Shown piece after piece: positions 1 through 64,000 of a stretch of 64,000 nt of DNA (positions are counted from its first letter, which is position 1; every line of letters starts with the position of its first letter). The translations under genes and the position numbers were made by a program. Origin of the DNA: an uncultured Planctomycetota bacterium. Lineage in GTDB: Bacteria > Planctomycetota > Planctomycetia > Isosphaerales > Isosphaeraceae. The DNA is taken from contig CAWJTV010000026.1 in assembly GCA_963845755.1 (NCBI GenBank), forward strand, positions 32,001-96,000, in the 5' to 3' direction. The notes below the pieces were generated by a model that saw only the letters and a program-made list of their open reading frames with translations, was not told where the DNA came from and made no database searches.

Positions 1-23
1 TCAAACGTGCCTTCGTCTCGGCC

Positions 24-81
24 TGTTTGAAAAGGGGACTGGCTCCGAGCCTTCGGAGGCGCCTGTCTCCTTCTTCAAACA
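24..81. repeat. Palindromic REP-like element (copy 1), possibly acting as a terminator
   Basis: TGTTTGAAAAGGGGAC...GTCTCCTTCTTCAAACA imperfect inverted repeat with loop TGGCTCCGAG..TTCG.AGG.GCCT; a near-identical copy lies at 21329-21392. Confidence 0.75.
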
Positions 82-86
82 ACTTG

Positions 87-1730
87 TCAACGACGGAGTT
101 TCAGACGGCGGTAGCCGATCCGGTAATTGTCGGCGAGGATATCCGGCCAATCGCGGTCGTAGAGGTTCGCATTCTGGCCATCCACGGGGACCGCGGGCAG
201 CCACAGGTCGGGTATCGGGTCGCCGAGCCCGTAGACGGACATCAGGTAATCGAGCGCGACGTCTCGCGACGTCGAGATCTCCGCGAACAGATCGGCATCC
301 GTCCGCGGGTTGTACTTGATGGGAATGCGCCGGAGAACAGCACGGTCTTGCCGGCCCATCGCAGGCGATAGGCGATCGGTGCCGCGCCCCGCCCTCGCAT
401 CGGGATCGGCGTGATTTGGAACCCCGCGAGAGCCGGCCATTCGTCCGCCGCGCGGATGACCGTCCCGGCCGGACACGCGGCTCTCGAGAGTCCGGAGGCC
501 GGCGGAAGAGACGACTACCTCGGGATGGCAGCCGTCGATCAGCTCTCCCAGGCCGGCCCTCTGGCTCGCGTCGCAGGACGTCAGCAGCACGACCTGCGGC
601 TCCTCCGGCTTGCGGCCCAGCCCTCGGAGACGGCCCTTGACGAAGGAGAATAGCCCCGGACCTCCTGGGGCATCCACCAGGAACCGCTTCGAACCGACCG
701 CGAAGCTGTAGACCGCGGCGCCCTGGAAATCCCCCAGATAATCCAGGCCGGGCAAGAGCGACTTCGGGTCGCCGTCCAGGAAGTTTCTTCCATCCCGTTC
801 ATAGTGGGCCTGAAGCGTGGTCATCTCGGCGATGCCCTGGTCGAGCATGTCCTCCCATTGCTTCCGGGAAAGCCGAGGGTTCTGAGGGATCCGGTCGGCG
901 CGGGGATGGCCGGGCAGCACGAGATCGGGGACCGGCAGCGCCCGCAGCGAGCGGAGAGAAGCCGCGTAGGTCTGGGCGTCGCCCCGATAGCGCGGCGGCA
1001 TATAGGCCGAGTAGGTCCCCAGCGGCCGCCAGATCCGTTCGTGGGACTTCTCGTCACCGCGCAGCATCGAGATGACATCGCCCCCGAACAGGACGCGAAG
1101 GTCCGCGCGCTCCATGAGGTAACAGAGGCTCCCCGGCGTATGGCCGGGCGTCGCCAGGACCCGGAATCGGACGTCGCCGAAGGCGAGCGACTCGCCCCCT
1201 TTCAGCGCGACGTCCACCGTGGTCCGGTGGAGCTGCCCGCCCGGTAGCTCGAACGCGCTGAAAAACGCCTCGGCGGGCCCGCCGGCCCTCAGGACCGCCG
1301 CATCCCCTTCCCCGGCATAAACCCGGGCGCCCGCGGCGGTCCGCAAGTGCTCGGCGCCCCCGGAATGGTCCGCATGGGCGTGCGTCAGCAGGACGGCACG
1401 GATCTGTGTCCAATCGAGGTTCAAGCTCCTCATCTGCGCCTTGACCCCGCTCGCGTCGCTCAACAGGCCCGAGTCAACAAGCACCAGCCCCTCGCCCGTC
1501 GCGACGACGTACACCGCCGACGGTGCCAGGTTGCCCAGGAGGTAGATCCCCGGCAGGAGGGTCGTCGGGAATGGGACCAGCTCCGGCACCCGCTCGAGCG
1601 ATCGATCCGGCGCAGCGACCGGCCCATCCCGGATGTCCGCCGCGAACAGCCGGAGGGCCGCGAACAGCAAGACCAGACATCCCGTGTACCCTCCGCAACC
1701 CGACGGCCGGCGGAATGTGGATCGCCGCAT
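87..1730 (-). CDS. Secreted MBL-fold metallo-hydrolase with a second, degenerate MBL domain
   Basis: THAHADH (HxHxDH), TPGHTPG, LFGGD and PGH motifs; N-terminal hydrophobic segment; a stretch at about 480-340 reads out of frame (compensating indels). Confidence 0.8.
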   Translation of the reverse strand: MRRSTFRRPSGCGGYTGCLVLLFAALRLFAADIRDGPVAAPDRSLERVPELVPFPTTLLPGIYLLGNLAPSAVYVVATGEGLVLVDSGLLSDASGVKAQMRSLNLDWTQIRAVLLTHAHADHSGGAEHLRTAAGARVYAGEGDAAVLRAGGPAEAFFSAFELPGGQLHRTTVDVALKGGESLAFGDVRFRVLATPGHTPGSLCYLMERADLRVLFGGDVISMLRGDEKSHERIWRPLGTYSAYMPPRYRGDAQTYAASLRSLRALPVPDLVLPGHPRADRIPQNPRLSRKQWEDMLDQGIAEMTTLQAHYERDGRNFLDGDPKSLLPGLDYLGDFQGAAVYSFAVGSKRFLVDAPGGPGLFSFVKGRLRGLGRKPEEPQVVLLTSCDASQRAGLGELIDGCHPEVVVSSAGLRTLESRVSGRDGHPRGGRMAGSRGVPNHADPDARAGRGTDRLSPAMGRQDRAVLRRIPIKYNPRTDADLFAEISTSRDVALDYLMSVYGLGDPIPDLWLPAVPVDGQNANLYDRDWPDILADNYRIGYRRLKLRR

Positions 1731-2038
1731 GCTAAACCGTCCCCCTTCCAGCCGTCGTGGAGCCCGAGTTCATCCGCGAGCCCAGGACCTCGGCAATCGC
1801 CTCACTTTCGCTCAAGTTAACCGATCCGATTCCCGAGGTCGATGGCGACCGGGGCCTGACCGCGGCATCACGACCGGGGTCGCGTGGTGGAGTGCGGCGA
1901 GAAGTCTCGATTTTTCGTTGTCTCCACCGCGCCAACCTGGGAGAATGACCCCTCGCCCCGAGTGCGAAAGACGCCCCCCGGCTTGATGCCTGCTAATATC
2001 TTTGTTCCTTCAGGCACCGACAACTCGTGAGATGACTC

Positions 2039-4404
2039 ATGGAATCACCACCAGAACGCGCTGTGCCCCGTCTCGACGTGAGATTCCTGGCCGGGCTGAT
2101 CCTGGTCGCGGTGGTCGCGGTCCTGGCGATGAATGCGACCAGGCGGGTGGCCGAGCTTCCCAAGGAGACGGCGCAGGACGTCTCAGTGCATCGATCGGAA
2201 ACCGCCCCGAATGCCGCGGTGACCCCCGCTGATGCCGCTCGAAACCTCGTCGTCTCGCGGCGGGAGATCCGGAAGGGACTGGCGTATCAGCCGCGTAAAC
2301 CGATGGATACCAGCGCCTTCTACTCGGCCCTGGCGCACCTCGCCGCTGGCCGAATACCGCCTCGCTGGAAGACATCCGGGATAGTTGGAAGAAAGTTGAT
2401 GGGTGGATGGGCGTGGAGCTGGACAGGGCCCTGCCCCCTCCCGGCAAGTCGGATTCGCACCGGCTGCTGATCCTGCTGTCGAAGGCCAGTCTCCTCAACT
2501 TCCAGGGGGAACCGAAGCGCGCCTACGAATTGCTCGAAGAGACGCGGTCCTGGGTCGAGCAGAGTGACGGGCTCGCCGAGCTCGGCCTGTTCACCGTCAT
2601 CTACTTCCAGGGAGTGACCGGGCTGCGGCTGGGCGAGACCGAGAATTGCGTGAAGTGTCGGGGCGAGAGCTCGTGCATCATCCCCATCGCGCCGGCGGCC
2701 GTTCACACCATCCCCACCGGCTCCCGCCTGGCGGTCCGGCATTTCACCGAGTATCTCGAGCAGTTCCCCGACGACCTGGGAATCCGCTGGCTGCTCAACC
2801 TGGCCCACATGACCCTGGGCGAGCATCCCCAGAAGGTCGATCCGCGATTCCTGATCGCCCTGGACCATTTCGTCAAATCCGAGCTCGACATCGGCCAGTT
2901 CCGCGACATCGGCCACCTGGCGAAGGTCGACCGGCTGAACATGGCCGGCGGCGCGGTGATGGACGACTTCGACGACGACGGCCGGCTCGATCTGGCCACC
3001 ACCAATTTCGACCCGGCCGAGCCCATGGCCTATTACCACAATACCGGCGACGGGACCTTCCAGGATCGTAGCGAATCGGCCGGCCTGGCCCCGCAACTGG
3101 GGGGCAAGTATCTGGTGCAGACCGATTACAACAACGACGGCCGGCTGGATCTGTTCATCTCGCGGGGCGCGTGGTTCTTGTTGCCGATCCCGCAAAGCTT
3201 GTTGCGCAACGAGGGCGGCGGCAAGTTCACCGATGTCACGAAAGAGGCCGGGCTGGGCGCGCCGATGAATTCGACGTCCTCGCGCTGGGCCGACTACGAC
3301 AACGATGGCTGGCTGGACGTCTTCATCGTCGGGGAACGGCCGGCGGACCGCCTGTATCACAACCGGGGCGACGGGACCTTCGAAGACGTCACCGCCAAGG
3401 CCGGCCTGAGGAAGAGCGGCCCCTTCTTCGGCAAGGGGGCCGACTGGATCGACTACGACAACGACGATTATCCCGACATCTTCATGAACAACCTCACGGG
3501 GGACCCGAAGTTATATCACAACAACCGCAACGGGACGTTCACCGAGGTGACCAAGTCCATGGGGATCGACGGCCCCCGCAAAGGTTTCGCCTGCTGGGCC
3601 TGGGACTACGACAACGACGGCTGGCTCGACCTCTTCGCGACCTGCTACGACTACACGCTGGAGGACGTGGTCAACGGCCTGATCGGGAAGCCGCACAAGG
3701 CCCTTTCAAACCGGCTCTTTCGCAACGTGGGCGGCAAGCGATTCGAGGACAAGACGAAGGAAGCCGGCCTGGATCTGGTCTTCGCCACCATGGGCAGTAA
3801 CTTCGGCGACCTCGACAACGACGGCTTCCTCGATTTCTACCTGGGGACCGGCGACCCGGATTTCAGCCTGCTCGTCCCCAACCGGATGTTCAAGAACGTC
3901 GCGGGCCGGCGCTTTGCCGAGATCACCGGCTCCTCCCGGACGGGCCACCTCCAGAAAGGACACGGCGTCTCCTGCGCCGACTGGGACAACGACGGCGACG
4001 TGGACATCTTCATCGAGATGGGGGGCGCCGTCCCCGGCGACCGGTACCACAACATCCTGTTCCAGAACCCCGGCCAGGGGAACCACTGGCTGACCGTGAA
4101 GCTCGTCGGCCAGAAGACGAACCGGGCGGCCATCGGTGCCCGGATCAAGGCCGTCACGGCGGGCGAGACGCCGCTGACGATCCACCGCCACGTGTCCTCC
4201 GGCGGCAGTTGGGGAGCGAACCCGCTCCAGCAGCAACTCGGCCTGGCCAAGGCCGAGAAGGTTGCGACCCTGGAGGTCCACTGGCCGGTCAGTAAGACGA
4301 CCCAGGTCTTCCGCGACATCGCGGCCGATCAGACCATCGAGATCACCGAACTCGCCCCGGACTTCAAGAAGCTGGATCGGAAACCGATCCCGGCGCCGAA
4401 ATGA
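2039..4404 (+). CDS. CRTAC1-like FG-GAP/VCBS repeat protein with C-terminal ASPIC/UnbV domain (N-terminus frameshifted near 2340-2410)
   Basis: Repeated DYDNDGWLD motifs; NHWLTVKLVG..TNRAAIGARI and LGL..VATLEVHWP ASPIC/UnbV signature; the TM anchor is encoded in the upstream frame 2039-2470. Confidence 0.85.
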
Positions 4405-4405
4405 A

Positions 4406-5428
4406 ATGAGCGACCCGGTGAAAACCATACGATGGGGCATTCTCGGCTGTGCGCGGATCGCCCGCCGCGGGCTGGTGCCGGGCATCCGCGCCTCGGCGAC
4501 CGGGACCTTGCACGCGATCGCCAGCCGGGATCCGGCGACGGCGCGGGCCTGGGCCGAAGAATTCGGAGTCCCGCGGTCCTACGGATCGTACCAGGAGCTC
4601 CTCGACGATCCCAACGTCAACGCGGTCTACATCCCCCTGCCCAACGAGCAGCATCGGCCCTGGGTCCTGGCCGCGGCGGACGCCGGCAAGCCGATCCTGT
4701 GTGAGAAGCCGCTGGCGCGCGATGCCCGGGAAGCCGCTCTCATGGTGGAGCACTGCCGGCGGCGTGGCGTCCTCCTGATGGAAGCCTTCATGTGGCGGCA
4801 CCAGCCACGGACGCGGGACCTCCGGGCGCTCGTGGCCCGCGGCACGATCGGCGAGCTGCGGCTGATCCGATCCTCGTTCTCATTCCCGATCGCGCCGGGC
4901 GACTGGCGGCTCGACCCGTCGCGCGGCGGCGGCGCGCTCTGGGACGTCGGTTGCTACGGCGTGAGCGCGGCACGGCTCTTCGCCGACAGCGAGCCGGTAG
5001 CGGCTCGAGCGATCGCCCACCTCGGCCCGGACGGCGTCAACATGAGCCTCGCCAGCGTGCTGGAATTCCCCGGCGGCGTGCTCGCCGCCATCGATTGCAG
5101 CTTCGAGCAGCCATTCGCATGCCGTTACGAGCTGGTCGGCACCCGGGGCGTCATCGAAGTCCCCGACGCCTATCTGCCCCCAGCCCAGGGTAAGCCGACC
5201 GCCCGGTTGCGGACGACCGGTACCGGATCGGACTCCGATGCCGCCTCGGATCAAATCCAGACGCTCGAATTCGAATCGGTTGACCAGTACGCGGCCATGG
5301 TCGACGCCTTCGCCGGCTCCCTCGAAGCGCAACGTCTCCTCGACCCCGCCGAGGACGGCCTCGCCCAGATGACGGTGCTCGATCGGCTCATCAGCGATGC
5401 GCAAACGGGGCAGGAATCCCGACGTTGA
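4406..5428 (+). CDS. Gfo/Idh/MocA family oxidoreductase
   Basis: IRWGILGCARIA, VYIPLPN, LCEKP, GGGALWDVGCY; ATG lies just after the upstream stop. Confidence 0.9.
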   Translation: MSDPVKTIRWGILGCARIARRGLVPGIRASATGTLHAIASRDPATARAWAEEFGVPRSYGSYQELLDDPNVNAVYIPLPNEQHRPWVLAAADAGKPILCEKPLARDAREAALMVEHCRRRGVLLMEAFMWRHQPRTRDLRALVARGTIGELRLIRSSFSFPIAPGDWRLDPSRGGGALWDVGCYGVSAARLFADSEPVAARAIAHLGPDGVNMSLASVLEFPGGVLAAIDCSFEQPFACRYELVGTRGVIEVPDAYLPPAQGKPTARLRTTGTGSDSDAASDQIQTLEFESVDQYAAMVDAFAGSLEAQRLLDPAEDGLAQMTVLDRLISDAQTGQESRR

Positions 5429-5585
5429 GATGGTCGCTGCTCATCTCGGGCGGAAAGGCCGAGTGTCAGGTATCCTGAGACTCAGGAGTCAGGGAACTGT
5501 CCGCCTACATCCAGTCATGGTCTGGTCCGCTTCACGAAGTGCGGTTACGAGGCGGCAGCCGCGTCGCTCTGAGGAGGTGCCTACG

Positions 5586-6800
5586 ATGAAGTCGCGGAGT
5601 TGCTGGCTGGGCGTCGTGTTGGTCGCATCAAGTGGCGGGGCAATCGTTTCCGGGCAAGTGATCGGGAATGCACCCGGATCGTTGCCGAAGGAGCCGCGAT
5701 TCATCTTGAGAGATCACAGGGACGTCGTCTGGTGCGTGGCATTCGCCCCCGACGGCAAGTCGCTCGTGACCTGCGCGGGCAATCGAGGCGCGACGGCCGG
5801 TGAGCTGCACGGGTATGACCTGACGACCGGTACGCCACTCCAGACGTTCCTGGCCCGGGAGCCTCACGGCATTCGCTGGGTTGCCTATGATCCGAGCGGC
5901 AAGCTCCTGGCGACCGCCGAATACGACGGGATGGTCCGGATCCGCCATGCTGCCACGGGCAAAGTCCAGAGTGCACTGAGCGCTCACACCGGCGGCGTGC
6001 AGTGCCTGAAGTTCGCCCGCAAGAGCCGGACCTTGGTCACGTGCGGCAAGGACAAGAAGGCCATCGTGTGGGATCTCGCCACGAGCCAGGTCAAGACGAC
6101 GATGGTTGTTGACACCGATTACGTGTATTCGCTCGACGTCTCACCCGACGAACAGACGCTCTTGACCGGGGCCAACGAGCGGAAGGCCATCTTGTGGGAC
6201 CTGGCGACCGGGGAACGAAAACGGACCGTCCCGGGCAACAAGCAAGCGATCGAGGCCGTGGGCTTCTCGCCCGACGGGAAGCTGTACGCCGCCGCCGGCT
6301 GGGACGGGATTGTGAATGTCTGGGACGCCGCGACGGGAGCACATCTCCATGCGCTCGACGGCCCCGGCCGGGGAATTCTCGCCCTGGCGTTCACCCCCGA
6401 TAGCCAGTATTTGCTGGCTGGAACCGAGATCGGTGTGCTCCGGCTCTGGGACGTGACGAGCGGCAACGTCCTGGACACGAACAAGGTCCACGCCAGCAAT
6501 ATTCGAGCGATCACGTTCTCCCCGGACGGCAAGATGATGGCGACGGCCAGCCACGATTACACGGCCAAGCTCTGGGACGCGCCCCGGGTCATGCCGCCGC
6601 CCGCAGTCGAACGGTCCGCGGTGACGCCGTACAGAACTAACAGAACATCTGCCCGTGGCCGACCGCTTCAAAGGCGTTGCGAATGTGATCGATCTGGGGC
6701 TTGCGGCGGTCGTCGGGCCAGACGATCGCCACCACGTCGAACCGGCACCGTTGTTCGAGCAAGTTGTGCTTGCGGAGGAAGTGGAGCGCCGCCAGCGTGA
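5586..6800 (+). CDS. Secreted WD40-repeat beta-propeller protein
   Basis: Signal-like N-terminus; about 7 repeats of H...AFSPDG...W[DN]; the 3' tail overlaps yraN, so the true end is uncertain. Confidence 0.8.
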   Translation: MKSRSCWLGVVLVASSGGAIVSGQVIGNAPGSLPKEPRFILRDHRDVVWCVAFAPDGKSLVTCAGNRGATAGELHGYDLTTGTPLQTFLAREPHGIRWVAYDPSGKLLATAEYDGMVRIRHAATGKVQSALSAHTGGVQCLKFARKSRTLVTCGKDKKAIVWDLATSQVKTTMVVDTDYVYSLDVSPDEQTLLTGANERKAILWDLATGERKRTVPGNKQAIEAVGFSPDGKLYAAAGWDGIVNVWDAATGAHLHALDGPGRGILALAFTPDSQYLLAGTEIGVLRLWDVTSGNVLDTNKVHASNIRAITFSPDGKMMATASHDYTAKLWDAPRVMPPPAVERSAVTPYRTNRTSARGRPLQRRCECDRSGACGGRRARRSPPRRTGTVVRASCACGGSGAPPA

Positions 6801-7035
6801 TCCGGCGCTGTTTCTCGGGGGTCACGGCCTCGGCTGGCACTCCCTGACGTCGCGCCTTGACTTCCACGAAGACCAGCGTGTCGCCGTCCCGCGCGATGAG
6901 GTCGATCTCACCCGACCGCGCGCGATACCCGCGCAACAGCACGCGCAGCCCCTGACGGCGAAGGAACTTGGCGGCGGCCCGTTCCCCGCGATCGCCCAGG
7001 AGCCGATTCCAGAAGGTTCGCACAATCGGTGTCAT
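6637..7035 (-). CDS. yraN: YraN family (UPF0102) endonuclease
   Basis: GDRGERAAAKFL, GEIDLIARDGDTLVFVEVKAR, RFDVVAI, HIRNAF. Confidence 0.9.
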   Translation of the reverse strand: MTPIVRTFWNRLLGDRGERAAAKFLRRQGLRVLLRGYRARSGEIDLIARDGDTLVFVEVKARRQGVPAEAVTPEKQRRITLAALHFLRKHNLLEQRCRFDVVAIVWPDDRRKPQIDHIRNAFEAVGHGQMFC

Positions 7036-7047
7036 CGCGGCTGGGGG

Positions 7048-7368
7048 TCAGTAGATCCCAAGGTCTTTCTCGACGTCCCGGGCCTCCGAGCTCCATCCCA
7101 ACGAGCTCCGGCTGTTGTTAAAGAAGGGTTTCGAGTTCTTGCCTTCCGAGTCCACTGCCTGAATCTTGGACGAGTCCGACTCGACCGCCTTGACGTCGCT
7201 GCCCCGATGCGAGAGATCGTCGTCATCGTTGTGACGGAGCCACGATCGATGGGGCTCGCAGCCCATGGAGACCAAGCAGAGCGCACCCAGGACCAGCCTG
7301 CGCCAGGGAAATTGACGGATCATCATGATCCCACCTTGCCATAAGAGATGGAGCGTGTCCATGGTCAC
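7048..7368 (-). CDS. Small putative lipoprotein
   Basis: RRLVLGALCLVSMGC lipobox-like segment; C-terminal WSSEARDVEKDLG; the start may be about 40 nt further in. Confidence 0.55.
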   Translation of the reverse strand: MTMDTLHLLWQGGIMMIRQFPWRRLVLGALCLVSMGCEPHRSWLRHNDDDDLSHRGSDVKAVESDSSKIQAVDSEGKNSKPFFNNSRSSLGWSSEARDVEKDLGIY

Positions 7369-7520
7369 CCGAAAGGGAGACGGACGGTTTCCGATCGGCT
7401 CCTGCCTGTTGAACGAACGTCGCGCGCGGGCAATCAGACGTGCGCGGGGATTCTGCCATCGATCCGCGGAACCGTCCAGATCAATTTCAGCCCATCGAAT
7501 TCGGGAATCCTGTCATCCGG

Positions 7521-9055
7521 TCAGGCTTCAACGGATTCGAGCCGATCGCCCGGACTCTCGGGGTCCTTCCCCTCCCAACCCCAGAGCAAGGCAGCCAGCC
7601 CGATCAGCGGAGCCGAGCCGGCGATCATGAAGACCGGCGTGAAGCTGTGGGTCACGTCCTCGATCTTCCCGGTGAGGGGATGGAAACCGGCGACGAAGAG
7701 GTTGCCGATGGCCCCGAGGTATCCCACGACGAGCCCCGTGTGGCGCGTCGAGACCTCCTGGGTGAAGCTGAAGTAATTCGCCATGAACGCGGCCGTGCCG
7801 GCGGCCATGATCGAGATCAGGAACACGGCGGTGGGCAGGTTGGCGGCCAGACCGACGCTCAGGCCGCCGGCCACGATGAACGGGACCGCCGCGGCCATCA
7901 CGATCTGCCGCGCGCGCCGGGCACTCCGACCGCGATGCGCAATCTGGAGGGCAAGCCAGCCGCCCAGCAAGTTACCGCCGTCGGCGGCCAGGAATGGGAT
8001 CGTGCTGAGGAAATTGCCGGCCTCGAAACTCAACCCCCGGCGATTCAAGTAGGTGGGTATCCAGTTGACCAGGAAATGCCAGCAAATATTGATGCAGATC
8101 GACACGACCACCAGGATCCAGAACCGCCGATTGCGGACCATCTCACCGAGCCCCGAAGCCCAGCGCGCCCCCTTGAGGAGGTGGAGAGGAACCACGGCCG
8201 CGACCACCAGGGGGCCGAGTATCAGGAGGGCGATCGCCAGCCAGATCGACGTCAAGCCGTAGTAGAACGCGGCCAGGAGTTCCAGCAAGGCCACGATCAC
8301 GACACCGCCGAAGGCCGCGGCGACCGATCTCGGGAGCCGAGGACGAACCGGGGACGCTTCGAGGTCGTCGAGCGGGAGACTTTCTTTCTGTTCCGGCCGG
8401 GCCAGCAGCCGTCGATATTCGCCCCGGACCAGCAGCAGCCAGACGACGACCCAGACGAATCCCGCCGAGCCGATCACCGCGAACGAGGACCGCCAGCCGA
8501 ACTTCGCGGTCAGCAGCGTGACCGCCGTCGGCGTGATCACGGCGCCCAGGGCCGCCCCGGAATTGAAGATCCCGTTGCCCAGGCTTCGATCCGACGGAGG
8601 CAGGATCCGGGCCGTCACCCGCAGGCGCAGGGCCAGTTGAACGACTCCCCCACACCCAACAGCGCCCGGCAGACGATCAGCAGTCCCAGACTGGGCACCA
8701 GCGCCGTGGCCACCGCCGCCAGCGACCACCACGCCACCGCCGCCGCGTACGACCATCGCAAGTCCCATCGGTCAACCAGGTAGCCTGCCGGCACCTGGAA
8801 GAGTGCGTAAGTCAGGTAGAATGCCGCAAGGACCCAGCCAAAATCCACGTCCGCCGTGATCCCGAACGCCTGGCAGATTGGCTCGCGGAGCAACGAGATG
8901 GTCTGGCGGTCCATGTAATTCAGGACCGTCGAGGCGAACATCAGCCAGCAGAGGCCCCAGGCCCATCCGCGGGCAACGGGGACCATCGCGTCGCGTCGCG
9001 GACCGTCATCGGCTCGAGACACCAGGAACCTCCTCATCGTTGCAAGATCAAGCAA
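7521..9055 (-). CDS. MFS transporter (ExuT/ACS-like), split by an indel near 8625
   Basis: LNYMDRQ, GYLVDRWDLR and RALLGVGESFNWP in 8615-9055, continued by TM helices in 7521-8630. Confidence 0.8.
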
Positions 9056-9283
9056 CCTCGGATCGATCGCCTACAATGCCAGAAGCCGCAACCAGTTGCA
9101 ACGCGCCACCCGGACCGTTCGTACCGTTCGGGATCCACGCCGGCGCGAATTCCGGCGAGCCATTTGCCGTCCCTGAGTAAAATGACCGCAATGGACGAGT
9201 GTGTTCGGGCGAATGAGTCGTCGGTAGTCAGCGAAGATCAAGCCGACACGATCCGCAAATGACGTTGTTCTAACCGCTCACCC

Positions 9284-9314
9284 CTGACCACTGGCTACTG
9301 ACCACTGACGACTA
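9284..9314 (+). repeat. Degenerate heptamer tandem repeat (CTGACCA-type)
   Basis: ctgacca ctggcta ctgacca ctgacga cta. Confidence 0.6.
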
Positions 9315-9334
9315 AACGAGATAAGCGAGGAGAC

Positions 9335-11216
9335 ATGGAATCGACCGACCGCGCCCGGGCACGTCGCCGATGGCGGATCGCGGCAATAGCGATCGTGCTC
9401 GCCATCGCCGCCGGCCTGTTCGCGGCGCTCCCCCGGGTGCTGAACACGACGGCCGGGCGGCGCCTGCTCAGATCCCGTGCCGACGCCATCCTGGCGCCCG
9501 GCTCGGTCGAGTTCGCCTCTATCCGGCTTTCGTGGTTTCGGCCGACCGAGGTGCTGGATGTCGTCCTTCGCGACAAGCGGGGGACGCAAGTCCTCGCCGC
9601 GCCTCGGGCCAACTTCGCGTTGAGCCTCTGGCAGATCCTGTTCGCCCGGCCATCGAGCGCGACGCTGGGCTTGCCCGCGGCCGAGCTCGATGTCGAACGG
9701 CTCGACGACGGGACGATCAACCTGGTCGAGACACTCGAGCCGCTCCTTCGCGAGCGACCCAAGCGCCAGCTCATCATCGTGCTCGAGCACGGCCAGTTCC
9801 GGTTCCGGGACGGCGCCTTGCCCGAGCCGGTCGTTTCCGACGAGGCGGACATCACGCTCAATATCGCGGCCGATCCTCAGCCCATCACCTGGACCATCGC
9901 GCTGGGGCACGTCTCGGCCGGCAAGGAGCCCGGCAAGTTTGCGTTGAAGGGGAGCTACAGCCGCCCGGCCGACCGCATCGAGATCGGCGAGATGACCATC
10001 GAAACCGCCTACGGCCGGTTCGGAGGCTCGGGAGCGATCGACGCGCTGAGCACGACGCCGCAGGTCAACTTCCAGGGGTCGCTCGAACCCGATTGGCCGG
10101 CGATCAGCGCGGTCCTGGCGCGCGAGGTCGAGCCGAATGCCCGGATCGCCGGCCAGGCGCGCGCCTGGAGACTGGCCGGCACGCTCCCGGCCTCCGCCGC
10201 GGGCGACGACTGGCTCGGCGGGCTGCACGGCGAGCTGGGCGTCCAGCTCGACGCCCTGGACGTCTTCGGGATGCGACTGGGCGCGACATCGCTGGTCCTC
10301 CGCGCCGAGACGGCCGGCTGACCGTCAACCCGATCGACACGCGGCTCAACGACGGCGTCCTCCACCTCGAGCCGGAGTGGGTCAAGGATCGCGAGGGGTC
10401 GCTCCGATTGAAGTTCGGGGCGTCCTCCACTCTGGAAAACGCGGTCGTCAACGACGAGGTCTCGCACCGCGTCCTCTCCTATGTGGCGCCGGTCCTGGAT
10501 GGGGCGACGCGCGTCCAGGGCGCGTGTCGGTGAGGCGCGTTGACGCCGAGTTCCCCCTCTTCGCCGCCAAGGCGTCGCCGGTGCGGGTCGAGGGCGACGT
10601 GCTCTTCGACGACGTCCGATTCCTGCCCGGCCCGCTGGCCGACGACCTGATGGGCCTGTTCCCAGACTCGGACAAGACCAGTCCGTTGCTGGTGCTGCGC
10701 GACCCGATCTCGGTCCGGATCGCCGAGGGGAAGATCCATCAACGCGGGCTGACCATCCCCCTGGCAAACGTGGGGACGGCCGCCCTGGAAGGCTCGGTCG
10801 ATTTCCAGAAGAACCTCGACCTGGTGGCCCGGTTCCGCCTGAATCCGCCCGGTCCCGACAAGCCGTTGCTGGCGGCGCTCCTGCAGACGGCCCGGTTCGA
10901 GTTGCCGATTCACGGGACGCTCGCCGATCCCCGGATCGACGTCGAGGGGATGAAGGAACGGCTCAAGTCCATGGGGTCGGACGTGCTCGAAAACTCGGTG
11001 GGTGCCGGGGTCGGCGGTCTGCTCCGGTTCCTGGAGCAGCTCCCCGCGCGGCGGCAAGCGCGCAAGGCTTCTCCGGGGCCTCCCGAGGCCGGCCCGCCCC
11101 AACGGCCGGCTCCGATGACCGCCGAGGAACGCCGGCAACTCCGCCAGGAACGCCGGCTCGAACGACAGGAAAAGAAGGCCCAGCGCCGCCGGGAGCGCGA
11201 GAAGCCTTCTGATTGA
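9335..11216 (+). CDS. AsmA-like membrane-anchored beta-rich protein (two frameshifts, near 10315 and 10520)
   Basis: N-terminal TM; three consecutive frames 9335-10321, about 10317-10533 and about 10525-11216; C-terminal LEGSVDF...LPIHGTLADPRID. Confidence 0.6.
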
Positions 11217-11256
11217 ACCAGGGATGGCTGCATCGCGGGCATTTCTGGGAATTGCC

Positions 11257-11332
11257 GATTCAACATTCCAGATTCCAGATTCCACATGGGGATGCTTCCG
11301 GTTATTGAGTCTGGAATGTCGGATCGGGAATG
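11257..11332. repeat. Heptamer (ATTCCAG) repeat with an inverted partner
   Basis: attcaac attccag attccag attccac ... tctggaat gtcggat cgggaat. Confidence 0.55.
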
Positions 11333-11369
11333 GCTCTTTGCTCGCGGCCGAGGTCGCGTCAGGGATTGC

Positions 11370-12665
11370 ATGAACGCAAGAAATCGATGGCGATTGTCGG
11401 TGATGATGGCCTTGGTCTATGCGGTCCAGGGCGCGTTCTGGCCGTTGCTGGCGGTGCACCTGGCAGACCTGGGGATCGGGAGCCGTGACCGCGGTTGGAT
11501 CTTCGCGACCCTGGCGATCGGGGCCACGCTGGTCCCTCTGGGGGCCGGTCACCTGGTGGACCGGTTCCTGGCCACCCAGCGCAGTCCTGGCGCTGATCTA
11601 TGCCGCGGGGACGGGCTTGCTGGCGATCCTGGCCTCGGGCTGGGTGAGGTTGCCGGGCGGGTTGTTCGGGCTATTCCTGGTCTACTGGGGGTTGACGGCG
11701 CCGGCCTACAGCCTCTGCAACGCGCTGGCGATGCGCAATCTGGACGATCCCGGCCGGGAATTCGGCGGGGTCCGGCTGTGGGGGACGGCGGGTTGGATGG
11801 TCGCCGGATGGGTCGTCTCGGTGGTGATGGCCGCGTCGGGTTCGACGCGAGCCGGTCAGGGGGCCTTCGAGGCGTTGTGGGTCGCGACCGCGGTCTCGGC
11901 CGTGACCGCGGTCTATTGCCTGACGCTGCCGCACACGCCGCCATTGGCGGTCGGCCCGCGTGGCCGGGGGGTGCTGCGTGCCGGCAGGGAACTGGTCCGC
12001 CAGCCGGACATCGCCGTGTTCCTCCTGGCCTCGCTGGGCGTGTACCTCACCCAGCCCCTGGTGTTCCAGGTCATCCCCGGGTATCTTGAACGCCGTGGCT
12101 TGCCCCGTGCCTGGGTTTCCACGGCGATGACCCTGGGCCAGACGACCGAGATTGCCGTGCTCGCCATCCTCCCCTGGCTGCTGCGCCGCCTCGGCATGAA
12201 GGCGACGTTGATGCTGGGGATCCTGGCCTGGTTCGCGCGGTTTTTGAGCCTGGCGCTGGATCCTCCGCTCTGGTTGGCCGTGGCCGGAACCTTGTTGCAA
12301 GGTGTCGGCATCGCCTGCTTCACCGTGGGGGGACAGGTTTTCCTGGATGGACGGGCCCCGAGCCATCTTCGTGCCAGGCGCAAGGCCTGCTGCTGGTCGC
12401 CACTTCCGGCTTCGCCTCGTTCCTCGGGAGTCTGCTTGCGGGCGAGATGGTGGGCCGGACCCGGCCGGATGATGTTCTGGTGTTCCTGTTCCCTTGCATG
12501 ATCGATGGGGCATTGCTACTCTATTTTTTGCGAGGCTTTCGGGCACCAGCCTTGGTCGCGGCGCGGGCCGGCGCACCCAACGACGAGCCTTCCGCGCCGT
12601 CCCCAACCGGGCGCGGGTCGGTGGCTCGTGTTAGTCATCTGGTGACGGAGTCGGCCGATGGGTGA
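11370..12665 (+). CDS. MFS nucleoside:H+ symporter-like permease (frameshifts near 11580 and 12375)
   Basis: YAVQGAFWP, FGGVRLWGTAGW, TLPHTPP and MTLGQTTEI, typical of the NupG/XapB family. Confidence 0.75.
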
Positions 12666-13269
12666 CTACCTCCGCATGCTGACGATCAGTGACCGGGATA
12701 TCCCCCTGGCCACCCTCCAGCGCGCCGTCCCTTTCGTCGCCATCTGGTCGGTCGATCAGCCCGGGACCCTCGGCAACTACCTGGCCATCGGCCCGGAACT
12801 CCACGTTCTCAAGAACGTCTGGGCGACGATCGAGCGCAATCCCGTCGGGCCGAACACCTTGGGCGCCGAGGAAGTCGCCGAGTTCATCGACAGCCTCGAA
12901 TCCGGCGGCCCGCCGGCGGCGGTCCGTTGGCTCAGCGACTACCTGGAGACGATCCGCGCCATCTACGCCATCCGGATCTATCCCGAAGGCATCCTCTCCC
13001 ACCCCGAGGCCGAGGACGCCGTCTATGCCGTCCGCTCGGCGCTCCGCGAGGCCGTCGGCGGGATCGGACAGTGGGATGGACTCGGGTTCACCAATGAAGA
13101 TGATCGCCTGATCTGGTGCGACCCGCGGATGAGCCTCAATGGCAAGAAGGAGGCGGCGATCCTCGACGAGTCAACCGGCCTCTGGGTCCCCTTCGAGCTG
13201 GATCTCGATGACCCGGAGGAACTCGCCCAGTTCCTCCGCGGTGAGAACCCCAAACGGCACCGCCGTTGA
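12658..13269 (+). CDS. Hypothetical protein
   Basis: Clean 203-aa ORF with genome-typical codon usage, overlapping the upstream stop. Confidence 0.7.
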   Translation: MGDYLRMLTISDRDIPLATLQRAVPFVAIWSVDQPGTLGNYLAIGPELHVLKNVWATIERNPVGPNTLGAEEVAEFIDSLESGGPPAAVRWLSDYLETIRAIYAIRIYPEGILSHPEAEDAVYAVRSALREAVGGIGQWDGLGFTNEDDRLIWCDPRMSLNGKKEAAILDESTGLWVPFELDLDDPEELAQFLRGENPKRHRR

Positions 13270-13295
13270 GCTCGAGCGATTCATCGTGGACTCAC

Positions 13296-14235
13296 TCATC
13301 CGTTGAGCGAACCCAGTAGCTCATCCCAGGTCGAGACGTCGTCGATTCGATCCTGAAGGTCGTGCAGGGTGACGAGATCGGTGATGGACGCGATCCGGGC
13401 TTCGACCCGTTCTTCGGGCGGCCCTAGGTTCTTGCGACCCAGACGTAACAGGGTCGCTCTCGCCTCCTCAAGAAGGCCCTCGACGATCCCCTCGGTACGG
13501 CCCTCGGCACGGCCCTCGGCGATCCCCTGGGCGCGGCCTTTCCGGAGAATCCCCTGATAGACCGATGATTCCTCGATCCCCTCGATCCCGAACAACATGG
13601 CGGATACCCCCTCGATGATCGCGTCAACCTGCTTTTCCGCGTACCGCAACCCCATCAGGATGCGGGTCGCGTTCCACAACGTCGCTGCCTGCTCCCGGCT
13701 GGACTCCCGCGCCAGCCGATCCGACATGGCCAGGAGCACATCGGGGACCCGCTCGGCCGCGACGTCCGACACCGGCGCCAGCGGCAGGACCGGCAAGCCC
13801 GCGGCGAGGATCTCCTCCACCGGCTGCTCCCAGACTCTCACCACATTGTACCGGAACGTATCGTAAACGGCGCCGTGGCGATCCGTCTGCTCGAAGATCC
13901 CCGTCAACTCCGGGCCATCGACCACCGGTCGCAGCAAGATGACCGTCGAATGCACGGGGACCTGGAAACTGTGTCGGATGATGGTGCTGTACCAATGCAC
14001 GCGCTCGGGCAAGTCGGGGTTGCGGCCCGCCTGGAGCTCGATGTGCTCGATCCAGGGCTCGGGATCGTCCACCCAGAGGACCTTGTCGGCCTCGGCGGTG
14101 ACCGTCGAGAGGTTCGAGTCGATCACCCGGACGCGCCGGGTCGGCGACCGGGATGTGCAAGAAGCGGAGCCACGCCGCCGGCTCCATCTCGATCAGCTTC
14201 CGTAACGTCGCATCAAACGGCCGGGACATCACCAC
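13296..14235 (-). CDS. Rpn/YhgA-like PD-(D/E)XK putative nuclease with DUF4351-like tail (frameshift near 14130)
   Basis: SRPFDATLRKLIE, EADKVL...HIELQAG, ESSVYQGIL, GRAEGRAEG repeats, LLRLGRK..GPP tail. Confidence 0.7.
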
Positions 14236-14367
14236 CCCTCCCTGGGCCGGTCCTTCCGGAGAACGCCACCGGGCTCGCTCCGGCCCCGGCTGGCGGGGCT
14301 CCGCACACGGCTCCGCCGCACCATCGGTCAGGCCTTCGCGAGGCCGGTGGCGTTTCCCCGCTTGACC

Positions 14368-14589
14368 TCAGCGGCCAGACTCGACGAGAGCCAGGCGGAA
14401 TCCCAGGCTGACGCGCCGGTCCCCCGGCACGAGCCTGCGGCGATTCGCCGACCGGGCGAGGCGAGGGTCGAGGATCCAGCCCCCGCTGCGGATCACCCGG
14501 TTCGCAGTCTGTGCAGCGCCGGGCGGATCGTCCACCGGAGACTCCTTGTAATAATCGGCCGCATACCCGTCCGAGCACTACTCCCAGAG
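14368..14589 (-). pseudogene. C-terminal fragment of an FGE-sulfatase (C-type lectin fold) gene resembling a DGR variable region
   Basis: Manual translation: LWE*CSDGYAADYYKESPVDDPPGAAQTANRVIRSGGWILDPRLARSANRRRLVPGDRRVSLGFRLALVESGR*; TAG at 14578-14580 replaces the W of WEWC. Confidence 0.8.
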
Positions 14590-14626
14590 GAACCGCTGGG
14601 CGACCCGTCAATTCAAGATTGACGAA

Positions 14627-15703
14627 TCACGAACCCGAGATCCCCCAGTGCCTGTCGAGCCAGCCGTCCAGGCGTGCATCCAGCCAGCGACGGTCGCCTT
14701 GCCACGTCCGGCGGCTGAGATAGCCCAGGTGGCCGCCATACCGGACCAGCTCCAGCACGAGGTTCGGCGGCAGGACCACCCGCTCGAACGGCTCGGGCGG
14801 GATGAACGGATCGTCCATCGCGTGGACGATCAAGCCGGGGACCGCGATGCGTCCCAGCGCGGTCATGAGGCTACACCGTTGGTAATAGTCGTCCGCAGAA
14901 GCGAAGCCATTGCGGCGTGCCGTGTAACGGTCGTCGAAATCGTAGACCGTCTTCACGCCGTCCAGGTGGGTGGGGCCCAGCTCGGGGAACTGGCGATGGA
15001 GCCGTTGAATCATGGCATGGAGCCACTTGACGAAGTTCCGGTCGTAGAGTCGATTCTCCGGGAGGCCCATCCGGCGCGAGCAGGCGGTCAGGTCGATCGG
15101 CGGATTGGCCGCCAGGACGCAGTCGAGTCCCTCGACCCCGGCCGGGTCAAGGGCGGCCTCGGAAGCGAGCTTCAAGACGAGGTTGGCACCCAGGGAAAAA
15201 CCGATGAGCGCGGTCGGCCCCACCCCGTCCCGATCCTTCAGCCAGGCGAGGACTTCGCGGAGATCGTCGCTCCGACCCGCGTGGTAGATGCCCCGGGCCA
15301 GGCCGAACCCGAGGCCCGAGTTGCGGAGGTTCACCCGCACTACCCGGATCCCCCGGTTAACCAGCCGGACGCCGAGCCGGACCATGTAAGGCGCCTCGGC
15401 ACAGCCCGCCAGGCCGTGGACCAGGACGGCCGTCGGCCGCGGGCTCGCCCAGCCGGGTGGGACCGACTCCAGCACCATCAGGCGGTCGCCGTCGGCCAGG
15501 CCGACTTCTCGGGCCGTGGCGGCGAGCCGCGCCCGAGGCGCCGGCCAGTATCGCCCGACGATCGTCTGGGCGTGTCCGCTCCGGAGCCACGGATGCGGCT
15601 CGAACGGAGGAAGGCCGCTTTCTGCGAGGTCTCGATCGATGTAATTCGTCTGACTCGACATGATCGGAATGGATGAGAGGACGCGTTCGAGATCGGCCGT
15701 CAC
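14627..15703 (-). CDS. YheT-family alpha/beta hydrolase
   Basis: GHAQTI, VHGLAG, GFSLG nucleophile elbow, DDPFIP, GGHLGY. Confidence 0.9.
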   Translation of the reverse strand: MTADLERVLSSIPIMSSQTNYIDRDLAESGLPPFEPHPWLRSGHAQTIVGRYWPAPRARLAATAREVGLADGDRLMVLESVPPGWASPRPTAVLVHGLAGCAEAPYMVRLGVRLVNRGIRVVRVNLRNSGLGFGLARGIYHAGRSDDLREVLAWLKDRDGVGPTALIGFSLGANLVLKLASEAALDPAGVEGLDCVLAANPPIDLTACSRRMGLPENRLYDRNFVKWLHAMIQRLHRQFPELGPTHLDGVKTVYDFDDRYTARRNGFASADDYYQRCSLMTALGRIAVPGLIVHAMDDPFIPPEPFERVVLPPNLVLELVRYGGHLGYLSRRTWQGDRRWLDARLDGWLDRHWGISGS

Positions 15704-16335
15704 GGGCCGGGTTGTCCCTGTCCATGTTAACCGAAGGAATCGTTCGTGTCGCCGCGTTTCTGGGATTGCCTGACATTGACGGGCGCCCTGGTGACTCGAA
15801 CATGCAGCATCCGGCGACAGGCGATGTCGTAGGTCATGGCGCCAGCCTTACGATGCAGACAACGATAGCTGGGGGTGGTACAATTCGGCCAGACAAGGAG
15901 AACGGACAACAGGGGCCGGCCTCCGGGAATTCCCGAGGAGGTGCGCAGCGGAATCCGTCATTGAAAACAAAGACACCCCTGGATGGAACTCCCTATCCGA
16001 GAGATCCCGGGAGCGCTCCCATTAGCGGCACCACCTCGGATGGCGGGTATGTCTATGTCCGAGACGCAAGTGGGACCGTCTACGTTCTACCCGATGGGCC
16101 GCATTTGCATCCGAAAGTACTTGGAGGCGCCCTGCCTGCCTCATACGCAGGCGATTTGACCATCGCAAAGGGCACAGTCGTTGATTTGACAAATCTCTCG
16201 GGGACCTTCCGATTCAGGAGTCGAGCAGGGTTGCTGGATGTAGCAAAGCAGCTCGAGAGTCAAGGCTTGACGATCCAGCCTGGTGCCGTTCGATTCTTTC
16301 CCGCGGATGGATCGCGTCCTGTCACGCTACGATGA
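15673..16335 (+). CDS. Hypothetical toxin-like protein (start uncertain)
   Basis: C-terminal YVYVRD...HLHPKVLGG...YAGDL...LTNLSGTF motif set; codon usage visibly AT-richer than the flanks. Confidence 0.45.
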   Translation: MRGRVRDRPSRAGLSLSMLTEGIVRVAAFLGLPDIDGRPGDSNMQHPATGDVVGHGASLTMQTTIAGGGTIRPDKENGQQGPASGNSRGGAQRNPSLKTKTPLDGTPYPRDPGSAPISGTTSDGGYVYVRDASGTVYVLPDGPHLHPKVLGGALPASYAGDLTIAKGTVVDLTNLSGTFRFRSRAGLLDVAKQLESQGLTIQPGAVRFFPADGSRPVTLR

Positions 16336-16371
16336 ACTCAGTCCTGACGAGGTAAATGGAGGTTGCGATCG

Positions 16372-16824
16372 ATGCCGATGAAGATCGTCATCCTCGAGGA
16401 CGACCAACGCCGTGTGGAGGCCATGCGAGACCGCCTGGCCGATCGATTCTATCAATTCGAACACGTTTTTTTCGACTCGTCAACTGAACTTAACGAATAT
16501 TTGGAAAAGCATTTAAATGAAGTGATTGTGTTATCGCTGGATCATGACCTGGAGTTGAAGGTGGACTCCACCGGAACAACGAACGATGCCGGTACGGGTC
16601 GAGAGGTGGCGGACTACCTGGCGAGACAGGGACCCAGTTGCCCCGTGATTATTCATTCGACCAATGAATTTGGTGCACTTGGCATGGAAGGGGTCCTTCG
16701 AGAAGCGGGATGGAAGACTTGCCGGGTCACGCCCTTCGACGATTTGCTGTGGGTCCATGAGGCTTGGTTTCCCGCGATCCGCCGGGCCATTGTCAGGGGA
16801 CCGGCAGCCTCCCTGGGGACATAG
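16372..16824 (+). CDS. Cyclic-phosphate-processing receiver (cREC-like) domain protein
   Basis: ILEDD..R, LSLDHDL, GTG.EV, IIHSTN..G..M motifs; GGAGG upstream at 16358-16362. Confidence 0.75.
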   Translation: MPMKIVILEDDQRRVEAMRDRLADRFYQFEHVFFDSSTELNEYLEKHLNEVIVLSLDHDLELKVDSTGTTNDAGTGREVADYLARQGPSCPVIIHSTNEFGALGMEGVLREAGWKTCRVTPFDDLLWVHEAWFPAIRRAIVRGPAASLGT

Positions 16825-17017
16825 GTGCTTCGCGGGCGATCGGACGGCTCGTACGGGCCGCCTTCGTCGCGGGGCCTGGATACCACTTGGTCGGAATGTG
16901 ATTGAGAATCGCGGGACGTCGGCGATATCTTTGACGGTGACGGCCGGTCAGAGTCGCATGGATTCCGATGGGAATTTCATCCCGCCGATTCCTCGGCGAT
17001 GGGGGAGATCGATCAGA

Positions 17018-19525
17018 ATGTCGAGTCGGACACTTTGGGTCCTGGGCGCAGTCTGTGCCCTATCCTTGGGCCTGCTGCTGGTCTCGGGCCAGATGGGCGC
17101 GAGCCTGTGGCACCGGAGTTCGGCACCGCCGGTCGGGTCGGCCCTCCCCTCCCCCTTCGAGGCAAGGACCGAAGCCACTACGTCGCCGGACCGGCAGTCC
17201 CCGGCCGGCTCCGGCTGGGCTCCCGCGCTGGATCCGAGCGACAACCCGGACCCGAAGGCCGACCTCACGCTAGGCAAGGACCAGCGCGAATACCTCTGGC
17301 AAGTCGAGCATCATGGCCTGGTCCTGAGCCGGCTGGGTTTTTCCCGGATCGCCAAGGCGCTGAAGGACGACGATCCGAAAGCCTTCCTGTCCCTCTGCGC
17401 CGAGGGGTTCGCGGGTGAGGTGCCGGGCCATCCGCGTGAAGTCCGGTTCGAGCACGATGCGACCCGGCTCCTCCGCCAGAGGGATTCCGGCCAGCCGTCG
17501 GTCCGGCTGGACCGCCAGGCGATGATCCTGCGCCTCTTCGAGGACCGCCGCCGGTTCACCGGCCGGCCCAACGTGAAGCTCGCGCTCATGGGGCTCGCGC
17601 CGGTCGACTACAAGGACCTGGACGGGATCTGGCAAGGGACGTGCCAGCTCCGGATGTCCGGCGAGATGGGGGCGGGACGGCCCGGCGAAGTGGTCCTCTA
17701 CCTGCAATATCGCCTGCCCAGGCCGACCGAAGAGCTCCTGAAGTCCGACGGCTGGCTCCGCTCCTGCGCGATCACGCAGCGCCAGGTTGCCGAGGCCCCG
17801 CGATTCCTGATGCACGAGGTCGCCGCCCGGCGCGGGATCGACGTGAAACCGTTCCACGACAACTGGAGCACCCCCGAGGATACGCAGATCGTCTCCGGCG
17901 GCGTCAACCTCTGCGACTACAACCGCGATGGCTGTCTCGATATGCTGGTCACCGACGTGGCCACCAACGTGCTCTATCAAGGTCAACCCGACGGCACGTT
18001 CGCCGACGTCACCAGCCAGGTTCGCCTGCCGCAGATCCCCACGATGATCACCGCGACATTCGTCGACCTCGACGGCGACGGCTGGGAAGACCTGATCTAC
18101 GGCAGCCTGCTGCTTCGTAACCACGAAGGCCGATACTTCGCGCCGGTCGACACCCCGACCCTCTCCGTGCGCCCCCAGGCCAGCGTGGCCGTCGCCGACT
18201 ACGACCGGGACGGCAAGGTCAACCTGTACGTGACCTATATCGGTTTGACCAAGGCCGCGACCTGGATCAAGGGCGAGGGGGGCGGACAGGTGCACAACCG
18301 GCTGTGGAGGAACCTGGGGAATTGGAAATTCGCCGACGTTACCGAATCCAGCGGCGCCTCGGGGGGCAACCGGTTCGACCTTCACCGCGATCTGGCTCGA
18401 CGCCGACGAGGACGGCTGGCCCGATCTTTACGTGATCAACGAGTTCGGCGCGGCGTCCTCCTCGTCAATCAGGGGAATGGAACGTTCCGCGAGCAGTTGA
18501 TCGAGGACGATCCTGGCGACTTCGGCTCGATGGGGGTCACGGCCGGCGATTTCGACAACGACGGCCACATCGACATCTACGTGGCCAACATGTACTCGAA
18601 GGCTGGCAACCGGGTGATGGGTAATCTCTGGCCGGGGTCGTATCCGGATTCGATCCTCGACAAGCTCCACTCGTTCACCAAGGGGAGCCAGTTGCACCAC
18701 AACCTGGGCGGCCTGAAGTTCGAGCGGATCGGCCGGGACCTCCAGGTGGCGGACGTCGGCTGGGCGTATGGCCCGGCGATGGCCGACCTGAACAACGACG
18801 GCTGGCTCGACATCTTCGCCACTTGCGGGTTCATCAGCCGCTCCCGCGACGATCCCGACGGGTGAAACTGCGTGTGGCAGGCTGTCGTGTCACAGCCTTT
18901 CAACCGCGGAGCTTCGGTACCGGCACCCGGTGCGGTCGACTCGTCCCTCGGCGAGTTCTGGGTCACCAACCCCTGGGACATCGTCGACAAGGGCCACAAC
19001 CTGAGTGCCTACGAGCGCAAGCGCGCGTTCCTCAACGTCGGGGGTACGGGTTTCGTCGATATCAGCTACCTGACCGGCGCGGATAGCGACGGCGACGGCC
19101 GCTCGGTGGTCGCCGGCGACTTCCGCAATGACGGCCGGCTCGACCTGGTACTCCGGCAGGTGGGCGGCGGGCCGCTCCGGCTCTTCGAGAACCAGTTCCC
19201 GAAGGCCCACTATTTGACCGTCTCGCTCCGCGGCCGGGCGAGCAACCGGCTCGGGATCGGGGCGCGGGTGACCGCAACGGCCTCGGGACGCACGCAGACC
19301 CGAGAGCTTTATCCTCATAACAGCTTCCATTCCCAGATGGCCAGCCGCCTGCATTTCGGCCTGGGCGACGCCACGCAGATCGATCGGCTGACCGTCCGCT
19401 GGCCCTCCGGCGCCGTGCAGACGCTCGAGAACCTGGCCGCCGATCGCCATGTGATGATCACCGAGGGACTGGCCGGAACCTACGCCCTCGAGACGGTGAC
19501 CCCCGGCCGGCTTATCGCACCGTGA
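17018..19525 (+). CDS. CRTAC1-like FG-GAP/ASPIC-UnbV protein with in-frame TGA at 18863-18865 (candidate selenoprotein)
   Basis: ORFs 16664-18865 and 18872-19525 share one frame; FG-GAP repeats on both sides of the TGA; ASPIC/UnbV tail; short compensated frameshift at about 18375-18450. Confidence 0.75.
18879..18898 (+). promoter_or_regulatory. Candidate bacterial SECIS hairpin
   Basis: AGGCTGT-CGTGTC-ACAGCCT: perfect 7-bp stem, 6-nt loop with G at loop position 2, 20 nt between the TGA and the loop. Confidence 0.55.
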
Positions 19526-19600
19526 CTTTTCTCGGATTCTCTCGGTAAGATTGATGGAGAACCACTCGAAGACGGCCCAGGCTCTCGGGCCGAAGGGATC

Positions 19601-21208
19601 GTGCCGATTCGCGAATCCGGAGATATCGACGCCATGATAGGTTTCTTCCAACGGCGCAAGGCCCTGTCGCAGGCTGCCGTCTTGCTGCTGGGAGCGATAC
19701 TGGGTCTCCTGGCTCGCGATCTGACGATGCCGACACGAGGTGACGATAGCTCCAGGACGAGCGACGATCGTGGGATGTCCCAGCCTCGGGAAGGGTCGCA
19801 CCTGGCCCCGGATACGGCCGCCGCCTATGCCCCCGACTGGGATCGCCCCTATCCTCAGTACCAACCGGTCGGCACGGTCCTCAAGCCCATGCCCCGGCTG
19901 AAGCCGGGTGAGATCTGCCCCCAGGATCTTTCCCCCTTCGGCGGGGCGGGTCATACCTCGTACAGCGCCCTCGACGACGTGGGCGACTTCGAGAGCTTCT
20001 GCCGCATGTGCAAGGAGAACAAACCCCGGCTCATGGAGGAACGCCGCAAGTACATGGAGCAGCGGTATAATTTCAGCGCCGCCGTGACCCGCGACGTGAC
20101 CATGACCCGCGGCAAGCCGCTCCCCGTCGGGCCAGTCGCGCGATTGCCGAAGGAGATTGCCAGTTGGAGCGAGCTGGCCGGGCTGGCGCCGGCAGAGATC
20201 CTGCGGCGCGACCTGTTCCCAATCGGCTTCCGGCCGCTCTCGCATCCCATGCATACGGTCGGCCACCAGCTCTTTCCAGCGATCTGGATCAAGTTTCATC
20301 CCGAACACGAGCGGTTCGACGTCGATTTCGACATCCCCGATCCCTACCTGCCCGAGTTCCCACCCCCGCTGTTCCTGACCACGCGTCCGGACCTGGGCGA
20401 CGTCTCGCGCGGGCATGAGATCACCCAGGCCAACTTCCGCGAGCTGTTCGAGGGGATCCTCACCCCGGAGCAGCTCGAGGGGCTGCGATTGCTGGTCACC
20501 AAGTTTCCCACAACCTGGTTCAATCAAACGAAGCACCGGGTGACCGAGAAGCCGATGCGGGGTACAGCCTGCTTCGATTGCCACGTTAACGGACATACCA
20601 ACGGCGCGATCGCGCTCGATCCGGGCACGCGGCCGACGCTGGCCCGAACGCGGACCGACACGCCCACTTTGCGCGGCAACCATAACATGCAACTGTTCAG
20701 CTCGCGGCGCTCGATTCGTTCGACCGACCATTTCGCCGAACTGGAGGAATACTTCGATGGCGATATCAGCCTTCAGCTCCAGCTCGGCGGCCGGCAGCTC
20801 GACAAGCCCAGCACGAACCGAATGGGCGATTTCAATTCGATCATCGCCTGGCCCCCGGCGTCGAAGCTGGATCGGTTCGGCCGCCTGATCGCGGCGAAAG
20901 CGACGCCGTCAGAGTTGCGCGGCGAGGCCCTCTTCTTCGGCAAGGCGCGCTGCGCCGCCTGCCACCCGGCCCCGACCTATACCGACGACAAGATGCACGA
21001 TCTCCGCGTCGAGGAGTTCTACCATGGCCGCGCCGAAGGCTGGATCAAGACCTTCTCGCTCCGCGGCATCAAGGACTCGCCACCGTACTTCCACGACGGC
21101 CGGCTGCCCACCCTCGAGGATACGGTCGAGTTCTTTAACCTGATCCTCGACCTCAAACTGGCCGATCCGGAGAAGACCGATCTCGTGGCGTTCCTGCGGC
21201 AGCTCTAA
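19601..21208 (+). CDS. Di-heme cytochrome c peroxidase/MauG-like protein
   Basis: CFDCH and CAACH heme motifs, DTPTLRG, LRGIKDSPPYFHDGRLPTLED; N-terminal TM; start may be near 19632. Confidence 0.85.
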   Translation: MPIRESGDIDAMIGFFQRRKALSQAAVLLLGAILGLLARDLTMPTRGDDSSRTSDDRGMSQPREGSHLAPDTAAAYAPDWDRPYPQYQPVGTVLKPMPRLKPGEICPQDLSPFGGAGHTSYSALDDVGDFESFCRMCKENKPRLMEERRKYMEQRYNFSAAVTRDVTMTRGKPLPVGPVARLPKEIASWSELAGLAPAEILRRDLFPIGFRPLSHPMHTVGHQLFPAIWIKFHPEHERFDVDFDIPDPYLPEFPPPLFLTTRPDLGDVSRGHEITQANFRELFEGILTPEQLEGLRLLVTKFPTTWFNQTKHRVTEKPMRGTACFDCHVNGHTNGAIALDPGTRPTLARTRTDTPTLRGNHNMQLFSSRRSIRSTDHFAELEEYFDGDISLQLQLGGRQLDKPSTNRMGDFNSIIAWPPASKLDRFGRLIAAKATPSELRGEALFFGKARCAACHPAPTYTDDKMHDLRVEEFYHGRAEGWIKTFSLRGIKDSPPYFHDGRLPTLEDTVEFFNLILDLKLADPEKTDLVAFLRQL

Positions 21209-21328
21209 GTTCCTCTTTCCTCTTTCGGCGATCGGGGTATGATTCCCGGTCACTCGAGAAAGGGTCGGTGGCCCCCCTGCGCCGTGACGACGGCGGGAGA
21301 TCCGGGGATCGCTCGAAAGAGCCTCCCT

Positions 21329-21392
21329 GGTTGTTTCAAAAAGGGGACTGGCTCCGAGTCTTCGAGGTGCCTGTCCCCTTTTTGAAACAACC
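21329..21392. repeat. Palindromic REP-like element (copy 2), possible terminator
   Basis: Perfect 20-bp inverted repeat GGTTGTTTCAAAAAGGGGAC / GTCCCCTTTTTGAAACAACC. Confidence 0.8.
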
Positions 21393-21446
21393 CTTCAACG
21401 GACGACGGGCGAACGACCCCGGTACCTGATCACGGAGTGATCGACG

Positions 21447-22352
21447 ATGGCACGGATCACACTGGGCGCGGATCGATTCGACGCGGAGGCCAGCCGGGCG
21501 GAATATCGCGGGCTGGAGATGGGAGATATCCTGTATTTCCCGGTCTCGCCACCTCTGCTCTCCGAGCCGGACCGGGCGTTCCTGGTCACGCAGAAGCAGG
21601 TCAACGCCGCGTATCACAAGAACGTCAGTTATCGTCCGCTGGAGGATCGCCTCAAGGGGGTTGACCAGGACGACGCGGCGCAGCGCGAGCGGGTCCACGG
21701 GATCATGCGTGGCTACTCTCAACGGGCGATCGCCTTCATGTCAACGTTGTTGAACCGGTATGCGACGAGCTGGAAGATCGACTTCGCCAGCTTCCGGCCG
21801 ATCGAGGAGGAAGGGCGTCAGGTCTCGCTGCACTCGCGGAACGACTTGCTGCATTTCGATTCGTTCCCGACCCGGCCGTCGTACGGCGATCGCCTGCTGC
21901 GGATCTTCACGAACATCAACCCGGAGCGGCCGCGGGTCTGGCTCACCACGGACCACTTCGAGGATCTGGCCGGCCGGTTCGCCGAACGGGTCGGGCTCCA
22001 TCGCCGGCCGGGTGCGCTGGAGACTTGCAAGCACTGGACGGTCCGGGCCGCGGCGAAGCTCGGCTTGCCGGTGGTTGACCGGCCGCCGTACGATCGGTTC
22101 ATGCTCCGGATCCACCACGCGATGAAGGAGGACGCCGGCTTCCAGCAATCGTGCCGCAAGGACCGCTGGGAGTTTCCCGCCGGCTCGACCTGGATCGTCT
22201 TCACCGACAGCGCCAGCCACGCTTGCCTGAGCGGACAATATATGCTGGAACAGACCTTCATCGTCCGCAGGTCCAGCCTGACCTGCCCCGAGAAGGCCCC
22301 GATTGCGATCCTGGAGAAGCTCGCGGGCCATCCGCTGGCCCGCAGCGCGTGA
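21447..22352 (+). CDS. Kdo hydroxylase (KdoO-like) family dioxygenase
   Basis: KNVSY, ASFRPIEE, LLHFDSFPTRP, RLLRIFTNINP, FPAGSTWIVFTD..SHA..SGQYMLEQT. Confidence 0.8.
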   Translation: MARITLGADRFDAEASRAEYRGLEMGDILYFPVSPPLLSEPDRAFLVTQKQVNAAYHKNVSYRPLEDRLKGVDQDDAAQRERVHGIMRGYSQRAIAFMSTLLNRYATSWKIDFASFRPIEEEGRQVSLHSRNDLLHFDSFPTRPSYGDRLLRIFTNINPERPRVWLTTDHFEDLAGRFAERVGLHRRPGALETCKHWTVRAAAKLGLPVVDRPPYDRFMLRIHHAMKEDAGFQQSCRKDRWEFPAGSTWIVFTDSASHACLSGQYMLEQTFIVRRSSLTCPEKAPIAILEKLAGHPLARSA

Positions 22353-22394
22353 GCAACAACGACTCATCCTGAGAAACGTTCCAGGAGTTGCGCG

Positions 22395-23408
22395 ATGAGC
22401 CGGACGTCGTTCGTCGCGATCATGACCCTCTCGGCAGGACTGACCCTTTCCGCGGACGCGCCGGCCCAGCGCGTGTCGCCGGACGTGAAGGTCACGAACC
22501 CCCGAGCCTACGACGTCACCATCACCACGACGTTCGTCGTGCCCGAGCACGGAACGACGCCGACTCATCTGGGGGTCTGGCACGCGCTGCCGAACGCACG
22601 ACCCTGGGACGGGCAGGACCGGACCCTGGGTGCCTCGGCGATCGCCTACCGGCCGGAAACCGGTCATGTGGTGCACCTCGCCAGCAACGAGTCGCAGAGC
22701 GTCTTCTGGGAAACCCGCGAGCGGCTGAAGCCCGGCCAGAAACTCGAGTTCGTCAGTCGCTTTCGCGTCCGGTCGGCGGATCGCACCTTCGACCCCAGCA
22801 AATCGACCGCCCGCTGGTCCGATTATCATCGCCGGGTTGGTGAGAACCCACCCGAAGTCGGCGGCGACCTCGCCGCCCTCGTGGACGCGATCAAGAAGGA
22901 CCATCCCCCCGCCGAGGCGGCGCTCGCGTTCTGCAAGTGGATCGCCGGCCACATCGAGTACGACGCCTCGGTTCCCTATGGCCCCCGCGATCTGGCCGCG
23001 ATCCTCGCGCAGAAGAAAGGCCACTGCGGCCACCAGATGACCCTCTTCGAGGCCATGTGCGCGCGAGCCGGGATCCCGACGAGACCCGTCCTGGGATTGA
23101 ACTTGTATGCCCCCGACGGCGTCGGCTCGCTCCACAAGATCCGACCCGATTTCGAGAACCAGCACACGTGGGTGCAGATCTACCTCCCCGGCTCGGGCTG
23201 GGTCGAAATCGACCCCGGCGCCGGTCCGAAAGCCTACACGATCCCGGCGCAGCTCATCCAGAACAGCACGGATTTCCAGAACTATGTCATCTGGATCCGC
23301 GAAGACGGAACCTGGAAGCAGCCCGACTGGGAATATCGCGACGGGAAATGGTTTTCCCCGTACTCCATCGAAAACCGCAGGACGTTCCGGCGGGTCGAGA
23401 CGAGGTAA
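22395..23408 (+). CDS. Secreted transglutaminase-like protein
   Basis: Signal peptide; GHC...MCARAGIPTR...HTWVQIYLPG.GWVEIDP (Cys-His-Asp triad). Confidence 0.85.
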   Translation: MSRTSFVAIMTLSAGLTLSADAPAQRVSPDVKVTNPRAYDVTITTTFVVPEHGTTPTHLGVWHALPNARPWDGQDRTLGASAIAYRPETGHVVHLASNESQSVFWETRERLKPGQKLEFVSRFRVRSADRTFDPSKSTARWSDYHRRVGENPPEVGGDLAALVDAIKKDHPPAEAALAFCKWIAGHIEYDASVPYGPRDLAAILAQKKGHCGHQMTLFEAMCARAGIPTRPVLGLNLYAPDGVGSLHKIRPDFENQHTWVQIYLPGSGWVEIDPGAGPKAYTIPAQLIQNSTDFQNYVIWIREDGTWKQPDWEYRDGKWFSPYSIENRRTFRRVETR

Positions 23409-23752
23409 GTCCCGAAAGCCCGCGTAGCGGGCGGTATTGCCGTAGCCTGGCGTCAGCCCCAGGACGATTCTGTTGATCCTCGTCAACGTCCCCAGCTCAA
23501 GATCCCAAGCACCCCTTGCACTTCCGATGGGGACATCCTACATTCAATCCATCGGTGGGCTCATCGCAGCAAGACAGAAGAGCCCGTCGAGGAGGCGCTC
23601 CCTCCGGACTCCCTCTTGCGCCTCATCCAGTCGCTGTCGTACTCGAGAGGCTGTGTAGAATTCAGAGAAATGCCGGCGAGACGTACAGAGAGAGGTGTAC
23701 ATGTCTTGCCCTCGCGCGCTGATGTCAATCGATTGGAGCGGAGCTTTCGTCC

Positions 23753-25149
23753 ATGAGTGACCGACTGACAGGACGCTGGCGAACCAGGTGGAGGCGGTGG
23801 ATGGCCGCCCGGAGAAGAGCCGGAGGGACGGTCCATCACAGGTCCCGGCTGCGGGTCGAAGGACTGGAGGGGCGTGCGCTGCTGGCGAGCATCACGGAAT
23901 TCCCGATCCCGTCGAACTCGGGCTCCGCGGCCAGATCGTCGCCGGACCGGACGGCAACCTCTGGTTCACCGAGAATGATGCGGTCTCCAACAGCATCGGC
24001 CGGATTACGCCCAGCGGCCAGGTCACCGAGATCAAGCTCCCGACCCCGGGCGCCAACCCGTACGGGATCACGGTCGGGCCGGACAACAACCTCTGGTTCA
24101 CCGAGGAATTCGGGGGCAACATCGGTCGGATCACCACCTCCGGACAGATCACCGAATTCCCGATCTCCAGCAATTCATCAGGACAGTTCCCCGAAGGGAT
24201 CACGACCGGTCCGGATGGCAACCTCTGGTTCACCGAGAGCCTCGGCCACGCGATCGGCAAGATGACCACGACCGGTCAGGTCACCGAGTATCCGCTCCCG
24301 GCCTTGTCGTCCCCCACGAACATCACCGTGGGGCCCGATGGCAATCTCTGGTTCACGGATCCGGGCACCGACTCGGTGGGCATGATCACGACCAGCGGGC
24401 AAGTCACCGAGTACAAGCTCCCCTCGATCACCGCCGACCCGGACGGTATCGTGACCGATCCGCAGAACCACAGCCTCTGGATCACCGAGGATTTCGACGG
24501 CAAGATCGCCGAGATCTCTCCCGACGGCCAGGTGCTCAACCAGTACACGGTCCCGGGTGACTTCCCCCAACCCAGCGGGATCACCGTCGGGCCGGACGGC
24601 AACCTCTGGTTCACCGAGAAGGGGGGCAAGAACATCGGCGTGCTCAACCTCGCCGGCGGTCAGATCACCCAATTCCCCGTCCCGGGCACAAATCCCCAGA
24701 CAGTCGGGATCGCGGTCGGACCAGGCGGCAACCTCTGGTTCACGGATCAGGGAAACAAGAGTATCGGTGAAGTCGTGATCGGCTCACCGACACCGACACC
24801 GACACCCACGCCGACACCGACACCGACACCCACGCCGACACCGACACCCACGCCGACACCGACGCCCACACCGACACCGACGCCCACGCCGACGCCCACA
24901 CCACCGCCCACACCGACGCCCACACCGACACCGACGCCCACACCGACACCGACGCCCACACCGACACCGACGCCACCGCCTACGCCGCCGCCCGCGCCGG
25001 CGCCAACACCCGGGCCCATTCGACATCGACGGCCACCGCGACCCGTCCATCGACAGCCACCGCGACCCGTACACCCACATCCAGCCCAACGCCGACATCA
25101 TGTCAAGTCCCGGCCCTTACCGCTGCGGGACGAACCAAGAAAGGCTTGA
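23753..25149 (+). CDS. Secreted Vgb-like (GPDGNLWFT) beta-propeller protein with Pro-Thr tail (frameshift near 23925)
   Basis: N-terminal [15 protein letters not shown] planctomycete motif in frame 23753; about 7 [10 protein letters not shown] repeats in frame 23788. Confidence 0.8.
24787..25017 (+). repeat. Coding hexamer repeat (CCGACR)n encoding a (PT)n linker
   Basis: More than 30 Pro-Thr/Pro-Pro units in frame. Confidence 0.9.
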
Positions 25150-25194
25150 ACCCTACAGAGCACGGCGCCCCGACCGCAGAACCGTGAATGCACC

Positions 25195-25239
25195 CAGGTT
25201 TCCAGCCTGACACGACCGGACGTCAGGCTGGAAAACCTG
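25195..25239. terminator. Hairpin/REP-like element between convergent genes
   Basis: CAGGTTTCCAGCCTGAC ... GTCAGGCTGGAAAACCTG. Confidence 0.55.
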
Positions 25240-25268
25240 ACCCGCGAATCCGAAATCGATGGTCCCGC

Positions 25269-27890
25269 TCACCGGCCGATGATCACGACGCCTTCATCCC
25301 CTTGCACGGTGATGCGTTGCTCGCTGTGGATGCGCTCCGTAGCCACCCCGGTGCCCAGCACTGCCGGGATCTGATACTCCCGTGCGACGATCGAGCTGTG
25401 GCTGAGCGGGCCGCCGACGTCGGTGACGACGCCGGCCGCGATCGCGAACAACGGCGTCCAGGCGGGCGTCGTGATCTTGGCGACGAGGATCTCGCCCCGA
25501 CGCATCCGGTCGAACTCCTGAGGACCCGGGATGACCCGTGCCACGCCGGAGACGCGGCCGGGACTGGCACCGATCCCGCGAATGGTGTCGCCGGTCGGCT
25601 GATCGGTCTGCGCGGGCATCCATCGGCTGAAATCGATCCCGAAGAACCGCGCGCCTCCCTTGATCGGGAACACCACCGGCGGCGTGACCGTCCGCTCGCG
25701 CTCCCACGTCGCGCGCCGCTCCACCACGAGCTGGCGATGATCGGAAGGCGTTCGATTCGCGTCGAGTGCGCGGGCCGCCGTCTCGACCTCGTCCTGCTTC
25801 AACCAGAACACATCCTCGCAACTGGCGAGACCGCCCGCCGCGACCAACCGCCGGCCGATCTCGTGGAGCATCCGGCGCAGGATCGGCCAGCCGAGCCCCA
25901 CATCGGCCAGCGCGTCTTCACGAAGAGGCGCGTATCGTTGTGCCCATCGGAGCAGTCCTCTGAACCATCGCAACCGCAGTCCTCTTAGGCGCGCCACCAG
26001 GGTTTGCGTGGCCTGCTCGCGCGCCGACGCGGTTGCCGACTGTCGCTCGTGAGGGCTCCGCATCTCACCGCGAAGAAAAAACTTCAAAGTCTCCAGCAAG
26101 GGCGCGGGCTCATCGGCCGGGAGGCCCTTGGCGAAATCCAGGTCATACACGGCGTGGCCGAATCGATCGAGATGCTCTGATAACCGATGGCAGAACTCAT
26201 GCCATGCGCCCTGATCGGCGATCGGCGATGAAGCCGATCGATAGACTGATCCGATCTCGGCGCCGGGCGTGTCGGCAAGGTACGCGGTGAGTCCCGGATG
26301 AGTGCGCGCCCACAACGCGAGGTCATACAACGACTTCTCGGCCAGGATCGGAGCGCTGTCGTAGCCGAGGAAGTACGTCAGGGCGGATGGCTCGTCCCTT
26401 CGCTTGATCAGGCGGTTATAGAAGTTGTTGAAGATCATCTCGCTACTGTACGCGGCAGGGAGGATACCGCTCTGGATCGTCAGATAGTGGTCTGCCGCCA
26501 CCTGAACGATCTCGCGCGTGCCGTCGAGGAGTTGGGACGCGGACGTTGCGCTCAGATCGCGCGCCGACCAATCGGCGACGACCGCCGCGTATCGAGGCCG
26601 TGCCTCATCGGCCCACCGCGTCTGGGCCCTCCTCATCCAATCGAGCCCGCGCGGAATCAACTTCCGCAGACCCCGCAGCATCTTCCACCCGCCGAACGGA
26701 CTGAAATCGTAATAGGCGTAATCGTTAATCGTCAGGAGGAACTCCTCGGGAAACACGCGCTCGAGTCCGATGGCCTGCGCCAGGCCACGGTAAGCCACGT
26801 TCCACCTCGGCACGGCCAGGGTTGCGAACAGCGGCGAGAGCGGATCCGGCAGCAGCTCGATGACGCTGCTGCCGCCGTACCGGCCCTTTGGCTGCGGCAG
26901 CGTCCAGTCGAGCGCCGGTCGCGGCTCGGGCAGCGCCGTGATCGGCCTCGCCTGGAGGATGAAGATCTGCCCATCGTTCAAGGCCCATTCGATGTCCATC
27001 GGCCGGCCGTATAGTTGCTCGATCCGGACGCCCAGTCGCGCCAGCTCCGCGGCTTGCCGGGGTTGGAGCGCAGCCTCCTGGCGCTTCTCGGCCGGCACGG
27101 GTTCTTCGCGCGTGCCTTCGGCCAGCCGCACCGTCATCACGTCCTTGTCGGCCAGGTCTTGCGATTTCGGCGCGCCCGTCTGCTTGTCGATCACGATCGT
27201 ATCCGGCGTGACGTGGCCGCCGACGATCGCCTCGCCCAGCCCCCACGCTGCGTTGATCATGACTTCGTCGCGCGCCCCGGTCATCGGATTCGCCGTGAAG
27301 AGGATGCCCGCCGCGTCGGCGGGCACGAGTTGCTGGACGACGACCGCGATCGCCACGTCCTCCGGGCGGATGCCCTGACGCGCACGGTAGCCGAGGGCCC
27401 GCGCCGTCCACAACGACGCCCAGCAGCGCTTCACGGCCTCGAGAACTCGTTCGCCGCCGCGCACGTTGAGATACGTGTCCTGCTGGCCCGCGAACGACAG
27501 ATCGGGCAGATCCTCGGCCGTCGCCGACGACCGCACCGCGACGGCGGGATCATCGGTGCCCAGATCGCCATACGCCCGGCGAATCGAGGCCGCGATGTCG
27601 TCGGGGATTGTTCCCTGGACGATCCGCGATCGGATTTGCTTCGAGAGTTCGTCGAGCATGGTGGGGTCATCGGCCGTCGCCCGCGACGCGATGGATACGA
27701 TCGCGTCGGCGAGGTGATTCTCGCTCACAAAGCGTCGATACGCCTGCGTCGTGATGTGGAACCCAGGCGGCACGGGTAGGCCCGCCATCGCCAGTCGCGC
27801 CAGCGACGCACCCTTGCCGCCGACCCGTTCGAGCGTAACGTCGGGGCTGTCCAATCCGAGGATCCCTGCCTCATCGCCTGGCACATTCAT
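25269..27890 (-). CDS. PEP-utilising phosphotransferase with rifamycin-phosphotransferase-like architecture
   Basis: N-terminal ATP-grasp (VGGKGASL, AVRSSATAED, SFAGQQDT, DIEWA, ILQARPIT); C-terminal His-swivel GGPLSHSSIVAREY; no C-terminal TIM barrel. Confidence 0.85.
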   Translation of the reverse strand: MNVPGDEAGILGLDSPDVTLERVGGKGASLARLAMAGLPVPPGFHITTQAYRRFVSENHLADAIVSIASRATADDPTMLDELSKQIRSRIVQGTIPDDIAASIRRAYGDLGTDDPAVAVRSSATAEDLPDLSFAGQQDTYLNVRGGERVLEAVKRCWASLWTARALGYRARQGIRPEDVAIAVVVQQLVPADAAGILFTANPMTGARDEVMINAAWGLGEAIVGGHVTPDTIVIDKQTGAPKSQDLADKDVMTVRLAEGTREEPVPAEKRQEAALQPRQAAELARLGVRIEQLYGRPMDIEWALNDGQIFILQARPITALPEPRPALDWTLPQPKGRYGGSSVIELLPDPLSPLFATLAVPRWNVAYRGLAQAIGLERVFPEEFLLTINDYAYYDFSPFGGWKMLRGLRKLIPRGLDWMRRAQTRWADEARPRYAAVVADWSARDLSATSASQLLDGTREIVQVAADHYLTIQSGILPAAYSSEMIFNNFYNRLIKRRDEPSALTYFLGYDSAPILAEKSLYDLALWARTHPGLTAYLADTPGAEIGSVYRSASSPIADQGAWHEFCHRLSEHLDRFGHAVYDLDFAKGLPADEPAPLLETLKFFLRGEMRSPHERQSATASAREQATQTLVARLRGLRLRWFRGLLRWAQRYAPLREDALADVGLGWPILRRMLHEIGRRLVAAGGLASCEDVFWLKQDEVETAARALDANRTPSDHRQLVVERRATWERERTVTPPVVFPIKGGARFFGIDFSRWMPAQTDQPTGDTIRGIGASPGRVSGVARVIPGPQEFDRMRRGEILVAKITTPAWTPLFAIAAGVVTDVGGPLSHSSIVAREYQIPAVLGTGVATERIHSEQRITVQGDEGVVIIGR

Positions 27891-28008
27891 CGTGCGACCT
27901 CCAGCCGATCTTCGGTGTGAATCGAGCGGAGTAGCGTGCTCTGTGAGCACCGATCCTTCACCGGCCCTGCGCGGTGTTCACCGAGCACCCTGCTTGGCCG
28001 GCTCGGGC

Positions 28009-29871
28009 TCACGAAGCCCGCTTCGTCACGGTTTCCAGGATGGACTGCTCACGGGCCTGGAACAGGTTCCCGAGCAGTTCCAGCGACAACCAGTAAATCA
28101 GGACGACCACCGCGCATTCGACCAGGGACAGGACCAGGCAGATCGGGGCGGCCGCCGGCCAACCCAGGTGCCTCAGGCCCGCCTCGATTCCCAGCGGCAG
28201 CAGCGTCGGTCCCTGGGTCAACGGCAGGAGAAAGAGCGTCATCACGAGCTGCAGTAGGACGGTCGTCGTCTTCGGATTCGAGGGCTTCAGCGAACCCGCG
28301 GCGATTGGGAACGGGGCGTAGATCGAGAGCAGGTTCGTGAAGAGGCAGAAGAGCAGGAACATCGAAACATACTGCGGGACCATGGCCACGAAATGATCGA
28401 TCCGCATGGGACAGAGCACCTGCACGGCCACCAGCACGATCGCGGCCATTCCCAGGGCCACCGGGGCGAATGACAGATTCTTGCCGAGCAGGATGTCCCG
28501 CCGGGACGCGGAAGACAGCACGAACACGCGAAAGCCGTCGCGGTCGAACCCGAATTGATTGCCCATGAGCTGCATCATGCCCATGAGAACGACGCCCATC
28601 CCGCCGATGCCGACGAGCGGCCTCATCAACTCCGGCATATCGTGACGCCCTCGAAACACCGCGGAGCCGAAGATGGGGATCATGATCAGGGGTGACAACA
28701 GCATCATCTTCGCCTCGGGCGACCGGATGAGCGACCGCAAGCCCCCCAGCGCGATGGCCGAAACCGGCTCCGACACGCCAGGAAGGCGGGCCTCCAGCAG
28801 CAGGCCGCCCGGTTTCCGGGCGGTCGCCGGCGACGCGACCGCGGCCACCGGCGCCGGCCGGTCCTTCCGGTTCGAGGTCTGCCCCACATAGAGTCCGACC
28901 GTCGTGCGATACGCCCGCCAGAGACTGACGGTCCCGATCAGCGTCATGCCCAGCAGACCCAGGATCGACGGCAAGACGTGGCCCTCCGCCGCCGCCTCGA
29001 CGCCCATCGGCAGCCATCCGAAGGGGATGATCCGATTTGCGAGCCGCGCGGTGCGCTCCCAGCGCACGGTAGTGACGCGGTCGAACTCCTGCCTCTCGGT
29101 CTCGAACTTTTGCAGGATTTCCTGCGATCGACGCGAGACCTCCGCAGGATTTAACTTCTGCGATTGAGCCGTGCGTTTCAGCGTCTCCATCTCCTGCACC
29201 AGGTCCTTCGACCGATCTAAACGCTGTTGGGCTGCCCTCTGCATCCCCCCCATCGCGAAGTAATTCATCAGGTTCGGCAACTGGACGATGAGGATGAACG
29301 CCGCCGTCGTGACCACGATCACGGTCCGTCGGCGGCGGGGGTTGCTCATCAGCGCGGCCAGCCAGCCCTGGAGCTGATAGGTCAGGGCCGTGACCATCAG
29401 CAGGAGAGCCAGCAATGCCGGCAGGACGGGCAGCAGCGACCATCCCTTGACGTAGATCAGGGCCAGCGCATACGCGAGCATCACCGGCGCGAACAGGATC
29501 AGGCTCAGGCGGAACAGCGAGCTGAGATAGTTGATCAAGAACGCTCCGTTGACCGAGACGGGCAGGTGCAGGAACTTCGACAGGGACAGCGGCTCGGACC
29601 GCTGCAACTCGGTGATCAGGCCGATGCCCCAGAAGAACAGGAAGGCGACGATCATCCCGTCCCACGCATACATCAGGTGCACCGGCGCGGCCTTGGGGAT
29701 CAGATACAGGCCGAGCATCAACGAGCCGACGAATAACGGGATGACCGTGAGCAGCAAGATGAACGTGATGATCGTCAGCAGCACGGCGTTGAAGGCGCCG
29801 GCGCGGCGCCACTGGTTGATCGTCATCCGCCAGCGCAGCCAGACGAAGGCCCGCAAGTGTTGCCAGTTCAC
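28009..29871 (-). CDS. ABC-2 type exporter permease
   Basis: Multiple TM helices, NQFGFDRDG..ILLGKN; GTG start overlaps the ATPase stop. Confidence 0.75.
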   Translation of the reverse strand: MNWQHLRAFVWLRWRMTINQWRRAGAFNAVLLTIITFILLLTVIPLFVGSLMLGLYLIPKAAPVHLMYAWDGMIVAFLFFWGIGLITELQRSEPLSLSKFLHLPVSVNGAFLINYLSSLFRLSLILFAPVMLAYALALIYVKGWSLLPVLPALLALLLMVTALTYQLQGWLAALMSNPRRRRTVIVVTTAAFILIVQLPNLMNYFAMGGMQRAAQQRLDRSKDLVQEMETLKRTAQSQKLNPAEVSRRSQEILQKFETERQEFDRVTTVRWERTARLANRIIPFGWLPMGVEAAAEGHVLPSILGLLGMTLIGTVSLWRAYRTTVGLYVGQTSNRKDRPAPVAAVASPATARKPGGLLLEARLPGVSEPVSAIALGGLRSLIRSPEAKMMLLSPLIMIPIFGSAVFRGRHDMPELMRPLVGIGGMGVVLMGMMQLMGNQFGFDRDGFRVFVLSSASRRDILLGKNLSFAPVALGMAAIVLVAVQVLCPMRIDHFVAMVPQYVSMFLLFCLFTNLLSIYAPFPIAAGSLKPSNPKTTTVLLQLVMTLFLLPLTQGPTLLPLGIEAGLRHLGWPAAAPICLVLSLVECAVVVLIYWLSLELLGNLFQAREQSILETVTKRAS

Positions 29872-30645
29872 GAGGCCGCCTCCTCGAGCCAGTTCAGCTT
29901 GGGCGCGGCCTCGAGGTCCGCGCCCGCCTTTTCCAGGAAACAATCTTCCAGCGAACCCCGCTGGCGAATCGATTCCAACGAGGCCTGTTCGACCAACTGC
30001 CCTTTGACGATGATGCCCACGTGCGTGCAGAGCCGCTCGACGATTTCCAGGATGTGCGACGTCAGGAAGACCGTCGACCCGCGCGCGACGAACCCCGCGA
30101 GGATCTCGCGGATCACCCGCGAGGTCACCGCGTCAACCCCCTCGAATGGCTCGTCCAGGAACAAGAGATCGGGATTGGGCAAGAGGGTCGCGGCCATCGC
30201 CAGCTTCTTCTTCATGCCATGCGAGTATTCCAGCGTGAGCTTCTTCTCCTCGTCCTGGAGGTCTAGGAGCGCGAGCAGCTCGTCGGAGCGGCTGCGGATG
30301 GTGTCCCGCGGCATGAGGTGGATGCGGCCGACGAACGTGAGATACTCGCGGGCCGTCAGGTTGTCGAACAGGGCCAGGTCTTCCGGAATGACCCCCATGC
30401 GGCGCTTGGCCTCCAGCGCCTCCTTGGGATCGCGCATGTTCGCGCCCCAGCACGATCATATGCCCGGTCGACGGGGCCAGGAGTCCCGTCAGCATCTTGA
30501 TGGTGGTCGACTTCCCCGCGCCGTTAGGACCCAGGAACCCGTAGAAGGTGCCGCGCTCGACGGCCAGCTCGATGGACTTCACGGCGCAAAAGTCGTTGAA
30601 GAACCGCGTCAACTTGTGCGTTTCAATCGCCAGCGTCATGGACAT
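29868..30645 (-). CDS. ABC transporter ATP-binding protein (frameshift near 30440)
   Basis: GPNGAGKST Walker A; YSHGMKKK signature; LFLDEP; TSH. Confidence 0.85.
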
Positions 30646-30878
30646 CACTCTCTGAAGATGGTTCGTCGATGAACCACATGACGATAACACACTCCGGTGA
30701 GCCAGGCTACGACCGCATCGAGGCTGAGGACCATCCTCGCGCATCTCGGAGGTGCTTGCAAGCAGGCTCCCCGAACTTGAGCGGCGGAATTGCTTCGAGT
30801 AGAATCAAGGAATCATGAGAGCGGCCCAGGAGTTCCGTGAGTCGAAGCGGCTTCGGGGCGAGGCTGAGGAGATGAGAG

Positions 30879-31167
30879 ATGAAGATCGGACCGTTCGAAC
30901 TCGAGTATCGCGCAGTTCATCGCGCTGAGCCAATTGTCGGAAGCCGAGCAAGCCACGATCAAAGAGCGGGTGGCAGCCCTCGCGGATCTCACGCCGAGTG
31001 AGTGACCAGCGCACATCGCCAGGCGGCCGGACGTGGTTGACCCGATGTACGTGCTACCCATCGATTCAAGCCTGAGAGTTCTGATTTCGGCATCCGCGGG
31101 CCATGTCTCGGTGGTAGAGGACATCGTCCGACGCGAGGCCTTGCTGCAGTTTGCCAATTCCATGTGA
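30879..31167 (+). pseudogene. Decayed small RelE-fold-like gene
   Basis: MKIGPFELEYRA/(indel)FIALSQLSEAEQATIKERVAALADLTPSE*PAHIARRPDVVDPMYVLPIDSSLRVLISASAGHVSVVEDIVRREALLQFANSM*; internal TGA at 31003-31005. Confidence 0.45.
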
Positions 31168-31183
31168 GCGGAGAAGTCGATTC

Positions 31184-31350
31184 ATGTCCGACTTCGCCAA
31201 TCATGCGTTCGACTCTCGCGCGGCCCATGCTGAGGTTACGGAATTTCAGGCACTGCTTCTCGGCAATCCCGTCTTGAAGTAGGGCGATTTCTGCGAATTC
31301 TTCCGGGCTCGGCCTCATGCCTCAGCCCTCATCGGACATCGCATGTCCGG
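31184..31350 (+). pseudogene. Possible N-terminal relic of a Shedu/DUF4263-type nuclease
   Basis: MSDFANHAFDSRAAHAEVTEFQALLLGNPVLK*GDFCEFFRARPHASALIG; TAG at 31280-31282; recognised from memory only. Confidence 0.35.
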
Positions 31351-31494
31351 CGAACCCTCTCCAGCCCGAGCGGTGTCGGCATTGGCACGGGGCTTCCGAT
31401 TGCGGTAGGCTGATCGGGCGAGAGATATTCAGTGACTGTCCGAGGACCTAGAGCGATTAACAGATGGATTGCCCACAGTAACCGTCGCGGTTCG

Positions 31495-31687
31495 GCGGCC
31501 TGAAAGGCCGCAGGAGCCCAGCCCCGGGTGAAACCCGGGGTCCGCGGGGCACCCCTCAATCGCCGGCGGCCTGAAGGGCCGCAGGAGACCCCCTCCGGGC
31601 ACCCTTTCGGGGTGCATGACGAGGGCGGGTGCGACCGAGTTCCCGGGGTTTCACCCCGGGCTGGGTTCCTGCGGCCCGTAGGGCCGC
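31495..31687. repeat. REPIN-like composite palindrome
   Basis: CGGCCTGAAAGGCCGCAGGAGCCCAGCCCCGGGTGAAACCCGGGG (31496-31540) with an inverted copy at 31642-31686; related unit at 61714-61759. Confidence 0.75.
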
Positions 31688-32036
31688 CGGAGAGCGTCCC
31701 CAGCACCGGCCGCGTGCGCAACCCAATCGATCGGCGCTCGAGAGCGCCTAGCACTCGCATTGGGCAAGCGGTCGATTCGGATGGGGATCCCCTCATCCGC
31801 CCTTCGGGCCCTTCTCCCCGGCGGGGAGAGGGTTGGAGTGAGGGGGCGACCTGGGCGTAAGCCAGCCGTGAAGCGCTCTAGGAGGGTGAGTGGAACCCAC
31901 CGACAAAGCTGCCCTATACCGGTGGGTTTCACCTACCCTACAAAGGCCGGACTCCGTCCTCGGACCGTTTCCAATATGAGTGAGGCCCGATTATCGCGTC
32001 ATCGCTCGGATGAGCGCGAATAGGGAGATGTCGGCG

Positions 32037-34260
32037 ATGGTGCAGATCAAGCTGCCGGATGGGTCGGTGAAGGAATATCACGAGGGGGTCAGTCGCGCGA
32101 GGTTGCCGCGGGGATCGGCAAGCGGCTGGCCGAGGCGGCGATCGCGGCGACGGCCGGCGGACGGGTCGTCGACCTCGACCGGCCGCTCGAGGATGGTCAG
32201 GACACCCCCATCGAGCTGAGGATCCTGACCCCCAGGGACCGCGAGGCGCTCGACGTGCTGCGTCATTCGACGGCCCACATCATGGCTCGCGCCATCATGC
32301 GGCTGTTCCCGGGCGTCCGGTTGGCCTTCGGGCCGACGACCGCCAACGGCTATTACTATGACATCGACATTCCCGAGCGGAGCCTCTCCGAGGACGATTT
32401 CCCGGCGATCGAAGCCGAGATGGGGCGGATCACCAAGGATGCCGAGCCCTTCGAGCGGTTCAGCCTCCCCGTGGCCGAGGCCCGCCAGTTCGTCGCCGAC
32501 CTCGGCCAGACCTACAAGGTCGAGCACATCGACGACGAGCTCCATCAATATGGCATCCTGAGCTTCTACCGGCAGGGTGAGTTCGTCAACCTCTGCCGAG
32601 GCCCGCATATCCCCCATGCCGGCAAGGTCGGGGCGTTCAAGCTGCTCTCCATCGCCGGCGCCTACTGGAAGGGTCACACCGATCGGAAGATGCTCCAGCG
32701 GGTCTACGGCACCGCGTTCTTCGACAAGAAGGACCTCGAGGCCCATGTCGCCCAGGTGGAAGAGGCCAAGAAGCGCGATCACCGCCGGCTCGGCCGCGAC
32801 CTGAACCTGTTCACGATCTCCCCGCTGGTCGGCCCGGGGCTGATCCTCTGGATGCCCAAGGGCTCCATCATCCGCGGCATCCTCGAGAACTTCATCAAGG
32901 AGGAACTGGTCCGGCGCGGCTATCAGCCCGTGTACACTCCGCACATCGGCAAGATCGAGCTCTATCAGACCAGCGGCCATTATCCGTACTACAAGGACTC
33001 GCAGTTCCCCACGCTGAAGATGCCGGCCGATTCCGCCGCCAAGGAGCTGCTCGACGGGCTCATCGCCGGGAATCTCGCCGACGACGCCCAGCGCCTCCTC
33101 CTGGCCAAGGCGGGCATCCCCGAGCGGATGCCGGCTCCGGTCGCTGGTCCCGAAACCCCAACCGCCGGCGCCTCGCGCTCGTATTTCGAGATGACCCCGG
33201 CCGAGCGGATCGGCTACCTCGAGCAGACCTGCGACTTCGAGGAATATCTACTCAAGCCGATGAATTGCCCGCACCACATCCAGATCTACGCGGCGCAGCC
33301 GAGGAGTTACAAGCGAGCTGCCCCTGCGACTGGCCGAGTTCGGCACCGTGTATCGCTACGAGCAGTCGGGCGAGCTGTCGGGTCTCACCCGCGTGCGCGG
33401 GTTCACCCAGGACGACGCCCACCTGTTCTGCACCCACGAGCAGGTCCGCGGCGAGTTCCGCTCGACGATGGAGATGACCCAGTTCTTCCTGAATTCCTGC
33501 CTGGGACTCTCCGATTACCGCGTGCGATTGTCCCGGAGCGACCCGAAGGATCCCAAGTATCAGGGCGCGGCCGGCGAGATCTGGCGGCGCGCCGAGGACG
33601 ACATCCGCTCGGTGCTCGACGAGATGGAGCTGCCCTATGAAGAGGCGCCGGGCGAGGCGGCGTTCTACGGGCCCAAGGCGGATTTCATCGTCAGGGACTG
33701 CATCGGCCGGCAATGGCAGCTCGGCACGGTCCAGCTCGACTACGTGCTGCCGGAACGGTTCGGCCTCCACTACACCGGGCCGGACAATCAGCCGCACCGG
33801 CCGGTCATGATCCACCGCGCACCGCTGGGGAGCATGGAGCGGTTCATGGGCATCCTGATCGAGCACTTCGCCGGCGCGTTCCCGCTCTGGCTGGCCCCCG
33901 AGCAGGTCCGCGTGCTGCCGATCTCCGACAAGGTCGCCGAGTATGCCCAACACGTCCTTGGCCAGCTCCACAACGCGGGCTTCCGCGCCTCGACCGATCT
34001 CCGCGCCGAGAAGATCGGGGCCAAGATCCGCGACGCGCAGCTCGAGAAGATCCCGGTCATGCTGGTGGTCGGCGCCAAGGAGGCCGAGAGCCAGGCGGTG
34101 TCGTACCGGGATCGTCAGGGCGGCGACCTGGGCGCCATGCCGCTGGGCGAGGCCCTGAGCCCGGCTCAAGTCCGAATCGGAGACGCGCCGGGCCCCCCAG
34201 GCTGCGCCTTCCCCGGCCGTCCCGCCGACCGAAGAGACCGCCGAGGATCATACGTATTGA
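32037..34260 (+). CDS. thrS: Threonyl-tRNA synthetase (apparent frameshifts near 32090, 33310 and 34160)
   Basis: TGS domain (IKLPDGS), [60 protein letters not shown]. Confidence 0.95.
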
Positions 34261-34563
34261 TAGAGATTGTCCCACCTGTAGTTGAAATGTGGGGCGGCTC
34301 CTCACGGACATTTTCACACCACGTCCGTGTTGGCATCAAGCCCCTCGCTGCGGGACAAGGGATTCTATCGCGCCTCTAGCATCGACGTCATGCGATGTCC
34401 TTCCCCATAAGGGTGGCCGAGATCGGCTTGGCGGCGAGACCTCCTCGGCCGTGTCGTTGCTTCCTCGATGTCAGCTCAAATGGTTCGAGTCGCGATGCCT
34501 GCGGCCGGCACGGGGGCATTCACGTCCACGACCCCCCGGCAGGCTAGCCGATCGCCCCTACGC

Positions 34564-37500
34564 TCAGCGGGCGAACGGGTCGGCCGGGAACTCGAGGTCG
34601 AGGAGCAACTCTTGGAAGTCCCTTCGGGCACGCAGCGGGTCGAGGTTCTGATGGAATCTCATGTGGGCCACATCGTTAAAGCCGGCGGCGACGGCACGGC
34701 GCAGCACGGTCATCGCCCGATCGGCCGCCGCCGTCCGTATTCGTTGCACCTGGTCCGCCGGCACAGTCTTGTCGAGAGGGCCCAGGCCACTCAGGACCGA
34801 ATAGAGGCAGGCCAGGTCGTACAGGTCGAACGGCATCCGTCGGGTCGGGAGATCGCTCCAGTCGTTGGTTGAGCTCGCCGAGCGCGGTGTGCATTTCGGG
34901 GCTCACCGCTCCACCGACTTCGCGCTCGAGGCCGGCCAGGGAGGCCAGGGCGATGCCCCAGGGGTACAGCCGATCCACGTCGTCGGGCTTCTCCTGGAGC
35001 CAGTCCGCCGTGATCGCCAAGGCCCGCCGGCCCGAAGACAGCGCTTCGGCCGTATGGCCGGTCGCACGCTGGAGCTGGCTGATGTAGCCGAGATCGAAGA
35101 GTTGGGCCTTTTTGACGTAGGGCAGATCGTCAGAGTCGCCCGCGAGCTGGGGGGCGAGCGCATCCCAGATGGCGAGCCTCTCTTGGAAGGCGCCAGTGCC
35201 TTCTCCGGCCGGTGGCGGGACAGCTCAGAGATCGCCACCCTGGCGAGGATCCGGTTGGCCACGGCGTTCCACCTCTCTTCGCTGCCGAGCCAGCCGCCCC
35301 GGCGCAAACCCTCCGCGAGTCGGAAGGCCTCGTCGAATGCCCGATCCGCCTCGTCGCCCCGCCCGGCGTGATGTTGCAGCCCACCGATTTCGACGAGGAC
35401 GAGGGCGAGCTCCTTGCGGTACTCTTCATAGCTGTCGGGATCGGCGGCGATCAGACCATCCCACAGGCCGCGAGCGCACTCGAGGGCCGCCAGGATCTCC
35501 GCCAGTGCCGCCGTACGCGAGTCGGCCAGCTCACGCGCCTTCCTTCGTGACTTCATAGGCTCGTTCCACCTGGTTGAGCCATGCGTATCGGTCGCCGAGC
35601 CGGCCGGCGATCTCGATCGCCGCCTGGCGGACGGTGGCCGGCAGCGTCGTGTCGGCCTCGATCTCATGGATCACCGCCGGCTCGCCCAGGGGCTTCTTGT
35701 AAAGGGGTTCGACGCGACTCCATGGCCTCGCGCCGGTAGATCGTCTCGGCCTGGATCGGGTCCAGGTCCCAGACTCTCGCGGTCCAGTCGATGCTCCCGG
35801 AGACGATCCGCCGGCCGTCGGGGCTGAACGCGATGCAGAGCACGCCACTGGTGTGGCCGCGCAGGGTGAAGACCTCCTGGCCGGTGGCCGTGTCCCAAAG
35901 CTTGATGGTCCGATCGAGGCTGGCGGTGGCGAGGCGGTGGCCGTCGGGGCTGAAGGCCACGCCTGCGACCAGATCCGTGTGACCGCGGAGCTGGATAGAG
36001 CGGTCGGCCCGTGGTGGGATCCCAGACCTTCACTTCACCGCCCTTCCAAGAGTCCCCGCCGGCCGAGGCGAGCTGTCGGCCATCGGGGCTGAAGGCCACG
36101 CTCAGGACCGGGAACGTATGTCCCGTGAGGATCAGGAGCGGCTGGCCCGTCTCGGCGTCCCAAACGCGGGCACCGTCTGGTCCAGGCTGGCGGATGCCAG
36201 CTTTCGGCCGTCGCGACTGAAGGCCACGCCGTTGGCCTTGGCGGTATGGCCCTCGAGGACCACGAGCTGTCGGCCGGTCATGGTATCCCACAACTTCACC
36301 GAATGAGTCATCATCGGCCAGGGCCAGGCGCCGACCGTCGGGGCTGAACGCCAGGCTGGGATACTGGACCGCATCTACGGAGGTGCACTGCCCCTTAGCG
36401 TAAGAAGCTTCTTCCCTGTGGCTGCATCCCAAATCGTGGCCCCGCTTGAGTCGGCTGAGGCCAGCCGGTGACCGTCGGGGCTGAATGCGACCGCGTGGAC
36501 TGTTGCTGGTCTGGTCGGGAAAGGACAGGATCGGTTCGCCCGTGAGAGGATCCCATAACTGGAGGAAACGTGGCCTCGCAAAGATGGTCGATCCTGAGGC
36601 AACCTGTCGGCCATCGGGGCTGGGCGCGCACGCTTCTGACCCAGCCGTCATGTCCACCGAAGATGAGCTGGGGACTTGGCGTCGCGTACCAGAGCTTGAC
36701 GGTTTGATCCGCGCCTCCCGGAGGCGATCCGAAGACCGTCGGGGCTGAAGGCGACGCAGATCGCGTAATGCTGGTGGCCGTGGAAGGCGGCCAGTTCGCG
36801 ATCCGAGTCCACCGACCAGAGCCTCAGGCTCTTGTCCTCGCTGGCCGAGACGATCCGCCAGCCGTCCGGGCTGAAGGCCAGGCCGCGGATGAAGCCCTCG
36901 TGCCCGGAATAGGTCCGGACCTTCTCGCCGGTGGCGCGGTCCCAGAGCCGGATCGTCTGGTCCCAACCCCCCGAGGCGAGATACCGCCCGTCGGGGCTGA
37001 AGGCCACGGCGTAGATCTGCCCCTTGTGTCCCCGCAGCGCGGGGAGCGGTTTGCGGGTCTGGAGATCCCAGACCTCCACCAGTCCCTCGCTCGTCAGGGC
37101 GACATGTTTGCTGTCGGGGCTGAAGGCCACGCTCCAGACTCCCGACTCGTGTCCGGGGAGCGGCTCGATCAGCTCCTCCCCGCTCATGACATCCCAGAGC
37201 TTGGCATAACCGCTACCGCCGCTCTTGTACGACCCACACCCTGCGATGATCCGCCGGCTGTCAGGACTGAAGGCCAGGCTGAGGATCGGGCGGCGGCCGC
37301 TTTCTTTGCGGAACGTTCGCTCCTGGCCTGTGGCGGCATCCCACAGGGTCAGAGTCTTGCCGTAGCCCGCGGCCAGCCAGCGACCATCAGGGCTGAAGGC
37401 CACGGCACGGATGCCGCCCGGGAGCCCGCAGTGGGCGAAGACCTCCCGGCCGGTCGCCACGTCGCGGACCATCAGGTCGCCCGTCCCCTGATCCTCCCAG

Positions 37501-39381
37501 AAGCCGCCGGACCCGCTGGCAATGCGCCGGCCATCGGGGCTGAAGGCCACGGCGTTGACCACCGGCGTCAACTCGCGGAACGTGTGCAGATCGAGATGGC
37601 ACTGGCGGTCAACGTAGGACCATTCCCAGTCGCGCAGGTCCTCCGGGCAACCCTCGAGGAGCTCGAGGGCCTGGGCGACGTTGTTCGCCAGGCACTCGCG
37701 ATAGGCCAGGTTGACCCGGCTGACGTAATCCTGGCGGCGCAGGTCCTCCGCCCGGTCGTTGGCGATCTTCGCCTGGTTCTGGGCGATTCTCGTCTGTTCC
37801 TGCACTGGCCCCGCGCCGGGCCTCGATCCCCGCGTTTTCTCGGCGCGGCCCAGAGGATCGCCATGGCGACGAATCCGACGGAAAGCACCATCGCCAGCAG
37901 GGCCAGCAGGCCGGCGATCGCCCTGTTCCGCCGGGCCCATCGCCAGGCCACGCCGAATGGACCGAGCCGCCGGGCCCGGATCGGACGGTCTTCCAGGAAT
38001 CGCCCAGGTCGGCCGCGAGGTCGCCGGCCGTCAGGTAGCGATCGGACGAATCGCAGGCGATCGCCTTGTGCACGATCGTCGCCAGGTCGCGCGGAATCGC
38101 CGGGTCGAGCTTCAACAGGCGGGGCAGCTCTGCTCGCGTGATCATGTCGATCAGGCGGGACCGGTCGGTCTCCTCGAACGCCGGACGCAGGGCCAGCAGC
38201 TCGTAGAGCGTCAGGCCCAGCCCGTAGATGTCGGAGCGGATATCGCCCCGGCCGCGGAATCGCTCGGGGGCCATGTAGCGGAGGGTCCCCAGGATGTCGC
38301 CGGTGTGGGTCAGGTCCTCGGAGTCGGACAGCTTGGCCAGGCCGAAGTCGGTGACCCAGAGGGTGCCGCGGACGTCGAGCAGGAGGTTGGACGGCTTGAC
38401 GTCGCGGTGCAGCACGCCTTGCTGCGCGGCGTAGTCGAGGGCCTCGGCCGCCTGGATGCCCAGCCGGGCCACCGTCCGGGCATAACGCCACCCCGAGTGC
38501 GCCGGCGTGGCCGAGCGGACCAGGGCGTTGGAATCGGGCCGGGGACCGCCCGTGGCCTCGAGCGGCGCAGGCGACGCCTCCGGCTGGGGCCCGGCGGCGG
38601 TCGGGAGCACGGCGTCGGTCGAGCCCGGGTCACCCGCAGTGGGGGCGAAGGCATCGACCCAGAGCGAACACGCCACGTCGGCGGCCGACGGCGGCCCGGT
38701 CGGGTCGGCCGGAGCCGCACCCCGTCCGGCCCCCGCCTTCGCCGCCCCGAGCCCCGCGGCCGCGCCGGACCCCTGGCGGAGCCGCCGCAGCTCGGCCAGC
38801 ACCTCGCTGAGCGGCTGGCCCTGGATGTACTGCATTACGTAGTAGTGCGTATCGCCCTCGCGGCCCACGCCGAAGACGGGCACGATATTGGTATGGTGCA
38901 GCCGGCCCGCGGCCCGGGCCTCGCGCTCGAACCGCCGCACCTGGACCGGGTTGGCCAGGGCCCGGGGCGGGAGGACCTTCAGCGCCACGCGGCGGCCGAG
39001 CGAGCCCTGCTCGGCCTCGTAGACGACCCCCATGCCGCCGTAGCCGATCTCGCGGAGGATGTGGTAGTCGCCCAACTGCTGGCCCGGGGCCGGCCCGGGC
39101 TCGGACCCGGGCCCATCCACGGTCACCGCCGCTCGGTCGCCCCTCGCGGCGGGGACGCCCAGCGAGCCCGCGCCGAGGTTTTCCATCAGGAGCAGGGCCG
39201 GGAAGAGGTCGCGGATCGCCGCGGCCAGCTCCGGGTGCCGCGCCTCGTATTCCTCCACCGTCGGCCGCTCCCCGCGCCGATGGCGCTCGAGGAATTCCTC
39301 GGCCAGCAGTTCCACCGGCTCTCGCACCCCGCTCGAGCTGTCCAGCATCGGCGGCATCTCGCGGCTGGATGGCATCATCAT
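34564..39381 (-). CDS. Ser/Thr protein kinase with WD40 repeats and TPR-like tail (multiple frameshifts)
   Basis: [36 protein letters not shown]; many AFSPDG WD40 repeats; C-terminal YDLACLYS...[18 protein letters not shown]. Confidence 0.85.
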
Positions 39382-40031
39382 GTGAGTTCCTCTCGCAGAC
39401 CGGGGATGGTCGAAAGGACATCCTTCAGCCGCTTCAGCGCCCGTACGTACCGCTGGCTGGTCGCCGACCGCTTCAAGCCCAGCGCCAGCGCCGCCTCGTC
39501 GTTGGACAGGTATTCGAAGTGGCGCAGGACCAAAATCTCGCGATCGATCGGGTCCAGGCCGTTGAGCGCCTCCTGCACGATCAGCCGGTGCTCGGCCCGG
39601 ACGGCCGCCTGCGAGGCGCTGGTCAGGGTGCCGAGCAGTTGCGCCGCCAGCGAGGCCGACGACGCCGCCGGCATCGCCCCGCGGTGGAGCGAGATCTCCA
39701 GGCCGGCATCGCGCATCCGGGTGCCGAGGTGGCGGCGGTGGAGGTCGGTCAGCTTCTGACCGGTCACCAGCCGTAACCAGAGGAAGAACGGCAAGTTCGG
39801 GTCGGCACCGCCGGCCCCCATCCGCGTGCCAGCTTCCAGGTAGACCTCCTGGAGGATGTCTGAGGCGTCAACCCGGCCGGTCAGGCGTCGGTCGAGCCGG
39901 AGGTGGATCATCCGCCGCAGCCGCTCGCGATAGTGGGAGAACAGCGTGGCCAGGGCCGACGAGTCGCCGGCGCGGGCGCGGCGGAGCAGGTCATCCAGGG
40001 GTTCGGAGCTCGTTGCCATGACGGGGTCCAT
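39378..40031 (-). CDS. ECF sigma-70 factor (planctomycete type), coupled to the kinase
   Basis: LFSHYRERL..RVDASDILQE, FFLWLR, DREILVLRHFEYLSNDE; stop overlaps the kinase start (ATGA-type overlap). Confidence 0.9.
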   Translation of the reverse strand: MDPVMATSSEPLDDLLRRARAGDSSALATLFSHYRERLRRMIHLRLDRRLTGRVDASDILQEVYLEAGTRMGAGGADPNLPFFLWLRLVTGQKLTDLHRRHLGTRMRDAGLEISLHRGAMPAASSASLAAQLLGTLTSASQAAVRAEHRLIVQEALNGLDPIDREILVLRHFEYLSNDEAALALGLKRSATSQRYVRALKRLKDVLSTIPGLREELT

Positions 40032-40337
40032 ACTCAGATACCCGCGTGCGGGTGCCGCCAATCCACCGGGACCTCCGATTTTTCTGCCCCACGCCGATCG
40101 TCGGCTCGCGCCCGACCACCGCCCGAGAGCCGAGACTGTCGCGTGGACTGACCACTGCGACTGGGGCGCGAGCTGACCGCCCCGACGGGCCCATGACGAC
40201 GGCGGCGGAACGCGGAGCAAGTCTCGATCAGGATACGGGTCAAGACGTGTTGGTTGAAGAGGCCGGATTCAGTAAGATCGGGATAATCTCCGTACGGTAC
40301 TGACTCAATCATCCCTCGCATCGGAGTGACCGGCTTC

Positions 40338-41330
40338 ATGAACACGACAAACCAGGACGCGCCCGCGATTCCCATCGGGCTCGAGGACATCCGGCGCACG
40401 GCCGAGCGGATCGCGCCGTGGGCGCATCGTACGCCGGTGATGTCATCCCAGGGACTCGACAGCCGGTGCGGCGGCTCGGTCCATCTCAAGTGCGAGAACT
40501 TCCAGAGGGTCGGCGCGTTCAAATTCCGCGGGGCACTCAACGCGGTCCTCCAACTGGGCGACGCCGAGCGCCGCGCCGGCGTGATCACGCATTCCTCGGG
40601 CAATCACGCCCAGGCCCTGGCGCTGGCGGGGCGGTTGCTCGACGTTCCGGTCACCGTCGTCATGCCGCGCAACGCGCCGGCGGTGAAGCGCGCGGCGACG
40701 GAGGGCTATGGCGCCCGCGTCGTCCCCTGCGAGCCGACGCTCGCTTCGCGCGAGGCGACCGTCGCGGCCGAGATGGAGCGTCATGGCTTCGCGCTGGTCC
40801 ATCCGTTCAACGACTGGAACGTGATCGCCGGCCAGGGGACCGCCGCCTGGGAATTGCTCGACCAGGCGGGGCCGCTCGACCTGGTCCTCTGCCCCGTCGG
40901 CGGCGGCGGACTGCTCTCCGGGACCGCGCTGACCGTGCGGGGCCGATCGCCGCAGACTCAGGTCATCGGTGCCGAGCCCGCCCGCGCCGATGACGCCAGG
41001 CGGTCGCTCGAAGTCGGCGCGATCCAGCCATCGAACGATCCTCAGACCATCGCCGACGGACTGCGGACCTCGCTCGGGCCCCGCACCTTCGCCGTGATCT
41101 CCCGCCAGGTCGACCGGATCGTCACGGCCACCGAGGTCGAGATCGTCGAGGCCATGCGGTTCGTCTGGGAGCGGTTGAAGATCATCATCGAGCCGTCGAG
41201 CGCCGTGCCGGTCGCGCCCCTCTGGAACGGACAGCTCGACGTCAAAGGGTTGCGCGTCGGCATCATCCTCAGCGGCGGGAATGTCAACCTCGAGCCGCTG
41301 TTCCAGTCGCTGGCGGCGAAGTACCTGTAG
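40338..41330 (+). CDS. PLP-dependent serine/threonine dehydratase (serine racemase-like)
   Basis: LKCENFQRVGAFKFRGA, SSGNHAQ, PVGGGGL, EPSSA, LSGGN. Confidence 0.9.
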   Translation: MNTTNQDAPAIPIGLEDIRRTAERIAPWAHRTPVMSSQGLDSRCGGSVHLKCENFQRVGAFKFRGALNAVLQLGDAERRAGVITHSSGNHAQALALAGRLLDVPVTVVMPRNAPAVKRAATEGYGARVVPCEPTLASREATVAAEMERHGFALVHPFNDWNVIAGQGTAAWELLDQAGPLDLVLCPVGGGGLLSGTALTVRGRSPQTQVIGAEPARADDARRSLEVGAIQPSNDPQTIADGLRTSLGPRTFAVISRQVDRIVTATEVEIVEAMRFVWERLKIIIEPSSAVPVAPLWNGQLDVKGLRVGIILSGGNVNLEPLFQSLAAKYL

Positions 41331-41411
41331 CACCCGCTACGGCGCTTATGCGACCTCCGGCGAGACGGGCCGCCGGGATCGTTCGTCCGGACGCTCGATG
41401 AGGGGCACCGT

Positions 41412-42423
41412 ATGTTCACAGCCCGACGTCCCGAACTACGCAATCGACCTTGGTCAAGTCGAAATGAAGCGATGGGAAGACGTGATCGACCGGGAGAAGA
41501 CTGTCGCCAGCGGCCTGGTCCAGGAGGCCGGCGCCGCATTTGCGCGAGTTCCCGAACTCTTCCGGTGGGTCTTCGCACGCCTTTACCAGACCTCTGGGGG
41601 CCTCTACCAGGGCGAGATCGCCTCGTGGGCGGATGCGCTCGGCGTGTCGATGGGAACGGTCACGCTCTTGAACTGCGCGTACGAGCTGAGCCACCTGCGC
41701 TGGCCGAGGGTCTTCGGTTGTACGGCGGGTGTCCGCTGGGTCGAAGGCTTGGGATTGGTCCATGTCCGAAGCCTGGACTGGCCGTTGGCCACGATGGGCG
41801 GCGCAACGCGGTTGTTCCGGTTCCGATCGCGGGGCCCGTGAGTTCGTCTCGGTCGGGGTTCCCGGGCAGGTCGGTATACTCTCAGGCATGCTGCCGAAGC
41901 GTATTCCGTGACAATCAACTGGGCTCCACCGGCGTCTTTCCCTTCGTTCGACTTCGGCCCGACGTTCCTGCTGCGCGACACGCTGGAGACGTGCGACAGC
42001 TACGATGCAGCCGTCCGTACGCTGAGCGAAACGCGGCTCTCCACGAGCGTGTTCTTCACGATTTGCGGCACCGTGAAGGATCAGGCGTGCGTCATCGAGC
42101 GAACACCGCGTGAAGCGGTTGTTCGCTCGATGACAGGACCAGTATTGGTTCAGGCCAATCACCATGTCGCGGGACAGTTCGGCGAGAACAACGAAGACAT
42201 CCGTGAGGCGGAGGAGGGTGAGGAAGTGTTTTCTCTCGACGGGAGTGGTCGCCGAGCGGATATCTTGGCCGGCTCACTGACCGAGCTTGGTCTTCCGTGC
42301 AACCTGGAGAATACCGCGCGGGTCTTGGATCTCCCGACTGTCCTCAATACCTTTACCTGTCAGCAAATGGTGTTCTGCCCTGCTACGGGCGATGTGAGGG
42401 TATGGCGCAGGGTCGAGGGTTAG
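41412..42423 (+). CDS. Ntn-hydrolase of acid ceramidase/NAAA/C45 type (frameshifted)
   Basis: LLNCAYEL...GCTAG nucleophile Cys, RSLDWPL, CVIERT, LVQANH across frames 41281-41841 and 41908-42423. Confidence 0.7.
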
Positions 42424-42431
42424 ATCGCCGA

Positions 42432-44893
42432 TCACTTGCCTTGCGCATCGGGCTGCGCTATGGCGGCATCGCACGACCCCGCCGCGGGCCGGACCGCAGG
42501 TCTCCTTGACGCCTTCGCCGTCTGTGGAGACTTTCGGTCGGCCGGGTGGCCAGGTCGGGAGACCTGGCCACGCGTCCGCGGCGTGCGCAATGCAAGTGAT
42601 CGGCGCTGAATCGAAGCTACTCGAGAACCACCTCGCCGAAGATCTTCTCCGGGAATCCCGAGATCGCGCGAGGCCATCATGCCGGTCATCACCGACGCCT
42701 CGATGCTGCCCAGGATGCCCGTGAAGACATAATCGCCGGCCACGTAGATATTCGCAAACGGCGTCTTCCCTTGCTTCATGCGGAACTCCTGGTCGTTGGG
42801 AACGCACAGGACATATCGTTCGGAGGGAGAAATGTTCGCCCGGAAGAACTGCGCATTGAAGCGCGCCGGATTGCCGCCGTTCCTGGGGTCGAACAGCTTC
42901 TCCCAGTCCAGCCCGCTGGGATCGAAGGGAGAACTCGCCTTGGGCCAGATCACATCGGCGTTGTCGGAGAGCCACTGCCAGGCCATCGCCTTGACGCGCT
43001 CCTGCTGCAAGCGGGGGAAGCTGTGGTCCGAGAAATCGGGGATGGACTCCGGATCGGGGAGGTTGCCGCAGAGATACGAGACGCTCCCCGGGGCGTTGTC
43101 CGCCGGCCACGATTCGCGCGGTAAGACCTGCGAGAAATCGCCCCAGGTCTGGATCGGCTGTGCGTAGGCCGTGATCAGGGGCGTCTGGTAGGCCCAGCCC
43201 AGTTGCTCCCACGTGGACTTGCACCAGATCTGCACGCCGACCGTCTGCGTCGTCTTCAACCGCTCGACCATGTTCCGCCAGCTCGCGCTGGCGGCGATCA
43301 ACTCCTGCGTCAGGTACTTCAAGGGATCGAGCGACATGGCGAGCACGACGAGATCGAAATCCTGCCCGCAGGCGAGCGTCCGGGTCTTGACGCCATCCCA
43401 GTCGGCCCAGGGACACTCCAGGTCGATTCGCTTCTCCTCGAGGATCGGCCCCTCCGAAGAGCTGGTCGTAGAGGGGCATGGCCGGCCAGCACGGGAGATC
43501 CTTGACGTCGAACGAGCGGCCAGTATTCTCCGGAATAGTCGCGCCCCTGGACCGTGTGCACCTGCTTCCTCGCCTCGTCGGTGACCGTCGCCTGGACTTC
43601 CACGTCGATCCGTTCGACGAAGACCTTGTCCGGGGAGAGGTGCAAGTCCTTCACCTCCTGGAAGAACTCGAACTTCACGCCGAGGTCGCGCAGGACCAGG
43701 TAGAGCGGCGTGAACACCGTGTCGCCCATCCCGGCCTGCATCTTCCAGAAGATCGCCCCGGTGTCCTGCATGGTCAGCCGCATCAGGTGCAACAGGGCCG
43801 TCCCGGCCGCCATCGAGGGCCTGGAGGGATCGCCTCGTTCATACGCGAAGCAGTAATCATAGTAGCCGCGGACCAATCCCGAGTACGCGGTCGTATCGTG
43901 GGCCCCGTGCAATTGCAGCCACTGCCGGAAATCATACCGATCGATGACCGTGGTGCCGTGCACGAGCACGCCGTCGCGGATCACGCCGCAGATCGTCGTG
44001 CCGATGAGGTTGAACCAGGATGAAGAGCCGGCGCAATCGGGTGTTTTTCATCATCAAGTGTTCGAGACTATTCCCCAGCCATTTCAGGAACTCGCTGATG
44101 AGCCAGTCGATCGCGCGATGGGAGGCGGCGGGATGGTCGACCGGCTGCGTTTCGAGCTTCCCCACGATATGCAGGGCCAGTTGGACGAACTCCCGCTCCA
44201 TCACGATGAAGAGCGACGCCCTGGCCGGAGGCGCCGGGTTCGGGGGGGCGCCTGGGCGGCCAGCGGATCCTGGCCCGACCCGAAGAGCAAGTCGGCCTCG
44301 GCCCGGATCTCCCTCACAATGGCCTCGATCCAACCCGGCAGGGGCCGGCCGGCCGATGCGCAGGCGAACAGGCTCGGGGCGATGAGGTCCTCGATCAGGT
44401 CGCCCATCCAGCCGAGTGCGATCTTGAAGTAATCCCAGAGCGACAGCTCGCGGCCGGACCCGGGCAGCAGGTCGTTCGAGGGCGTCACCTGGACCCAATT
44501 GAGCCACTGCCCCTCGATGAACTCCTGGATCACGACGCAATTATGCTGACGGAAGGCCGGGCTGACTTCCGGCCGGCCGGGCACGGGGAAGACCGTCGCC
44601 AGCGGGTCCTCGCCGGGGACGCGCCTCAACTGCGGGTAGCAGCGCCGCATCAAGGCAAACGCATTCTCATAGAAGCCGCTCCAGACGTGAAGGCCGTGCT
44701 CCTCGACGCGATCGCCGGCATCCGCGTTTCGCCCGCTGGCGCCCTTGCCGCCGAGCCGCCAACCCATCTGATAGACGGTGACGTCGTAACGGTCCGGGCC
44801 CTGGGGCTGCGAGATCAATTCGTAGGCCGCCGCCAGGCCCGAGATCCCGCCCCCGAGGATCGCGATCTTCGTCTTCCGGTCCGGCTGATTCAT
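42432..44893 (-). CDS. FAD/NAD(P)-binding oxidoreductase, paralog of 45118-47301 (frameshifted into 4-5 pieces)
   Basis: ILGGGISG, YQMGWRLGGKGASGR, EEHGLHVW, MQAGMGDTVFTP, RANISPSERYV, AGDY; true stop probably near 42650. Confidence 0.8.
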
Positions 44894-45117
44894 GCGTTCC
44901 CCCGCTCGAGGCCGGGCACGCGGCGCCCGCTTCGATCACCATGATGGCGAGACGCCGTTATGCGGACAATCGAGCCAGAATACCAGAAACACGTTGGCCC
45001 GCAAGAATCCGGGAGAAAGTCGGCGAATGGCTGAAACCCCGATGCCCTTCTGGTATAACGGTCGCGACGAAAGCTGGTGGAACGACTTCGGCCGTGGATC
45101 CCCCCGAGGATGCGTCG

Positions 45118-47301
45118 ATGAGCACCGTCGCGGAACCCAAGAAGCGAGTCGCCGTGCTGGGCAGCGGGCTGGGGAGCCTTTCCACGATCATGGCCCTGAC
45201 CGAGCAGCCGAACTGGCAGGACCAGTACGACATCACCGTCTACCAGATGGGTTGGCGGCTCGGCGGCAAGGGCGCCAGCGGGCGAAACGCGGCGAAAGGC
45301 CAACGCATCGAGGAACACGGGCTCCACGTCTGGATGGGCTGCTATCATAATGCCTTTGAGATGATCAAACGGGCCTATTGCGAATGCAAGGAGCACCAGC
45401 TCACGCCCACGAGCCCGTTCCAGGACTGGACCGACGCGTTCAAGCCGAACGGCCTGGTTACGGTCATGGATCACTTCGACGGCGCCTGGAAACCCTGGAC
45501 CGTCACCTTCCCCGCCAACGGCGAGGTGCCCGGCACCGGCGGAATCTGGCTGACCCCCTGGGACTATCTCAAGGAGCTGCTCGGGTTCATGGTCGGGCGG
45601 GTCGAGGCGGCGGGCCACGCGCTCGTCCAGAACTTTCTCGAGGCGCACAAGAGTCACACGATCACCGGGTGGGTCCTCGACGTGATTGCCGGCGTCCAGG
45701 AGGTCGCCGCGGCCGTCTTGCACGTGGCGGAACATCCCCTGACTTTCCTGCACCGAGCCCGCGACCTCGCCGGTTCCCTCCATCCGGATCCGAGCCGGCA
45801 CACGGCGGGCCAGCACTGGGCCATCGTTTCCCTCGTCGACAACTTCCTGAAGAACTTCCTGGGCGCCATCGAGAAGGACCTCGCGACCAGCGTCGAGCTG
45901 CACCGCCTGTGGACCTTGCTCGATCTGGCCGGCGCGATGGTCAAGGGGATGATCCGCGATGGCGTGCTCTATTCCGGGTTCGACGTGCTCGACAAGTACG
46001 ACTTCATCCAATGGCTCCGCGCCAACGGTGCCACCGAAGACCATGCCCGGTCCGCCCCGGTGCGCACCATCTATGACCTCATCTTCGCCTATGAACAGGG
46101 CGATGACCGACGCCCCAACCTGGCGGCCGGCGTGGCCATGCGGATCTGCCTCCGCGTGACGCTGGGATACCGCGGCTCGGTCATCTATCGGATGCAGGCC
46201 GCGATGGGCGACACCGTCTTCACGCCCATGTACAAGGTCCTGAAGCGGCGCGGGGTCAAGTTCCAGTTCTTCCAACGGGTCGACCAGTTGCACCTCTCGC
46301 CCGACGGACACTACATCGAGGCGATCGACCTGGGCATCCAGGCCACACTGACCGAAGCGGCGAAGCAGGCCAACCCCGATGGGGAGTACGCGCCGTTGAT
46401 GCCCCCCCTGCATGGGCTGGAGTGCTGGCCGAGCCTCCCGTTCTACGGCCAGCTCGTCCAGGGACAGGCGCTCGAACAAGGGGGCTACGACCTGGAATCG
46501 GCCTGGACGAACTGGCAGGACGCCGGCAAGGTCTCGCTGCAACGCGGCAAGGATTTCGACCTCGTGGTGCTGGGCATCTCGATCGGGGCGCTGCCGTACC
46601 TCAGCGGGGAGCTGGCGAACGCGAACCCGGCCTGGCAGCGGATGCTCGACGGGATCAAGACGGTGCAAACCGAGGCCTGCCAGGTCTGGGGCAACCACGA
46701 CAGCCAGGCGATGGGCTGGAACGCGCCGCAGCCCAACATCTGGGCGGCCTATCCCTGGTCCGGCGCCGACATGAGCGAGCTGATTCGCATGGAAGACTGG
46801 TCGGTCGCGCAGGGAGTGCGCAACATCTCCTATTACTGCCGGCAATTGCCCGACGCCGCCGCGATCCCGCCGCCCTGTCCCGATCCCGAGTTTCCCAGGT
46901 CCCAGCGCGATCGGGTGAAACAGGACTCCGTCGCGTTCCTCACGACGCAAATCGAACCGATCTGGCCCAGGGCGGTTTCCCCCGGCGACCCGAAGGGTAT
47001 CAACTGGGATTGGGTCGTCGATCCCGAGAACCGGGCCGGTGCGCAGCGGTTCAACTACCAGTACTGGCGGGCGAACATCGACCCGACGGAGCGTTACGTC
47101 ATGTCCGTGACCCACAGCACCCAGGATCGCCTGACGTCCGAGACCTGCGGCTTCCTGAACCTGTACATTGCCGGCGACTGGACCCTGAACGGCTTCAACG
47201 CCGGTTGCGTGGAGGCGGCGGTGACCTCGGGCCTCATGGCTTGCCGCGCCCTGTGTGGTTCACCGAAGACGATCGTCGGCGAGCCGGGCCACGAGTCCTG
47301 A
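45118..47301 (+). CDS. FAD/NAD(P)-binding oxidoreductase (amine oxidase/carotenoid-desaturase superfamily)
   Basis: VLGSGLGS, YQMGWRLGGKGASGR, EEHGLHVW, AGDWT..GCVEAAVTSG; intact ORF. Confidence 0.85.
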   Translation: MSTVAEPKKRVAVLGSGLGSLSTIMALTEQPNWQDQYDITVYQMGWRLGGKGASGRNAAKGQRIEEHGLHVWMGCYHNAFEMIKRAYCECKEHQLTPTSPFQDWTDAFKPNGLVTVMDHFDGAWKPWTVTFPANGEVPGTGGIWLTPWDYLKELLGFMVGRVEAAGHALVQNFLEAHKSHTITGWVLDVIAGVQEVAAAVLHVAEHPLTFLHRARDLAGSLHPDPSRHTAGQHWAIVSLVDNFLKNFLGAIEKDLATSVELHRLWTLLDLAGAMVKGMIRDGVLYSGFDVLDKYDFIQWLRANGATEDHARSAPVRTIYDLIFAYEQGDDRRPNLAAGVAMRICLRVTLGYRGSVIYRMQAAMGDTVFTPMYKVLKRRGVKFQFFQRVDQLHLSPDGHYIEAIDLGIQATLTEAAKQANPDGEYAPLMPPLHGLECWPSLPFYGQLVQGQALEQGGYDLESAWTNWQDAGKVSLQRGKDFDLVVLGISIGALPYLSGELANANPAWQRMLDGIKTVQTEACQVWGNHDSQAMGWNAPQPNIWAAYPWSGADMSELIRMEDWSVAQGVRNISYYCRQLPDAAAIPPPCPDPEFPRSQRDRVKQDSVAFLTTQIEPIWPRAVSPGDPKGINWDWVVDPENRAGAQRFNYQYWRANIDPTERYVMSVTHSTQDRLTSETCGFLNLYIAGDWTLNGFNAGCVEAAVTSGLMACRALCGSPKTIVGEPGHES

Positions 47302-47362
47302 ACCGGTCGAGACGAGACGAGACCGGCCGGAACCCGTCCGATATTTCAAGAGGGGAGAAATC

Positions 47363-48361
47363 ATGGGAGACGACGGCGCGCCGCGATTTGTCCAGCCTGG
47401 CGGTTCCCAGACCTATCCGCAGCCGCTCGACCTTCAGAATTGCCATCTCTTCAGCTTCGTCCTGGAAGCGGACGCGACGGCACTCCGCAAGATCTGCGAG
47501 ACATTCCTGAACGACCCGGTCAACGGCCAGGTCACGTATGTCCCCCTGGCCTCCTTCGCCATGCTGATGGTCGCCATGATCGGCAAGATTTCCTGCGTCA
47601 ACCTCCCGCCCGACCAGCAATTCTGGCTGCCCGAGTCGGACATCGCCTTCTGGGTCCCCGTCCTCAAGGGGAAGACGGAGGGCGGGCTTTTCGTCGCGGA
47701 GTCGTTGCAGTGGTTCCTCCCTTATGTGTTCGTCAATAACACGTGGGCCGCCGCCTCGGGTCGCGAGATCTACGGCTATCCCAAGGCCATGTCCGCCTTC
47801 GAGCTCCCCTCCCCGGACGACCCGGACCACTTCCGCGTCAACACGTTGACCGTCAAGACCTTCGGCCCGGATGCGGAAGCGACCTGGCAGCGATTGTTCG
47901 AAATCGACCGGATCGGCAGCCCGGGCGGCGGCCTCCTGAGGAGGACCTTCCACAGCGTGGTCGAAGCCGGAGAAGCCTTCCTGAAGGCCGCGATCGCGGA
48001 TCGGCTCCTGCCGATCCCCGGCCTGGGACTGCTCGAGGAGCTCTTCCAGTTCGTCGTTCACGGGACGATGCCGATGGTCTTCCTGAAACAATTCCGCGAC
48101 GCCCGGGTCGGCACCAATGCCTGTTATCAGGCCGTGGTGGAATCGCCGGCCCAGATCACGAAGTTCCGCAAGGCCGGCGAGATCGACGCAGATTACGAGG
48201 TGACGATTCATGGCTTCGCGAGCCATCCGATCGTGGCCGACCTGGGTCTCAAGGGGACGGTCACCGCGGCGACCAGCGACTGGATCGGGAACGTCCTGAG
48301 CGCCTGGTACGCCGATTTCGACTTCCAGACGCTCGACGCCACGCGGACCTGGACGGCGTAG
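47363..48361 (+). CDS. Acetoacetate-decarboxylase-fold protein
   Basis: FLPYVFVNN..A..SGREIYGYPK (Schiff-base Lys motif), FLKQFRD, SHPI; AGGGGAG upstream. Confidence 0.75.
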   Translation: MGDDGAPRFVQPGGSQTYPQPLDLQNCHLFSFVLEADATALRKICETFLNDPVNGQVTYVPLASFAMLMVAMIGKISCVNLPPDQQFWLPESDIAFWVPVLKGKTEGGLFVAESLQWFLPYVFVNNTWAAASGREIYGYPKAMSAFELPSPDDPDHFRVNTLTVKTFGPDAEATWQRLFEIDRIGSPGGGLLRRTFHSVVEAGEAFLKAAIADRLLPIPGLGLLEELFQFVVHGTMPMVFLKQFRDARVGTNACYQAVVESPAQITKFRKAGEIDADYEVTIHGFASHPIVADLGLKGTVTAATSDWIGNVLSAWYADFDFQTLDATRTWTA

Positions 48362-48382
48362 CCGGCGTTGATGGGGTCAACA

Positions 48383-48610
48383 TCCGTGGGATCCCTGCTC
48401 GTCGTGCGGATCTTGGGAAGTCCTGATTCGAGATTCCGGATCAAATAATCCTTGAATATCGAATCGAGATTCATTCCGTGGGATCCCCGCTCGGTATGCA
48501 GATATTGGGAAGTCCTGATTCGAGATTCACGATTATATATCAAAACAATCTCGAATCTCGAATATCTCGAATCTCGAATCTCGAATCTCGAATCTCGAAT
48601 CTCGAATCCT
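48383..48610 (+). repeat. 92-bp-period tandem duplication ending in an (AATCTCG)n array
   Basis: TCCGTGGGATCCC..GCTCG...TTGGGAAGTCCTGATTCGAGATTC at 48383 and 48475; about 8 heptamers at 48547-48608. Confidence 0.8.
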
Positions 48611-48936
48611 GATTTCCTCATTGGGTTGCGACCGTCCGCCGCGATCGGGAGGGCCGGCGGGCTGGGTACCCGCGATACGCGCCACCGCGAGAGCGCCGAC
48701 GGTCCCGCACAATCGATTTTTTCCGCACTTCCGCGCCTCCATGGGCTCGGCCGAATGTACGCTCCTCCTGGGAAAAGGGGCCGGCCAGGAGCACCTGGAC
48801 GTTTAGATGATCTGGAGCGTTGGCGGCGACGGGCAAAACTGAGCGCCACGGGTTGTCTTGACGATAGCTAGAGTACGACGCCGCTGGGGGGAGACCGAGC
48901 GGCACTGAGCGAGGCAGAACAAGCCGGGAGGCGACG

Positions 48937-49947
48937 ATGACGCGGGCGGTGTTTTGCGGGGTTCTGGCGTGCGGGATGCTGCTGGGGACCGGTGCCGGGT
49001 GGGTGCGAGCCGGGTCGTGGACCAACGGGTTATTCGCGGAGAACCGGCACGATTTCGGGATGGTCCCTCGGGGCGCGAAGGTCAAGCACGAGTTCCTGAT
49101 GGTGAACCGGCTGGCGGAGCCGATCACGATCTTGAATCTCCGACCGTCGTGCGGCTGCACCAGCGGGCGGGCGAGTGCGTCGCTGGTGGGGCCGGGCCAG
49201 TCGGCGGTGATCGAGGCGCAGATGGACACCCGGAACTTCGTCGGCCCGAAGTCGACGGTCTTGTACGTGAATCTGATCACCGCCGGCGGCCGGGAGGCGG
49301 AGGTCGGCCTGGGGGTCAGCGCCCAGATCCTCAGCGACATCGTGCTGAATCCGGGCTCGATCGACTTCGGGATGGTGGCGCGGGGCCAGTCGCCGGTGCA
49401 GGTCATCACGATCGATCGGATCAACGCGGACGGCTGGCGATTCGTGCGGATGGTCTCGGGTTCGCGAGTGCTCAATGCGCAGCTCGCGGAGACCGGCCGG
49501 AAGGAAGGCAGCGTGAGTTATTCGCTCTCGGTGAGCTTGAAGCCCGACGCGCCCGCCGGCCCGGTCCGGGATGAGATCCGGATGCTCAGCAACGACCCCG
49601 AGACACCGAGCATCCCGGTCCTGGTGACCGCCTGGATTCGCGGCGAACTGACCGCCGCGCCCTCGGTCCTGGCGCTGGGACCGGTGAATTCGTCGGCCGG
49701 GGTGCAGGGCCGGTTCATCGTCCGAGGCCCGCGCCCGTTCGCGATCCAATCCATCGAAGGGGACGGCGACGGTTTCTCCACCTCGACGCCCAAGGGGACC
49801 CGCCAGGCGCTCCATGTGGTCACGGTGGCCTACAAGCCCGACGAAGGGACCACCCGCGGCGACATCCGCCGCGTCTTCCGCGTCCAGACCGACCTGCCGG
49901 GCGAGCCCCCCATCGACCTGACCGCGACCTTGCACGTGGTACCGTGA
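48937..49947 (+). CDS. DUF1573 domain secreted protein
   Basis: Signal peptide, HDFGMV, PSCGCT, Ig-like repeats. Confidence 0.85.
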   Translation: MTRAVFCGVLACGMLLGTGAGWVRAGSWTNGLFAENRHDFGMVPRGAKVKHEFLMVNRLAEPITILNLRPSCGCTSGRASASLVGPGQSAVIEAQMDTRNFVGPKSTVLYVNLITAGGREAEVGLGVSAQILSDIVLNPGSIDFGMVARGQSPVQVITIDRINADGWRFVRMVSGSRVLNAQLAETGRKEGSVSYSLSVSLKPDAPAGPVRDEIRMLSNDPETPSIPVLVTAWIRGELTAAPSVLALGPVNSSAGVQGRFIVRGPRPFAIQSIEGDGDGFSTSTPKGTRQALHVVTVAYKPDEGTTRGDIRRVFRVQTDLPGEPPIDLTATLHVVP

Positions 49948-50600
49948 CGTGAGCCCGCCCGTGGCTGAGTCAGCGCACCACGGAAATGGGATCGGACTTC
50001 GGGAGTGCGAGCCTCCGTCCGAGCCGGCATCAACCCGAGGCTCGGACGGAGGCTCGCACTCCCGAGGGAATTCCAGGCCGTTTCTCTGTGGTGCGGTACT
50101 GAGGGCCCATGACCTGCGCGACCTGATCGGATCCAGGCCACCAAGAACCGAGCGCGCATTTCCTGGTCAGAAAGCGACTTCCGTCGAATCAATGGCGACG
50201 ATCGGCGCGGTGTCCCCGATGGGTTTTTCGCCATCCGGAACCTCGGAGTGACCGCGCGCAATCTCTCGCTGATTGCGGCGAGGCGAATTTTTTTATGTCT
50301 TTTTCAATTAACGATTTACGACGAAAGATTTTCCCGTTTGGCGACTAGGTGCATTTCGTTTTTTTGAAAGTTGCGGCATCCTGATTAATAGACCCTTCCT
50401 CCGCAACGCGAGCCGCGGCCGCAGCCCGGCCTCGCCATCGCTTCGAGACCGTTGGAACCGCTGTTCATTATGGACGCCTGAACCCTCGCGAGCCCCTGCC
50501 TGCCTCCGCGAGCGTACCGGTTCAACCGATCGCGAGTCGAGCAACCCCGGTTCGGCCCACGAGCCTGCCGGGACCCCTTTCTCCTACACAATGAGCACCC

Positions 50601-51026
50601 ATGGCTGAATCCAATCGCAAGTTGCTGATCCAAGAACTCGCCCAGACCGTGGCCATCGGCGAGAACACGTCGACCTGGTGCGAAACGCACGGGATCGAGC
50701 CGGCGACCGTTCACGACTGGCAACGGAGGGATACGTTCCAGCAGATCGTCGCGGAGGTCCGAAGCCGTGCCGTGGACCATTCCATCGGAAAGATGGCCAA
50801 GAACCTCGGCGCAGCCGTCGAGCGGATCGTCACCCTCGTCGAGGAAGCGGAGAGCCAGAGCCTCCAGCTCACGGCCGCCAAGACCTTGATCGACAAGCTG
50901 CTGCTCGTCCAGAACCATGCCGAGCTCCGGAATGAGCTCCGACAACTCGAGGAACGGCTGACCGTGCAAGAGGAACGACGGGGCGTCGGCCTTCCCAGGT
51001 CACGGGGTGCGGGTCGTCCGGCGTGA
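50601..51026 (+). CDS. Hypothetical HTH protein (phage-like HTH plus helical tail)
   Basis: W..HGIEPATVHDWQRRDTF HTH-like segment; LTAAKTLID; coiled-coil tail. Confidence 0.55.
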   Translation: MAESNRKLLIQELAQTVAIGENTSTWCETHGIEPATVHDWQRRDTFQQIVAEVRSRAVDHSIGKMAKNLGAAVERIVTLVEEAESQSLQLTAAKTLIDKLLLVQNHAELRNELRQLEERLTVQEERRGVGLPRSRGAGRPA

Positions 51027-51273
51027 GGCCCCGGCTCATCGACCCACATCGCTGCCGGGCTGAACCACGACCAAACCGCGACGGGACCCCGACCTCGCGG
51101 TGCACCGAGACAACTCTTGTGGCCTTCGGACATCAATTCCGATCGAAATGTCGATCTACGGCAACAATCCCGGTCCCTGACCTACACTCAGGATTCACGC
51201 GAGGGTGTCACCAGGCATGGAATCGACCGTTAGTCTTGGTGGGACTATCAAAAACTTGATTGTGCGAGCGTTT

Positions 51274-51849
51274 ATGATCTATCGTGCGGGAATCTTCACC
51301 GTGGTCGTGTGCCTCGTCCTGGGCGGCGGCCGTGAACTTTCGGCGGGGAGCATCCATCTCCGCTATCCGGTCAACGCGCCTGAGAGGCTGGCCGGCGCGA
51401 ACGAGCGCTATACGCGCGAGGTCCTGAGCCTGGACCGCCGGCATCCGGAGTGGTTCGAGCACACGCACCCATTCTATGCTCACATGTTCACTAATCCAGA
51501 GATGATGGACCGGCTCATCGCGCGCTGGGAGGCCCACGAGCAGCGGTTCGAATACTGGCACAACAGCCTGTGGAAGATTCTGGACGCCTACGCGATCGGC
51601 CTTGAGCATTCGCTTCCTCTCCTGCCGATCGACCTTCCGGCCTCCCGCAGTGCGGTGTCTGACGACCCGGGAGCCGGTCCGGGCGGGGTCGGACCGGGAG
51701 GCGGGACCTACGGGAATGTCGGCGGCGCGAGCGTCCCGGAACCGTCGAACGGAATCCTGATGGTGTCGGGGCTGATCGTGGGACTCCTCGGGCTCGCGTG
51801 GCGACGGATTCTCCGGCGTTTCTCGACGGACAAGCGAGTGCCGGGATGA
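51274..51849 (+). CDS. PEP-CTERM sorting-domain protein
   Basis: Signal peptide; Gly-rich linker; VPEPS + TM + WRRILRR. Confidence 0.8.
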   Translation: MIYRAGIFTVVVCLVLGGGRELSAGSIHLRYPVNAPERLAGANERYTREVLSLDRRHPEWFEHTHPFYAHMFTNPEMMDRLIARWEAHEQRFEYWHNSLWKILDAYAIGLEHSLPLLPIDLPASRSAVSDDPGAGPGGVGPGGGTYGNVGGASVPEPSNGILMVSGLIVGLLGLAWRRILRRFSTDKRVPG

Positions 51850-51961
51850 ACCCACCGGCGCGTGATCAGGACGCTTCGTCGAAGCGACGGCGATCTCCTT
51901 CCCTCCGCGGGGATTCGACCCAGTCAGAATCCACCTCCGTAAGTCACTCCGAGGTCTCGGA

Positions 51962-52935
51962 TCACGAGCCCGCGGCCTGGAGCTGGATGTTGATCTGCAA
52001 GGTCAGGTCGATCGGGCTGGAGGTGTCCGTGCCGGCGCCCGAGGAGGTGATGGTCCCCTTGATCTTGGTCCGTTCCCGGGCCTCGACCACGCAACCGGCT
52101 TCGCGGTCGAAGACGATCGTCCCCTCGGAGGACTCGACCTTGAGGGTGCTCTTGGTCACCTTCAGCGGCGACGCGGCATTCGGAATCGGGCGGCAGGCAT
52201 GTGACCTCGAGCACCTTGCTGGTGATCTTATCGAGCGTCTGCTTGCCGCGCTTCTCGGTGCCGGTGTACTCGTATTTCTTGCGGAAGCTCAGCGGCTGGC
52301 CGCCGTAGTCGACGACCTCGGTCCGCTCCCACGACTCGCCGGGCTTGGCCGGGGCATCGGGGAGGTTCCGGTGCTCCTGCTCGAACTGGGCCTTGAGCCG
52401 GTCGGCCTCGATCCGGCCGCGGATCTGCTCCCGCGCGATCGCGTCGAGTTTGCTCGCCTGCTCCCGGAGCTTCTCGATGCCTTCGATCGCCTTGACCTTG
52501 TCCTCCTTGTCGAGCACGACCGAATAGCTCGCCGCGCTCTCCACCTTGTAGGGAGCCATCAGGAGGGCGAGATCGGGGTCGTCGATCTTGGCGTCGGGCT
52601 TCTTCGAGTCGAATTTCAGATCGATGCCGCCCTGGATCCTCAGCTCGACGCGGAGCGATTCGACCTTCACCTCGACCGGCAGGGTGGAATCCCCCCGCCG
52701 CTTGCCGATCGATTGCGTCCAGAGAACCGTCTTGTTCTCCCGGCTCTGGAGCTCCTGTCCCATGTTCGTCACGGTCTGGAACGCGGTCCAGTTCGTCCGA
52801 TACCGGAGCGTCTTCCCCTCGGGGAACTTGTACTGGAGCCTGACCTGGGCCCGGGCGAGTTTGCGCCCCGAAGAGCGTCAGGCAGGCGACGGCGGCAACC
52901 GCCGCTCCCATGCGACCGGCACGATGTAGCGTCAT
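51962..52935 (-). CDS. DUF6263-like secreted protein, paralog 2 (frameshifted)
   Basis: Pieces 52228-52935 (N-terminus), 51924-52772 and 51962-52159 align with 53093-54062 (GKRRGDSTLPV, FRKKYEY, FDREAGCVVE). Confidence 0.7.
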
Positions 52936-53014
52936 GATCGATCTCCTTGGCTTACGATCATGATATCGCGAGCCGGCACCCTGCGAAAGGCGTCGGGGGG
53001 AAAGGCTTCGAGGA

Positions 53015-53076
53015 AAGGATGAAGGATGAGTCAGGACCGGATTTATTCATCCTTCATCCTTCATCCTTCATCCTTC
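53015..53076. repeat. Heptamer (TTCATCC)4 with inverted (GGATGAA) partner, forming a hairpin
   Basis: aaggatgaaggatga ... ttcatccttcatccttcatccttcatcc. Confidence 0.7.
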
Positions 53077-53092
53077 CCGAAACGATAGCGGC

Positions 53093-54062
53093 TCACTTCG
53101 CCGCCGGCTGTTTCTCGATCTTCACGTCGATGGTCAGGTCGAGCTCGCCGGGGATCTCCATCCCGTTGATGGAGAAGGTCATGCTCCCCTTGATCTGGGT
53201 CTTACCCTGGGACTCGACCACGCAACCGGCCTCGCGGTCGAAGAGCATCGTCTCGCCGGAGGACTCGATCTTCAGGTCGCTCTTGGTCACCTTGAGCGGC
53301 GACGGGGTGTCGGCATCCATGTTGTATTTGACCTCGATCGCCTTGCTGGTGATCTTCTCGAGGGCCTTGTCGCCTTTCTTCTCGGGTCCCGCATACTCAT
53401 ACTTCTTGCGGAATGTGAGGGTCTGGCCGCCCCCGATGTCGATGTTTTCGTTCCGGTCCCAGGTATCGCCGGGCCGGGTCAGGACATCCGGGAGGTTCCG
53501 GGTGGACTGCTCGAAATTCCTCTTGAGCTTATCGGGGTGTAGCTCGCTGCGGATGGCGGCCTTGGCCCGCTCATCGAGCTTCTCGGCCTTCTCCATGACC
53601 TTCTCGGTCCCCTCGATCGCCTTGAACTTGTTCTGGCCGTCCAGCACGATCGTGTACACGGCCTCGCCGGCCAGCTTGAATACATCGTTGAGGAAGTCGA
53701 CCTGAGCGTTCTCGATCTTGGCGTTGGGGTCGCTCGAATCGTAGGCGATATCAATGCCCGGGGCCGTCAACTTCAGGCGCATGGATTCGGGCTTATGGAC
53801 CACCGGCAGGGTGGAGTCATCCCGCCGCTTGCCGACCGCCTGCGAATCGACCGTAGTCGAGTCGATGTCCGTCGGAATCTCCTGGCCCATGATCGTCATG
53901 ACTTGCTGCATCTTCGTCGTGGTCTTGTAGGTGAGCTTCTGCCCCTCGGGATACTTGTACTCCAGCTTGACCTGGGCCTGAGCCGCCTGGGAAAAGACCA
54001 TCGCCACAAACCCGGCTCCCACGACCCCCAACAGACCCGCACCCCCGCGGCGAATCCTCATG
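53093..54062 (-). CDS. DUF6263-like secreted protein, paralog 1
   Basis: Signal peptide ending AQA-QVKLEYKYPEG; beta-rich; LPD...PGDTW. Confidence 0.75.
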
Positions 54063-54908
54063 ACCGAACTCCTCTCCTGATTGCAAGTGCCTTGATCCTG
54101 GTGATAATCGGACAGAATTCGACGCGACCACACGGAGCGCGCCGGACCATTCTCGCCATCCGCGACCCTCGGCCGCCCCGGGCGAGACGTTCCGGAGAAT
54201 GGGACAGCGCCATCGCGGAATCTCTGCGAGTATTCGCCGGACGATCGATCTTATTCCCTGCATGGAGTGGTTTTGAGACCGGCTTGAGGCCGCGGCGCGG
54301 AACCGCGACCGGGAAGATGAGCCGGGAGGCTGTGAAAGAATCGATTCAGAGTCGGTTCCCAAACCTCCGGCGGGCAACCGGACGTAGCCAGTGGTGTCAG
54401 CCCCTGGACGATCTCGAGCCAAGAATGGCCCACGATGTGCTGGTAGAGCACACCGCCGGCCATTTTCTTTACCCATCGGCTCTCATCACTCAATGAATGG
54501 GGAATGGATGATTTGGACCGCGCACCGGCGGTCGGTTCGAGTGCCGGCCTTCGCGCCGGACACGTCGGGAATGGACGGTCGAGTCGCTCGAAGGACGGAC
54601 GCTCCTGTCCAGCTATACTGTGAACAGCCTCAACGACTCGGGTACAGGAGCGCTTCGCCATTCCCCGGCTTCGGGAACCGGACGAACACTTCCGGGTCGT
54701 GTGCCGGGATGATCAGACGAGGACTCGTCGCGGTTGCAAGGTCGGCCATCAGGCCGTAGATTCGGCCCCCGGCCCGGCGTCGATGATAGCGTCAATAAGG
54801 CAGCCGGCACCATGGCCTGACGCCGCGCGGTACAATCGCGGCGGCAATCGTCTCGGCGATGATTGGTCTTTTCATTGAGTTGCAAACGCACGTGCTGGAG
54901 GTGGGTCC

Positions 54909-55793
54909 ATGACAGCGTCACGAGTGACCTGGCCGATCCTATCGAGCCGGCGGTGCGGGTTCTCGAGCCGATTCCTGGGGCCCGGCGTGGTCGGGCGGTG
55001 CATTCGCCTCGCGATGGTGTCGATCATCATCCTGGGACCGGGCCGGCTGCATCGGCCGGCCGAGGCGGGCGGGGCGACCCAGGCGGGATCGACGCAAGGG
55101 CCCGACAAACCGCGTCTGGCGGCCGAGTTCCACCAGGACTTCCGGGACGGCACGCTCGACACCCGGAACCTGAGGCGGGTGGGCGGGTATGCCGAGCGGT
55201 TCGTCCGGCCCGGGCGCGGCGGCCTCCGTATCCTCATCCCCTCCGGCCTCAAGAATCCCGAAGCCATGGGTGTCGCCCCCCGCTTCCAGGTCCACGGCGA
55301 CTTCGAGATCACCGTATCTTGTACGATCGTCAAGGCCGACGAGCCCACCCGAGGCTACGGGCTCGCGGCGGCCCTCTGGGTCGAGACCGATACGCCGACG
55401 GACGAGGCGGTGACGATCGAGCGTGGCATCATCCCCAGGGAGGGGGAGCGATTCACCTCGACCCGGATCTCCGGGCCTTCGGAGGCCCGCAAGTATAACG
55501 TGAGGCGAGCGCCGGCCAAGTCCCAATCCGGAAAGCTCCGGATGGAGCGCGTCGGATCGAAGGTGACCACCTCCTTCGCCGATGGCCCACGGCCCTTTCG
55601 CGTCCTGCGCACCGTCGAGCTCGGGCCGGAGGACCTCACGCTGGTCCGCCTGGGAGCCGACACCGGGGTGTCGGACCACGCGCTCGAGATCCTCCTGGAA
55701 GACGTGACCATCCGCGCCGAGGCTTTGCCCGGCTTGCGGGCACCGGCGCCGGCCTCCGGTGATTCCTCTGGACCCTCGCGACCGGGGCCGTGA
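54909..55793 (+). CDS. Secreted beta-sandwich protein (DUF1583-like)
   Basis: FHQDFR, VHGDFEITV, SGKLRMERVGS motifs; start uncertain. Confidence 0.55.
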   Translation: MTASRVTWPILSSRRCGFSSRFLGPGVVGRCIRLAMVSIIILGPGRLHRPAEAGGATQAGSTQGPDKPRLAAEFHQDFRDGTLDTRNLRRVGGYAERFVRPGRGGLRILIPSGLKNPEAMGVAPRFQVHGDFEITVSCTIVKADEPTRGYGLAAALWVETDTPTDEAVTIERGIIPREGERFTSTRISGPSEARKYNVRRAPAKSQSGKLRMERVGSKVTTSFADGPRPFRVLRTVELGPEDLTLVRLGADTGVSDHALEILLEDVTIRAEALPGLRAPAPASGDSSGPSRPGP

Positions 55794-55826
55794 CGGGCAG
55801 TCGCGACCGCGAGGACCTCGACCCGG

Positions 55827-57152
55827 CTATGCCGCGAGGTCGACGACCACCGGGGCTCGCTCGAAGTCGTCGGCCGTCATCAGGGCCTGCGGCTTCGCGG
55901 CGCCCAGCGCCGCGATGAAACAATCGGGGATCCTTTGCAGCCGGTTATTGTAGAACGTCGCGATGTCATTGAAATAACTCCGCGCCAGCGCGATGCGCTG
56001 TTCCGTATCCACCAGGTTCTGGTGCAGGTGGCTGAAGGAACGATTGGCCTCGAGCTCGGGATAGCGCTCCACGATGGCGCCGACCAGCTCGGTCGCCGCT
56101 TGCGGATCGGGCCCGGGTTCGCCCGGCGGCGTGGCCTTCAATTGTGCGCGAAGCCGGGCCAGCTCGGTTTGCACGGTCCTTTCGTAGTCGCGCATGCCCT
56201 TGACGATCTCGACAAGATTGGGGATCAGGTCATGGCGCCGCTTCAGTTGCACATCCACATTCGACCACGCCTGCTGAACCCTTTGTCGCAGGGCGATCAA
56301 GCTGTTGTAGACCATGCCGATCCAACCGAGGAACCATGAGAGGGCAAGGACCACCCCGACAAGGACATACTTCGGCACGGATTCGTTCAAGGGATGGTGT
56401 TGGGTCGCGTCGGGGATGATGAATCCGCCGAGGCCGAGTCCTACGGCAAGAACTCCGCAAAGCCAGAACTGCCAGGCCAGGCCGCGCCGCACCTCGTCCT
56501 CGGAGCGCGTGGAGATCAGGAACATCTCCGCCCGGGGATCGTGGGCGATCTCGGGCGCCACCACATCGGCCCGCTCGCGGGCCTGGCCGACGACGTAGAG
56601 CGGGGCATGGAGGGGGATCGCGGACTCGACAAACCGGCGGCGGTAGGTGGAGTTGGCAACGGCTCCGGACGGGCCCTTGCCGTAGTACAGGTCATCGCCG
56701 GGGCCGCAGCTATGATCGAACACGGTCCGCGATTCCACCTTGGCTTGGTCCGGCTGGATGCGGATCACGCCGCAGTCGTCCTGCAGGTAGAACGCGATTC
56801 GCTCTCCGCCCTGTGCGACGGTGGTCCAGCCGGTTTCGATCCGGGTGCGCGTCTGCATACGACCTTCGCTGTCCCTGTAGGTTTCCACGACAGTCCGCAA
56901 CCAGTGCTCGTCCACCTGCCAATGATAAGAGACGCAGCCTGTCTCGGCGAGGAAACTGACGAGGGGCTCTTCGGCCTCGGCCGTGCCTTTCAGCTCGACC
57001 AGCCCGATGAAGACGCCGGTGGTCTTGGAGGTCGGTACGTCGGAAACCAGGCGTTGCCGCCGGCCGGCAAGCAGGCAGAAGAAGAACAGCAGAAGCGCCA
57101 GCAGGCCGCCGAGGGCTGGGATGCCGTAGGTGATAAGGAGTTGCTTGTCCAT
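55827..57152 (-). CDS. GIDE-domain/LemA fusion membrane protein
   Basis: PTSK...GLVELKG, FYLQDDCG.I.I, LYVVG.A (GIDE-like); YNSLIALR...AWSNVDVQLKRRHDLIPNLV, ERYPEL, TEQRIALAR..FND (LemA). Confidence 0.85.
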   Translation of the reverse strand: MDKQLLITYGIPALGGLLALLLFFFCLLAGRRQRLVSDVPTSKTTGVFIGLVELKGTAEAEEPLVSFLAETGCVSYHWQVDEHWLRTVVETYRDSEGRMQTRTRIETGWTTVAQGGERIAFYLQDDCGVIRIQPDQAKVESRTVFDHSCGPGDDLYYGKGPSGAVANSTYRRRFVESAIPLHAPLYVVGQARERADVVAPEIAHDPRAEMFLISTRSEDEVRRGLAWQFWLCGVLAVGLGLGGFIIPDATQHHPLNESVPKYVLVGVVLALSWFLGWIGMVYNSLIALRQRVQQAWSNVDVQLKRRHDLIPNLVEIVKGMRDYERTVQTELARLRAQLKATPPGEPGPDPQAATELVGAIVERYPELEANRSFSHLHQNLVDTEQRIALARSYFNDIATFYNNRLQRIPDCFIAALGAAKPQALMTADDFERAPVVVDLAA

Positions 57153-57263
57153 GTCTCACGGCCTGGACCGCGTTCAGGGCCGGCAGAACGTCGCCGACAA
57201 AACGGCTGAATGCGGCAGTCGGAATCCCCTGCGGATTGTCTCGGAACCGGCAACAGGCGCGCA

Positions 57264-57848
57264 CTAACCAGGTGTTGGTTCCGTCGCGCGACCGGCATCG
57301 GTGTCGACTCCGAAGTCCCGGATCGTGAAGACGGCCCGGTAATTCTCGATCCCGTTCTTCCGGAAGAGGTCCGCGGCCCCTTGTAGTCGGTCCACCAACG
57401 CCAGCACCAGGACGACCTCGCAACCCAGCTCCCGGGCGGCCTCGACCGCCTTCAGGGCCGAGCCGCCCTTGGTGAAAACGTCATCCACGATGACGACGCG
57501 GTCACCCTTCTTGAGCCCGCCCTCGACCTGCTTCTGAGTGCCGTGTGCCTTGATCTCCTCACGAACCCAGAAGCCTTCCATCGGGCGCCCGTGGCGATGG
57601 TAACTGATGACGGCCGCCGCCGTCAGGGGCACGGCCCCGACCTGGAGTCCGCCGATCGCGTCGACGTCCAGGTCCTTGGTCCGTTCGTACAGCACTTCAC
57701 CGATCAGGTAGGCGCCCTCGGAGTGGACCGCGGTCATCCTTCCATCGATGTAATAATCGCTGGTCGCCCCGGATGCCAGCCGAAACGTGCCGCGTTTGAA
57801 GGACCGTTCCTTGAAGATTTCCAGCAGTCGTTCTTCGTTCTCGGACAT
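57264..57848 (-). CDS. pyrE: Orotate phosphoribosyltransferase
   Basis: FRLASGATSDYYID, K.HGT...EG, VVIVDDVFTKGGS, LVDR. Confidence 0.92.
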   Translation of the reverse strand: MSENEERLLEIFKERSFKRGTFRLASGATSDYYIDGRMTAVHSEGAYLIGEVLYERTKDLDVDAIGGLQVGAVPLTAAAVISYHRHGRPMEGFWVREEIKAHGTQKQVEGGLKKGDRVVIVDDVFTKGGSALKAVEAARELGCEVVLVLALVDRLQGAADLFRKNGIENYRAVFTIRDFGVDTDAGRATEPTPG

Positions 57849-58608
57849 CGTTTGGTATCGCTCGCCCGTGGTCTGGAGGGGGGCGTCCCATGGGCCGCCA
57901 CCCGCGCAAATCGCTGCCCGCAGGGGTATTCGGATTATCTCTTATGACCGAGTGCCTGGCAACAAGTCGCTTCGCGGATCGTGCCGCGCCCGTGAGCGAG
58001 CAGCCATCTCGAGAGTGGCCCCGCATCGAGCGCGGCGATTTGGCCTTCCGAAGGATGCCCCGGCGAGGATCGACCCGAGGCCGTCGCCCGATTTCGGGGT
58101 GATCTCTGAAATCGGTTCTAGGCTACGCCATAGATATTTGGCTGCTCGTCGTCTCGCCGGGTCGCGACGAACCCTGGGACGAGGACGATCCCGATAGCCG
58201 GCGGTTGTCGGTCATATCGCGCACGGAAGGGCTGACCACTTTCTCGTGACCTTGCCCCGGCGCCACACCGGTTGGTGCGCTCTCTTGACGGGAGTAGCAA
58301 CGAGCTTTTGCGCGAAGACGGGTCGGCCGCGCATCGCCCGAGTGATGCGCGGCGGACCCTGTTTCCCGAAGTGAACGCGCTGTTGCATCGAGAAATCACC
58401 GCCCCTGAATCCATGGCGAGCGTTCGGTATAACCATACCTGCTGCACCACCGCCAGCGAGCGTCCGAGCCGTGATCGGCATGGTCCTTGCTAGAATGTTT
58501 CCACAGGGCTTCTCAGATCGGTGGTATGCATGCTCACTCGACCCATGCGCGAGTGTAGGCAGGGACGGGCGAGCGGTGACCCATCTCAAGTGAAAGCTGT
58601 ACATTACC

Positions 58609-59211
58609 ATGCGAACATATACCAAGAATTATCGACGTGCGCAACTGCGGGTTGAATCACTCGAAGGCAAGACTCTGCTCTCGACGGGCTCCGTGATGCA
58701 TCACGTCGCGCCCCACGTGGCGGTCGCTCCGATCGTTGCTCAGGCCACTCCATTCAGCGGTACGTTGCAGGGGTCCTACAGCAACGTGAACGTGCCCGGC
58801 TTCTCGCATATTCTGAGTTATGCGACCTCCGGCACCTTAAACGGCGTTGGATCGACACGTCTGCACGGCACACTGATTCCACGCGGTGGCGCTCGGCCGC
58901 ACCGGCTGATCGGCCAGCTCCTCATGCACAACAACGGCGGCTCGATGACGGTCAATGTCTACCAGTCGACCACGCCGGGAAATTACACCTACAAAGTTGC
59001 TCGAGCGAGAGGCGGCGACACGGCGTTCCGAGGCGGTACCGGCGAGCTGACGATTACCCAGGTCCCGTCCTTCAGCGCCGCCCTTCTACGTCTCCGGTCA
59101 AACGACGATGACGTTCACTCCGGCCTGACAACCAGTCATCATGAGAAGAACCATGTGAATTTCGATGGATATTTGGCCAAACCCGCCCTGGCGCGTGGCA
59201 GCTTGGCCTAG
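58609..59211 (+). CDS. Small planctomycete extracellular protein (probable frameshift near 59080; true end probably about 59130)
   Basis: RRAQLRVESLEGKTLLS N-terminal motif; Gly/Thr-rich beta body. Confidence 0.65.
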   Translation: MRTYTKNYRRAQLRVESLEGKTLLSTGSVMHHVAPHVAVAPIVAQATPFSGTLQGSYSNVNVPGFSHILSYATSGTLNGVGSTRLHGTLIPRGGARPHRLIGQLLMHNNGGSMTVNVYQSTTPGNYTYKVARARGGDTAFRGGTGELTITQVPSFSAALLRLRSNDDDVHSGLTTSHHEKNHVNFDGYLAKPALARGSLA

Positions 59212-59282
59212 AGCGTAGAACGAGACCCTTTCATGATGCCCCGTTCCACAACCCGCCTCAATCCCTTCCCGAAGAGATTGAG

Positions 59283-59558
59283 GTGACGGATCCGACTCAC
59301 CCCCTCTTCCGCCGGCGTTTTGCCGTCGTCTCGATCTCCCGACCACCCCACGGCTCCGGCCATGTACTCGTCGCCTATCGCGACGGGATGCAGCTCCGCA
59401 TCCCCGTCGCCTCGACCAGCGCGATGGTAAGCCAGATCACCCTTCCCGGGACAAAATGGACTCCGGACGCCATCCGTGAGCTCCTTTCCCTGATCCAGGA
59501 GGATGAAACGCCGTGTCCCTGCCCCAAGACGTCTGGTCGAAGCTCCCCAAGACCGTGA
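59283..59558 (+). CDS. Small recombinase-associated protein (DUF5372-like)
   Basis: EVTDPTHPLF.RRF.V...LRIPVAST, of the type seen upstream of such recombinases. Confidence 0.55.
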   Translation: MTDPTHPLFRRRFAVVSISRPPHGSGHVLVAYRDGMQLRIPVASTSAMVSQITLPGTKWTPDAIRELLSLIQEDETPCPCPKTSGRSSPRP

Positions 59559-59746
59559 AACAGCAAGCCATCGACGACATCTCAGCGATCTGCGCGGAGG
59601 TTATTCATGAATATCTCAGAACTCGTAACGGCTTTCCACCGGGGCCGCCAGGCCCTGATCTACATCCGACAGTCCAGCCCTCATCAGGTCCTGAACAATC
59701 TGGAGAGCCAACGGCTCCAGTACGATCTCAGGCAACGCGCCTGTGA
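59513..59746 (+). CDS. Small overlapping hypothetical protein
   Basis: VWSKLP..VKQQAIDDIS helical N-terminus overlapping both neighbours. Confidence 0.35.
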   Translation: MSLPQDVWSKLPKTVKQQAIDDISAICAEVIHEYLRTRNGFPPGPPGPDLHPTVQPSSGPEQSGEPTAPVRSQATRL

Positions 59747-61652
59747 GTGCGGCTGGGATCCCCAGGACGTCGAGATCATCGATGCCGACCTGGGAAAGAC
59801 CGGCAGCACCGTCGTGGGACGCGAGGGGTTGAAGGAACTCATCACTCGGGTCACACTCGGCCAGGTCGGCATCATCTTCTCCTACGATGTCACCCGTCTG
59901 TCACGAAACTGCACCGAGTGGTATCAACTGCTCGATCTTTGCGGCTACCGTCATTGCCTCATCGGCGACCGCGATGGGATCTACGATCCCTCCACTCCCA
60001 ACGGTCGCCTTCTGCTCGGGCTCAAAGGCCAGATCTCCGAGCTGGAGCTCCATACCCTCCGGGGTCGGCTGATCGATGGCGTGCTCAAGAAGGCCCAACG
60101 CGGGGAACTGGCACTGACTCTGCCGACCGGCCTCATCCGTGATCCGCTGGGACGCGTCACCAAGCATCCGGATCGCGAGGTCCAGGGACGCATCGATCTG
60201 GTCTTCGCCACGTTCCTCCGCCTGCGGTCCATTGCCAAAGTCGTCCGGTACTTCAAAGAGCGAAACTTGCTCATTCCTCGACGCGACTCCTTCGGCGACG
60301 TCGCCTGGAAGAGGCCCTCGGTCGCCGGTCTGGGCTCGACCCTGAAGAATCCCGCCTACGCGGGCGCATTTGTCTACGGGCGCACCCGCTCGGTCCGAAC
60401 CGGTCCCAACCAGCCGGCCGTGCAGAAACTCCAGCCGATGGCCGGGTGGCGAATCCGCATTCCGGACAAGTATCCGGCCTACATCGACTGGGCCACTTAT
60501 GAGAAAATCCAGGCCATGATCCGCGACAATTACAGCGAGTATGATCGCAATCGGACCCGAGGCGTTCCCCGGCCGGGAAAAGCCTTGTTGCACGGCATTG
60601 TCTACTGCGGCGAGTGCGGCCACCAGATGGTCGTGCAGTACAAACCGAAAACTCACTATATCTGCAATTATTTGCGCCAACAACATCAGGTCCCGGTTTG
60701 CCAGTACCTCCCCGCGGACCCGATCGACGACCATGTCGTGCAAGTCTTCTTCGCCGCCTTGGCGCCTGCGGAGCTCGACATCTACGAGCGCGTCCTGGGG
60801 TCTCTCTCGGAGGAACACGAACAGATCCATCGGGCACGGCAGCAAGAGTTGGAACGACTTCGTTACCAGGCGCGACTGGCCGAACGCCAGTTCCAGAAGT
60901 CCGATCCAGACAACCGGCTGGTGACGGCGGAACTCGAGAAGCGTTGGGAGATCGCCTTACGGGAACTCAAGCAGGCCGAAGAGGCGCGGGCACGAGAAGA
61001 GCCGCAGCCAGCGACCTGGGCTCGACTCGACAGCGCGACACGCCAGGCGCTGAGTGACGCCGGGCGGACGATCCCGGAATGGTGGGAGGCCAACCGCTTC
61101 TCACAGGAGCAGAAGAAGGCGCTATTGCGATGCCTGATCGACAAGGTCGTCGTTGATCGGAGGGTCCCGGACACGGTCCACTGTCGCGTCGTCTGGAAGG
61201 GGGGTGACGTGTCGGAGGCCGACCTCGCAGTCACGGTGGGCGCCTTGGCCCGACTCTCAGGCAGCCGAGAGATGGAGGACACGATCCTGCGGCTGGCGCG
61301 GGAAGGGAAGACCGATGAGGAGATCGCCGGCCAGTTGACCCAAGATGGCTTCCGTTCGCCCAGGGGCCGAACCGTTCTGCCCAGCACGGTTCAGCTCCTT
61401 CGCCTGAGCCACGGTCTGATGCGCGACCGCCATCAATCGCACCCACGCCAGATCCCCGGCTTCTTGACAGTCCCACAGGTGGCCATGAAGCTGAATATCC
61501 CACGACACTGGATCTATGATCGAATCCACAATGGAACAATTCAAATTGACATCAATTTCGAGAGAAGGACTTACCTGTTTCCCGACACTCCCGAGACCCT
61601 GGCCCGGTTCCGGCAACTGCGGGCAGGAGATCTCAACAACTTACGTTTTTAG
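59607..61652 (+). CDS. Large serine recombinase (resolvase + recombinase + Zn-ribbon + C-terminal HTH)
   Basis: IYIRQSS catalytic Ser, DLGKTGS, TRLSRN, LKNPAYAG, YCGECG...YIC...C; GGAGG upstream. Confidence 0.92.
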   Translation: MNISELVTAFHRGRQALIYIRQSSPHQVLNNLESQRLQYDLRQRACECGWDPQDVEIIDADLGKTGSTVVGREGLKELITRVTLGQVGIIFSYDVTRLSRNCTEWYQLLDLCGYRHCLIGDRDGIYDPSTPNGRLLLGLKGQISELELHTLRGRLIDGVLKKAQRGELALTLPTGLIRDPLGRVTKHPDREVQGRIDLVFATFLRLRSIAKVVRYFKERNLLIPRRDSFGDVAWKRPSVAGLGSTLKNPAYAGAFVYGRTRSVRTGPNQPAVQKLQPMAGWRIRIPDKYPAYIDWATYEKIQAMIRDNYSEYDRNRTRGVPRPGKALLHGIVYCGECGHQMVVQYKPKTHYICNYLRQQHQVPVCQYLPADPIDDHVVQVFFAALAPAELDIYERVLGSLSEEHEQIHRARQQELERLRYQARLAERQFQKSDPDNRLVTAELEKRWEIALRELKQAEEARAREEPQPATWARLDSATRQALSDAGRTIPEWWEANRFSQEQKKALLRCLIDKVVVDRRVPDTVHCRVVWKGGDVSEADLAVTVGALARLSGSREMEDTILRLAREGKTDEEIAGQLTQDGFRSPRGRTVLPSTVQLLRLSHGLMRDRHQSHPRQIPGFLTVPQVAMKLNIPRHWIYDRIHNGTIQIDINFERRTYLFPDTPETLARFRQLRAGDLNNLRF

Positions 61653-61713
61653 GAGGGTATCAAGATGCCCGATCCAACAGATGGGTTGCGCACGCTCTGT
61701 CAGCCGATGTTCT

Positions 61714-61759
61714 GCGGCCTGAAGGGCCGCGGGAACCTAGCCCAGGGTGAAACCCTGGG
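61714..61759. repeat. REP-like palindromic unit
   Basis: GCGGCCTGAAGGGCCGCGGGAACCTAGCCCAGGGTGAAACCCTGGG, same family as 31495-31540. Confidence 0.7.
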
Positions 61760-62134
61760 ACTCGTGCTGCGGAAGACCTGATCGAGGGCCCAACGGAGGT
61801 AGCCGCATCGAGTTCGCTAGGGGATCAGGCAACAAATCCCGCTCTGTCAGATTCCTGACGTCGATTCATCACTCAAGCTTGCAGGTTCGCTGGTGTTTCA
61901 CAGAAATCTTGAAAAATGCTGCGACCCCGTTCGGTTTCTCGAACTTGTGGTTCTTATCAATGAGGTCGTGACGCACTCGATCGCCGAACGCACTCAGGGA
62001 AGGAAGAACGGACGTATCGGACGTCCCGATCTCAGGGGTCTCAATATCCTCGTTCGTATGCGGCCATCCGCACGACCAGGCCGGTGAGGTCGAAGGGATC
62101 CTCGGACCTGGACTGACAAGGAAACGGCCCGATC

Positions 62135-64000
62135 ATGAGCACCGAGAAGTCAACCGATCGTCAGCATCTGCCGATCGACGTCCTCGAGCGGCTCGCAACG
62201 GAGCAGCCCGGCGGAGGACCCGTCGCGGCGGAGACCCTGCCGGACATCTGGCGCTGCCTGCTCTTCGGCCTGCTGGCCTATCAGAACGGACTGATCGACC
62301 AGTCGGTCCTGATCGATGCCCTGCGCGCCATCGCCAGGGGCAAGTCCGGCTCGGTGGCCGAGACGCTCGTCGTGCAGGGCGCTCTCGACGCCAGCCACCG
62401 CGCCTTGATCGAGAGCGTGCTCGTCGAGAATCTCAGGCTCCACGGCGGCGATGTCGAAGGGAGCCTTGCGCCGATGCCGATGGACGGGAGCACCCGGGAC
62501 CAGCTCGTGGCCCTGAACGACACCGGGCATGATACCACGATCACCGCTGCAGGCGACAGCCCGCGATCGACCGTACTCAAAGGAGACGGCGCGGACCGCG
62601 GCCTCACATTCGCCGCCCCGATGTTCGCCGCCCCGGGGGAACGGTTTCGCGTCCTCCGTGCCCACGCCCGGGGTGGCCTGGGCGCCGTCTTCGTCGCGCT
62701 GGACCAGGAATTGCACCGCGAGGTCGCGCTCAAGCAGATCCTCGACCGTCACGCCGACGACCCGACCAGCCGCGCCCGGTTCCTCATCGAGGCCGAGATC
62801 ACGGGCGGGCTGGAACATCCCGGGATCGTCCCCGTCTACGGCCTGGGGATCTACGCGGATGGCCGGCCCTATTACGCGATGCGGTTCATCCAGGGCGATT
62901 CGCTGAAGGAAGCCATCGAGCACTTCCATGCCGATGAGCCGCTGAAGACCGACATCGGGCGGCGCTCGCTGGAGCTGCGGAAGCTGTTGCGACGGTTCCA
63001 GGACGTCTGCAACGCCATCGAGTACGCGCACAGCCGCGGGGTCCTGCACCGCGACCTGAAGCCGGCCAACGTGATCCTGGGAAAACACGGCGAGACGCTG
63101 GTTGTGGATTGGGGCCTGGCCAAGCCGCTGGGTCGAACCGAGCCCGACGTACCCGGCGACGAGCGGCCACTGACGCTCTCGTCGGCCAGCGGGTCGGCCG
63201 AGACGCTGCCGGGCAGCGCGATGGGGACTCCGGGCTACATGAGCCCCGAGCAGGCCTCCGGGGAGCTCCATCGCCTTGGCCTGCGGTCGGACGTCTACAG
63301 CCTCGGTGCGACCCTGTACTGCCTCCTGACCGGCCACCCGCCGTTCGAGGGGGACGACGTCATCGCCGTGCTGCGTGCCGCGCAGCAGGGCGAGGTCCGA
63401 CCGCCCCGGCTGATCGACCCGACGCTGGACCGGCCCCTGGAGGCGATCTGCCTGAAAGCGATGGCCCGGCGGCCCGAGGATCGCTACCCGAGGGCGCGGC
63501 GCTGGCCGAGGACCTCGAGAGGTGGCTCGCCGACGAGCCGGTCTCGGCCTACGCCGAGCCGTGGACCAGGCGAGCCCGTCGCTGGGCGCGGCGGCATCGC
63601 ACTTTGGTTGTCACCTCGGCCTGGCTCCTGGTCAGCTCGGTCATCGGCCTGGCCGTCGGCCTGATCCTGCTCCAGGACAAGCAGCGCCAGACGGAGGCCG
63701 CGAGGCGGGAAGCCGTGGACAACCTCTACGCCGCTCAGCGTGCCCGAAGTGCCGCCGACGCCTCGCGCCACGAGGCCGAGGCGAACTTCGCCCGCGCGAT
63801 GGATGCCGTGGAGACGATGCTGGTGCGCGTCAGCGAGAAGCATCTGGTCAACCTGCCCCACTTCGAGCCGGTCCGGCGGCGGCTCCTGGAGGACGCCCTG
63901 GCCTTCTACCAGGACTTCCTCGCCCGCGCGGGCCATGAGCCGGGCGTGGCCCTCCAGGCGGCCCGCGCATATCGTTTTACCGGCGTCGTCCATCGCGAGG
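62135..64000 (+). CDS. Ser/Thr protein kinase with TM and helical tail (frameshift near 63490; runs off the window)
   Basis: ARGGLGAV, VALK, HRDLKPAN, DWGLAK, GTPGYMSPEQ; continuation LAEDLERWLADEPV...RRRLLEDALAFYQDFL in a shifted frame. Confidence 0.88.

Follow-up and report, generated by a model that had tools for sequence, protein, structure and literature searches.

An in-frame UGA at positions 18863-18865 of the window (the whole 64,000-nucleotide stretch of DNA analysed here) is very probably recoded to selenocysteine (Sec), as the original prediction had proposed, so that two adjacent open reading frames form a single gene for an FG-GAP protein of the ASPIC/UnbV (CRTAC1-like) type. This reading is supported by a TGA conserved among relatives, a covarying hairpin directly downstream, the sel genes of the same genome and short-read contigs. 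Conservation of the TGA, the constraint and covariation of the hairpin, the Sec machinery of the genome and the fold of the protein are all computational observations. The family to which the gene belongs is a widespread and barely documented group of predicted bacterial selenium proteins.

A probable single gene across an in-frame TGA

The open reading frames 16664-18865 and 18872-19525 had been described as lying in one frame and separated by a TGA, and this proved correct: read through, they encode one protein of 835 residues. The start at ATG 17018 agrees with the N-termini of the orthologues L020 and L021, the TGA lies in frame between ORF 16664/17018..18865 and ORF 18872..19525, and the peptide across the junction reads ...SRSRDDPDG-U-NCVWQAVVSQPF. 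The features of the locus are as follows.

17018..19525, + strand: whole predicted selenoprotein gene, with 835 codons followed by the final stop, TGA 19523-19525
17018..17092, + strand: N-terminal hydrophobic segment (MSSRTLWVLGAVCALSLGLLLVSGQ), signal peptide or membrane anchor, from the sequence and an orthologue model
17261..17830 (approximate limits), + strand: NTF2/ketosteroid-isomerase-like alpha+beta domain
17885..19250 (approximate limits), + strand: FG-GAP beta-propeller of CRTAC1 type, with the Sec-bearing insert inside it
18374..18452, + strand: out-of-frame stretch between an inserted base (near 18374) and a missing one (near 18450)
18863..18865, + strand: in-frame TGA, very probably read as Sec (U616 of the 835-residue protein)
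18863..18895, + strand: codons U-N-C-V-W-Q-A-V-V-S-Q, with a helix starting at Sec in the orthologue model
18868..18909, + strand: SECIS-like element comprising upper stem, apical loop and lower pairings
19253..19450, + strand: UnbV_ASPIC domain (PF07593), E 2e-24
19601..21208, + strand: neighbouring gene; product of 535 residues, hydrophobic helix at the N-terminus, two haem c motifs

Pfam places FG-GAP_3 (PF13517, E 4.8e-35) before the TGA and UnbV_ASPIC after it, both above the cut-offs, which bears out the claim that the downstream frame holds the UnbV/ASPIC part that is contained in a single polypeptide in the paralogue at 2407-4404; that paralogue is without the entire insert of about 45 residues that carries the Sec. 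The repeats, the C-terminal UnbV_ASPIC domain and the CRTAC1-like fold together make the protein a member of the ASPIC/UnbV FG-GAP group, with Foldseek returning murine CRTAC1 (9etn_A) at E 1.1e-22 over 592 columns (TM 0.67, by target); the folds are alike at a sequence identity of 16%. No selenocysteine is known in vertebrate CRTAC1 or in generic ASPIC/UnbV FG-GAP proteins. No NCBIfam model matches the window protein and no thioredoxin-family Pfam domain was found in it.

In the AF2 model of the orthologue L020 (pLDDT 85.7) a helix at residues 3-29 is followed by a linker that is probably disordered, modelled at low confidence with pLDDT below 50 across residues 23-84. The NTF2-like domain is modelled at pLDDT 90.9 and matches NTF2-fold chains in Foldseek at E 1.5e-5 and weaker. 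Sec is the first residue of helix 619-628, a short helix within the insert of the propeller, in the motif PDG-U-x-C-[VL]-W; with U-x-C at a helix start in a propeller insert, the protein falls outside the thioredoxin-fold UxxC/CxxU class. Within the window's subfamily the U-x-C motif of the original prediction holds for 24 of 25 sequences. It does not extend to a sister subfamily (L061, L065 and 21 loci of the phylum sample), which has U-S-F at this place and in which FG-GAP/UnbV is followed at the C-terminus by a TlpA/AhpC-like thioredoxin domain, in some cases together with TPR.

The earlier observation that other breaks in this DNA are indels also fits, as the gene itself holds a compensated pair of them. 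Between 18374 and 18452 it is the +1 frame that resembles the orthologues (…STFTAIWLDADEDGWPDLYVINEFG), and the pair scrambles about 26 residues of one blade in the window copy. The short-read contig X2 record 9 is one base shorter at 18374, which makes this lesion, at least, an assembly error; the second, near 18450, lies at a position spanned by no near-identical short-read contig. An assembly error is the most likely explanation of the whole stretch. At the TGA itself the short-read contigs of two runs (X2 record 11 and X3 record 14) match both TGA and hairpin with zero differences, and thus bear the codon out in reads, as proposed, although both runs may stem from the window's own source sample. 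TGA is the stop in six of nine ORFs checked, including the end of the selenoprotein gene, and since it is the usual stop here any recoding must be local. A tblastn search of the genome with the 220-residue junction returned the gene itself and two weak stop-free matches, and no second Sec-type copy.

Conservation of the TGA, its hairpin and the selenium machinery

A TGA occupies the same alignment column at 51 of 51 sites read in Planctomycetota and Verrucomicrobiota, never replaced by TAA or TAG; these sites comprise 22 genome and metagenome loci and 29 of the phylum sample. It is kept in all six family orthologues (51-75% identity), in all 11 additional genome loci with a stop aligned at this point (Planctomycetota, Verrucomicrobiales and Akkermansiaceae MAGs), in the four metagenome loci, of 11 found, that extend to the column, and in 29/29 loci of the phylum sample; L133, which stops short of the Sec column, was excluded from the counts. 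The expectation that homologues would show TGA or Cys at this column was therefore borne out for TGA, at 22/22 and 29/29, and not for Cys.

Of 401 sampled Planctomycetota genomes, 108 contain a match to the family, with up to eight copies each, and among the approximately 150 matches listed 133 carry one TGA, 15 no stop, one two and one three. Predicted proteins bear the same imprint: among the best 150 of 1.84 billion representative proteins, 72 ORFs end at residues 612-615 with a …PDG C-terminus and four (P0061, P0086, P0088 and P0103) start just past the Sec column, at about residues 622-625. A search of 90% clusters listed 120 proteins, of which 97 end at the Sec column; the names on the proteins truncated there include ‘hypothetical protein’, ‘FG-GAP-like repeat’ and ‘HEAT repeat protein’, and none of those inspected is named a selenoprotein. 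Across 14 orthologues and 468 windows of 11 codons, synonymous diversity is lowest (0.172; median 0.50) in the one whose first codon is the TGA. From there to the next possible start the differences between orthologues are synonymous or conservative (TGC/TGT; GTG/GTC/GTT/CTC), as in translated sequence.

The hairpin is present as originally reported, with a 7-bp stem AGGCTGT (18879-18885)/ACAGCCT (18892-18898) and a loop CGTGTC, starting 13 nt after the TGA. Its conserved portion is a 6-bp upper stem, GGCUGU/ACAGCC, which begins 14 nt past the UGA and pairs 18880-18885 with 18892-18897, the seventh pair (18879/18898) being present in the window copy. The apical loop CGUGUC spans 18886-18891 with G-U at loop positions 2-3, and less conserved lower pairings link 18875-18877 with 18900-18902 and 18868-18872 with 18905-18909. 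Folding of 50 nt at this site in the window copy gives -20.1 kcal/mol (z -2.24, equalled by 3 of 200 shuffles), which is modest alone and leaves the weight on conservation; for seven of the eight hairpins tested the folding energy was unremarkable (z +0.31 to -1.72), and because only the window's own hairpin stands out energy alone is no argument.

Covariation became significant with sampling wider than an initial set of 17 near-identical hairpins, for which the test was not significant (128-494 of 500 shuffles as high); RNAalifold gave one compensatory pair on the early set. Among the 23 distinct sequences of the window's subfamily, pairing holds in 98.6% of cells, with a covariation score of 0.167 vs 0.101 (0/500 shuffles), and three of the six pairs change on both sides (1/500 shuffles). 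In the sister subfamily all cells (100%) pair, the score is 0.285 vs 0.125 (0/500 shuffles) and nine cells change on both sides (0/500 shuffles). The structure is thus kept and covarying in two subfamilies, answering the earlier question of whether it is conserved. A simple bSECIS-like rule is satisfied at 50 of the 51 TGA sites (21/22 and 29/29), against a background of 14.4% of 10,149 other codon positions in the same genes; at 15 sense-codon paralogues, six sites pass and nine fail, with only two keeping the register. The outlying orthologue L140 retains the peptide, whilst five synonymous changes break two of its six stem pairs and it fails the rule. No Rfam SECIS family was found in 18780-18980 at E up to 10, where two chance-level matches (a miRNA and an IRES) were returned. 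An alternative hairpin, UGUGGCA/UGUCACA, was rejected, as it needs GUG at codon +3, which is present in 3 of 14 orthologues.

The selA, selB, selC and selD genes called for by the original prediction are all present in the genome: selA (SelA, 406 bits, the match extending to position 331 of 367), selD (376 bits), a tRNA-Sec (78 bits, anticodon TCA) and a selB that lies in three frame pieces in the assembly, at C29:294598-296489. The three-piece selB reads as an assembly error, and could alternatively be a broken gene. Frame changes cut other genes of this assembly as well, SelB and SelA among them. Two fdhA genes in the genome have their own TGA codons and hairpins, with GGUCU loops. SelA was found in eight of eight family genomes with the TGA form, against a background of 85/121, and in nine of ten further genomes, giving 17 of 18 carriers; none was found in the carrier genome G121, which is possibly incomplete.

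Alternative readings and the scarcity of cysteine forms

A conserved split gene would place a true stop at the UGA, with the C-terminal blade and UnbV domain re-initiated at GTG 18872 or at the GUG of the loop (18887-18889) and the hairpin serving this coupling. Gene callers do put a second ORF at about residues 622-625, in the four proteins named above, and the loop GUG is kept in 13 of 14 orthologues. Yet GTG 18872, the restart that the original prediction had offered as an alternative, is not conserved, being present in just 3 of 14 orthologues and replaced by GTC, CTC or GTT in the remainder; the seven or eight codons from the TGA to the loop GUG change in the manner of coding sequence and have translated homologous counterparts in the sense-codon relatives, the modelled segment is one helix within a single domain, and in the sister subfamily the equivalent GUG falls in the 3' part of the loop and the stem amid other codons. 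With TGA as the stop at every one of the 51 sites, we regard a split gene as highly improbable. A nonsense mutation or pseudogene copy, with the lesion at 18374-18452 as a further sign of decay, is harder still to credit: the two compensating indels of the window copy would suit it, but the TGA is ancestral rather than private, being conserved across relatives, the downstream part is open and highly conserved, the short-read contig is without the extra base at 18374 and frame changes cut SelB and SelA in the same assembly too.

Read-through could also occur without selenium, a near-cognate tRNA inserting a standard residue (Trp, Cys, Arg or Gly) or some other recoding being at work. Since there are no Cys forms and the sense-codon relatives carry diverse residues, the identity of the residue might matter little, which would favour such a reading. 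Against it, a sense codon would cost less if any residue sufficed, and still more than 130 genes retain the TGA; SelA accompanies it in nearly all carrier genomes, the hairpins are similar in loop and spacing to the fdhA SECIS of the same genome, and most sense-codon paralogues do not have the hairpin. We therefore give selenium-free read-through very little credence and prefer recoding to Sec.

The usual supporting sign, Cys homologues at the Sec position, is practically missing. In the 15 sense-codon paralogues the column holds six Glu, two Asp, three Arg, two Ala, one Gln and one Asn, with Cys in 0/15, and in 23 read-through proteins it holds four Ser, four Ala, three Asp, three Glu, two Leu, two Cys and others. 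Of the two Cys rows one is a shifted alignment, and the other, a candidate Cys form, comes from a read-level catalogue as a singleton fragment of 197 residues (P0055); no Cys form was found in metagenome contigs with a back-translated DGCNCVW pattern. Judged from these sequences, Cys forms are essentially absent, which is odd for a Sec site. Sec sites are commonly viewed as derived from redox-active Cys, and the near-absence of Cys forms runs against this view. One doubtful possibility is that Sec here, carried by the insert of a CRTAC1-like propeller outside the cytoplasm, did not replace a redox Cys and arose at, or is exchangeable only for, non-thiol residues (mostly Glu/Asp, also Arg, Ala and Ser), with the Cys at +2 as partner in the window's subfamily and the di-haem, MauG-like neighbour serving it in some planctomycetes. 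If true, this would be a Sec site of a new kind, one at which Cys cannot serve as a workable substitute, and a role as soft-metal ligand or nucleophile would be possible.

Relation to known selenoproteins and possible function

The SECIS of E. coli fdhF has G23/U24 and an 11-nt spacing. Like fdhF-type genes, the window gene has an in-frame UGA and, approximately 11-15 nt or less beyond it, a short stem whose apical loop contains G/U, and selA, selB, selC and selD are in the genome. Unlike them, the window's subfamily has CGUGUC rather than GGUC(U) as the putative SelB-binding loop, and its G-U is 2 nt more distant from the UGA than that of the fdhA elements in this genome. The sister subfamily shares with that of the window the Sec column, the place of the hairpin, the insert and the exported propeller, and differs in its motif, U-S-F-[FY]-W with no Cys at +2, and in a stem that begins 3 nt earlier. 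Its loop is GGUCG in 17 of 29 loci, resembling the GGUCU loops of the two fdhA genes. The long C-terminal extension carries WxxWCxxC in 10 of 21 loci, in sequences truncated at 1.5 kb, and the Sec sits outside the fused redoxin domain; the window's subfamily, by comparison, has U-x-C, an N-terminal NTF2-like domain and no thioredoxin domain.

The claim that this is not a classic selenoprotein family stands. In the 119 prokaryotic selenoprotein families of Table 1 of Zhang et al. (2026; PMC13188914) the family does not appear under PF13517, PF01839, PF07593 or a name, and the main text of that paper has no mention of FG-GAP, ASPIC, propeller, VCBS, Planctomyc or Verrucomicrob; the same terms have no mentions in the deep-Sep paper. 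A keyword search for literature on bacterial selenoproteins with FG-GAP, UnbV or CRTAC1 returned nothing relevant. Such candidates are listed, however, in S9 Table of Kim et al. (2016, PLoS One; PMC4807772), where four rows headed ‘ASPIC UnbV; FG-Gap’ give planctomycete selenoprotein candidates with no accompanying analysis in that table; they were called as two genes, bSECISearch was positive for three of the four, and the closest non-Sec match has Gly, not Cys, at the aligned residue. Compared by table labels only, these candidates share domain composition and a non-Cys counterpart with the window family (PMC4807772). The entries of Table 1 of Zhang et al. (2026; PMC13188914) include two UxC proteins, Thioredoxin-like selenoprotein Sec.2 and the SO_0444 family Cu/Zn efflux transporter, which shows that U-x-C occurs in both redox and metal-handling selenoproteins. 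These have the same Sec-Cys spacing as the window protein on unrelated folds, and as only the motif is shared no homology is implied.

In the reading we prefer, a single gene would give rise to an exported or membrane-anchored selenoprotein. The UGA at 18863 would be read as Sec during translation, with the hairpin acting, like that of E. coli fdhF, as a bacterial SECIS that brings SelB·GTP·Sec-tRNA(Sec) to the ribosome, and the product would comprise, in order, an N-terminal anchor, a linker, the NTF2-like domain, the CRTAC1-like FG-GAP propeller and the UnbV/ASPIC domain. Sec may act as the reactive centre of a site outside the cytoplasm for redox chemistry or metal binding. Its partner might be the Cys two residues on, as a selenenylsulfide couple, in the window's subfamily, and in the sister subfamily the fused TlpA-like thioredoxin domain, a redox-couple view of the chemistry that we hold tentatively, at somewhat below even chances.

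An exported selenoprotein on a non-thioredoxin scaffold is unusual biology. Annotation pipelines split the genes of this family in two, so that the selenoproteomes of Planctomycetota and Verrucomicrobiota are undercounted, and for SECIS and selenoprotein predictors the family provides a clean set of positives.

The neighbouring gene at 19601-21208 had been labelled ‘di-heme peroxidase-like’, a description that is fair but weak, in that the protein has two CxxCH motifs (CFDCH at 324 and CAACH at 451) and its similarity to MauG/CCP is sub-threshold only. It may form one functional unit with the selenoprotein. A bolder version, in which the di-haem enzyme would cross-link or oxidise the invariant U-x-C-x-W segment into a protein-derived cofactor, has in our judgement a slim chance of being right. 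The neighbour adjoins the gene in part of the orthologous loci.

In-frame TGA and its conservation

The gene at 17018..19525 consists of two open reading frames joined by an in-frame TGA, with the following features:

16664/17018..18865, + strand, ORF before the TGA, in the same frame as the ORF at 18872..19525
18863–18865, + strand, in-frame TGA joining both ORFs
18872..19525, + strand, ORF after the TGA, in frame with the upstream ORF
18879–18885 and 18892–18898, hairpin arms AGGCTGT and ACAGCCT with the loop CGTGTC between them, starting 13 bases past the TGA

Re-reading of the ORF coordinates, hairpin arms and Pfam matches showed that the original prediction had described the ORFs, TGA, hairpin and domain split correctly: FG-GAP repeats lie upstream of the TGA and UnbV_ASPIC downstream, and both occur within a single ORF in the paralogue at 2407–4404. 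The read-through peptide is …SRSRDDPDG-U-NCVWQAVVSQPF…, and the start at 17018 agrees with the N-termini of two orthologues. Since TGA is the terminator of six of the nine window ORFs checked, including this gene's own end, the genetic code is standard and recoding is local.

A six-frame search of 121 same-family genomes recovered five full-length orthologues (51–75% identity) and one fragmented, each with an internal TGA, which in the six full-length sequences including the window's occupies one common column (the Sec column) inside the invariant PDG-U-NCVWQAVVSQP. A one-genome-per-species scan added seven close relatives (one Isosphaeraceae, one Gemmataceae, two Planctomycetota, two Verrucomicrobiales and one Akkermansiaceae MAG), all with TGA at this column, and four more distant relatives in each of which the stop there is TGA; the metagenome contigs reaching the column have TGA in 4/4 cases. 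A profile of the window's subfamily and a sister subfamily matched 108 of 401 sampled Planctomycetota genomes, and among the ~150 matches listed 133 had exactly one TGA, 15 had no stop, one had two TGA and one had three; TGA stands at the Sec column in all 29 new loci cut out of this sample. Across relatives, TGA was retained at 51/51 sites read. Amongst the best 150 of 1.84 billion representative proteins, 72 ORFs stop on …PDG at query residues 612–615 and four begin just past the Sec column, and 97 of 120 90%-identity clusters among the matches listed end at that column, named, where a name is given, 'hypothetical protein', 'FG-GAP-like repeat' or 'HEAT repeat protein'.

The hairpin as a probable SECIS

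When 14 orthologues were aligned by codon, the lowest synonymous diversity of 468 windows (0.172; median 0.50) fell in the 11-codon window beginning at the TGA, and A-V-V-S is encoded by the identical codons GCT GTC GTG TCA in 13 of the 14. No covariation was demonstrable among 17 nearly identical hairpins. Across 23 distinct sequences of the window's subfamily 98.6% of cells are paired, with changes on both sides at three of six pairs (e.g. GGUCGC/GCGACC, GGCUGC/GCAGCC and GGUUGU/ACAACC), and in the sister subfamily all cells are paired, nine of them changed on both sides. Covariation scores exceeded all 500 shuffles in both subfamilies, a comparison in which related sequences can outscore shuffles without any structure, and a slid-partner control agreed (12–69% paired, versus 99–100% at the true register). 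The predicted SECIS-like hairpin is both covarying and conserved. A rule specifying a stem of 5 bp or more that begins 11–18 nt from the U of the UGA, and a 3–10-nt loop having G within its first two positions, was satisfied at 50 of the 51 TGA sites versus 14.4% of 10,149 other codon positions in the same genes. The exception is a metagenome contig (L140:3602-3646) without a SECIS-like hairpin by this rule, in which the post-Sec peptide is unchanged and five synonymous codon changes break the conserved stem. Folding energy taken alone is weak evidence for a SECIS (z −2.24 against shuffles for the window hairpin, +0.31 to −1.72 for seven others).

Six of 15 paralogues with a sense codon at the Sec column pass the rule, only two with the register kept. 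In the paralogues L178 (G492:C104:12753-13331) and L183 (G226:C24:26362-26937) a Glu or Asp codon occupies the column, yet the stem (6 bp) and loop (5 nt) remain in register, and their hairpins may be relics of recent Sec loss. In the sister subfamily the loop is GGUCG (17 of 29 loci). Outside the window, two formate dehydrogenase alpha (fdhA) genes of the same genome (C9:260614 and C47:113294) have an in-frame TGA (…T-U-H…) followed by fdhF-like hairpins with GGUCU loops, and are bona fide selenoprotein genes.

Probable selenocysteine insertion and alternative readings of the TGA

The window's genome assembly (14.27 Mb, 49 contigs, 87.9% complete) encodes SelA, SelD, a tRNA-Sec (anticodon TCA) and SelB, the machinery that the original prediction required. 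selB (C29:294598-296489, outside the window) matches the family model as three fragments (positions 2–231, 236–351 and 404–579) that do not share one frame, reflecting either assembly indels or a broken gene. SelA occurs in 8/8 family genomes with the TGA form, against a background of 85/121, and in nine of ten further carrier genomes. The TGA and hairpin are covered without difference by short-read contigs from two soil-metagenome runs of one study, both of which may derive from the window's source sample. Elsewhere in the window gene, two compensating single-base indels (18374–18452) shift ~26 codons of one FG-GAP blade, putting residues ~453–478 out of frame, and the +1 frame restores the orthologues' sequence. 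The first indel appears to be an assembly error because the base at 18374 is absent from a short-read contig, coverage that takes in this indel and not the second near 18450; comparable frame breaks occur in other genes of the assembly (e.g. selB).

A private nonsense mutation, an alternative that the original prediction had entertained, is excluded because the TGA is common to relatives at the Sec column. Re-initiation at GTG 18872 would instead make a separate C-terminal product, but this codon is GTG in only 3 of 14 orthologues. From the TGA to the loop GUG, codon changes are synonymous or conservative, and the codons have homologous, translated counterparts in sense-codon relatives. Read-through of the UGA by a standard tRNA is an improbable alternative and would leave unexplained why more than 100 genes keep so costly a stop together with a SECIS-like element. 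Selenocysteine recoding of the window TGA, as originally interpreted, is thus supported and very likely.

The Cys-containing homologues also looked for were largely wanting. The 15 close sense-codon paralogues have E (6), D (2), R (3), A (2), Q (1) and N (1) at the Sec column and Cys in none, whilst amongst 23 read-through database proteins (S4, A4, D3, E3, L2, C2 plus others) the sole clean Cys belongs to a singleton fragment; Kim et al. (2016; PMC4807772) list the aligned residue as Gly, likewise not Cys. Either Cys is unable to do the job of Sec or the sense-codon paralogues have lost the function.

Protein architecture, novelty and neighbouring genes

An AlphaFold2 model of the orthologue L020 (23-row alignment; pLDDT 85.7, pTM 0.85) comprises an N-terminal helix (3–29), a linker modelled with low confidence, an alpha+beta domain, then a propeller and a beta-rich C-terminal domain, with Sec as the first residue of helix 619–628. 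The top solved-structure match was murine CRTAC1 (9etn_A, E 1.1e-22), and the N-terminal domain modelled separately (pLDDT 90.9) has an NTF2/ketosteroid isomerase-like fold. The paralogue at 2407–4404 (27% identity) lacks the whole ~45-residue Sec-bearing insert. The Sec column is common to both subfamilies. In the window's subfamily 24 of 25 sequences carry U-x-C, and ~200–220 residues follow Sec without a thioredoxin domain; the sister carries U-S-F, and its long C-terminal extension includes a TlpA/AhpC-like domain, alone or together with TPR. This contrast, drawn from two clades, suggests that Sec may be redox-active, the resolving thiol coming from the Cys at +2 or from the fused domain.

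Two other arrangements were observed. Tandem FG-GAP/UnbV genes at one locus (L044, G054:C474, position 2584 and the downstream gene) have one in-frame TGA apiece, the first gene showing a third motif type (…NQDDL-U-LPFINGAV) with a GGUC-loop hairpin, no Cys at +2 and no thioredoxin domain. Database proteins P0197, P0205, P0212–P0220, P0243 and others are ~800-residue N-terminal pieces ending at the Sec column, with HEAT/armadillo-type repeats before the propeller, and represent a further architecture within this Sec family.

The original prediction's view that this is not a classic selenoprotein family holds, as none of the 119 families in Table 1 of a recent review (Zhang et al., 2026; PMC13188914) is an FG-GAP/UnbV protein. 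Six relevant terms were absent from the texts of that review and the deep-Sep paper, and literature searches, with bioRxiv supplements and subscription-only papers outside their scope, returned nothing on such bacterial selenoproteins. The recoding mechanism is textbook, and the family, absent from the Zhang et al. table and present in Kim et al. (2016), is noted in print in a supplement to the latter, without analysis or cataloguing. The window gene adds a member to it, in a subfamily distinguished by its architecture and its motif.

Directly downstream, 19601–21208 encodes a protein of 535 residues whose N-terminus carries a hydrophobic helix. Of its proposed di-haem peroxidase-like character, the two haems are backed by two CxxCH haem c motifs, whilst similarity to MauG/CCP/MbnH is sub-threshold. 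Homologues 73–82% identical, and so more conserved than the selenoprotein, adjoin the selenoprotein gene at loci L021, L022/L053, L024 and L134, and the di-haem gene is convergent to it in L140; none was found in the flanks of L020, L023 and L054–L059. A functional link between the two is speculative. Further along are a Kdo hydroxylase gene (21447–22352; PF11004, E 4e-90) and a transglutaminase-core gene (22395–23408); Kim et al. (2016) place a transglut_core gene in the Sec-insertion operon of planctomycete P2, a resemblance that is probably coincidental.
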